64,000 bases of DNA from Auanema rhodensis (Eukaryota; Animalia; Nematoda): NCBI GenBank assembly GCA_964057225.1, contig OZ059894.1:16368001-16432000 (forward strand), given 5' to 3'. This document shows, piece after piece, positions 1 through 64,000 of this stretch. How positions within the stretch are numbered: the stretch's first letter is position 1; every line of letters begins with the position of its first letter. The notes under the pieces are model-generated. The model was not told the origin of the DNA, searched no databases, and saw only the letters and a program-made list of their open reading frames with translations. The position numbers and the translations under genes are program-made.

Positions 1-1567
1 TATAATAACTGACAACTATAAATAAAATTTATTTATTTATTTAATAATATTATAATATTTGTTATTTAAATTTGAAAAATAAATTATATAAATTAGTAAA
101 TTTATTCATTTTCTACGGAAATATTAGTTTAAATTTAACAAGAGAAATCATATTTAACTATTCCATCGAATTATTTTTCAAAAAAGAAAATTCAATTTTG
201 TTGGTTTGTCCCAAAATGTTGATGAATTGATATTGTGCTCATACACAGAGTACACACAATGGTTATGTAATGGTCATCGTCATCGTCGTCCTCGTCCTCA
301 TCGTGTTCATGACATCAGCTGATCTCGTATACCATGTCTAGGCTTCTCAGAGAGATTATTTTTCATTATAAATTGTATGAGAAATATAATTAGAGAAGCA
401 GAAAATTGCATAAATCATTTGAAATATGAAGTATTTATGAGAGATTTCAGAGATATAAAGCAATTGAAATAGTATTGTTTATATAGGGATTGACTATGAT
501 GTGTAAAAAGTCAGATACTTTCACTCTCTTTATATGTCTCTCTCTCTATATATCTCTCTCTCTCCCAATCTTTTCTTTAGTCTTTCTATACATATAGATT
601 CCAATTTTTCTCTCTCTTTCTATTCTTTTTCTCTTCATATAGAAAGTAGTAATCTGATGATCGCTAGAAGAGCACCAAATCTAACGTCCACTCAATCAAC
701 GTAGTAAACGCCACGGTTGTCATTGTTCTGAACGTTATTCCAAATGGTTTGTCGATGAAAAAAAAAAGGAAATTTGAGAATACACTGAGTACCAATTGGA
801 TAATATTGGCCAAAACTGACCAATATCGTTTATAGTTCGCATTAGCTGAATTTCCGTTCATAATTGTAACCATAATACTAACCTTCTCGTATATACTCAG
901 ATAAACATTTTCCGCTTAAAGAGGGAAATTCAAACGGAAGAGAGAGAGAAAGAGGGAGAGTGAGAGAGTCGAAAATGGAAAAAATAAGAGAGAGAGCGAC
1001 TGAAAGAGACGTTTAAAACATAATTTTAAACGTAAATAATTGAATATATTGAAATTTTAAAATAATTATCATTTACATAATTTTATGGTTAAGAAAGATT
1101 TGTTTTTGTGATATTCAAATGAAAATATGGAAATAGTAAATCATTCTTTCACATAAACTGCTCAAATCTCAATTACAATTTTCAATTTGTTTTCTAAGAA
1201 ATTAGTTAATATCAAATATTTTTATCTTTTTCAACTGATTTACTCAATGTTTTCTGATTTTTCAATTGATGTTTGAAATTTTATTTCAAGTGTATAATAC
1301 GAATATGCTTATTCTTCTGGTTAACATATAGATTTTCATGACAAAAAAAAGTTTTTTTTTATCATTTCTTGATAGCTATACATCAATTTGATATATTTTA
1401 TAATTTTTTTTCCATCTTTTTGTACTTCAATCTCCTATTTTAGTTGAAAAAAGCAAAAAAAATTCCAATACGAACATTGATGTCGTATGAATCATCTAAA
1501 CTAAGCCTTGTGGCAACGTACTAATGGTCAAAAAAGCTTTTCTTATACATCTGGAAAAGAGGGAAAA

Positions 1568-1587
1568 GGGGGGGGGGGGGGGGGGGG
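1568..1587 (+). repeat. G20 homopolymer (G-quadruplex-capable)
   Basis: 20 consecutive G. Confidence 0.9.
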
Positions 1588-4500
1588 CTGGGGTGTATAT
1601 GTGGGTGATGCACATAAACGACACTCTATGGTTCAAGCTTGATACATATGTATATACATGCTTTGTAGCATCGTTTTTGCCGCCATCGATATGTCTATGC
1701 CGTCATCTTATTCCATCTTTTCATCAAGCCTACAGCTGTAGCATCAGCTGACTGGTTTTACTTTTATGATCTGATAACATCCAAAGTCATTAATAACAGA
1801 GATGGTAACAAAAAAAAATTTTTTTTAAGATAAATAAAAAGAAAATCAGACGTCAACAGCTGCTGTTTACGGTGCAAATAACGGCAGAATTGAATTAAAA
1901 TAATAAAAAAAAAGGAAAAAAAATTTCATCTGGTCACATGCTTAAAGGAAAAGATAAGATTTAAAAAAAGTGGAGTAGCTAGAAAGAAAGTAAAGAGTTG
2001 AAGCAAAAAAGAGAGCGTTAGGAGAGAGAGAAAGAGAAAGAGAGAGAAGATGGCACAAGCTAAAGCTTCTGACTTAACAGAAATGAATTGCTGTTAGTCC
2101 AAAATGATGATGGCCATCTTCAATTTTCTTATTTTTTCGAATAAAATAAAATAAGGAAAACCATCGTTTTTACAATTTCTTATCTTAGTCACTGAATGCT
2201 TGTTTACCGCTTTACCAAATGCTCAGTTTTACGTTCGGACATACTTATATATGGGAAGGCTATACGGCAGTTGTACTGACTTGATAACGCTTTTAGATGT
2301 TAGAGAGAGAGATCGTAGTCGTCGTTCTCTGGCAATCCGAACTCATTTTCAAGCCATTTTCTAAGCTTTTTTTCCTTTTATCTAAAAATAAAAATATCTG
2401 TTTTGCATATACATATACATACATATTAGTGCCATACACCAACACTTCTCAAATTTTAGTAATTTTGACGAAAGTAATAGGCTTTAAGCTATGCTTTGTT
2501 GAACATGGAGCCATATCAGCGAAGCGTTTATTTCAACTGATCCTCTCTCTCTTCCCCCTCTCTCTCTCTCTATCTCTATCTCTCTCATTCTCTCTCTCTG
2601 TATTTCTACAGATGCCTTGAAGGCCTTTATTTCAAAAAGAAAAAAACTTCATATTGTTGTCAGAGAAAAAAATATTATTCAGTTATCTGCTCAAAAACAA
2701 CCCACAAAACTAACGCGCAGTCAAGGAGAGCCAGCTGCTGGTCAGCCGGAGTTAAGAGCAGAGAAGAGCAGTTTCTGATTTTTTTTCTCTGACATACTCT
2801 CATTAAGCTTCAACATTTTTTGCTTTGTTTTCAGCTAAATTTCATGTATCTGGACAAAGACGATTAGAAGGACTTGTGTTTTCTATTTACTATTTGGTTT
2901 TCATTCAATATAGTCCAACTATATAGATATATGCTATATGTATTATTTGGTCTATTGTTGTTAGGCAATAACATAACTAGTAAAGCAGATGCAGTACTAA
3001 CAGCTAAAGCCGACAAACGAAGGCAATGAAGTAAGAATTGTAGATATGCACAGTAGTGAGGAAAGCGAATATGAAACACATAAAGTGTGCAAGCCAAAGT
3101 GTGTCACAGAAAGAGATAGAGATGAAGAGGGAAACGGTGAGAAATAGAGAGAGAGAAAGAGAGAGAGAGAGAGACTGGGAAAGAGAGAGCAATGGGGAGA
3201 AAAAATCAAAACGATTCCTTTTACAAAAGTTTCTTAGTTTCCCTCTGGCATGCTAATCTTCTACGCAACATCCATATCTGAACAATTTTTTCTTCGTCTT
3301 CTTCTTCGTCTCTTCGGTTTATCACAATATTTGTGCCTGCATCATGTCTGTCTGTTTCACAGCTTCAGAACTACACAGTCTCTCGTAATGCAAGGATAAA
3401 TCGAATGGCCTCGTCTCTCTTCGATTTTCCTTAATATCGTCCTGCTCTCTATTTCGGTCTTTTCCCTCTTTATGTCTCTCTTTTCTCTTTCTATCATATA
3501 TGTCTATTGCTTCTCACTCTTTCTTTTGAACCTCTCCGTAGTTCTTTATGGCAATCCTCCTCGTCTAGTTACTTCCTTTGGCCTCTTCAATATCCTCTCA
3601 ATCTATAACGCTAAGGCTACGAAATGCACAGTTAGTGAGTAAGAAGAAGAAAATGAAATAGAGAGAAAGAGAGAAAGATAAAGAGAAAAAGAGAGAGAAG
3701 AATAGTTAGTTAGAGAGAATGCAATAACTTTCAGAACGAGAGAACTAGAGCAAACCCTTCCTTTCCTGCCTTTTCTACTCTTCCTTTCTCATTTGGTTTA
3801 TTTTCTGTTTGAAATAACAAAACTTTTCTTTAAAATTGCCAATATTTCCATATAATCTTCGTAACTATTCACTATTTCATAACTTATAAAACTTTTCTTG
3901 AATTCCCTGAATCTTTTTTTGTCGAAATCGACATGTTTTCCTTGCCGAATGGCTGCCACCTATTGATCGCGGCCAAAAAAAAAACAAAAAAAGGCACGAA
4001 TACTCTCTCAACTTCCGAGAACTACTTTCTAGAACTAAGCTGAAAATCTCTCGTAAATAAAAAAAAACAGTTTTCATTATATTCTGTAGTCGTCTTGTTT
4101 GATTTCTATGTATGTCGTCATCTTTTGCGTTTGAGTTACAGAATAATTTGATGAACAAACATATTTCAGTTCCATAGTTTAGAATGATTTCTTCATTTAT
4201 CTTAATTTGTTACGAAAATAATTTTTTTTTCCAATTCTTAATGTAATTGTTCGTAAGCAATTCAGAAGTTTTAGTTCATTTATTTTATTTTCTTCTAACT
4301 ATTTTCACAAAAATTCTATTATTTGAGAATAGTTTTTGTGTTGTAATCAAGAAGTCAAAAAAAAAAAGAAAACAAAAACAAATCAAGGAAGAGTTATTCA
4401 TTGTATTTTAATATTTCTCATCAGCTTATAATGAAATAACTGGCAGTTGAATATCGTGATAGTAGTAGTAGTAACATGATGATGAAGATATAATTGAATG

Positions 4501-7500
4501 CAATTTTATTGATTGAAGCTTCAAATAACCTCGGTATTATAAATGAAATCGAATGCTTCAACCATCTTCTGCCTCACTGATTCGTTCAGTATCTGCTCCA
4601 TCGCCTTTTAGCCTTACTTGTCTGCCTTCCACTCCCTCCCATCTCTTTCGTTCTACGTCTCAGTCAGTTTCTAGCTGTCGTACAATCTATCTCATCTCGT
4701 TTTCTCTACATCTCTCCATTTTGCTGCTTCTGAATCTCGTTGTCTCTGGTCTTCATCGTCGTTTCTCTACATTCACTGGCCAAGAATACTAAATAAGGCA
4801 CAATCAAACGTTCATCATTTTCGTCGATACATAAACATTCATGTATACTATCTGCTTATACTTCTCTCACTTTCTCTCTCCCTCACTTTTGCCACTTTTC
4901 AACCTCTTATAGCAATTTCTGTATATTAAATTTACTATATATATAGAAAATAAGAGAAAACGATTGCTCGCTATTGTACGGAAATCTTAATTAAAGCTTC
5001 AATTTGCTTGGTCAAGATGAATCATTCAACGATCAGATGATCAACAGTTGCATCATCTGATCGTTTACCATCATTGTCATCACCATCGTCATCTTGTTGT
5101 TGTTTTCTTACGAACTTTGTTAAGCTACTGTCAATGCAAGAGAGACGGCTTAAGTTTGATTTCATTAAGTAACCTGGACCCTCACTCTCATAGCTCATCC
5201 AACTCAGTCGTTCTTTACTTCGCTCTTTTTGTCGTACTCCCCTTCTTAAACCAACGTCCCTCTCATTCCATGTTTATTTTGATTTTCCTGCATTTTCTTT
5301 ATACGGAATCATCTGTTTTCAATCTTCAACTAGGCCACTGCCCATATACTTCAGATTCATGTCCCCAGGGCACATTCTCCCATTTCTGACGTGATTCACG
5401 GCTACACATGGCAGATCGAGCTTCTCTTCCCTACTACTCGTATCAACCACAGCAAGGCAACAATTCGCGTATCCGTCCTTGCGGCGCATGTAGCTTCACG
5501 AAAGAAGAAGAAACAATCATTCAGTTGCTCTGTCCTCTTATTCTCTTTCCGCCCTTACGCAATCTTCTTTTTCTTTCGAATTATTAAGGTTGTAAGTTTT
5601 CAATGAATATGCTGAGCTATCCAAATACTCAAACATGCTGCATTTTCACGAGTTGTATATATGAAATTTTGGAAAGAGAAAACTTGTTTCTCAATAGCTA
5701 TTCTTCAACCGCATATCTTTCGTTCTTTATAACTTCACTTCATTTCAATAGAATCTGCCATTACAATGAATATTCCGCTTATACACATACCTTCAACTAT
5801 AAGCTACAACCTTTTTCATTCATCTAGCTTTGATTTTCAAATTCTCATCCAAAAATGGACTAAATGTCACTTTCTCTTCCAATTTATACATCCGATGTAT
5901 GAATATTTCTTTTATTTATTTCTTTTATTGTCTTATTCGAATATCTTTTCACAATTTATAACTTATATCTTATATTTCTATTTCAGATTTATTATGCAAC
6001 TTGGACATCAACCAAACCATCTAATGCTCATTTTACAAACATTGAAGCATTGATAAAAGCTTCATGCTTTATGAATTTCTATAGTTTTGATTGTGAAACT
6101 TTGCTTCCCAACACGGAAAAGAAAAGTTTGACGTCTAGTCAATTACTTTCCACTTTGTCATTTTTCATTACTACTAACTTGAATTGAGTCAACATTTCAT
6201 GTTTTCTTATTTTTTTTCTAATAGAATCCTAAGCATTCTTAATTCGATACAAAATAATTTTCTTAACAATCATCAGTTTTTTCTTTTGAAAAATAAAAAC
6301 AAAAAATAATAATAAATCCTGTCTTTTTTTATTTTTTTTCTCACATCTTACTATTGGTCTGTGTCATTTTCATACATCATCTAATCATCTTCTTTACGAA
6401 CTAAAGCATATCACATCACGTCATCATAATACTCTTTCTAATTTTTTTTTCATTTTGTTATTGAAGAACACAAAGATTTTGAAAAGTATATACAATGAGA
6501 AATTGTTCTGAAAACGTGACTTTGATATGTCAGTCAAAACGATTTTGTTTCTGCTCACTTACATCATTTACAAATAATTCTCTCTCTTTCCCTCTCTCTC
6601 TATATCTATCTATTCTCTCTTTCTCTCTCTCTTAATCTTTTTCTGATGACTTCATGGAACAACATTTTTATAACCATAATCATAACTATAACATTAATTG
6701 GATGGACTTTTCCTGTTATCCAGCTTGTTCATGTTATAGAAAGGCATAATTCTTCATTTCTAACTAGTCTCTAACGAAAAGTCGATTTGCCAATGTCAAT
6801 GACCACAAATGACTGGATTTACATACACATATACCCATAAAATAGAATCGAACCAATTTTGGATATTTTTCGATAACCGGATAATTACTTTCAGACGATC
6901 TATGAATCGAACTATTGAAAGATATGTATATATACAGAGAAATATAGAATAAGATAAAGAAATAGAGTAATCTAGATATTGAGATAAACTACGAGAAGAC
7001 AAGAGAATAGATGGTAACAAAGAGAGAAAAGCAGATAGAAAGAGAGACCAGGAAAGGGAGGAGTAGAAAGATAGAGAAGTGGAGAGAGAAGTAGAGAGAG
7101 AAGTAGAGAGAGAGAGAGAGAGATGGAAGCTGAACAGAGATAAGGAAGCGGAAAGCTTAAATGTAGTGAATGGCAAAAGTTATTGGATATTTATCTCTTA
7201 CTACTATATAATATAAATGTATATAAATATAAATATAAGTATAGATATATATTATTTTTTCTTTTTACTATTTGATTTAGTTTATAAATTTTTTAGTTAA
7301 CTTAATAATTTTTATTTTAATAATAAATTAAAAATTAAAATATATATATAGTAGTATATAGTATATAGAATTAATTGGCTCACACCCATTTGTCCTCCAG
7401 CAATTATAATGCTCTTTTGAGTAATATAGAATTAAAATTGGTTATAACAGCAACCTTGGAAATTTTCTATTTTTCTGTCATTCGTAATATAAGAAATGAA

Positions 7501-7729
7501 ATTGTTTTATTCTATTTAACAGAAATATTATAAAAAGTAAAAGTTATTGAAACCGTTGTATGACACTATACTATATCAATATTCAAACATTTTCAAAATT
7601 ATTTTAGTGCTGCGAGAATTTTTCGAAGAAAAAAAAAGTTTCTACCAGTTGATTTTTTTTTGATTTTTTTCATCGAATTCTTACATTTGGTCTAACCAAA
7701 AATTAAAATAGAGATATAGAGAGAAAGAT

Positions 7730-7771
<42 letters not shown>

Positions 7772-9091
7772 GTAGGAACAGATTGTTCCTTGATGCAAAA
7801 ATCACATGATCAAATCATACTTTAACATTTGAATCTTCCGTTCCACTAAACTATATAGATATATATGTCTTTTTGTGAAAAAGAGAGAAATATTATAGAT
7901 TAATGTATTTAAAATATAAATATTGTTAAATACAATTGTATTCAATTATACTTCTCACATTTAAGCTTTAACGATGTCATGTATGCATAGTCATACAGCA
8001 GAAGTTTAAGCTTTTAAATAGAACGAGAGGGGAATGAGGGTTTGGGTAGACTATGGAATGCTGTACTCTTCTTCCAATCCGTTTCTTTTCACTCGTTTTG
8101 TCGTTTTTTTGGTGTTAGAAGATCTGACAATTCTTTCATTTCATTACTGAATATGGTAGATGATTAAACAAAAAAAAGAAGATTTTTCTGTAGTTTTGAA
8201 ATCTACGGTAAGAAAATCGTTTTATACTCCCCTCTCTTTTTCCTTCTCCCCCGTCATATATTCTTGTAACCTAATCATTTTCAATATAAATAACAAAGAA
8301 AAGAAATAATAATAATAATTTCATGATTTTATATGTAAACATGTTATAGATATAAGACTTATACTATTTATTTCTTCTTTATACTTACTTACTTGCCTTA
8401 CGAACTAATTTTCTTTCAGTATGTCAGCGTTTGTTTCTCTTTCTTTTGCTGATTTTCGTTTTACTTCGCATTTCATGCTTTTGCTTTGCCTCCGTCGTCA
8501 TGCTCATCATCCTCTTTTCTCCCGCCGTCACCCTCATCAACTTCCTCTTCTCTTCTTCTTCTTCTTCTGCTTCTCTTGAATGTAGTATTTTCAACATACA
8601 TATAGTTTGACTACATTGTTTATGATATTAGCTTTTTTTTCTGTTAGAAAATCATCATAGTGAAGAGGAAGAAGACAGATAGAAGAATATATACCACTCG
8701 GCATGCCGTTGAGTAGTATTTTCTTTTCGCGATATGAGAAGATGAAGAGAAAAATTCAGTCTAATTCATCATGAGCCATTACTTCTCTATCTCTAACAGA
8801 TATTTTCTTGTTTTTTTTTCATTGTCATCTGATCTTGTGCTGTCAAACATACGTTCTCCCTTTCTGTTCCATTTTTTTTTATTCTTCATCTCTATTATCC
8901 GTGACGCTAATGAAGTCATCGCCTCAGGCTGTCATAGCTGTGCTGTCGTCCTGGTTACAGATGCTTAAGTCATATTCAAGCATAATCAACCTGCTTTCGT
9001 TGTCAATTAGCACTTAAGGCGTAATCCTAATCATGCTCTATTACGTTACAGGTTTATGATGGAATTATTTCCAATTCAATGAGAACTGTTG

Positions 9092-9094
<3 letters not shown>

Positions 9095-9154
<60 letters not shown>
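9095..9154. repeat. (TC)30 microsatellite
   Basis: Direct reading. Confidence 0.95.
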
Positions 9155-9158
<4 letters not shown>

Positions 9159-10327
9159 CCCCTCTCTTTCTCTCTCTCTTTATTTTGAACAATATCATCT
9201 TGAATATGAAAAAGAAATTTTACAAATTACAATTACTATAATATATAAAGTTGAAAGACGAAGCATTAATAGTAATAAATATATAATTTGAAGACCTTTT
9301 GCAAATTTCTCATTTGTATTTTAGAAAATAAAAACTGAAATCATAAGATTTAATATTGTTTTAATAACTAATAAATAAATATATTATTAATACCTCATTG
9401 TAAGCTGTATGTGAGACTTCTTATATACATCATAAGCATATGTTATATGATATATCTCACTATACTATATATATCTTTTCCTTAATCGCTTATTTTTAAT
9501 TTATTCTTCTTCTTTTCGAGACATTTATCTTCTTTTTCTTTTTGTATTTTCTTCATCTCTTACTTTTTTCCATCCTATATCTTTTTCTTTTATTTGTAGT
9601 TCTTTATATTTTTTTCATATTTTGTCCAAATTTTAAAATTCAAATTTGTATCTTTTTTTCGTTTCAGTTAAATTTCAAATGTTCTTTCAACTAATTTCTT
9701 AATGAAAGTAAGATAATATTATGAATAACATTGAGCTGAAACAACTCGTTTACATATTGAAATTGCTGTCTGCCTTCATCTCTTATTGAAATTCAATGCC
9801 ACGTGGTGTTGTTGGTCGGTTAAGAGTTGCCATAGAAGGCTCTCAACACCTGCCATCCAGAAATGATTATTCCATGTGTTATGAGTATAATGTCTGTTCA
9901 TATATATATAGTGTATTATAGTATTTCCATGAATAATAACAGATCAATTACATATGTATCCTTAATGTACAGACTGGCTTCTTTTGTGTTTATAGCATCA
10001 CCTACTCCCACCACTCCATACAACCCCCCCCCCTCTCTACCACTACGACAACCACCACTATTCTCATCACCAACGCTTCATATACTGCCCTTCCCCCCCC
10101 CCCATCCAAATCCAAATCATAGAAATCGTCACAGTTATGTGATAATGACGTGAATCTTATTATGCGTTAGCTTACCATCGATGATGACAACGGCATTCGT
10201 GAAGTTAGTATCGTTGTCAGTCCTGATATCAAGCTTTTTCAAGAAGCAACAACTAACAGCTGTGAAATTGTCTGTTTCATCGTCATTCCTTGTTTTCAGC
10301 CACACCTCTTTAATTTTCTCACATTCT

Positions 10328-10358
<31 letters not shown>

Positions 10359-11286
10359 TCTCTCCCTTTATATTGTTCCCCTCTAAACCTCAGTTTCTTC
10401 CGCGCCTCTCTTTCTCACACTGACAAACTTTTCTCTCTTTCCCTCTCTCTGTCTAGCTTGACAACAGAAAAAATAAATAATAAAAAACAAAATTCAACAA
10501 AGCATTTTCACTTGGCATGCTTGTTTTCGTGAAAATGTTAGCATTCACTCATTCTTTTACATAACTATGTTTATACTTACGTTTATAGTATTGATTTAGT
10601 CGTATTAATTCTTTCGAACTATTCGTTTTTATTGATTTTTAATTACGTGAATTACGTGAACAACATTACTTTTAGAAAAATATATCTAAAGACCGGTTGC
10701 ATACAATTGACATTCAATAGGAGTTTAAAGAACGGTTGTGATCCTCAAGTCCGATCTTAATCCAGCTCTTTCTCTCTATCCCTCTTACATATTGCCCTAC
10801 CTTTTAATTGAGGCTTTCTACTTTCATTTCATCTCTTTTCCTTTTAAATCTTATATAACTTTTGATCGGTTAATCAATTCTTCTTCTTCCATCTCTCTAT
10901 ATCTTTTAACCGTTCTGAGTGGCTCTATTAGTTACGAAACGTCAACTAATTCTTTTCAATTCAATTAATAATATCATTTTAAGTTTTTATTTAGATCTTT
11001 GTTATTCTTCTTCTTCTTCTTCTTCTTCTTTTACCTTTCCATCTATATTCAGCTGAAACCTGTGTCGTTGAACTCCCTCTGTGCACATTCTGTTCGCAGT
11101 TGTGTGTCTTTCATCACTACAGCACACATATATACAAACACAAACACATAGAATATTATATATTCCATTTTCAATTTCTTACACACCTTACATGCATCTT
11201 CTTCATTTTCTCTCTTTCTATTCTCTTTGTTTTCTTTCCACTTTCTGCTTTATAAGTCACAAACTATTATGAGTTGTCATTATTAA

Positions 11287-11294
<8 letters not shown>

Positions 11295-11375
<81 letters not shown>
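11295..11375. repeat. (TC)n microsatellite, ~80 bp
   Basis: Direct reading; one interruption. Confidence 0.95.
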
Positions 11376-13844
11376 ACATTCAACTTCTACTAATCTCATT
11401 GATGTATCATCATTTCTTTTTTTCTTTTTATTCTTCTTCCTTGATGTATAGTTATCGTCTTTTTAAATTTTTTCTATGTTTCAGTATCAGTATTTCAAAT
11501 GTTTTCTTTTCTTACAGATTAACTTCATATTATTTTTGGACAATGGATATTGGTTCATTTGATGCTTATAAAACATAAGCACTACTTCATTCTCACGACA
11601 ACTCTTACAGATTGAACATATTCTGCAGCATCCACAATTAAACCTGTCATCGATGTATATAGTTCAATTAAGAACAACTTCTGCTCTAGTGTGGCTCTAG
11701 CACTGCATGTTTGACGAAAAACAACAACGTTGTTTCTGTTACGGTGGCTTAACCACTCTTCTGTACAGCATCAGCTGGCTCTGTATATGCTATTTTTATA
11801 TAAGCTTGAGGAATAGCTGCCAAAAAACCACCTAGAAATCCGTATTTTGAGATAACCGGAAGTCCATATCGCTCCCTTCGTTTTTATCTTCATATTTCTA
11901 TCTTCTTCCCTCCCCCTTCTTGCTGATGCCTTTCCCTCCTTCTCTCCAACGACTCTATAACACTTGTCAACCTGCTCAGGCTGTTCTCTTTTCCCTATTT
12001 TCTCTCTCTTCTCTTCTTATTTCGTTCATTTTCCATATATGGCCCAATCAATGTCAGTTACGGGGACCAGCTCACTTGTATTCATGGGAAATTATTAAGA
12101 GTAGTGAGGAAAAGGAAAAGAAAGACTAAGATAGACTGAGAGAAGAGAATGAGAAAATGGATCGATCTACGTGATGTTTGAACACGAGGAGACTGACGCT
12201 AGGCCAACGGTAGTCCTTCCCTTTTCTCTTTCGGATCCGTCTAGTGTCCTCCTTCTGCTCCTCATCTTTCATATGGCTTCTTCGCTTTCTGAGTCGATGT
12301 CTCACGATTTCTACATTAAAATGGTTTTATGTCAAAGCTCTGTTTCAAACGTTTTCTGCCTGTGCAGCGAGAATAAACAAAAATGTTTTGCTGCTCACTT
12401 CATCTGATTCGTTTCGCATGATTCAGAGCTTCACTTCTACACTCATGTCGTCTCCAAAGAACGTTATTTCGTCAACTTTTCATCAATCATGTTCCACAAA
12501 ATGCTTGATATCACATCAAAGCTTTTTCTATGGCCATGTGATCGTTCCATGATTTTTTCAATGTTTACTTCGTTGATGTCTCGAAGGCTGATTTTTTAAT
12601 CTTGTGTAAAAGACTGGTCATCTGATCCAGACTTTTTCTATCTCTCTGTTAATCAGCTGATCATGTTGTATCATCGTCATTGTCAGTTTCGTTGTTAATG
12701 ATTCACTACAATATCATTCCACTACAGATGGTTGCCTAAAGTTCCATAGACAGTCTTTAACTTGTTTCTGAAATCCAGATTAACGTACAAACAGCGTGAA
12801 GGTTGTAACACAAGTTGCAGACAGATGATAGCTTGCCTACATGCTTGAATGAAGCTTTGCCCGGCCAGGTTCGAATTTCAGTCCAGAAATTTTGTCTGGA
12901 GCATAAAGTTGGGTTGGGAGCAAATAAACAATTTCAACGTTTCTGTTGGTTTTTATGCGAATTTTCAAGACCAGAAAGAACTGTATCATGCTCCAACCTG
13001 ACATAGAGCTTGAAGCTTGATCTGCCAACTTGTTTCAAGCGCGATTGTCTCCTTGTCGCAACCCAGCTTCACTACGTCAATAAGGCTCTGAATAGTTGAC
13101 ATGGAACATTTTGCCTCGGAAAACCTGACTGTAAACCTGACAGTTTGATGTCTTTCAACAAGCCTCTTCTTCGCGCACACGTATACCTTTGTGTCTTCTC
13201 ACTCTCATTTTGAACTGATAGTTGGCCACCGTTCTCACGACTAACTTCCTTATTTGTCTCTCAGCTGATTTCATTCGATTCTTCTAGTTCTTCTGTCTCT
13301 TCAGCCATCGCCGTCGACTTCGTCGTCGTCTTATTTTTCATCTTTCATCATCACAGTTGTCGTGAACGTTTATGTACATACTATACAGATATCTTCATTT
13401 ACGCCGTTGTCGTTTGTTTCGTCGTTTTGTCGACAGCAGAACGAAAAGTAAAACAAAGGTGTGATATGAAGATTTGAACTACGAAACAGAGAAACGAACT
13501 GTTATGGGTTATGACTTGTTGGTAATAGGAACAATCATCAACATCATCATCATCATATTCATCAGATTACTTTTCGTCTTTGTCAACTTTGATGTCGTCG
13601 TCTTTTTTTCAACAACAGAGGACAATAACTGAAACCTCTACCCTCCCCCTTTCTCCTCTCCCCCACCCTTTTTCTTTATCTCTCTGACTATATTTCTCTC
13701 TTTCTGGTCTTCCCTCCCACTAAATTTCTTAATCTGTTTCTCTTAAAGTCTTATACCATATATGTGCATACGTCTCTCTCTCTCTCTATCTCTTCCTCTC
13801 TCCCTCTATCGTCTTTCTTCTTCTTATTGTTTTGACTAAAAGAT

Positions 13845-13877
13845 GAAGAAGAAGAAGAAGAAGAAGAAGAAGAAGAA
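13845..13877. repeat. (GAA)11 microsatellite
   Basis: Direct reading. Confidence 0.9.
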
Positions 13878-16800
13878 GCAATAGCGGGTTGGCTGGAAGC
13901 CTGTCCAGTCTTGCCCGAGGAGTGTCCTTGTTGTTCTTTAACTTCTTTCTCACCCCTTCCTCCCCGCATCTCATCAACCATTTTCTTCTTATTTTTATCT
14001 CATTTTCTCATTTTTTTGTTCTCTTGTCCTGCCATAGTGCTTATTATCAGTGATATTCTTGTCACATTAACAGAAAGTAATCTTATCATCCGACTTCATG
14101 CCCCCCATTTCATCCTCGAAGTTTCAGAAATAATGGAATACAGTTCAAACTTTCTGTTCGTTCACTTTTTCAGTTGGTCCTCATGTTATGAGCTGCCTTT
14201 CATTCGTGGCAACTGAATCTAGCCTGTATACCTCTCTCTTTCTTTCTTTTCATGAGTTTTCAATGCTGTTTTGAAAATGTTCTGTTTTTCTTTTGCATTT
14301 TTTCTACGTTTCTTCATTTGATTTATTCTTCAGGTATATTTCAAAAGAAAGAAAGATGGCCTTCAGCTTTTGCAATCATATTACCTAATGGCATCCAGTT
14401 ATTGACGTTCATAACGCATAGTTAATAAGATTCAGAAGGGAGCTTGATGACGTGACGTTGACACTCCCTGCGCTATTTCCTCTTTCCTTTTATCTTCTTC
14501 ACTCCCTCCTCATTTCTCTCGTTTCTCCTTTTTCTAACAATAACAAGAAAATCGTGAAACTTCAAATGCCATTCATCATAAATTTCTCAGCTCAATCTAA
14601 AAGTTTTCACGACAATCAATAAAGTTACAGTAGCATTTTGTGAACATCATCATCTTCACTATAGTCTCAGCAGATCATGTTATTCAAATTTCTTCGTATG
14701 ATCATCAGAAGTCATTGACTAGTATCTCTGTCACCACTATAGCCAGAACACCATCATCATCAACACTAACTCCATCGTCTTCGTGCGTCAAGCAAATACT
14801 TATCCAAACCTCCAAATCTCAGTTTTTTTTCATCTTTACAATCATTCAAGAAACATAACTTCTATCGAACAACTAAATTTAGAAGCATTATTCATCTTTT
14901 CTTCCGTTTTGAACTTCAAATACATTTCCTTTATTTCAATATATTTAAGTGAAAATAGCAATTTCTTCTTTTGTTTTCTTTTTTTCCCAAAACGTTTGAT
15001 CATCATTATTCCTCGCTTTTTCAACATTATGTCAAAATTTATATCTTTTTTTCAATTTATTTAATTGAATTGAAATTCTTTTAAACTAAAAATTTACTTT
15101 GAATAAATTATAATTTTTTTCTTTATTCTAAGAAATTATAATCATCTTTTCAAATAATATTAATTATTATTGTTTTAATCAATATTATATAGGTTTTTTC
15201 CTATTTTTGACTGTAGTATGATCTTCTTTCATAAATATCACATCACCACATAACGTCACCATAGCCTTCTTAATATCAACATTACCCTATACCCTCCAGC
15301 ATTTAGAATTTCATAGTATCTTTCTCTCTCTCTGTCTCTCTCTCTCTCTCTTTATCTCTTTATCTATTTCCTTGCCTTTTTTAGGTTTTCTCATAGTTCT
15401 CTCATTTACAATACCAGATAAACGAAAATAAAAGAAACCGTCTGAACAAATAAAACTAAAATTCTGATTATGCTCAGTATTTTACTGAATTGATCAAAAT
15501 ATTTAAAAAATAATAATATTATAACACGAATATCCGTTTTTAAGCAATTTCTTTCAATCTTTTCTTAGTTAAATATATATCATACATAGAAAAGCTTATC
15601 AACTAACAAAAGTTTTTTATATCATATTCAATCTGTTGTTTGAATTTCTCTCACTCCTCTCCAGCTGTGTACCGGCAATTTTGTTCTCCAAATAAGCTTC
15701 AAAATTTTCTTTTTCGTTCTTCTTCTTATGTCATTTCCATATCTAGTTTATAATTCTGCTTCAAAGAACTATTTCATATAGTTTACACGTATTCACGTGA
15801 ATATTTCATATACCATTTTCATTGTTTGGTAATGTAGTCATTGAGAACGGTTGGTTGAATGAATCGTTTATCACTTTTTGTCCTCTTCTCATTTGTCTTT
15901 CATCCTCTAGTTAATTCAAATCATGTTGTTAATTAGCTCCAAAAATCGATTTCTTGCCCATTCTATGCGTTTAGTCAGCTGATTCTCAAGAAATTTTGAA
16001 ATAAAACCTTTTAGTTTTTCATTTCTTTCTCTTTCTCTCTCTCTCTCTTTATTTTACCTCATTCTTTTACCTTACATTCATCAATAAAACAGCCAATGAT
16101 CATGTTCACAAACTTCTGTTTCTAATACTTCGCCCCCGTTTTTTTTTCGGAAAAAAAAAAGAATGACGATAGTTATGAGAGAATAAATATTTTCGAGATA
16201 TTATATAGATAAAGATACGTTAAAAGTTTGTTAGTTATAGGATATTGAAGAGTAAGAGATGGTTGAAGATGGGATATGAACAAAATCCACGTGATCTTAT
16301 GTCAGACTCTCTCTCTCCCTCCTTTTCTCTCTCTTTTTCCCTCTCTATATCTCTCTTACTCTCTCCTTTTTTGCTAGTGCTTCTCTTTCTCTCTCAGCTT
16401 TTCTCTCTTTGTCTTCTTTCTTCATTCCTATCTATACTTCTCTCTTCTCATTTTTATTTTACACACACTCTTCGTTCTCTCATATCTATCGTCTTGTCGT
16501 CAAATTGTCTGCCTGAACCAAAACCTCCAGTACTATTTCACTTTTTTTTCTTCAAGCAGTTTTATTTCGTTTATTGTATTTTAAAGTTTTGCCAATGAGT
16601 AGCCATAATATAAGTTTGTTTTGAATTATTTGAGAAAAACATACAGAAAACTACTTTTTCTTTATATTCATTATCAATCTTTCATTTTATTCTATTACTA
16701 TATAAGCTGTAAACGCCTTATTTAGACCTAATTGACACCAAGAGGGGGAGAAGGAAGAACTAGACATAGAGGAAAAATAGAAATACTATAGAGGCGCAGA

Positions 16801-18537
16801 CAGTAGAGAGGTTTTAGGTTCTCGCCATCTCAAAGAGCTAGCACCATCTGGCAACTTTTCGGTTAGCCTACAACATCATCAAGAGCTCCTGCTGCTCTGA
16901 GATCGGATCTCCATGCCTAACCTCTCATTTAGTTAGCTGCTTTATCTCTCGCTCGCTCTCTCCCTAATTCTTTTTCCACATTTCTCTTCATATTCTCTGT
17001 TACGTCCACTCTAGCCATACTCTCTAATACCTTTTCTGGCTTGACCATCATGTGCTGACCAGTCAACCAGGCTAACCTCTCCCTCCTCAGCATGCCCAAC
17101 CTCCCTTCATCCTTCCAATCCTGTCAGTTGACCTCGTGACTATCGTCCACGCAGGGTCTCAGCAGCGGTCCCAGCCCAATTTCTGTGAAAGCCTCTCACT
17201 CATATTGTTTATTCTTGTTAGAAAATGCATGTTTTACATATATTTTCAGCCAAATTTACCAAAAACTAAGACAAAAAGACGATGTATACTTGGCTAGAGG
17301 CTAGAAGTTTTGATCTTGATTTCTCTTTTCATTTTCCCGCCTAGATATGCCTCAACATACACAAAAAGCAATTTTAATATTTCTTCTGTTGGCACAAGCA
17401 TTATCACTCGTATTTGATGTCTTCTAACTGCCGTCAACAACACCGAAACAGCTTTTTTCGATAATTTTATTTATTTTTCCTCTTCACTTCTTCTTCTAAA
17501 ATTCTTTTCTTATTTTTTGAATAAATCCATAAGTTTCTCATTTTCATTCGTGTTGACACGTTTGTCTTGATTCTAATTCTCTTCGAGTTCAAATCTTTGA
17601 AATCAGATTATAATCAAGTCTCTTGTTATCAGAAAGATGTGATTAGATTTCATATTTGGTTAAAAAAAATTTATATTTTGCCCTCTGTTTTCAATATCTC
17701 TCCATCTATTCTGATTCTAAATGAATAATAGAATTCTCTTCTTGTATTATGAAATATTCTGCCAATAGTTTGTTCATCATCGCGTAATGTTTTGCAATAG
17801 AACTGTATGAGGTTTTCTGTTCAAAGAGATAGAAAAGCAAAACAGTTTTTTTTAATTTTCAAAATAGAAAACATGAAAACTTTTTTTTTCTGAAAACAGA
17901 TAATCAGATTATATAATCATTATATATAAAAAGAATTATTATAGTTTAAAATGAAGATAATTCAAGCATTAATCATCTCTAATTTCGATCATAATAAACT
18001 AGACAGACGTTTATATACTATTTTTCCTTTTGAAGATGATTACTAAAGCTGAAGTTTACAAGCTTTATACTAGCTAATTATCTTCTTTATGAAACAACGG
18101 CCTTCAGAAAAAGCTTAATAAAATCTAAAACTAGTTTTATGTTTAAATTGCTTCAGCACTGAAGTTGTAAGTAAAAGTAAACTTGATGTAGTTCTGTGAG
18201 ATTCATCCTATCCGCACTTCAAGCTGTTCAATCTTTGTAGACGTTTACCGCTCAAATGACGTAGCTAAATTGAACCAGGACTCAGTCTCAACAACACAAT
18301 TTCAAAGAATTTGTAGCTTTTTATAACATTTTTCATAAATTTATAATATGTCATTAAACATATAATATTTATACTTTGTTCTCATTTCTTCTAATCTTAT
18401 CACTTTCCTTTTTTTTTCAAATTCTCCTTCTTATATTATTTCTTCAGTTTTATTGAAAATATTCAATTTTCCAATATTAATATTGAATTTATTCCAGAAT
18501 CGCTGGTCGATTTTCCTCCCCCGTCAATCGTCCCTCA

Positions 18538-18777
18538 ATGTCCGTTGCCGCTTCTGAAACTCAGGAGTTTATCAATGATTTCAAGTAAGTTATAATTCAT
18601 ATTTTGATCATAAAATCAAAAAGATATTTGGTACAAAAAAGGGAAAATAAAGTGATATCGTCCTTTATTCATGTAACATATGTCAAAAACATAAAAATGT
18701 GCTCAATATCCTTCATACTAAAATACAAAAACAGGTGTTAAATACAGCTATAAAGAGAGGAAAAAAGGAACAGAAAA

Positions 18778-18824
<47 letters not shown>

Positions 18825-20165
18825 CCGTACGACTTCCATTGCATCGCCCACAGCAAAGTATGTGTGTGTGTGTGTGTGTGAATGATTGAGAACGATTAGG
18901 TAAAAACGAATGTTAAAACAAAGGAACACCACTTAATCATTTGGTCTCATGACATCTATAACTGTTCTCGTAGAGTCAGATTCAGAAGGGTTTATATTTA
19001 ACGACCTGACAACCACAACGTGCGATGACGTTATAGGGGTATCGTCGTTCCTCTCATTTAGTGAGCCATGTGCTGGACATCTGGTTTTTCATTTAAAAAC
19101 CTTTCTTATGATCATTTTTCTCTCAAGATCGTTCAAGATGTCTCATTAGTAATCAGATGTTATGCTCACCCCCCCCCCCAAAACGATGTTTTTGTTTTCG
19201 TAAAATGTTTTCTAAGATTTTTTTTGTTCTGACCACTTCCTATAAGATATACAACATCTTCAACCCCTTTTCCCTTTTCACTTGCTATCCCTCTCTCTCT
19301 TTCTTCCTCTCTTTCGCTCTCTGTCTAAATCATTTCCTTCTTTTCTTTGATTATTCTGACTACACTATACTTTGCCGATATCAAGTATTCAGTGGACGGA
19401 AACATCAGAAGACTTTGTCACAATTGGACATGCAAAGGACGCTTTTTTCAATGTGGCACCTTGTCCAATACAAGATTGTGCTTAGGTCAGATGCTCAAAT
19501 ATCAGAGAAAGGGAGAGAAAAATGAAGCATGACGAGTGAAATAGTACATGACAAGTAGAAGAATACATTATGATTTACATTTCAAACGAATGATTTGTTT
19601 TTATTATATGTTATCAGATCATTAATACAATTCAAATTAACGTCATTTTCTCAATTTTGTATCTTCTTCTTTATTAAAGAAGAAGAAGTCATGATAATTG
19701 AAATGATTTCCTAATTATGATTCATGCTTCTCATATCACGTGGTTATCAGTTTTTTGTGGTCCAATATAACAGCGAAAAAATCAGAAAAATTATCGAAAA
19801 GAAGAAGGCGGAATGGCAGACTACAGACAATATTTATTGATAAGAAAATTAACAACAATCATTCTAAATATAAAATAAAATAGAGAGAGAGAGAGAGAGA
19901 GAGAAGTCAAAAAAGGCAGCGATAAAAGAAGGAAGGAAGGAACAATAATCAGAAGACATGATGCCTTTTGATTAATCTCGGAAGAAAAAAAAATAAGAAT
20001 AGAGAGAGAAATAAACACAATGTTAGAGAATCAGAAATGATAATAAAAAAATAATTGTTCTTTGTGCTTTTTTTAATTTATTGAAGATATGATATGATAA
20101 TAATGAAAATACATTAAAATAATGGTGATGGATAGATAGATAAAGAGGGAAAGGTAGAGAGAGAA

Positions 20166-20217
<52 letters not shown>

Positions 20218-23200
20218 GTATAGTTTGAAGAGAAACCTTGTAAACAAATTCAATAACCAAAGAAAATTATGTCAGAATATGGGCGGAGCTATAGTTGTGA
20301 AATCGTATGTCACTATCGCCTGACTCATTGAAATCTTCTGTATATATAAGCTGCGTTAAAACAGAATTCTCTTGTATTTCTACTAATCATATTGAAGAAT
20401 AAAGTATTCATCCAATACTATACTATTATCAAATTTAATAATTATGTCTTCAACATCATCATTAACTATGACACCAACCTGCAGCTATAACAGGTACTTA
20501 ACGTTTTGAAGCATTTACTTTTGATGCTTTTTCAACAATTTTCAAATTATGCCATCGTTTGTTGGCATGATGCGCAATTTTCTACTTGTTGACCAGTTTT
20601 TACTTTCCCGAAAAGCTTTTTTTATTTTTTGAAATATTTTCTTTTTCATTGCCCAATGTGTCTGAACCTCTTCCAACTATCTTAGTTTCCTTCTTGACGT
20701 CAACTGTTTGAATGACCTAAAGCTGTACGTCAATCAGATCGTCCCAGATAGTTTGTGCCAATGGTTTTTTCTTAAATCTGCCATCGGGGCTTTTTTGGGG
20801 CAAAGATTCGATGTTTGTTCCAACGATTTACACAAACAAAATAGTCCCATAGTTCGTCTAGTTTTCAGATGAAATTAGCGTGAAAAAAATTTCCGATTGT
20901 CAACATGTGTTATTATAAGCGAAGTTTTTCTTTTCTGACTTTCAAACACAAATAATGAATTGAATTTTTCGTCACAGACGTTAGATACTTCGGGAAAGAA
21001 ATGTATATTTATGAATTTCTTAGAGAAGTTTGAGAGGTTTTTGAATGAAATAAGATTCTTTGACTTACAATTTACTATTTGTAAACTTCTTATCTAACTA
21101 TCTTATAAAGTTCATGGAAGGCTTTTTCCGGTTTCTATGTCTTGTGAATTCATTCTTTACCAAACCCCACTCACACTAAACATCATACATTCAATACATC
21201 ATGACTAGGGACTCTCATGTGACGACGATATTCAGAAAATGAAAGAATAGGTGAAGGAACATGTGACATACAGCTAACCAATGGGTCCGTTTGTCTGTAT
21301 TTCAGGTGATAATACATTGACGGAAAACGGGCGTTGGTTTTTGATTTGCATCTTTCATGAAAAATAAAATTCCGAAGAATTGTAAAAGCAATAACCTATT
21401 TTAATCTTCTAGCATTAAAATGCTGTGAAAATAAAAAGTGAAAAGCTGAAATAAAAATATTTTTTTTTGTTTTAACTTTACCAAATAAAATTAATTCTTA
21501 TGAAGAAATTTCTTATCATCTTATCCAACAAATGCGTCATAAGGTTTGGCTGACAACCAGACAAACTGACTACTACTTCCAAACACTTCTGTCGTTATCG
21601 AAATTTTGAAAAAGAAATAGTGAAATCATTCCTATTTGTTATGAAACAAGTTATGATTTTGCCATAGATTGCTCAATATTACGCAATATACACAACATAT
21701 TTCGAAAGAGAGTTGACTCAGCTGAGCTTAGATCTCTCTTTAGTCTTCATATGTCTAATAATAATAATAATAATGATATTATTAAACTTTTCTATAATAT
21801 TTATACTAATTATATTTGTTTTCAGTGAGACTGATTTTCCGTATTTGAATGCGAAAGTTGAGAAGCGCGCGGATAAAGGGCGACGATGCGGGGCGGAACG
21901 ACGTGCCCTTCGACGTCAAGGAGGCAAGCATTACGTTTCGATCACCAAGATCGTTGCGGATCCTCAGGATGTTCTGAGCCATGTAAGCTATCATGGAAAT
22001 GCCATCAGATCTTACTTCTCTTATTTGTAGAAACGCAAGGCTCGTCTTCTCAAGGGATGTGCTGACAACATGGCTGTGGATGTGGAGTATTCCATGAATC
22101 GTAATAAGCGTTGGGAATTGGAACCATCTGATATTCTCGAGAATGTCGTCGATGATGAAGATGTGGACGTTGCTGTTGCTGAGGCTAACCGTACTCGTCT
22201 TCCACATGGAATCATTAAGATCAGCACCATTCACAAGTTGGATCAGGATGGATGTGTTAAGACACGTAGTGTCACTGGACCTGGATCCTCTCTTAACGTC
22301 ATGTTGAGAAATGATGAGAACTTACCTGACACTGATGAGAAGAACTGTGTTGGAAAGAAGGCAGCGATCGTGTACCGCATTGACAGAAAGCATAAGAATA
22401 CCCGTGTCTTTGCTGGAGAATCTGAGAGTAAGAATAGAAATTGAAGTTACTAATATTATTATTTTGTTTTCTAGAAAAGAACCCTTTCATGGAGTACAAG
22501 CCACGTAGACGCAACAAGATGATTGATATGTCAGAACTTGAGACATCTGAGATGGAGAACAGCGTTCATTTGGATGAGAACGAGACTTACAAGCCAAGCC
22601 GAGATTTCAAATTCTCGTTGGGCGACTACATCAAAGCCTCCAACAACGTGGCTGTTAACGTTCGTCGTCAAAGCATTGAGAGCATCAAGAATATCGAAGA
22701 GATCGATAAGGATGAACTTCCAAAAGGTCCTCGTCCATTTGATCTTCTCGATATTTCTGCTGCAACCAACACAGAAAATGTCTTTGAACGCGTTCATTTG
22801 AACATTTCTGATTGGTCTGAATACAATTTCTGCCAACAAGTTGAAGATATTTGCTCTGATGAAGAAATTCTTGTTAAATGGCTTGATCCCAGCCACCTTC
22901 GTGTATCAATTGATTTGACTGCTAAGCTTGGAATATCTGATCGTCCAGAATTTATGTTGGTATTGGATAGAACTCGTAAAGCACACATTGGGTAAGATAA
23001 ATGAGAAAAGACTTTTACTAATTTCCTTAATCTTCAGAGTTATGTTGAGCACAACGGTCCCTGCAGTTGGACCAATGAGCGATCACATTCTTAAAAATAT
23101 CCTTACACACCAGAAAGCTTCCAACGTTGATGACATCGTCAGAATTTTGTTGACCCTTGTTAAAGAATGGAAAGTTAGGTTAGTATAATTATATAATTAT

Positions 23201-24939
23201 TTTATTTATATTTTAATATTTTTCAGACAAAATAAGGTTGAAGCTGAGAAAGCTTTAGTTCCAAAGGAGAGTCTCCGCAGTACAGTCAACAGTCATACGT
23301 TGTCTAATGCAGCTACTGTTGTAACTGAATTCCATATGGCTGATATTCTGCGTTTCGAAGCTGGAAGCTTCGATGACGATCCATTCGAACGTATTTCTGA
23401 TGATGAATTCTCATCTGAGGAAGATGCTCAAGGCTTTGAAATGAACATTGTTCCTTCATCTAAGCTTAGATGCGCTATTTGCGAGAAATCACAAATTGAA
23501 GATTTGTTTGAAATGGATGATAGCTGGCAATGTATTTCATGTGCTCGTCAATGCATCTTAACTCAGATCAGAACAAAGAATCTTCCTGTTGAAGCTTCCG
23601 TAAGTATTTATATTCTTATTTATAATATTAACATATAATTATCTTAATTAATTATATATTTTATGTAAAAATAACTTTGAAATATTAATTTTGCCATTTT
23701 TCTAAAACGTCAATGCTAATTAAGAATTTTCATTTTAATTAATAATTCGCATTCAGCAGTTGCATTTCATATTCAAATTTTATTATTTTTTAAGTTTATT
23801 ATTATATTTTTATATTTTAGTTTGTTACTGATGGTGATAGTACTCCATATGATGTTTTACCTGCTATTCTCCCACTTCCACTCTTCAACTTCTATACCAA
23901 GGTTGCTGCCATGGAAGTTTTAAGCAATGCTGAAGACGAGATCAACGATCTTACGGATTGTCCTGGATGTAATAAAGTAGTCAAAATCCAAAGACCAAAT
24001 GGTAATCATATTCAAATATTATATATTTTTCTAATTATTATATTATTTTAGAACATTCGTCATGCTGCTGCACAGGATGTGGAACCATGTGGTGTACTGA
24101 ATGTAAGAATGAGCCTCACTGGCCATTAGATTGCAATGAGTTTGCTGAATGGTCCGATAAATGGCATAAGCAATGTGAGTTTTAATATTTATTTCATTTA
24201 TAATGGTTTATTCTATATATTTTTAGATCCATCTGGTCTTCCTCGTGAGTATCTTACTCGTTTCCTGAAGTCTTTTGCTTGTGATTGTGGTGCTATGGTC
24301 GTCGTCCCAGATATTTCTGAAGAGACTGTTCGCTGCAAGTCTTGCTTCAAGACCTGTGATCCATCCATGATTGTTGCTCCAAAAGTCAACTATTCTATCA
24401 AAAGCAAAGCTAATGCCTCGGGAACTGAGGTTTCACCAAAGGAACTTGCCCATGTCAGCCGCACAGCTCAGATGATCAAGAAGGAAATTGCTGAGCCATG
24501 TGCTCGTGCACGTCTTGAACGTTTTTCCAAACCTAAAGTCAAGTTTGTTAAAGCTGTTCGCCAATACAAGAACATTCCAATTGGAAAGATTCATGATTTG
24601 AGAAGAACAGTGAGTTTTACTTGTTTGAACAAAGCATCATTGAAATCAATTCAGGTTCTCTTCATCGTTGAATACGGATTGGCAAAAATCTACTTAACCA
24701 AGAAAGTACCTCAGGGATTAAAGGGCTCTCTGATGCAGTTGCTCAGATTGCTCGAAGAATTGGTTCAAGATATTGAAAATGTCAAGTAAGTTTTAACTTT
24801 TCTTTGAAGCAATTAGCATGATCAGTTGTGAACATTCATATCTTTCTCTTTCAGACCATGTGTCGACGAGCGTGTCAAAACCCTTGAAAGCGCTCTTGAC
24901 AAAGTTCTTGAGCAATTCAAAGTCAACGATCTTGTATAA
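18538..24939 (+). CDS. RBR/Ariadne-like IBR-domain protein, ~844 aa, 11 exons (degenerate RING1 and RING2)
   Basis: Phase-consistent GT-AG exon chain: 18538-18584, 21826-21982, 22031-22427, 22475-22991, 23038-23178, 23227-23599, 23821-24001, 24052-24174, 24227-24609, 24655-24785, 24855-24939 (2535 nt). An acidic patch (SDDEFSSEED) precedes CAIC...CISC; IBR reads CPGC..CTGCGTMWCTECKNEPHWPLDC; the C-terminus looks helical. Exon 1 is the least certain; its upstream ATTCCAG (18497) may be a trans-splice site. Confidence 0.85.
18783..18880. repeat. (AG)n and nearby (TG)n microsatellites
   Basis: (AG)n 18783-18819; (TG)10 18861-18880. Confidence 0.9.
20281..20350 (+). promoter_or_regulatory. Internal core promoter: GC box, TGACTCA (AP-1-type) site, TATA box
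   Basis: GGGCGGAGC (20281), TGACTCA (20321), GTATATATAAG (20340-20350), in plausible order upstream of the alternative first exon. Confidence 0.55.
20444..20493 (+). CDS. Alternative first coding exon of the RBR-like gene (MSSTSSLTMTPTCSYN+AG)
   Basis: ATG at 20444, 16 codons + 2 nt, then CAG|GTACTT. Phase 2 matches the acceptor at 21825. Lies ~95 nt downstream of a TATA box. Confidence 0.6.
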
Positions 24940-27012
24940 ATTTGTACATAACTTTAATTCATATAATCACATCTAGATCGTAATCAATTGCTATCGTTCT
25001 ACTCTTAATGCACCGGTTTAATAAACCCTTCCCTACCACCCATCCTGATTTTCTGCTAGAAGTCAATCATATATATATATAATATACATTTGTGATTTAA
25101 TCTTTTTTTTAAAACCCCAAAAAAAACTTTTTAAAAAGTTGTAAAATAATTAATTTGCACTTAGAAGTCGTACAGGATAATCAGACCAGGAATGTATTTA
25201 TACGTGAAAGTTTTAGTCATAAGAGCCATGTAAATAGTTGTTTATATATCTATATTTCTTTTTTTTTTTTGGTATTCTCAGTGTCTGCCTCTAGTTAGCC
25301 AGCTGGTCATAAGCTACTTTCTATGATTTATTTCAACCCAAAATTCAGCTGCATTGTAGATAGTATGTATGTATATCATCTTTCTCACTCTCTCTCTCTC
25401 ACACACACACACACTCTCTCTCTCTCTTTATATATATATATATTTCTGTAAATAAGGAATTGAATTTCTTATTGCATTCTAAAACACACCAGATTTAAAG
25501 TATCTTAACTCTCATAAAGTGATTGTTGTGTCGATGCCAGGCACACGACACTAGATGGAATCAATGAACTACCTTAGGTGTATATGTGCAGATATAAGTA
25601 ATTAGGTGTTTGATTTTGGATCAGAACTTAGATCAGCCATACTACCTACACCAAGAGTCAATTCATTGTTCCAAGCAAAAATGGCATCAAAATTAGTTGT
25701 ATTCATTCATTCAGCACTCAATTCATCATTAATTTCTTGAAATATGTATGATTGAATAGGATGTTATGGTTTTGATACAGCATTCTAAAAGTATTTGCGA
25801 TCATTATATTAGCTTAAAATCTCTTTTAGAGTAATTATAATGATCTATGTACAGATTACAATTAATAGAAATGATATATTATCTCTTTTTCTTTTTGTAT
25901 TATATGTATATTTTCAATATTCCTTATGAGCTAGTCTCAGTTGTATTTAGTCCGTATTAATATGTGCCTCTAAAGCAAGGAAAATCCATAAAAACATTAA
26001 TATTTTGAACAAAATTTTCAAAAAAAAACGATTTCCTTGAATAGTCTACAATGCTATCGATAGGATTGGAACATGACATCTATCTCGTTATGTACCTTGA
26101 CGTCATTTGCTGAAACCATTTATTTTCGGCAAATAACGTGGTTTTCGAGTCCCTTGATATGATCATATGAGAGTCTTCTAATCGATTAGTTTGTAGACTA
26201 AGAAGACCTATGGAGATTGCAAAGTTCATAGGAGAATGACATCATCTTCACCGACTTTCATTCATCATTGACTCTCACTCTAGAGAATGTTCTCTATAAC
26301 CTTAATATAGGTGTCGCGGAAAACTTTCTCAACTTTTGCAGAAATGTAACTATTTGGTTTCTCTCTGTAATCATGCCTTCTTCTTCTTTATCCCCTTACT
26401 CTGTTTAACATCCGTTTCTTCTCTCTAAACCTTTTTACTCTTTAAAGTTTATTTGACATTTGCGGACAATAGTGCTGGGCACTAAACACACCTTTCCCAG
26501 CTAGTATTCAATCTATAGTATAATCATTCTCTGTCTCCACCCCCTCTTTGTCTCCGCCCCTCTCCCTCTCTCTCTATATATATATGTAGAGAGAAAAAAA
26601 AGCTTCATTGTATTTTAAATCTTCTTTTACTTCGATTTGTAGATTTATTTATTCAATTTTACAATTACATTTTACTTTAAAACAATATAACTAAATGAAG
26701 CAGTTTTACTGTTTTCAATTTTAATAAATATTAGTTTTATTATGTTTTTTTTATAATTTTTTATCAATTAATGTTGCTAATCAACATAATATCGTTATAT
26801 GAAACAGAATATTAAACATGAAAATTATGTCCACGTCATATTTAAAGAAAACGGGTGGTGTTTAGTAGTATTGAATCCAAACGAATTTTCTCTCGTTATT
26901 GATTTTTCCAGCTAAGAACACGTAACATTACTTCTTTTGCATTGCTCTTTAATGCTACATAACATCATCCATAAAGCACATATTTTTTTAAGTTTTAAAG
27001 TTTATCTCTTAG

Positions 27013-28704
27013 ATGCCTGGTCCACTTTCTACCATCGGTACGGGAATTCTTCAAACTCATGTCACGCTTGAAGATGTTCAAGAAGCTATTCAGAAATCTT
27101 TGAACACTACAGCCACTTTTGGCCCTAAATTAGAAATTAAAAACATAGGAGAAGGAATTGTAAGTCAATATTAATATTAATATTTATGTTATTTTGTATT
27201 TCTAGGGTTATTATTCTCGTATTTGTCTTATGAAACCTGACTGGCAAAATCCAACCCCTAATCTTCCACCTTATTTTGTTGTTAAGGTTTAACATAATAT
27301 TATCTTCTACAGTATATATATTTATGATTAATTGAAGATTATTAGCCAGCTAGCTATGATTGAAGCTGATGGTTACAGTGCCGTTACTGATTTCCTTGAA
27401 TTGAAAAGCCCAGGGGTAAATAGTTGAAAGTTCTTCAAAATGACACAAAACAATTTCAGTTTCTTTTAACTGAAATTGCTTCATATGAACTGTTCACCAA
27501 GTATGCCCCAGGTCAATTACCTTTAGGAAAAGTAAGTTTTAGTATGGTGAATATGAAATTATTATGTGGTTTGTTAGTTGTTAGGCTATAAAAAGCTGGA
27601 TGAAGATAATAACTCTAAAGGATTTTTCATTATGGATTATATTGAAGATTTGACTCCAATTCATTTGTTTGATGATTTAAATCTTGAAAATACTGATGAG
27701 GTTTTTCATAATTATCGAAAAAGGAAATACAAATTTGTATTCAGGTTATTAGGGCTATTGCTAAGATGCAGGCAATCGGTTGTAAATTCACCGAAAAAGA
27801 AAGAGCTCCATTTCCACTGCAGACATTTTCAGTTACATTTGGATTGGATGTTTGCCTAGCTGTAAGATATTAGTTTTTTTTTCTTTTCAAAATGGGAATT
27901 GAAGACATGTAATCAAACAATAGAAGGATTGAAAGAGGTTGATCATCCACAAGTCAAAAGTTTACTCGGAGATTTGGAAACATCCATTAAACGAAGAATC
28001 ACACAAGAGGAATTGGAATATTTCGACAACATTTGTGAAAATTTGAGTATGATAACACGTTATGTTTGAACATTTGAACATCATACCTTTTATTATAGAT
28101 ATTAAACGTGTTTTTGGTCATTGTGATCTCTGGAGCCCTAATGTTCTTTGGACAAAGAAATCAAATGGTGAATTATCTTTAAAAGCTATTGTTGATTTTC
28201 AAGTAAGAAATAATAATTTTATAAAATATAATAAAGAAATATCTTATAGTTGGCATCATTCTGTAACCCTGTTATTGATATTATTGTTTTTCTCATATGT
28301 AATCTAACAGCCGAAACACGTCGTCAAAATTGGAAGAACATTTTGAAAAACTTTTCGGAATATTTGAAACAAGAAACTGGTGGTGAAGAACCATTTACTC
28401 AGAAACAGGTGAATTCAAGTTCTAAATTCATTCTTATAATGATTTTATAGCTGGAATATTGTTACTTACGTTGTTTCCCACTGTTGGTTTTCATGGTTTT
28501 CGCAATGGTTGGTCCCATATACTTAAGTGAGCTGAAAGCTCATCCTGATGATACGGAAAAAGTGAATTTCTTCAATTTCATAAACAAAATAATTATTTTT
28601 ACTATTTACAGGTTAATAATGTTTTTGAAAAGAAACTCATTTCTACATTACTTGATGCAATTGAGATTGATAAACAAATTGAAAATGGCCAAATTAAACT
28701 TTAA
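27013..28704 (+). CDS. DUF1679 / EcKinase-like (choline-kinase fold) protein, gene A, 11 exons, intact
   Basis: Starts MPGPLSTIGTGILQTHVTLEDVQEAIQKSL..GEGIGYYSRICLMKPDW; catalytic HCDLWSPN and DFQ motifs; open through all 11 exons to ..GQIKL*. Confidence 0.9.
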
Positions 28705-29114
28705 AATGTTTCAAATCTTAAATTGAAGTCTTATAAATAAGAATATTCTTGTTATCTTTACCCTGTTCGTGAAATAAATATTCCTTTTTGTGATTAATTA
28801 TTCAAAATAATCAGTTTATGAAGTTTTGTGATCAGAGCTATAACATATTCATATAATAATATATGAATGAATACACATTTTATCTTATCATTAAAAATTA
28901 TTTTAAACCGGAAATCATTGTTTTTTAAAAAAACAAATAAACATTATACTTTTTAGAAATATGAAACAACATATAATAAACCATAGATGTCTTCTATTCA
29001 TGGAAACATTGTACTTATCAAAGTATTTTATTCAATTATCAGGTTAATATTCATTCCTGAGCTTAAGTTTTATATACAATCAGTACATGTTTAATTTTCA
29101 TTTCTAGATCGTAC

Positions 29115-31411
29115 CTACAGTTTCCAATGAATGTTGGAATCCTCCATCAAAGCAACCAGTTTTTCAATTATGTTATGATCCTACAAAAATTTAAAATCTT
29201 GAATGAAATTGAATAAAATTTTCTTGCCGAAATGATAACTTCTGGGTTAATTTGCTTGAGATACTTCATTATAGATGGAACAAAAGGGACTATGAGACCA
29301 GCCACAAGTGGGATAAATATCTTATAACTTTCTTCCAACTTAAGTTTTAAAATAATTAGAAAATGATAGTTGAATGATGAAACTTACTTGTTCGTATGTG
29401 TATGGCATTTCACCTTCAACTTCTTCTTTCAAGTACCCATAGAATGTTTCCAGAAGCTCCTTCCAGTGTTTCCTGCGATCAGCACAACTCAGCGTAGAAC
29501 ACAATAAACATGAAATATCAACAGCAACACAAGCAAACGAAGAGATCTGAATTTCCATAAGTTTATAAAGTTTTGGCTTTTTTCTGTTATTCCCCCCCCC
29601 TCGCTAGGCTCCGCCTCTTCTGCCGAAACGCGCGCAGTTTTACAACCTGGGGATGGAATAAACTCTAAACCATCCTCGCGCACAACTTCCAGACTCCAGG
29701 GGTCTGGGGGTATAACCCCAATGGAAAAAGTTACTTAAATAAACATTTTTAATCTATAAATCAGCTTTATTCTCTCTCTCTCTCCCTCTCGCATAAAAAG
29801 TACAATATCTTCAAAAATGATATCAAATAGGTATTTTTGATTGTTCCGTCTTCTCCACACAAAAACTTTCATAACCCTTTTAAAACATGTGAACTTTGTA
29901 CTTCTTTCCATTGGGGTTGAACTTCTCCCCACTGGGGGAGACCCCCCAGACCCCTGGAGTCTGGAAGTTGTGCGCGAGGATGGTTTAGAGTTTATTCCAT
30001 CCCCAGGTTGTAAAACTGCGCGCGTTTCGGCAGAAGAGGCGGAGCCTAGCGAGAGGGGGGGGGGAATAACAGAAAAGAACTAAATTTTTTGAAAAACAAA
30101 AAATACCTGGAAATCAATATGTGCTTTCACATTCACATTTTCGTTCACTTTGCTCCATAGGATGTTTGCACTCCATAAATCTCCATGACAGAATACACGC
30201 TTCATACCTACAATTATTAAGAATCAATAATCTCTGAAGACTTAAGATTAACCAAGAGTGTCAGGCATGTTATCCATTTTTTCATAAAATGATTTTCCTA
30301 TAAAGGATTTCAAATTATCGAAGAATTCATTTATGGTCTCTTCGTGTTCTGGCCCGCACATATTCTTAATATCATTTTTCATTTCCCGTAGCATCTGAGA
30401 AACATCAGTTTGAATGATTGAATAACTTATAATTCAGAGTTTACATCTTCTTTGTACATATCACCAAATGTTTCGGACAAATATTTAGTGGTAAAGGTAC
30501 TTCTTTCCTCATCAGTGAATCTCTCTCCTATTCCCTCCCAGATTGCCACAGATCGTAGACACTGAAAATTAAAAATTAGTTTTTAAAACTTTATGAAAAT
30601 TCAAAACCTGTTTTACAGCATCAATAGTAACGTTGTTAGTATAATGGTATGGTGTCAACTCATCAAAGTATTCCATGATTAAGAATCCTTTGAGTGTATT
30701 AACTTCATCGAATTTACGACTGGCATAAATCTGAAAAAATATTTTAGAATTACGAAATAGAAGGAATGAAAATCAACCGTTTCAATTGAATTTGAAAATG
30801 AAAATAAAATTGGTGATTCACGTCAACGCGTCTTCACGCGAACGCGTGTTTACGTGAAATATGCTAATCAGACCAACCTTTGGAAGAGGAATTCTGCCTT
30901 CGTCGTATTTCTTTAGTAAATTGTAAGTATTAACTTCATTGTTATGAACCTAAAAATCAAAATTCTTTATCAACAAACTTATTTATCATCATTACCCTTG
31001 TGCATGCTTGTTCAATGCATTTAGCCATAGCTGTTGCCTCAGTTCCATTGAGATGGCTGCTGAACTCGATAGCCGTGATGGGAGTACAAATCTATAGTAT
31101 AGACAAGATTAATTATAAATTCAAATAGTTAAGGAAATACTTTTAGAACAAAAGCCTTGGGAAGATCTTCAGAAACATTCTGCCAATCGGGATTGATCAG
31201 ACATGTACGAGACATCATTCCCTAAAGATCATATTAATACAAAATTCTGAACAAGAAGATGAATTACATTTCCTTCGCCAATGTTCTTAAATGATTTTTC
31301 TGATCCAAATGTGGCTTTAGTGCCCAAAGCACTTTGCATTTCCTGTTCAACTTCATCCCAATGCAAATGGGTATCAGCAATACCATCAGATTTTTGTGCA
31401 AAAGCAGACAT
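29115..31411 (-). CDS. DUF1679 / EcKinase-like protein, gene B copy 1, intact
   Basis: CTTCAG-AAC-ATG start; MSAFAQKSDGIADTHLHWDEVEQ, HNNE, HGDLWSAN, HIDFQ motifs; ends ..SNIHWKL*. Intron 8 holds a MITE; intron 10 needs a GC donor. Confidence 0.9.
29575..30080. mobile_element. Non-autonomous long-TIR element (Mutator-like MITE), copy 1; interior inverted relative to copies 2-4
   Basis: ~135-bp GC-rich TIRs; 9-bp TSD TAAA(G/T)TTTT; absent from the homologous 46-nt intron of genes C and D. Superfamily inferred from TSD length and long TIRs only. Confidence 0.85.
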
Positions 31412-31675
31412 GTTCTGAAGAGAAAATTGAATTGAATAGAGTTGAGAATGGAACAATACAGTTATGATTAAGAGTATAAAACATATAGTTTGATTAATGG
31501 AATAATTTCCTTTTTATATAAAAAAAGATTTTTCTGAAGAGTTCAAGTTCATGTTTAGAGAGAAAGAGAGATGAATTGAAACTATAGTTGATTTGAGAGA
31601 CAACAGACATTTGTGATAATATTGCAGAATTGTCTGTACGATTGTGCAATAACCCGTCATAGGTTTCAATGAACG

Positions 31676-32838
31676 TTGTGATCTCTGGAGCCCTAATGTT
31701 CTTTGGACAAAGAAATCAAATGGTGAATTATCTTTAAAAGCTATTGTTGATTTTCAAGTAAGAAATAATAATTTTATAAAATATAATAAAGAAATATCGG
31801 GGCTGGTTTAGTAGTTGCCACCCCCCATTTTCATGTTTTCCCTATGCTAATTTCGGCGGTAGCGGGATCCGATCTTATAAGTTAGGATTAATAACCCGTA
31901 CCACTGCCGACTACGCTATAACCGTCATCGTTTAGCTTGCTAGGGTATGCTATATGCAAATGATGTTGCGCTAATGTAAAAACGGCGTATTTTCACTTCT
32001 TTTGGATTCAAAATAAATCTGCACGCAGTAGAAAAATTAAAAAAAAAGTCGTTAGTTTAAAATATTGTCATTAATTCGAAAAATGAAATAGTTTCTTATT
32101 TTCTGAATCTTATTTTGATATTTAAGTATGCTTCTATACATCTGGGGGGGATACCCCCCCAGACCCCCCGGGTTTGACATTGGGCACTCCCGCTGTATTA
32201 GATTTATATGCAGTGCCCAAAAACAAACTTTCTGATAAAATCTAAACTTTTTCGTATCATCTTCTTATTATTATTCAGAAAACTTTAATTATTCTGATAA
32301 AATTTTGATCGAGCGCATTAGCATACGGCATGCGCCACAGAGGGGGGTGGCATCTACTAAACAAGCGCCGAAATATCTTATAGTTGGCATCATTCTGTAA
32401 CCCTGTTATTGATATTATTGTTTTTCTCATATGTAATCTAACAGCCGAAACACGTCGTCAAAATTGGAAGAACATTTTGAAAAACTTTTCGGAATATTTG
32501 AAACAAGAAACTGGTGGTGAAGAACCATTTACTCAGAAACAGGTGAATTCAAGTTCTAAATTCATTCTTATAATGATTTTATAGCTGGAATATTGTTACT
32601 TACGTTGTTTCCCACTGTTGGTTTTCATGGTTTTCGCAATGGTTGGTCCCATATACTTAAGTGAGCTGAAAGCTCATCCTGATGATACGGAAAAAGTGAA
32701 TTTCTTCAATTTCATAAACAAAATAATTATTTTTACTATTTACAGGTTAATAATGTTTTTGAAAAGAAACTCATTTCTACATTACTTGATGCAATTGAGA
32801 TTGATAAACAAATTGAAAATGGCCAAATTAAACTTTAA
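31676..32838 (+). pseudogene. 5'-truncated copy of gene A (mid exon 8 to exon 11), interrupted by a MITE
   Basis: Begins at CDLWSPN; lacks exons 1-7 and an in-frame ATG. Confidence 0.85.
31799..32369. mobile_element. 571-bp MITE, probably Merlin superfamily
   Basis: Perfect 8-bp TSD GAAATATC (31791-31798, 32370-32377); 28-bp imperfect TIRs starting GG (GGGGCTGGTTTAGTAGTTGCCACCCCCC vs rc GGCGCTTGTTTAGTAGATGCCACCCCCC); empty site in the four sister repeats. Confidence 0.85.
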
Positions 32839-33248
32839 AATGTTTCAAATCTTAAATTGAAGTCTTATAAATAAGAATATTCTTGTTATCTTTACCCTGT
32901 TCGTGAAATAAATATTCCTTTTTGTGATTAATTATTCAAAATAATCAGTTTATGAAGTTTTGTGATCAGAGCTATAACATATTCATATAATAATATATGA
33001 ATGAATACACATTTTATCTTATCATTAAAAATTATTTTAAACCGGAAATCATTGTTTTTTAAAAAAACAAATAAACATTATACTTTTTAGAAATATGAAA
33101 CAACATATAATAAACCATAGATGTCTTCTATTCATGGAAACATTGTACTTATCAAAGTATTTTATTCAATTATCAGGTTAATATTCATTCCTGAGCTTAA
33201 GTTTTATATACAATCAGTACATGTTTAATTTTCATTTCTAGATCGTAC

Positions 33249-33999
33249 CTACAGTTTCCAATGAATGTTGGAATCCTCCATCAAAGCAACCAGTTTTTCA
33301 ATTATGTTATGATCCTACAAAAATTTAAAATCTTGAATGAAATTGAATAAAATTTTCTTGCCGAAATGATAACTTCTGGGTTAATTTGCTTGAGATACTT
33401 CATTGTAGATGGAACAAAAGGAACTATGAGACCAGCCGCAAGTGGGATAAATATCTTATAACTTTCTTCCAACTTAAGTTTTAAAATAATTAGAAAATCA
33501 TAGTTAAATGATGAAACTTACTTGTTCGTATGTGTATGGCATTCCACCTTCAACTTCTTCTTTCAAGTACCCATAGAATGTTTCCAGAAGTTCCTTCCAG
33601 TGTTTCCTACGATCAGCACCACTCAGCGTAGAACACAATAAACATAAAATATCAACAGCAACACAAGCAAACGAAGAGTTCTGAATTTCCATAAGTTTAT
33701 AAATTTTTGGCATTTTTCTGTTATTCCCCCCCCCCCTCGCTAGGCTCCGCCTCTTCTGCCGAAACGCGCGCAGTTTTACAACCTGGGGATAGAATAAACT
33801 CTAAACCATCCTCGCGCACAACTTCCAGACTCCAGGGGTCGGGGGGGTCTTCCCCAGTGGGAAGAAGTTCAACCCCAATGGAAAGAAGTACAAAGTTCAC
33901 ATGTTTTAAAAGGGTTATGAAAGTTTTTGTGTGGAGAAGACGTAGAGGAATAATCAAAAATACCTATTTGATATCATTTTTGAAGATATTGTACTTTTT

Positions 34000-34040
<41 letters not shown>

Positions 34041-35568
34041 AAGCTGATTTATAGATTAAAAATGTTTATTTAAGTAACTTTTCCCATTGGGGTTATACCC
34101 CCAGACCCCTTGAGTCTGGAAGTTGTGCGCGAGGATGGTTTAGAGTTTATTCCATCCCCAGGTTGTAAAACTGCGCGCGTTTCGGCAGAAGAGGCGGAGC
34201 CTAGCGAGAGGGGGGGGGGGAAATAACAGAAAAGAACTAAATTTTTTGAAAAACAAAAAATACCTGGAAATCAATATGTGCTTTCACATTCACATTTTCG
34301 TTCACTTTGCTCCATAGGATGTTTGCACTCCATAAATCTCCATGACAGAATACACGCTTCATACCTACAATTATTAAGAATCAATAATCTCTGAAGACTT
34401 AAGATTAACCAAGAGTGTCAGGCATGTTATCCATTTTTTCATAAAATGATTTTCCTATAAAGGATTTCAAATTATCGAAGAATTCATTTATGGTCTCTTC
34501 GTGTTCTGGCCCGCACATATTCTTAATATCATTTTTCATTTCCCGTAGCATCTGAGAAACATCAGTTTGAATGATTGAATAACTTATAATTCAGAGTTTA
34601 CATCTTCTTTGTACATATCACCAAATGTTTCGGACAAATATTTAGTGGTAAAGGTACTTCTTTCCTCATCAGTGAATCTCTCTCCTATTCCCTCCCAGAT
34701 TGCCACAGATCGTAGACACTGAAAATTAAAAATTAATTTTTAAAACTTTATGAAAATTCAAAACCTGTTTTACAGCATCAATAGTAACGTTGCTAGTAAG
34801 ATGGTATGGTGTCAACTCATCAAAGTATTCCATGATTAAGAATCCTTTGAGTGTATTAACTTCATCGAATTTACGACTGGCATAAATCTGAAAAAATATT
34901 TTAGAATTACGAAATAGAAGGAATGAAAATCAACCGTTTCAATTGAATTTGAAAATGAAAATAAAATTGTCAATTCACGTCAACGCGTCTTCACGCGAAC
35001 GCGTGTTTACGTGAAATATGCTAATCAGACCAACCTTTGTAAGAGGAATTCTGCCTTCGTCGTATTTCTTTAGTAAATTGTAAGTATTAACTTCATTGTT
35101 ATGAACCTAAAAATCAAAATTCTTTATCAACAAACTTATTTATCATCATTACCCTTCTGTATGCTTGTTCAACGCATTCAGCCATAGCTGTTGCCTCAGT
35201 TCCATTGAGATGGCTGCTGAACTCGATAGCCGTGATGGGAGTACAAATCTATAGTATAGACAAGATTAATTATAAATTCAAATAGTTAAGGAAATACTTT
35301 TAGAACAAAAGCCTTGGGAAGATCTTCAGAAACATTCTGCCAATCGGGATTGATCAGACATGTACGAGACATCATTCCCTAAAGATCATATTAATACAAA
35401 ATTCTGAACAAGAAGATGAATTACATTTCCTTCGCCAATGTTCTTAAATGATTTTTCTGATCCAAATGTGGCTTTAGTGCCCAAGGCACTTTGCATTTCC
35501 TGTTCAACTTCATCCCAATGCAAATGGGTATCAGCAATACCATCAGATTTTTGTGCAAAAGCAGACAT
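33249..35568 (-). CDS. DUF1679 / EcKinase-like protein, gene B copy 2, intact
   Basis: Same 11-exon structure as B1; several amino-acid differences; no stop or frameshift seen. Confidence 0.88.
33709..34237. mobile_element. Mutator-like MITE, copy 2
   Basis: Same TIRs; perfect TAAATTTTT TSD; internal (GA)n. Confidence 0.85.
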
Positions 35569-35832
35569 GTTCTGAAGAGAAAATTGAATTGAATAGAGTT
35601 GAGAATGGAACAATACAGTTATGATTAAGAGTATAAAACATATAGTTTGATTAATGGAATAATTTCCTTTTTATATAAAAAAAGATTTTTCTGAAGAGTT
35701 CAAGTTCATGTTTAGAGAGAAAGAGAGATGAATTGAAACTATAGTTGATTTGAGAGACAACAGACATTTGTGATAATATTGCAGAATTGTCTGTACGATT
35801 GTGCAATAACCCGTCATAGGTTTCAATGAACG

Positions 35833-36416
35833 TTGTGATCTCTGGAGCCCTAATGTTCTTTGGACAAAGAAATCAAATGGTGAATTATCTTTAAAAGCTA
35901 TTGTTGATTTTCAAGTAAGAAATAATAATTTTATAAAATATAATAAAGAAATATCTTATAGTTGGCATCATTCTGTAACCCTGTTATTGATATTATTGTT
36001 TTTCTCATATGTAATCTAACAGCCGAAACACGTCGTCAAAATTGGAAGAACATTTTGAAAAACTTTTCGGAATATTTGAAACAAGAAACTGGTGGTGAAG
36101 AACCATTTACTCAGAAACAGGTGAATTCAAGTTCTAAATTCATTCTTATAATGATTTTATAGCTGGAATATTGTTACTTACGTTGTTTCCCACTGTTGGT
36201 TTTCATGGTTTTCGCAATGGTTGGTCCCATATACTTAAGTGAGCTGAAAGCTCATCCTGATGATACGGAAAAAGTGAATTTCTTCAATTTCATAAACAAA
36301 ATAATTATTTTTACTATTTACAGGTTAATAATGTTTTTGAAAAGAAACTCATTTCTACATTACTTGATGCAATTGAGATTGATAAACAAATTGAAAATGG
36401 CCAAATTAAACTTTAA
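35833..36416 (+). pseudogene. 5'-truncated copy of gene A
   Basis: Matches 28121-28704. Confidence 0.85.
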
Positions 36417-36826
36417 AATGTTTCAAATCTTAAATTGAAGTCTTATAAATAAGAATATTCTTGTTATCTTTACCCTGTTCGTGAAATAAATATTCCTTTT
36501 TGTGATTAATTATTCAAAATAATCAGTTTATGAAGTTTTGTGATCAGAGCTATAACATATTCATATAATAATATATGAATGAATACACATTTTATCTTAT
36601 CATTAAAAATTATTTTAAACCGGAAATCATTGTTTTTTAAAAAAACAAATAAACATTATACTTTTTAGAAATATGAAACAACATATAATAAACCATAGAT
36701 GTCTTCTATTCATGGAAACATTGTACTTATCAAAGTATTTTATTCAATTATCAGGTTAATATTCATTCCTGAGCTTAAGTTTTATATACAATCAGTACAT
36801 GTTTAATTTTCATTTCTAGATCGTAC

Positions 36827-37576
36827 CTACAGTTTCCAATGAATGTTGGAATCCTCCATCAAAGCAACCAGTTTTTCAATTATGTTATGATCCTACAAAA
36901 ATTTAAAATCTTGAATGAAATTGAATAAAATTTTCTTGCCGAAATGATAACTTCTGGGTTAATTTGCTTGAGATACTTCATTGTAGATGGAACAAAAGGA
37001 ACTATGAGACCAGCCGCAAGTGGGATAAATATCTTATAACTTTCTTCCAACTTAAGTTTTAAAATAATTAGAAAATCATAGTTAAATGATGAAACTTACT
37101 TGTTCGTATGTGTATGGCATTCCACCTTCAACTTCTTCTTTCAAGTACCCATAGAATGTTTCCAGAAGTTCCTTCCAGTGTTTCCTACGATCAGCACCAC
37201 TCAGCGTAGAACACAATAAACATAAAATATCAACAGCAACACAAGCAAACGAAGAGTTCTGAATTTCCATAAGTTTATAAATTTTTGGCATTTTTCTGTT
37301 ATTCCCCCCCCCCTCGCTAGGCTCCGCCTCTTCTGCCGAAACGCGCGCAGTTTTACAACCTGGGGATAGAATAAACTCTAAACCATCCTCGCGCACAACT
37401 TCCAGACTCCAGGGGTCGGGGGGGTCTTCCCCAGTGGGAAGAAGTTCAACCCCAATGGAAAGAAGTACAAAGTTCACATGTTTTAAAAGGGTTATGAAAG
37501 TTTTTGTGTGGAGAAGACGTAGAGGAATAATCAAAAATACCTATTTGATATCATTTTTGAAGATATTGTACTTTTT

Positions 37577-37617
<41 letters not shown>

Positions 37618-39145
37618 AAGCTGATTTATAGATTAAAAATGTTTATTTAAGTAACTTTTCCCATTGGGGTTATACCCCCAGACCCCTTGAGTCTGGAAGT
37701 TGTGCGCGAGGATGGTTTAGAGTTTATTCCATCCCCAGGTTGTAAAACTGCGCGCGTTTCGGCAGAAGAGGCGGAGCCTAGCGAGAGGGGGGGGGGGAAA
37801 TAACAGAAAAGAACTAAATTTTTTGAAAAACAAAAAATACCTGGAAATCAATATGTGCTTTCACATTCACATTTTCGTTCACTTTGCTCCATAGGATGTT
37901 TGCACTCCATAAATCTCCATGACAGAATACACGCTTCATACCTACAATTATTAAGAATCAATAATCTCTGAAGACTTAAGATTAACCAAGAGTGTCAGGC
38001 ATGTTATCCATTTTTTCATAAAATGATTTTCCTATAAAGGATTTCAAATTATCGAAGAATTCATTTATGGTCTCTTCGTGTTCTGGCCCGCACATATTCT
38101 TAATATCATTTTTCATTTCCCGTAGCATCTGAGAAACATCAGTTTGAATGATTGAATAACTTATAATTCAGAGTTTACATCTTCTTTGTACATATCACCA
38201 AATGTTTCGGACAAATATTTAGTGGTAAAGGTACTTCTTTCCTCATCAGTGAATCTCTCTCCTATTCCCTCCCAGATTGCCACAGATCGTAGACACTGAA
38301 AATTAAAAATTAATTTTTAAAACTTTATGAAAATTCAAAACCTGTTTTACAGCATCAATAGTAACGTTGCTAGTAAGATGGTATGGTGTCAACTCATCAA
38401 AGTATTCCATGATTAAGAATCCTTTGAGTGTATTAACTTCATCGAATTTACGACTGGCATAAATCTGAAAAAATATTTTAGAATTACGAAATAGAAGGAA
38501 TGAAAATCAACCGTTTCAATTGAATTTGAAAATGAAAATAAAATTGTCAATTCACGTCAACGCGTCTTCACGCGAACGCGTGTTTACGTGAAATATGCTA
38601 ATCAGACCAACCTTTGTAAGAGGAATTCTGCCTTCGTCGTATTTCTTTAGTAAATTGTAAGTATTAACTTCATTGTTATGAACCTAAAAATCAAAATTCT
38701 TTATCAACAAACTTATTTATCATCATTACCCTTCTGTATGCTTGTTCAACGCATTCAGCCATAGCTGTTGCCTCAGTTCCATTGAGATGGCTGCTGAACT
38801 CGATAGCCGTGATGGGAGTACAAATCTATAGTATAGACAAGATTAATTATAAATTCAAATAGTTAAGGAAATACTTTTAGAACAAAAGCCTTGGGAAGAT
38901 CTTCAGAAACATTCTGCCAATCGGGATTGATCAGACATGTACGAGACATCATTCCCTAAAGATCATATTAATACAAAATTCTGAACAAGAAGATGAATTA
39001 CATTTCCTTCGCCAATGTTCTTAAATGATTTTTCTGATCCAAATGTGGCTTTAGTGCCCAAGGCACTTTGCATTTCCTGTTCAACTTCATCCCAATGCAA
39101 ATGGGTATCAGCAATACCATCAGATTTTTGTGCAAAAGCAGACAT
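36827..39145 (-). CDS. DUF1679 / EcKinase-like protein, gene B copy 3, intact
   Basis: Apparently identical to B2 apart from homopolymer length in the intronic MITE. Confidence 0.88.
37287..37814. mobile_element. Mutator-like MITE, copy 3
   Basis: As copy 2. Confidence 0.85.
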
Positions 39146-39409
39146 GTTCTGAAGAGAAAATTGAATTGAATAGAGTTGAGAATGGAACAATACAGTTATG
39201 ATTAAGAGTATAAAACATATAGTTTGATTAATGGAATAATTTCCTTTTTATATAAAAAAAGATTTTTCTGAAGAGTTCAAGTTCATGTTTAGAGAGAAAG
39301 AGAGATGAATTGAAACTATAGTTGATTTGAGAGACAACAGACATTTGTGATAATATTGCAGAATTGTCTGTACGATTGTGCAATAACCCGTCATAGGTTT
39401 CAATGAACG

Positions 39410-39993
39410 TTGTGATCTCTGGAGCCCTAATGTTCTTTGGACAAAGAAATCAAATGGTGAATTATCTTTAAAAGCTATTGTTGATTTTCAAGTAAGAAAT
39501 AATAATTTTATAAAATATAATAAAGAAATATCTTATAGTTGGCATCATTCTGTAACCCTGTTATTGATATTATTGTTTTTCTCATATGTAATCTAACAGC
39601 CGAAACACGTCGTCAAAATTGGAAGAACATTTTGAAAAACTTTTCGGAATATTTGAAACAAGAAACTGGTGGTGAAGAACCATTTACTCAGAAACAGGTG
39701 AATTCAAGTTCTAAATTCATTCTTATAATGATTTTATAGCTGGAATATTGTTACTTACGTTGTTTCCCACTGTTGGTTTTCATGGTTTTCGCAATGGTTG
39801 GTCCCATATACTTAAGTGAGCTGAAAGCTCATCCTGATGATACGGAAAAAGTGAATTTCTTCAATTTCATAAACAAAATAATTATTTTTACTATTTACAG
39901 GTTAATAATGTTTTTGAAAAGAAACTCATTTCTACATTACTTGATGCAATTGAGATTGATAAACAAATTGAAAATGGCCAAATTAAACTTTAA
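39410..39993 (+). pseudogene. 5'-truncated copy of gene A
   Basis: Matches 28121-28704. Confidence 0.85.
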
Positions 39994-40403
39994 AATGTTT
40001 CAAATCTTAAATTGAAGTCTTATAAATAAGAATATTCTTGTTATCTTTACCCTGTTCGTGAAATAAATATTCCTTTTTGTGATTAATTATTCAAAATAAT
40101 CAGTTTATGAAGTTTTGTGATCAGAGCTATAACATATTCATATAATAATATATGAATGAATACACATTTTATCTTATCATTAAAAATTATTTTAAACCGG
40201 AAATCATTGTTTTTTAAAAAAACAAATAAACATTATACTTTTTAGAAATATGAAACAACATATAATAAACCATAGATGTCTTCTATTCATGGAAACATTG
40301 TACTTATCAAAGTATTTTATTCAATTATCAGGTTAATATTCATTCCTGAGCTTAAGTTTTATATACAATCAGTACATGTTTAATTTTCATTTCTAGATCG
40401 TAC

Positions 40404-41151
40404 CTACAGTTTCCAATGAATGTTGGAATCCTCCATCAAAGCAACCAGTTTTTCAATTATGTTATGATCCTACAAAAATTTAAAATCTTGAATGAAATTG
40501 AATAAAATTTTCTTGCCGAAATGATAACTTCTGGGTTAATTTGCTTGAGATACTTCATTATAGATGGAACAAAAGGGACTATGAGAGCAGCCACAAGTGG
40601 GATAAATATCTTATAACTTTCTTCCAACTTAAGTTTTAAAATAATTAGAAAATCATAGTTGAATGATAAAACTTACTTGTTCGTATGTGTATGGCATTTC
40701 ACCTTCAACTTCTTCTTTCAAGTATCCATAGAATGTTTCCAGAAGTTCCTTCCAGTGTTTCCTACGATCAGCACCACTCAGCGTAGAACACAATAAACGT
40801 GAAATATCAACAGCAACACAAGCAAACGAAGAGATCTGAATTTCCATAAGTTTATAAATTTTTGGCTTTTTTCTGTTATTCCCCCCCCTCGCTAGGCTCC
40901 GCCTCTTCTGCCGAAACGCGCGCAGTTTTACAACCTGGGGATGGAATAAACTCTAAACCATCCTCGCGCACAACTTCCAGACTCCAGGGGTCTGGGGGGT
41001 CTCCCCCAGTGGGGAGAAGTTCAACCCCAATGGAAAGAAGTACAAAGTTCACATGTTTTAAAAGGGTTATGAAAGTTTTTGTGTGGAGAAGACGTAGAGG
41101 AATAATCAAAAATACCTATTTGATATCATTTTTGAAGATATTGTACTTTTT

Positions 41152-41198
<47 letters not shown>

Positions 41199-42728
41199 AA
41201 GCTGATTTATAGATTAAAAATGTTTATTTAAGTAACTTTTCCCATTGGGGTTATACCCCCAGACCCCTTGAGTCTGGAAGTTGTGCGCGAGGATGGTTTA
41301 GAGTTTATTCCATCCCCAGGTTGTAAAACTGCGCGCGTTTCGGCAGAAGAGGCGGAGCCTAGCGAGAGGGGGGGGGGGGGAAATAACAGAAAAGAACTAA
41401 ATTTTTTGAAAAACAAAAAATACCTGGAAATCAATATGTGCTTTCACATTCACATTTTCGTTCACTTTGCTCCATAGGATGTTTGCACTCCATAAATCTC
41501 CATGACAGAATACACGCTTCATACCTACAATTATTAAGAATCAATAATCTCTGAAGACTTAAGATTAACCAAGAGTGTCAGGCATGTTATCCATTTTTTC
41601 ATAAAATGATTTTCCTATAAAGGATTTCAAATTATCGAAGAATTCATTTATGGTCTCTTCGTGTTCTGGCCCGCACATATTCTTAATATCATTTTTCATT
41701 TCCCGTAGCATCTGAGAAACATCAGTTTGAATGATTGAATAACTTATAATTCAGAGTTTACATCTTCTTTGTACATATCACCAAATGTTTCGGACAAATA
41801 TTTAGTGGTAAAGGTACTTCTTTCCTCATCAGTGAATCTCTCTCCTATTCCCTCCCAGATTGCCACAGATCGTAGACACTGAAAATTAAAAATTAATTTT
41901 TAAAACTTTATGAAAATTCAAAACCTGTTTTACAGCATCAATAGTAACGTTGTTAGTATAATGGTATGGTGTCAACTCATCAAAGTATTCCATGATTAAG
42001 AATCCTTTGAGTGTATTAACTTCATCGAATTTACGACTGGCATAAATCTGAAAAAATATTTTAGAATTACGAAATAGAAGGAATGAAAATCAACCGTTTC
42101 AATTGAATTTGAAAATGAAAATAAAATTGGTGATTCACGTCAACGCGTCTTCACGCGAACGCGTGTTTACGTGAAATATGCTAATCAGACCAACCTTTGG
42201 AAGAGGAATTCTGCCGTCGGAATATTTGTTTAGTAAATTGTAAGTGTCAATTTCATTGTTATGAACCTAAAAATCAAAATTCTTTATCAACAAACTTATT
42301 TATCATCATTACCCTTGTGCATGCTTGTTCAACGCATTCAGCCATAGCTGTTGCCTCAGTTCCATTGAGATGGCTGCTGAACTCGATAGCCGTGATGGGA
42401 GTACAAATCTATAGTATAGACAAGATTAATTATAAATTCAAATAGTTAAGGAAATACTTTTAGAACAAAAGCCTTGGGAAGATCTTCAGAAACATTCTGC
42501 CAATCGGGATTGATCAGACATGTACGAGACAGCATTCCCTAAAGATCATATTAATACAAAATTCTGAACAAGAAGATGAATTACATTTCCTTCGCCAATG
42601 TTCTTAAATGATTTTTCTGATCCAAATGTGGCTTTAGTGCCCAAGGCACTTTGTATTTCCTGTTCAACTTCATCCCAATGCAAATGGGTATCAGCAATAC
42701 CATCAGATTTTTGTGCAAAAGCAGACAT
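40404..42728 (-). CDS. DUF1679 / EcKinase-like protein, gene B copy 4, intact
   Basis: Same structure as B1; distinct exon 4 (HNNEIDTYNLLNKYSDGR). Confidence 0.88.
40864..41397. mobile_element. Mutator-like MITE, copy 4
   Basis: Same orientation as copies 2-3, but shares several nucleotide states with copy 1. Confidence 0.85.
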
Positions 42729-42992
42729 GTTCTGAAGAGAAAATTGAATTGAATAGAGTTGAGAATGGAACAATACAGTTATGATTAAGAGTATAAAACA
42801 TATAGTTTGATTAATGGAATAATTTCCTTTTTATATAAAAAAAGATTTTTCTGAAGAGTTCAAGTTCATGTTTAGAGAGAAAGAGAGATGAATTGAAACT
42901 ATAGTTGATTTGAGAGACAACAGACATTTGTGATAATATTGCAGAATTGTCTGTACGATTGTGCAATAACCCGTCATAGGTTTCAATGAACG

Positions 42993-43576
42993 TTGTGATC
43001 TCTGGAGCCCTAATGTTCTTTGGACAAAGAAATCAAATGGTGAATTATCTTTAAAAGCTATTGTTGATTTTCAAGTAAGAAATAATAATTTTATAAAATA
43101 TAATAAAGAAATATCTTATAGTTGGCATCATTCTGTAACCCTGTTATTGATATTATTGTTTTTCTCATATGTAATCTAACAGCCGAAACACGTCGTCAAA
43201 ATTGGAAGAACATTTTGAAAAACTTTTCGGAATATTTGAAACAAGAAACTGGTGGTGAAGAACCATTTACTCAGAAACAGGTGAATTCAAGTTCTAAATT
43301 CATTCTTATAATGATTTTATAGCTGGAATATTGTTACTTACGTTGTTTCCCACTGTTGGTTTTCATGGTTTTCGCAATGGTTGGTCCCATATACTTAAGT
43401 GAGCTGAAAGCTCATCCTGATGATACGGAAAAAGTGAATTTCTTCAATTTCATAAACAAAATAATTATTTTTACTATTTACAGGTTAATAATGTTTTTGA
43501 AAAGAAACTCATTTCTACATTACTTGATGCAATTGAGATTGATAAACAAATTGAAAATGGCCAAATTAAACTTTAA
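42993..43576 (+). pseudogene. 5'-truncated copy of gene A
   Basis: Matches 28121-28704. Confidence 0.85.
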
Positions 43577-45015
43577 AATGTTTCAAATCTTAAATTGAAG
43601 TCTTATAAATAAGAATATTCTTGTTATCTTTACCCTGTTCGTGAAATAAATATTCCTTTTTGTGATTAATTATTCAAAATAATCAGTTTATGAAGTTTTG
43701 TGATCAGAGCTATAACATATTCATATAATAATATATGAATGAATACACATTTTATCTTATCATTAAAAATTATTTTAAACCGGAAATCATTGTTTTTTAA
43801 AAAAACAAATAAACATTATACTTTTTAGAAATATGAAACAACATATAATAAACCATAGATGTCTTCTATTCATTCAAAATAATTATTGTATTTTAGTAAA
43901 TAAATTTTCTAATAAAATATTATATTAATTTTCAGCTAATGATGCTTCAATTAAAATCAAAATTCAGAGAAGAAGAATAAGAAAAAAAATGTTCTTATCT
44001 TATCACGTGTCTAATAAATTGTTCCTTTCTAATACTTGGGTAGTATTCTATATATTTCTCTGATATTTAACAACATACCTGTGCTATGTAGTGAGACTTG
44101 TAATTAATCATTGTAAACTACAAAATGTATAGGATTTTGATAATCTTCTTGCGGTGTTTATTTATTATTATATGATATACGATTATAATAATTGGGCATA
44201 TAGATTGCGGATATTCTTTTTTCTAAATTTCCAGTAATTTCACTATGTTCCTCTTTTGAATCAAGTATTCGGCGAACAATTTCACGAAACCGGCCAATAG
44301 AGTTCAATTCATGATTGTACAATTTTGAATGGATTATGACAGTACTGACCAATACAGTTATAAAATGGAATAAAATGGAATAAAACGACAAGTTATTCTA
44401 GTTTAAGGCTCACCAAAAATCCTAATGTATGAATTATGAACCAGAAATGTATGTATATAGACTTCGGAAAAAATAACTACATCTCATTATTTCGAAATTG
44501 TTCTGAATTCGTTCTTCACATTTTTCTTAAAATATTTTCCCTTATCTCACAGAAAATTACAATTTGATGCTATTTATAGGAGTTAAGAGCTTCAATTGAT
44601 AACATAAGATTCAAACTGTTCTATATAAGCCAGTGATCATATCATTCAGCAACGTTTTTATTTTTTTTTCATCTTGCCAAAATTATATTGTCGTTGCATA
44701 TTATTTTGATACATGAATTCCTGAATTCCATATATAACTTGTGTTTTCTAAGTTTCTTCTATTAATACAATCTATTATTGCACAATCGTACAGACAATTC
44801 TGCAATATTATCACAAATGTCTGTTGTCTCTCAAATCAACTATAGTTTCAATTCATCTCTGTTTCTTTCTAAACATGAACTTGAACTCTTCAGAAAAATC
44901 TTTTTTTATATAAAAAGGAAATTATTCCATTAATCAAACTATATGTTTTATACTCTTAATCATAACTGTATTGTTCCATTCTCAACTCTATTCAATTCAA
45001 TTTTCTCTTCAGAAC

Positions 45016-46861
45016 ATGTCTGCTTTTGCACAAAAATCTGATGGTATTGCTGATACCCATTTGCATTGGGATGAAGTTGAACAGGAAATGCAAAGTGCCT
45101 TGGGCACTAAAGCCACATTTGGATCAGAAAAATCATTTAAGAACATTGGCGAAGGAAATGTAATTCATCGTTTTTCTCTTTAATTTCATGTAAAATCAAT
45201 GTTCAGGGATTCCTTTCACGCATATGTCTGATCAAGCCTGATTGGCAGAATGGTTCTGAAGATCTTCCCAAGGCTTTTGTTTTGAAAGTATTTCCTTAAC
45301 TATTTGAATTTATAATTAATCTTCTCTATACTATAGATTTGTACTCCAATATCAATGTTGGACTTCAGTAGTAAAATTGAAGGTGATTTCGATATGACTC
45401 CAATCATTACTAACATTGAAAAACTCTGCACAAATGTATATATTTTAATTTTGAGTTTTAAATATTAAACTTAACTATAGGTTCATAACAATGAAGTTAA
45501 TACTTACAATCTACTAAAGAAATATTCCGACACCAGAATTCCTCTTCCAAAGGTTAGTCTGATTAGCATATTTCACGTAAACACGCGTTCACGTAAACAC
45601 GCGTTCACGTAAACACGCGTTCACGTGAAGACGCGTTCACGTGAATCACCAATTTTATTTTCATTTTCAAATTCAATTGAAACGGTTGATTTTCATTCCT
45701 TCTATTTCCTAATTCTAAAAGATTTTTTCAGATTTATGCCAGTCGTAAATTCGATGAAGTTAATAAACTCAAAGGATTCTTAATCATGGAATACTTTGAT
45801 GATTTAGTTCCTTGTCACATTACTGATAACATCAGCATTAATGCTGTCAAAAAAGTTTTAAAGTTCATATTTACTCTTATTCTGTTTTTTTTCTTTTTTA
45901 GTGTCTTCGATCAGTTGCAATTTGGGAAAGCATTGGTCTCAAGTTCACTGAAGAGGAAAGTAGTAACTTCTCTAAAAACTTTTTGGCTGAATCTTTCGGT
46001 GATATGTTTAAAGAAGAAGTTAGCTTAGAAATATCATTTAATCATTAATTTTATATTTATTCAGCTGTTAGGGCAAATGAGAAAGGGCTTACATGATCTC
46101 TGTGGGGCAGAGTACGAAAACACGATTAACGATTTCTGCGATCATTTGGTTCACCTTATGGGTGATAGATATTACCGAAAATTGGATCAAATGCCAGAAG
46201 CTCTTGGTAAAGTTCCAAAGTTTAATAATTTTATTTTATTAATGTTTAAAGGTATGAAACGTGTATTCTGTCATGGTGATCTATGGAGTACTAACATCTT
46301 ATGGACCAAAAAGAATGGAGAATTTGATATTCGAGGTCACATTGATTTCCAGGTATTTTCTTTTTTATCAAAAAATTTATAATTTTATGGAAATTCAGAC
46401 AACATCGTTGGCATCTCCAGCTATCGACCTTGCACGTCTGTTTTCTGCAACGTTGAGTGGTGCTGATCGCAGGAAACACTGGAAGGAGCTTCTGGAAACA
46501 TTCTATGGATACTTGAAAGAAGAAGTTGAAGGTGAAATGCCATACACATACGAACAAGTAAGTTTCATCATTCAACTATCATTTTCTAATTATTTTAAAA
46601 CTTAAGTTGGAAGAAAATTACAAGAAGTTCATTCCATTTGGTGCTTTCTTTGCCGTACCCGTAGTTGCACCTCTTTTGGACTTTATAAAGAACAACAAAC
46701 CTGACTCTTTATCATATGTATGTTATTCTTTTCAAATTTTGAAATATACAAGTTCACTATATATTTATATTTAAATTTTGTTTTAGGTTGAAGAAATCGT
46801 TGTAGAAAAAGTCGTAGCTTTGATGGAAGATGCTAACATCCACTGGGAACCTTATAATTAA
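45016..46861 (+). CDS. DUF1679 / EcKinase-like protein, gene C, 11 exons, intact
   Basis: Exon 1 near-identical to B; HNNE, HGDLWSTN, HIDFQ motifs; ends ..ANIHWEPYN*. Confidence 0.9.
45572..45645. repeat. 16-bp minisatellite (TTCACGTAAACACGCG)n in intron 4 of gene C
   Basis: Three exact units plus TTCACGTGAAGACGCG and TTCACGTGAA; fewer units in B and D. Confidence 0.85.
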
Positions 46862-47731
46862 TATTATTTCCTTTCAATCGTACATAAACACTTTTTTCTT
46901 GTATTCATATTTCATATTCTACGTATTCATCTTTTATTTCTTGTTGTAACGACCTATTATGTTGTTATAACGTAAGTTTCTTTTCAACTTATTTAAACGT
47001 TTTATGAACTTTTAAATGATTTGAAAGAAGTCATACTAATGAACACATCAAATCATTATTAAGAGATGAAAAGTGATTGTAATTTGTTTCATTCATTACA
47101 ATTCTTGTTGGCTCTTTAGCCATCATATGTGTAAGTATCAATCATTCTATTTCATTTTTCAAGTATTTGAGATTTCATGAATATATAATTATATTAAATA
47201 ATTTATATTTTTTACACACAAAAATATAAACAAGAAAAACAAAATAATTTGATAATAATGTTTTGAAATAGTTATCACAATTTTGAAAATCTAATTGGTT
47301 CTCATTCTCACCCACTCACTTAGATTTACGTTGCTGCGTTACGGAACTAAGTTTTGAAATAAGTTTTGAAAACTTTATTTAATTGTATATAGGATATTGA
47401 TTTTACTTAATTTATATAAGTAATATTAGAACAATTATATGATAAAATCATTCGAGAGTATTATGTATAGAAAGTTATGCATAGATCATGTTTTAAGGAT
47501 AAATTTATTGTATTGAAGATAAAATTATTTTTTTAAATCAGTTTTCCAGTTATTCTTTCTTTTCTTTAGTTTATTTTATCGAATTAAATAGCAAACAAAT
47601 ATGGTTCTCAAAACGTTTCGTATCTATGAGTAGATTAGGTGAAAGATATTAACAAACAGAAAAAACTTTTTCACAATATTTTATATACAAACTAGAATTA
47701 TTTTACTAACACATATTAACCTTTTGACTTT

Positions 47732-47911
47732 TTTACTCATTGATTTCAACTATTGTGCGAACCATTCAGTAAAACCGGCAACTGAAATTCTTTTGAACAT
47801 ACGATGGTTAATGGATTACGACAGTAATGACTATTATAGTTTTGAAAGTAGAATCAGATGACAAGTTTTTTCCTATTTCATATTCAACAAAAATTATTCA
47901 CATAGCCTTGA
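47732..47911. repeat. 180-bp non-coding duplication (partner 49628-49807; diverged homolog ~44255-44400)
   Basis: Direct sequence identity by eye. Confidence 0.85.
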
Positions 47912-48219
47912 TGTGATAGAATGTGTGTAAATTGTGAAGAGAAACTTTATAAAAGATAGATTCAATAAATTCTAAGTTTTTTTAATAAATAAGCATTTAT
48001 TTGAAGAAGAATGTAAAATGATTGTTTGTGTATTTCCCATTAATTTAGATTTTTGAATACTAAAGTCTATCATTAACAGAGGACTTCTTATCTCGCACAG
48101 GAAATCACATGAGAAAAGTAGATTGAGCACTATGTCATACAAACAAGTGATAACAAAAGATTTGAACTGTCAAATGCATATAAACCTTAATCTGTTTTTT
48201 AAGAAATTGTGAGAAAACG

Positions 48220-48481
48220 GCCTTAGGCACAAAAGTCAAATTTCGATCAGAAAAATCATTCAAGAACATTTGCAAAGAAGTTTATCGTCTTGTATATCTA
48301 TTATACCAAAATGTTTGTTAAATCATACTCTGACGGCAGAGTTCCTCTTCCAAAGGTTAGCCTAGTTAGCATATTTCCATTCATGGCGTGAACCAACAAT
48401 TTCATTTTAATTTTCAAATTCCATTAAAACGGTTGATTTTCATTTTGTTCCTTCTATTTCTTAATTCCAAAATATCTTCAG
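48220..48481 (+). pseudogene. Decayed EcKL gene relic (part of exon 1, end of exon 4, intron 4)
   Basis: GCCTTAGGCACAAAAGTCAAATTTCGATCAGAAAAATCATTCAAGAACATT resembles exon 1; GACGGCAGAGTTCCTCTTCCAAAGGTTAG..CTTCAG resembles exon 4/intron 4; intervening exons are missing. Confidence 0.75.
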
Positions 48482-50118
48482 AGTTTTAGTGAGATATTTT
48501 CGGTTTTATTAGCTGATCTACATACACACATGGCTTTTTGGGCATTAATTAAATAAAAATAAACTAATTAAATTGTATATTGTCACACATATTGTGAGAT
48601 TTTTATTGATTTATTTGGTAACAACAATGAGATTCTAAAATAATGTTTAACAAACATTTTTTTAGAATATTAAATAATACAGTATATTATCATATAGGCA
48701 AAGTCTGCTCTGGAACATTGAAAACGGTCGTTTCCATTAATACTGTTTTGAGTACTGTAAGTTACAGTATCGTACCTTTGTCTATAATGTTATTAATGAA
48801 TGGACAAATATTCTTTTACAATCAGATGTATATCTCTTATAAATTGGATAAAATATCTAGAATATACATCATTATAATAATAATTCAAATAATATATTTT
48901 AGATTTAGATATGTTGTTATAACATTATTATTATATTATGTATATAGTATATAAATAGACCGTTTGTCCATTAGAATTATATCTCATAAGCTACATTCTG
49001 GGAAATCTTCCAATCAATGTTGCAAAAATGTTTTTTTTTTGAATGCTCGCTTTCTTTGATTAGGGTGAAGAGAGAGAGAGAGACCGAAGGTTTATGCAAA
49101 ATATTGTGTCGAAATCTGATACATTTTTTATATTTATCTATTTATATTATACATATATAATAAATAATAATCTATATTCTGATGATTAGACAATAAATCC
49201 AATATGCTGTTTGTGTGTGATATGATTAATAAAAAAAAGCTCAAACTACAAAATTACTCCTTATCAAGATCCGTTTTCATAATTTCCAAGTTTCAGACTG
49301 TATGTTCACATCTTACAAGTTAATTAAAATATGAATGTACTTAACAATAAGATATTGATAAAGACAGGGGAAATTGCAGAAAGTGACAAAGAGAATATTA
49401 TAATATAATTATAATTTATTATATAATATATATTGATTTGTGTTCATTTTCAAAACTTGAAAAATAACTCTTGTATATAAACTTCATGCTTGATAAAACT
49501 TCAGTTCAATTTCAACGTCATAGGTAAATTTTTTTTTTCGGTGGTAAATGTTGACAAGCTCAACAACTTAACTCAGGTATTTAACAGAAAAAACAAACAA
49601 AAGTGATTGACTGAAGTAACTTAGACATTTACTCATTGATTTCAACTATTGTGCGAACCATTCAGTAAAACCGGCAACTGAAATTCTTTTGAACATACGA
49701 TGGTTAATGGATTACGACAGTAATGACTATTATAGTTTTGAAAGTAGAATCAGATGACAAGTTTTTTCCTATTTCATATTCAACAAAAATTATTCACATA
49801 GCCTTGACGTGGCAAAACGTGCGTTACGGGATACTCAATAAAGGCGGAGTTAACTGAGGAAATGAGTACACGGATGCTGGAAGATTTTCCTCCTAGACCA
49901 CATGAAATAGACTGTTTCTTATCATACAATAAATTTTAATTCGATAACTCCAATGACTTTAACTCTATTTCCTGTTTAGATTCAATTGATAACATAAGAC
50001 AGCTACATATATACATGTTTTAGATTATTCCATTAATCAAACTATATGTTTTATACTCTTAATCATAACTGTATTGTTCCATTCTCAACTCTATTCAATT
50101 CAATTTTCTCTTCAGAAC

Positions 50119-51880
50119 ATGTCTGCTTTTGCACAAAAATCTGATGGTATTGCTGATACCCATTTGCATTGGGATGAAGTTGAACAGGAAATGCAAAGTG
50201 CCTTGGGTACTAAAGCCACATTTGGATCAGAAAAATCATTTAAGAACATTGGCGAAGGAAATGTAATTCATCTTCTTGTTCAGAATTTTGTATTAATATG
50301 ATCTTTAGGGAATGATGTCTCGTATATGTCTGATCAATCCTGATTGGCAGAATGGATCTGAAGATCTTCCGAAGGCTTTCGTTTTGAAAGTAAGCAGTTA
50401 GTTTATTCATTTGAGATTGACATTATTTCAAGATCTGCACTCCACTTGCTATGATTGCTATGAATGCTCACTGCCCACCAGGGTTTGATCTACAAACTAT
50501 TATGAATAAAATGGAATGTCTTTGCATTAAAGTTTGAAAAAAACATATATTGTTAAAATAATTGTTTGCTTCCTATTAGATTCATAACAGTGAAGTTAAT
50601 ACTTACAATTTACTAAAGAAATACGACGACGGCAGAATTCCTCTTCCAAAGGTTAGTCTGATTAGCATATTTCACGTAAACACGCGTTCACGTGAATTGA
50701 CAATTTTATTTTCATTTTCAAATTCAATTGAAACGGTTGATTTTCATTCCTTCTATTTCCTAATTCTAAAATATTTTTTCAGATTTATGCCAGTCGTAAA
50801 TTCGATGAAGTTAATAAACTCAAAGGATTCTTAATCATGGAATACTTTGATGATTTAGTTCCTTGTCACATTACTGATAACATCAGCATTAATGCTGTCA
50901 AAAAAGTTTTAAAGTTCATATTTACTCTTATTCTGTTTTTTTTCTTTTTTAGTGTCTTCGATCAGTTGCAATTTGGGAAAGCATTGGTCTCAAGTTCACT
51001 GAAGAGGAAAGTAGTAACTTCTCTAAAAACTTCATATCTGAGACTTTTGGAGATTTGTTTAAAGAAGGGGTAAAATTAAAAACAAAAATATTCTAAATGA
51101 TCGTTGTATTAGATGTTAGAGGCGTTGGCAAAAAGTTTGGGTGATCTGTGTGGACCAGAACATGAGAAAACAGTTGATGAATTTTGTAGTCATTTCACTC
51201 ATCTTATCCAAAAACAGAGTTACGAAAAATTGGATCAAATGCCAGAAGCTCTTGGTAAAGTTCCAAAGTTTAATAATTTTATTTTATTAATGTTTAAAGG
51301 TATGAAACGTGTATTCTGTCATGGTGATCTATGGAGTACTAACATCTTATGGACCAAAAAGAATGGAGAATTTGATATTCGAGGTCACATTGATTTCCAG
51401 GTATTTTCTTTTTTATCAAAAAATTTATAATTTTATGGAAATTCAGACAACATCGTTGGCATCTCCAGCTATCGATCTTGTACGTCTGTTTTCTGCCACG
51501 TTGAGTGGTGCTGATCGCAGGAAACACTGGAAGGAGCTTCTGGAAACATTCTATGGATACTTGAAAGAAGAAGTTGAAGGTGAAATGCCATACACATACG
51601 AACAAGTAAGTTTCATCATTCAACTATCATTTTCTAATTATTTTAAAACTTAAGTTGGAAGAAAATTACAAGAAGTTCACACCATACGGAGCCCTATTCT
51701 TGGTCCCATTGATAGGACCACTTTTAGGATACATAAAGGCGAGCAAACCAGAATCTCTTCCTATGGTAAAAAACAACTAATGGTTTCCCAGAATTGAAAT
51801 ATTTTCTTTAGGTTCTTGACGTTGTACTTGAAAAAGTTGTTGCTTTGATGGAAGATGCAAACTTATACTGGGAACCCTAA
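50119..51880 (+). CDS. DUF1679 / EcKinase-like protein, gene D, 11 exons, intact
   Basis: Exons 1, 5, 8 and 9 near-identical to C; HNSE, HGDLWSTN, HIDFQ motifs; ends ..ANLYWEP*. Confidence 0.9.
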
Positions 51881-52899
51881 GATAATATATGTATAACATA
51901 ACACAATAACGTAAAAGTATATAAAATAATATGAATTTCTATTATTATTATCATAAAATAATATTTTTTGAAGTTATTATATGCTTGATCTATTCCAAAA
52001 ATTGTTTCCGAACCCAATTCAAAAGGATATTCAAATCCAACTTCACGCATTCGCAGCATAGTTAGTTCATATTATCTTTACAAATAAAAAAAAAAACAAT
52101 TATTTTTAATTTCGTTGCACACGATCATTTAAAATATTGAACGACTCGGTTCGATCATGGTCCGAGCAATCTAGTTTAGTTTTTCCGCTTGTTAGGTTAT
52201 GTCAGTCTGATTTATTTCTTTACAGAGATTAATTGTAGAAATTTGCAAACGAATTTTCAATTATTTACCAATATATTTATAAATAAATAGTCAATTTGTA
52301 AAAAATATTATTTTAAAAAGTTTTATTTTACATGATAAAATTATAAACAAGAAATATACCGGTGTTTGAGTAACCACATTTAGTGATGCTTGATAAATAA
52401 TTTTCTTCTAGTGATGTTGGCATTTGTGAAAATTAATGACGAACATTGATTATACTATTGAAACCTTATAAAGGTCAGAAAGAGGAAATTCGGTTCAAAT
52501 ATACATTGAAGTTTCTTCTAAGAGAAATATATTGGACCGGGATATACAATTTGAAATATATAAAATTATGCTAAACAAAACCAAACAAACATTGAGATGA
52601 TGACAATTAATTTCTAAAGAAAGGTTGGCAGAAAAAATGAAAAAAACGAACAACTTAAAAAGCTTATAGAAGAGATATTAATCGAAAGCATTTCGGGTAC
52701 AGTGAAATTGGATATTTCTTCAAATATCTGAGAACAAAAAAAATGGCCAACTTATCTTCTCAAATTTTGACTAGAATAACATGTTTATATATATATATAT
52801 ATAAATATAAATATATATATATATGAATTATTGATTGATTATTAAAATAATATATCTATTATTATACAAAATTATTCAGATTTCTTTTATATTTATATC

Positions 52900-55337
<2,438 letters not shown>

Positions 55338-58300
55338 CTGAAAAATAAAAAAAATTAACAAAATTTTCTGAATAATCTGAATATTCTCAAAGGTCCCCTT
55401 CCTTTTCTAGTAATAGATCACATATTCCTTACATACATTGTCTAGTTTCGCGCGTTTGATATATTGTCTTTAATGAATTTCAATGTTTTGTTATGTCAAG
55501 AAGAGCAGCTGTTCCTTTCATTTTCAAGCAAATACCGTAATCTGAGGCAAATTGAACAATTCTGAACATACTGTCAAGTTTCCGGAAAACATAGTTTATG
55601 TGTAGTTATGTTATTTATTTCTCAAATTAAACTCAAAGTTGAAACTTCAATATGTGATCCCCTCCCTCTATTCCTATTTTGCCTGTTCTACTTTTACTTT
55701 ACTTTTGGATGCAGCTATTTCGAGGTGGTCGATATGACAATTAGTAGCCAGTGAAGGAAATGAAGTAACCGGACGAAGCAAAAGCCAGAAGGAGAAGAAG
55801 AAGAAGTTACATATTCTTCTCTTTAGTCCACTGAATCTATATATTCTCTTCTATTTTGTTTCTCTCTCTCTTAAACGTTCCAACGTCTTCGTTTTGTTCT
55901 CGTGCATGCTATACTTTCTATAGCAAATGAGAAACATTCATTCAACTATACTTCCTTCAACCAATTGACTTCTTACTTTCAATTGGCAATGCTGAAACAA
56001 GAAGATGCGAGAGTTGGTACGGAAGTTCTTCCCGATGTTGAGTGAATAAGCATCAGATCTTAAGAGAGAGAGAGAGTCAGAGATATATAAGAAAAGTTTC
56101 AAAGAGAGATAGAAATGGGATAAGAGCATAGTATTGTTCATTAGATGGTTGGAGAGGAAAAGAGGAAAGTAGCTGAAACAGCATTAGTTATTCTACTGAG
56201 TCATTAAGCTGACCTTCATAATCTAACAACTTCATCTCATGCAAATTCCTTTGGATGTCAATTATCACATTCTTATTCGATTATTCAACCAAAACTTTCT
56301 ATTAACAAGATCAACAACTTGTGTAATGAATAGCGTGTTAGAGGAAAATGTTGGTTTGGAAGAAATACGAAGAATATTCTAATTGTTTGCCACATTTGTT
56401 CAGAATGTTCTTCGTCAAACGCTATATATGGTCCCTCTAGAGTAGAAAAAGTTTCTATAAAGCTCATTAATCACATAGTCAATTACTACTATATCTGGCT
56501 GAGCTGACCATGTTGAGCAAATGACAAGAACTAGATAGAAGAACGTGGCTTCTTAGATATTTCAAGCCAGTTAGGATAGGTCATATATCATCGTGTCAGC
56601 TGGCTATTTGCTTTCCTTGAGCTAATACTAACTGACAGCACGTAAAACGACGAAGATGAAGCTGAGTATGGAAATGGATTGGGAGCAGATGTTCATAGTA
56701 AAAACAATGATAATGATATCATATAGTTAACCAAACAAGATAGGCTTTTATGTTTCGTTGATCCCTTGAAAGCAATAGTTGTCTTAGACATTAGCATTTT
56801 TCGATTTTTCAATATTTCCATGCGAAACAACAACTGCTGTTAGGAACACATAAAGCAAAGAACTTATGTGCCGTTCAATTCAACTGAAGTATAGTTAATC
56901 GGATACGGATACGTACATATCCATCAGAATGACGTAAGGCGACAGGCTGAATAGCCATTCATCAAACTTAAAAAGCGATTTTGTCGAGAACGCCACCGTC
57001 GGACACCCAAGATGCATTGAGATGGATGAGTAGGCGACGTTGAGTCATCAAGTTGAGAAGTCAATTGATATTCTACCTTGAAAATGGATGATATAACACA
57101 TTTTCATGGGAATGGTTTTATTCAGATGACAGTTGAGTTTGACATATCAACGGCTTAATTTGTCAACAGAAAACGACCAAAGAAATATTTAAGATTTTTC
57201 GTTTGTTCCCTCTTATAGTATTAGATAAGAAGAATAATAGTTATTAGATTAACAAAATAACTAATATTTGCATAGTTTACTCATCTATTCTGCTTTTTTT
57301 TTGTTAATGTTTGTATTAATTTAATGTGGATTTATGTACACATTATGTGATTACATGAGAGAAAAGGGGAAATGAAGAGAGGAAAGTTTAAGATCAGGGA
57401 AAAACAAATTGAAACATCTCATGTAAATACTGTAATAGATCCCTTTAACCTTATGAAAAATAATTAACAGAAGCAGAAGCATATGCAAAACATTCCATAT
57501 TTGGTTAATGTTTTCAATAACAATCATCAATGAGAAAAAAGCTCAATTATGTAATATCGGGTCACATCATCACATAAGGTTAATGTGATGAATTGTTTAT
57601 CTAACTGTATATTCTCTCTCTATCTGTCATTATATTTCTCTCTCTCTCTCTTTATATTCATTACTTAATCTTTTTACTCTATTATATACCACTATATGGT
57701 ATAGTTTATTCATATCAGCTCATACTCATCATTTTTCTCTCTCAATTTGTCTAATCTACTTTGAGCTAAAAGATGACCGTCAACATCGTTGCGCAATATG
57801 CGCAAGCTATGTAAAGAACAGCTGCATAATTTGCCTTCAGAAGACAGATCGACGAGGCCAAAGCTGCAATAAAACGGTACCGACATGACCTTTGACACCT
57901 CATCTCAACTAATACATTTCACACCAAAGAAAGCTGTCAAGTTTGTGAAAAAAAACACTTGTCAGCATAAATTCTTTTGATTAATTGGGTCACGTTTTGA
58001 GGAGAATCTGATATTATACACATAGGAAGGTATTGTATCCATACTTTGAGCGTTAAGAACAATCTATTTTGAAATGACATCAATAATTCTTGCTAATCAG
58101 ACTTGATGTTCAATTTGCCTTTGGCTTTGAATATTTCAAAGATATTAATGATCGTTGTTTGGGTCATTTGATGCTTCATATGAACATTCAATTTTCATTT
58201 ATGATGAGAAAAGTATGTATTTCAGCTATACGCATAGTATTATATCCTAACTATATGTATATTCTCATATATCCGTCTGTCACTTAATGTATCCACTAAG

Positions 58301-61300
58301 AATTTATTGAAGTGTTGATGTCTATCCGCATCCTTTTCTTTTAATCTCACAAATGCTCTATCCTATATGGTTTCTAAACCAAACAGACGGCTAATTACCG
58401 GATGTTGAAGAGAAAACAGTCCTAACAGCCTGATGAAGACCTCAAAGACTCATTATCCCGATTTTCAAGTACATTTGAAACCAATGGAAAGGCCATTTCT
58501 TCAATACTAAGAGACTCATCAGCAAAACTTAACAAAGGCTTAACATCATTGTTTCAGCATGAGCGTGTTGCAAATAACGTTCAATCGTGCATGTTCCGTT
58601 CAGGTTTTCTGAGTCAGTCCCGCTGTATAAGCAAGAACGGCTCTCGTTTAGGATTTAATTAGCCTGGTCCATATGGTCGGAGTTGACCATATGCATATTC
58701 AAGCAGAGTTCTATGAAATAATCCAAGTTAAGCTTTAACATGTTTGAAGCTTGAGTAACTTGCCTGGCTTTCGGCTTATTAATAGCTTGCATCCGATTAG
58801 TTTGAAGAGCACAATATATAGTTTTCGGTAAATATATCCGATTGTTTTGTCTGTCTTTTTTAAGCTTCAGATATTTACAGGAAATGCTCATATGGCAATT
58901 TTTTATTAGAATTGTAAGACAAGTTAAACACATGTTGTTCGTTTCCTGTTTTTAGAAACTTCATTCATTTCTTTAATAGAAGAAATGGCTCATTTGACCT
59001 TTTCATCTGTATTTCCTGTCAAAAGTTATCTCTCAGTTAGTCTGACAAGAGAACAAACTCATAAATTCTAAAATACAATGAGTGCAGAATAGAATTTATG
59101 AGTCTTCATATCATATATCAGTTATTATAAGTTAAAACATTTGAGAGAAATAGTTTAAAGAGAGAAGATAAGAAGTGAATACAATTGAAAAGCTTAGATA
59201 TAATAGTGAGAACAACCATTCGTGTCATCTTTAAAACATACAATGATATGTTAATTGCACGTCAACTTCACGTGAACTTATAAACATTATCTTCTGTTGG
59301 AATTGGAATGAAGACAATATATATTCTCTCTTAAGCAAAACATATTTCAATATATTCCAATCAAGAATATATTAATAGAAAATTATTTATTTTCTTTCTT
59401 ATCGTATGTGCACAACAGAATTTTTGATGAAAGACAACACGTTTTGGTTATTCCAACTTTGAAATTAAAAGAAATGATTCATATGCTTCAAGATCTTTGA
59501 CTTTCACCAACTACTATCATATAGTTAGTTGCAGTATACTTTCGATATTTTCAAAATTTTCATCTACCAGGTGGCACATTTTCTTTTCCTTCTACTCATA
59601 CATCTGGCATCGTGGGCTCGGTGTCAACTTTTTTTCTTGGCGAGACAGCTTCAGCGCAAAGCCGACAGATCGAGTAGTAATTGGAAGAGTCATCGATCAC
59701 GATTGAGTATAACATTCGTATTGTTCGATTAAACTTTTTTTTTCTTTTATGAAAAAAAAAATTGAAAAGAGGAAAACATATGACATCAATTGACTTATAA
59801 ATAGTAAAAATGAAATTGAAAAGAATAATTAGAAAATGACAAATTCCAATTAATAACATATGGATTAACTATGTTGTAATCGTAAGATTATATTTTTATT
59901 TATATATAATATCTTACAAGGAACTATAGCTTTCATTCAGTTTTGTTTTCAAAGCTTCATCTCTAAAGGTATATCCATCTACTTCTGGATCTCCCCCTCC
60001 TTTTATTTCTTCCAAGAACTTTGTGCTTCAAGCTTAACCAGCTTGTTGACTTGCTATATGAGAATATATTTGTTAGTAGAAAACGATGTGTTCGATATTC
60101 TATTCAACAATTCTACCTAATATCTATCCTTCGCCTATTCATATGAAAGTTTTGCCATATATCATATAACAATTTCTTTCTGATTATCCGGTTCTTTCAT
60201 TTCGTCTAGGATAAGTCCAGTCCTACACACTCTCTCTATGTACATGCAAATGCTTCAGACTGATAGAATGAAATGAGGCATTTTCACAATCTGTTAAACA
60301 TCAAACTTGATCTAAAAACTGACAATTTTTCTTCAGAAAATGAAGTTGTCACCCCGTATGAGTTAAGAATGTCGTGGATAGATTGATGTATTCTCGCAAA
60401 ATCATCATATTTCCCCTTTTAAATCAGAGAACTCTGAGCTTGATTATTAAAAGGCAGATGACATTGTTTTAGAGTTTATATGAAAGTCAGAATGACAAAG
60501 CAACTTCCGACAGATGTGATCCTTTCTTTCATGTCATCTAGGTAAACAATAAACAACAAGCATCTTCTATAAACTTTAAGGGAAAAAGACATCTTTTTGT
60601 CTTTTCAATATCTTTCACAATTCATCTTATAATTATATTGATAAACAATAATATGATAAACAAGATAATAATTTCTATTATCTAGCTTTTTTCGAATATC
60701 TCAGTGTTCAACCAAAAATGGAGGGAGAAAACATTTGGTCCCAAACCGAAACAAAAAGAAATTGCTTGGACAATTGGGCTTAAACCATGTTGTTCTTTTT
60801 GATAAACAACATACAGGTAAACATATGTATCTGCCAATTGTTAAAAAGCCCCTGCAAGCAATTTATCTAATCAGAATGTAATCTAAAAGACTTTCGAAGC
60901 AGCCGCAAAACGACAAATGGGTCTAATCAGTCGGTTCACACCTGTTGGCAACAAAGGACACCGACACAACCAACTGAAATAAAGCAAAAGGTAAGGCCTA
61001 GAAGCTATTCGGGATATCCGTGTCTGAAGCCATTTGTTACTTTTTGAGCTCAATAGACTCAATTAATTCGAAAATGGTTCCGACAGGCACACCACCTGGT
61101 GAACAGGTTTGGTCGGATTGATTTACCGCACAGTGTGTGTGGTGAATTATTTGAAGTTGTAAGAAGGGAAAAAATCAAAAAATTAAAGACAAAACTAAGG
61201 AAATTTCAATGTTTTTGTTGAACAAATGAGAAAAAGCCAACATGTCAATTCTAATATGCACTTGTCTTGTCATTTTGAACGAAAACGTTTTCCTACAACA

Positions 61301-64000
61301 CATGTTAAACGTGTTGATAGTTTAGAGCTTGCTTTGTTACAGCACATACTAAGAAGGAAGCTTTAACTGCTCCAAATGATTAGTGAAAAAGACAAGATGA
61401 TCTTTGTAGTTACATCGTTTCAATGTTTTAAACAAATTTTCATCTCTTATACATTATATATTTTATTTTTTATAATATATAAGAATCAGAAGAAGAGAAA
61501 GATGAAGAAGAAAAGAGATATATATATATATTGGAAATTTATATATTTCTTATCCTTTAATATGTAAAAATGACTACTACTAGATGAATGTTGTTCTTTT
61601 ATAACTCATTTATCATTTGTTTCTTTGACAACATTCAATTCAACAGCACTCAAAATGTCTAAATGGAACAGTTTAGAACAGCTGGTTACAGTATAGGTTC
61701 GACAATCATCAGCATATTCCCTCTTAAAATTTGACAGAAACTATTAGATGATATGACTTTATGTGTGAAATTATTGTTTCAACTTGAACAGCGTAAGCTT
61801 TAAATGCTATATAACAAGTTTTAATAATTTCTTTTTTGATGAAAACATTATTTGCTTTCAATGATCAAAGGTTGAGATTATTTGAGTTCAAACCCTAAGA
61901 AAACAATTTTTTGGTCCAAGTTCCGATAAAAATGCTTTTCATTAAATGTTATCAAGATGCTTTGATGATCATCAATCGTAATCATGATCAAGTTGTAATG
62001 TGAGAAGAAGGTGGAAGAGGAGATCGGAATTTCGGGAAGGTGTTAATTGAAAGATTTTCTTCATCCTTTTCTTATTTATCTATTATTCTTCTTAACAAAT
62101 GTTATTTTAATATTTCACTAAATCTATTTGAAAGAATTTTAATAGCTAATCAATCAACTTCGAACTTAAAACCTTAATTTTAGAAATATATATTTCAATA
62201 TGTAATAAATCTTTTCTATCATCATTTAAATGATGATGAACAATTTTTCTTATTATATATTCAGAAGATTCAAAAGATGTTCAATGTTGACGTGATACAT
62301 CTGAATCTCAATTAGCAATACATCTTTCTCAAGAGATTCGAAACAATGAATTTCAGATTGTGAATACTGCCAATGAAGCGTGCCATATAGAGGTCTCGTG
62401 TTGACACAAGAAATGCTCAAGGTTTTAGTTTCTTTCAAACCTTTTTTTTCTTGGAAATGAAATGAGAGGGTAAAGAAAGAAGGTAAAAAGGATCAAAATG
62501 TCAACGTAAAAGGATTTGACCCTGAATATACATATAGGCTATAAGATTTAGCAATCTAATGCTATAGAGACCCTATTCACCTCTCCTCTGCTCATCTAGT
62601 TAATCCTACCAATTCTAATAATTGTGTAATTTGTACAATGACAATCCTCTTCTAACAGATATTTAGTCACTGCTTATGAAAATATGAGAAAAATAGATGA
62701 AATATTAGGAGATAATGAGAGGTAATGAACGAGAGATAGAGCAAGTCTTGAAGATGCTGATCTGATTCTGATGATGAGAAACGGTGTGCATCTCGCCTGC
62801 TCCTGGATTAGTACCTATCAGATTTCAGAGACCCTGAGACCTGAGAACGACAGAATCAACGCTCTTACGAGATGTTGTTCTCTCATCCTTGTCCATTCTT
62901 CCTCTCTCTCTGTCTCTTTTTGTATCGTGTCCTCCTTGGCCTATTATCTGCTGTCCTTCCAAAAAAAAATGTTATTGAACAGATTCTGGATGAACTGTCT
63001 GTTTCATCGTCTCAATTTTCATCAAGTATGGCTGCCAATTAGGAAATTAGAAGAAAAAGAGCTGTCGTCAAGACGTCTGCTATTCCATACCATCTATGTC
63101 CAAAATGAACAGATGGTAAATCTGGTCCAAAAATTTGTCAAAATTGAATGAATTATACGGTTAAATTGCCATCACATAGTCAAACAGGCACATCTCTTTC
63201 GCGGATTTTCGTTAAATTCAACTATTAAATTGTCTTCTTCCGGCTAATAACTCATTGATGATGTCATATGTCGATATGCTTCTGTTTCTTCTCTTCTCAT
63301 CATACTTCGGTCATTATACACTATCAATCCGTCAACTTCAGTCATTGTTTCCAGCAATTTGCTCAGTTTTTCTCATTTCAGTTTAACACATATGCTCTTT
63401 GTCTAACTAACATGGCTTGGCTCTCAACTGTTGAATATACATCCAATGAGCAACAACGATATGTTCTCTAACAAACAGACGCAAGTAGTAGAACTCAGAA
63501 GCCATGATGAACGAGTATGATGTTGGCAAACTTCTGTCATCGCGTGGCTTGTCAGTTGGTTTTAAGTCAAAACCTTATGTTTTCTCTTATACATCTTCAC
63601 TTCTTTTTCTTTATATAATGCTTTTCGTCTTTTACAAGAAGGAGTATAAGAAGTACAATTTGGAGAAACAAGCAAAGATTCGCCAATAAATCGCATAAAA
63701 AGAGCCAATTATGTCTCACATCTCCTTCAACTTAAGCCATCAAAACGCTTAGTTGTCTGAATGCTCAAGTTCTACTAAAAGCCTTCATGCTGCACCTAGT
63801 TACAACATGTAAAAGATGCCGAATGTGATAGAAAGAACGGCATATCCCCATGTATTTCGGTTTTCCATAAAAGGGAAATGAAAGTAATTAGCATTACGAC
63901 TTTCATATTACGCATGTTTTGGCCTCTAACAATCTGTCTGGAGAACCATATAAGGCATTTCATGGTTTTAGCTTGACATCGACAGAAAGAGAAATAGAGA

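Follow-up and report, generated by a model that had tools for sequence, protein, structure and literature searches.

The 64,000-nucleotide window analysed here, from the nematode Auanema rhodensis, contains four tandem DUF1679/EcKL kinase-like genes (B1-B4) on the minus strand, each of which carries, in an intron, a copy of the same apparently non-coding element with terminal inverted repeats (TIRs). The host introns are 560-588 nt long, and the element fills all of them except for ~54 nt. The exons flanking this intron match positions 266-301 and 299-363 of the DUF1679 profile in a profile search in which the exons were searched one by one. That the elements are intronic, as the original prediction had it, is borne out by GT..AG splice sites on the minus strand and by these matches of both neighbouring exons. 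The features of the locus are the following:

29547-30106, minus strand: host intron of B1, 560 nt, GT..AG on the minus strand, placed with the help of exon translations
33681-34263, 37259-37840 and 40836-41423, minus strand: host introns of B2, B3 and B4, placed by splice sites and exon translations
29575-30080, minus strand: element of B1, 506 bp, with left arm 29575-29710, core 29711-29942 and right arm 29943-30080; core canonical with respect to the termini
33709-34237, minus strand: element of B2, 529 bp, with arms 33709-33846 and 34098-34237 and core 33847-34097, reverse-complemented with respect to B1
37287-37814, minus strand: element of B3, 528 bp, with arms 37287-37423 and 37675-37814 and core 37424-37674, identical to the B2 core
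40864-41397, minus strand: element of B4, 534 bp, with arms 40864-40998 and 41256-41397 and core 40999-41255, in the orientation of B2/B3 and with the longest (GA)n
29566-29574: left copy of the TSD in B1, reading TAAAGTTTT
30081-30089: right copy of the TSD in B1, reading TAAATTTTT
~46371-46379: empty site in an inverted, diverged paralog, with no element, the target sequence present once and an intron of ~50 nt

An intronic element inserted once

The four elements are 506-534 bp long and consist of inverted arms of 136-142 nt around cores of 232-257 nt. In 4/4 copies the left arm is marked by the terminus GGC(T/A)TTTTT and by TCGC after a C-run, the right arm by GCGAGA before a G-run and by the terminus AAAGAAC. 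The innermost ~25 nt of the TIR are diverged, reading GTCTCCCCCAGTGGGGAG at one end and TATAACCCCAATGGG at the other, and travel with the core. In computed folding the element DNA forms a hairpin of -209 kcal/mol (z = -31), and the B2 intron, folded as RNA, reaches -322 kcal/mol (z = -26). A second TIR element lies in the window at 31799-32369; its TIRs are short and 76% complementary.

In B2-B4, TAAATTTTT is duplicated on both sides of the element. Of the 9-bp TSD that had been proposed as common to B1-B4, the single insertion site and the matching TSD stand, but the length does not hold for the family: two further insertions carry TSDs of 8 bp (AAATATAC in C3, GAAGATAT in C4), and the TSD of the B copies reads equally well as 8 bp (AAATTTTT) plus a mutated terminal base. 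Judging from these sites, the TSD of the element family is 8 bp, a result new to this analysis. The element was inserted a single time, before the tandem copying of the host gene.

Several traits are those of a MITE, i.e., a length of 506-534 bp, TIRs, a TSD (TAAATTTTT or AAATTTTT), and a paralog in which the site is empty. The high copy number of MITEs is missing, given that the genome search returned at least six full-length family copies, four of them via gene duplication, along with old fragments, and the family is therefore a low-copy one. The 8-bp TSD (seen in C3 and C4, compatible with the B copies) is that of hAT derivatives; none of the matches listed in the genome search of the element is a longer relative sharing its termini. 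Its open reading frames are short ones running through the arms and nothing else, and an Rfam search of the element gave no family above threshold and one sub-threshold chance match.

Inversion of the core between fixed arms

The arms are colinear across all four copies, whereas the core of B1 aligns to those of B2-B4 solely as a reverse complement. Once reversed, it differs from the B4 core by 3 substitutions in 232 aligned bases (1.3%) and by two indels, a 5-bp GTAGA and the length of (GA)n; this match is beyond chance. The flanks of B1 and B3 are 98.6-98.7% identical, and because the divergence between the cores of B1 (reversed) and B4 equals that of the flanks, the difference is a plain inversion of orthologous sequence. 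The joints between arms and core read the same in both orientations, with no insertion, deletion or filler, and the termini, the TC/GA indel marker, the TSD and the flanks are unchanged between orientations. The locus thus combines the three marks of a spacer inversion, namely an orthologous reverse complement, breakpoints within repeats, and clean junctions, which supports an inversion of the spacer in place between inverted repeats. This agrees with the original prediction on three counts: the B1 core is the reverse complement of the cores of B2-B4, the outer TIR markers (termini, C-run/TCGC, GCGAGA/G-run) stay put, and the core was flipped in place between the long TIRs rather than re-inserted with the whole element.

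The position of the exchange is bounded by one segment of the arms:

29600-29710: B1 arm segment holding the exchange, 111 nt, a perfect (100%) reverse complement of its right-arm partner

Since the markers outside this segment stay and those inside move, the exchange falls within it. The mismatches between the two arms of a copy over these 111 nt number none in B1, one in B4, and three each in B2 and B3. Finer mapping of the crossover by arm position 97 (C/A) was uninformative: the A is derived on the stem of B2-B4 and missing from both arms of B1. We also asked whether error-prone repair had left an excess of mutations in the element, where B1 and the rest show 4 differences in ~450 nt, against 0.31% overall in the flanks. 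The variation of the flanks is strongly clustered, with 5 B1-private sites within 210 bp left of the element, so that no mutation excess can be claimed. The B1-private SNPs lie at 29365-29570 to the left of the element and at 30579 to its right.

Polarity and number of events

Genome-wide, five other copies of the family could be scored, and the score depends on a single base in each terminus (T or C at position 3). In all five, GGTTC goes with the core end that lacks (GA)n, or GGCTC with the end that has it: the (GA)n side closes with ...GAGCC (the GGCTC type) in C3, C4, L009 and L020, and the opposite side opens with GGTTC in C3, C4 and L018. B1 fits this arrangement of termini and core, and B2-B4 do not. 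The arrangement in these five copies refines the original prediction, in that B2-B4 probably represent the flipped state and B1 the original one, a polarity that is new here. Relative to the outgroup copies, B2-B4 also share derived states in the core (the GTAGA insertion, C to T in GGAACAAT, and the loss of a GGG interruption) and in the arm (C to A at position 97). Most likely, judging by these characters, the flip happened once, in the common ancestor of B2-B4. The private sites of the flanks (9 in B1, 14 in B4, and 16 in B2/B3) form a three-way star, and the grouping of B2-B4 therefore comes from characters within the element.

We favour, with a probability of about 0.8, an account with one insertion, tandem amplification, and one spacer flip mediated by the arms, likely in the ancestor of B2-B4. 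This history would have involved 1) the single entry of a low-copy, apparently non-coding, MITE-like TIR element (arms of ~140 nt, core of ~230-250 nt, 8-bp TSD) into an intron of ~45 nt; 2) the subsequent tandem amplification of the DUF1679/EcKL kinase-like gene; 3) a later, single exchange between the arms of one copy, inside the 111-nt (nearly) identical stretch, which would have reversed the spacer and left the termini, the TSD and the gene untouched; and 4) the multiplication of the flipped allele, either through tandem duplication or through conversion between copies. The exchange itself could have been a crossover of the two arms within one molecule, a template switch across the hairpin during replication, or the repair of a break in the core, where the (GA)n tract is prone to H-DNA, primed from the opposite arm; the sequence does not tell these three routes apart.

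The orientation of B1 might instead be an artefact, if assembly or polishing had written the spacer of one hairpin copy the wrong way round. Short reads alone cannot orient a spacer between arms that exceed the read length, the locus is a near-identical tandem array, and the orientation of B1 is known from one assembly. However, the B1 core has private states together with ancestral ones common to distant copies (no GTAGA, C in GGAACAAT, an interrupted GA repeat), diverges from the neighbouring copies as much as its flanks do, and shows the canonical arrangement of the family. The assembly (112 contigs) also separates 3.6-kb units that are 99.97% identical, which implies reads far exceeding the 136-nt arms. 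On the one assembly examined, an artefact is thus an unlikely cause of the B1 orientation. A separate origin of the two states, by re-insertion in the opposite sense or independent insertion, by the existence of two subfamilies, or by conversion overwriting the core, is highly improbable, even though long identical arms could pair with a donor in either register. Re-insertion and independent insertion are out, given that 4/4 copies have their termini, TC-indel marker and TSD at identical positions. Two subfamilies with different core/TIR configurations, which the original prediction had named as a possible refutation, were not found among the matches listed genome-wide, where the scored copies outside B2-B4 are all canonical. 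Subfamilies and ectopic conversion are out given that the B1 core is nearest to those of B2-B4 (98.7% identical to B4, and just 87.5% to C3, from which 28/224 positions differ) and that two other full-length copies among the matches listed are 82-83% identical and both canonical; B1 lacks the derived states of B2-B4 and was therefore not copied from them.

A recurrent flip-flop, raised in the original prediction, would have the core switch orientation repeatedly, in the germline or in the soma, via its long arms; the two states would then have been caught at one moment of a dynamic polymorphism, which could modulate the RNA of the intron. The arms are indeed long and near-perfect (111/111 in B1, 108-110/111 in B2-B4), the computed hairpin is very stable, and reversible spacer flips are known at short yeast repeats (PMC8604942). 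Yet a single event on the stem of B2-B4 accounts for the four copies, B2/B3 (with identical cores) and B4 share one orientation and four other derived characters, and C3, C4, L009, L020 and L018 are all canonical, an outcome (5/5) that would have a probability of ~3% under fast equilibrium. One flip among six independent lineages, a count new to this analysis, argues against rapid flip-flop, and we regard repeated switching as improbable. Since one event suffices and the other lineages are canonical, the interior of the element is not shown to be "invertible".

Comparison with known inversions and consequences

Template switching at inverted repeats is documented to invert spacers and to homogenise arms, in some cases reversibly (PMC8604942; PMC8755829). 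The inverted repeats in yeast coding sequences (PMC8604942) and the human-chimpanzee microinversions (PMC8755829) resemble the nematode locus in having an exact reverse-complement spacer, breakpoints in the repeats, nothing gained or lost, and homogeneous arms. They differ in scale: the yeast arms are ~10-16 nt long with spacers of 2-5 nt (PMC8604942), against arms of ~136 nt and spacers of 232-257 nt here, and the primate inversions, of 17-33 nt (PMC8755829), are far below the size of the nematode spacer. Unlike in the yeast and primate cases, the repeat here is the TIR pair of the transposon itself. At an arm length of ~136 nt, homologous crossover of the ordinary kind is no less plausible than template switching.

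Two orientations of a segment flanked by inverted repeats are found in the Hin/Gin/Fim switches and in the flip-flop of the 2-micron plasmid and of the plastid inverted repeat. Whereas a switch of the Hin/Gin/Fim type has a dedicated recombinase, no recombinase gene lies in or beside the element, whose 0.5 kb is without a real ORF and whose neighbours are exons of the kinase-like gene. The element behaves as a case of passive repeat recombination, not as a switch. Chloroplast hairpin inversions, as Kelchner and Wendel 1996 are cited in PMC12371153, are similar in that the loop flips and the stem stays in non-coding DNA; by that account they are usually neutral and can recur. They are organellar and, in the range given in PMC12371153, of 4-50 bp, whereas the present inversion is nuclear, intronic, of ~240 bp, and in a mobile element. 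In the Medicago PIF/Harbinger element MtPH-A6-4 (PMC2213677), the interior is likewise inverted between copies with the TIRs in place, but internal tandem repeats were named as the cause there and the copies are dispersed, whereas here orthologous copies at the same site and the arm markers tie the event to the TIRs. The element itself recalls nematode foldback or MITE-like elements such as Tm1 of Meloidogyne (PMC3169594) in its apparent lack of coding capacity, long TIRs that are ~93% identical, asymmetric outermost motifs, a TSD in the range of 8-10 bp and an empty paralogous site; the two have no sequence relation, the TIRs here are without internal tandem repeats, and the TSD is of 8 bp as opposed to mostly 9.

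This is a clean but ordinary inversion between inverted repeats, an event of a kind already known; an active switch is unsupported, and neither a new mechanism nor a regulated switch is revealed. The case is unusually well marked, in that the breakpoint interval of 111 nt and the polarity follow from four orthologous copies whose arms carry asymmetric markers, together with an empty site and copies elsewhere that serve as outgroups. It shows that a long-TIR element can have its interior reversed without transposition, which matters for transposon annotation because core orientation is then unreliable as a subfamily character. Such inversions are also relevant as phylogenetic markers and for assembly checks at hairpins.

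If long-TIR hairpin elements of this nematode flipped their loops at an appreciable rate, in the germline or in the soma, each intronic copy would be a two-state allele, with the loop of a 135-bp intronic dsRNA presenting either (GA)n or (UC)n, and loop flipping could affect the splicing of the host gene, editing or the production of small RNAs; we find this very doubtful. In the pre-mRNA of the minus-strand host, the repeat is (GA)n for B1 and (UC)n for B2-B4, as expected from the earlier suggestion that orientation changes which strand is in the transcript. The ~135-bp stem is alike in both states and would bring the splice sites together in the same way, with the strand of the loop alone differing; the flip is probably neutral.

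Position and orientation of the element in the tandem genes

An inverted-repeat scan found four hairpin elements at 29.5-41.4 kb, with arms of 133-138 nt that are 93-95% complementary and 204-227 nt apart. Their limits were set by anchors at the termini, giving arms of 136-142 nt, the terminal inverted repeats (TIRs), around the core.

Copies of the element in the tandem units
B1: 29575-30080, core of 232 nt
B2: 33709-34237, core of 251 nt
B3: 37287-37814, core of 251 nt
B4: 40864-41397, core of 257 nt

The tandem units carrying them have pairwise identities of 98.6-99.97% and measure 3.58 kb each, apart from the B1 unit, which an extra insertion lengthens to 4.13 kb. The host gene lies on the minus strand, with an upstream flanking exon that ends in ...HIDFQ and a downstream one that starts with ISSFAC... 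or NSSFAC...; these exons match positions 266-301 and 299-363 of the Pfam DUF1679 profile, and EcKL and APH were matched too. The intron between them (560-588 nt, GT..AG on the minus strand) consists of the element except for ~54 nt. At 44.8-46.6 kb, a diverged paralog in inverted orientation precisely lacks the element and has TAAATTTTT once at the site, which identifies the element as a genuine insertion into a ~45-nt intron. It inserted once, ahead of the gene amplification. Variable sites among the four units are strongly clustered, with 16 in the 300 bp immediately left of the element (29271-29570) and none in the 500 bp to its right (30081-30578) or in the unit's first kilobase (28237-29270). 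The variable stretch includes the downstream exon and gives it five amino-acid differences between copies (I/N, S/L, C/R, C/G, E/G); the mosaic suggests that the copies have converted one another or that this exon is under selection. The homopolymer runs near the outer arm ends (29592-29600, 30051-30061, and their counterparts in B2-B4) differ in length in every copy, from ~C8 to C11 on the left and G10 to G13 on the right, which reflects fast slippage amid otherwise near-identical copies.

In direct alignment, the arms of B1-B4 match column by column and the core of B1 is mismatched; reverse-complementing B1 restores the alignment of the core and loses that of the termini. This confirms the predicted opposite orientation of the B1 core at a shared site. 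Once turned, the B1 core differs from that of B4 by 3 substitutions in 232 positions (1.3%), a 5-bp indel (GTAGA), and the length of (GA)n, a divergence equal to that of the flanks (B1 and B3 flanks are 98.6-98.7% identical). The outer arm markers stay fixed in all four copies: the left arm starts with GGC(T/A)TTTTTCTG and has a C-run directly followed by TCGCTAGG, and in the right arm, reverse-complemented for comparison, (A)GTTCTTTTCTG comes first and TCTCGCTAGG follows a C-run. The diverged inner end of the TIR moves with the core, its two sides reading GTCTCCCCCAGTGGGGAGAAGTT and TATAACCCCAATGGGAAAAGTT. An arm segment of 111 nt separates the fixed markers from the moving ones, and in it the two arms differ at 0 positions in B1, 1 in B4, and 3 in each of B2 and B3; the markers place the exchange within this segment. 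The inversion joints show neither filler nor loss. Together, fixed outer markers, moving inner TIR, and clean joints support the proposal that the core was inverted in place.

Polarity and number of inversions

We searched the genome (181 Mb, 112 contigs) for the family. The matches listed include a few older fragments and at least two further full-length copies, C3:5047246 and C4:6466250, which are 82-83% identical to the B copies and each have their own 8-bp target duplication. In both, the core end ...AACCCCAAT(T/G)GAAAGAAGTAC is next to terminus GGTTC, and the (GA)n end is next to GGCTC, which is written ...GAGCC. The (GA)n side likewise ends in ...GAGCC in fragments L009 and L020, and the non-(GA)n side of fragment L018 begins with GGTTC. 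Since the fixed termini of B1-B4 are of the GGC type on the left and the GTTC type on the right, B1, with GGC joined to the (GA)n end, is canonical, whereas B2-B4 have it joined to the other end. Relative to the C3 and C4 copies, B2-B4 also share four derived states: the GTAGA insertion, T replacing C in GGAACAAT, loss of a GGG interruption of the GA repeat, and A replacing C at arm position 97. The original prediction treated B1 as the odd copy; the polarity is probably the reverse, B1 being the minority state yet probably the original one. We give this polarity, for which each terminus supplies one diagnostic base, a probability of about 75-80%. The simplest history is a single flip on the stem of B2-B4, with amplification afterwards. 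B1 (29711-29942) and the distant C3 and C4 copies have a short (GA)n tract with interruptions; the flipped B2-B4 (33847-34097, 40999-41255) have a pure one, expanded to 17-20 units (34-40 nt).

An active, recurrent flip-flop of the core, as the term invertible had implied, is unsupported: one event accounts for all four copies, and the remaining scorable lineages are all canonical (5/5), an outcome expected ~3% of the time under a fast orientation equilibrium, although it bounds the flip rate only loosely because these are older copies with less perfect arms. Internal evidence also argues against the B1 orientation being an assembly artefact. With ancestral alleles of its own and a single private substitution, the B1 core is not a turned neighbour copy; it is as diverged as its flanks, and it shows the canonical arrangement of the family. 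Moreover, 3.6-kb units with 99.97% identity are resolved in the assembly, which implies reads many times longer than the 136-nt arms. A single flip in the ancestor of B2-B4 remains the preferred reading.

Possible mechanisms and consequences

Given perfect inverted homology over at least ~100 bases, 230 nt apart, the core could have been turned by crossing over within the molecule, by a template switch at a stalled fork, or by spacer-break repair primed on the opposite arm. All three give exactly the observed product, and the sequence is equally compatible with each. Stalling or breakage may plausibly have occurred at the core's (GA)n tract, which is pure and 34-40 nt long in B2-B4, or at the small G6-ATA-C6 hairpins where arms and core join. 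As DNA, the element folds into an extremely stable hairpin (-209 kcal/mol, z = -31), as does the intronic RNA containing it (-322 kcal/mol, z = -26). Spacer inversion with arm homogenisation is documented at inverted repeats in yeast, where some of the "spacer flip" cases are reversible (PMC8604942), human-chimpanzee microinversions all have inverted repeats at their flanks (PMC8755829), the internal region of a transposon is inverted in Medicago (PMC2213677), and spacer inversion is also documented at chloroplast hairpins (PMC12371153). Our case is a well-resolved, if modest, addition to an already known type of event.

The stem, identical in both core orientations, draws the splice sites to within ~55 nt, and only the loop strand differs in the pre-mRNA, being (GA)n in B1 and (UC)n in B2-B4. 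The flip is expected to be neutral, although it may have some effect on RNA-binding proteins or cryptic splicing. Structurally the element resembles a MITE, yet its copy number is low; three independent insertions each have an 8-bp duplication, which points to probable membership of the hAT superfamily, and an Rfam search of the element matched no family. The DUF1679 family and the very short introns mark the organism as a rhabditid nematode.

Other repeats in the window

A second, unrelated TIR element (31799-32369, 571 bp, 8-bp target duplication GAAATATC, TIRs of ~60 nt and 76% complementary) interrupts the repeated segment only in its copy at the B1/B2 junction, and this insertion makes the B1 unit 4134 bp long instead of 3578 bp. 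A copy at C6:16956600 is 98% identical, so its family was recently mobile; longer relatives (1.4-1.9 kb) lie on contigs C3 and C5. An 89-bp internal piece (32132-32220) is 84% identical to part of a 281-bp satellite that makes up many small contigs (C10-C63), with L049 (G000:C63:10169-13255) as an example. The hits lie 281 or 562 bp apart, and TRF gives a period of 281 with 97% matches. This piece holds the motif GGGGGTCTGGGGGG(G)TATCCCCCC, also found at the arm-core joint in the family of the flipped element (24 nt, 96%). Elsewhere, (GA)n-rich and (TC)n tracts of 60-80 nt form an inverted pair 1.3 kb apart, at 7687-7781 and 9086-9192.
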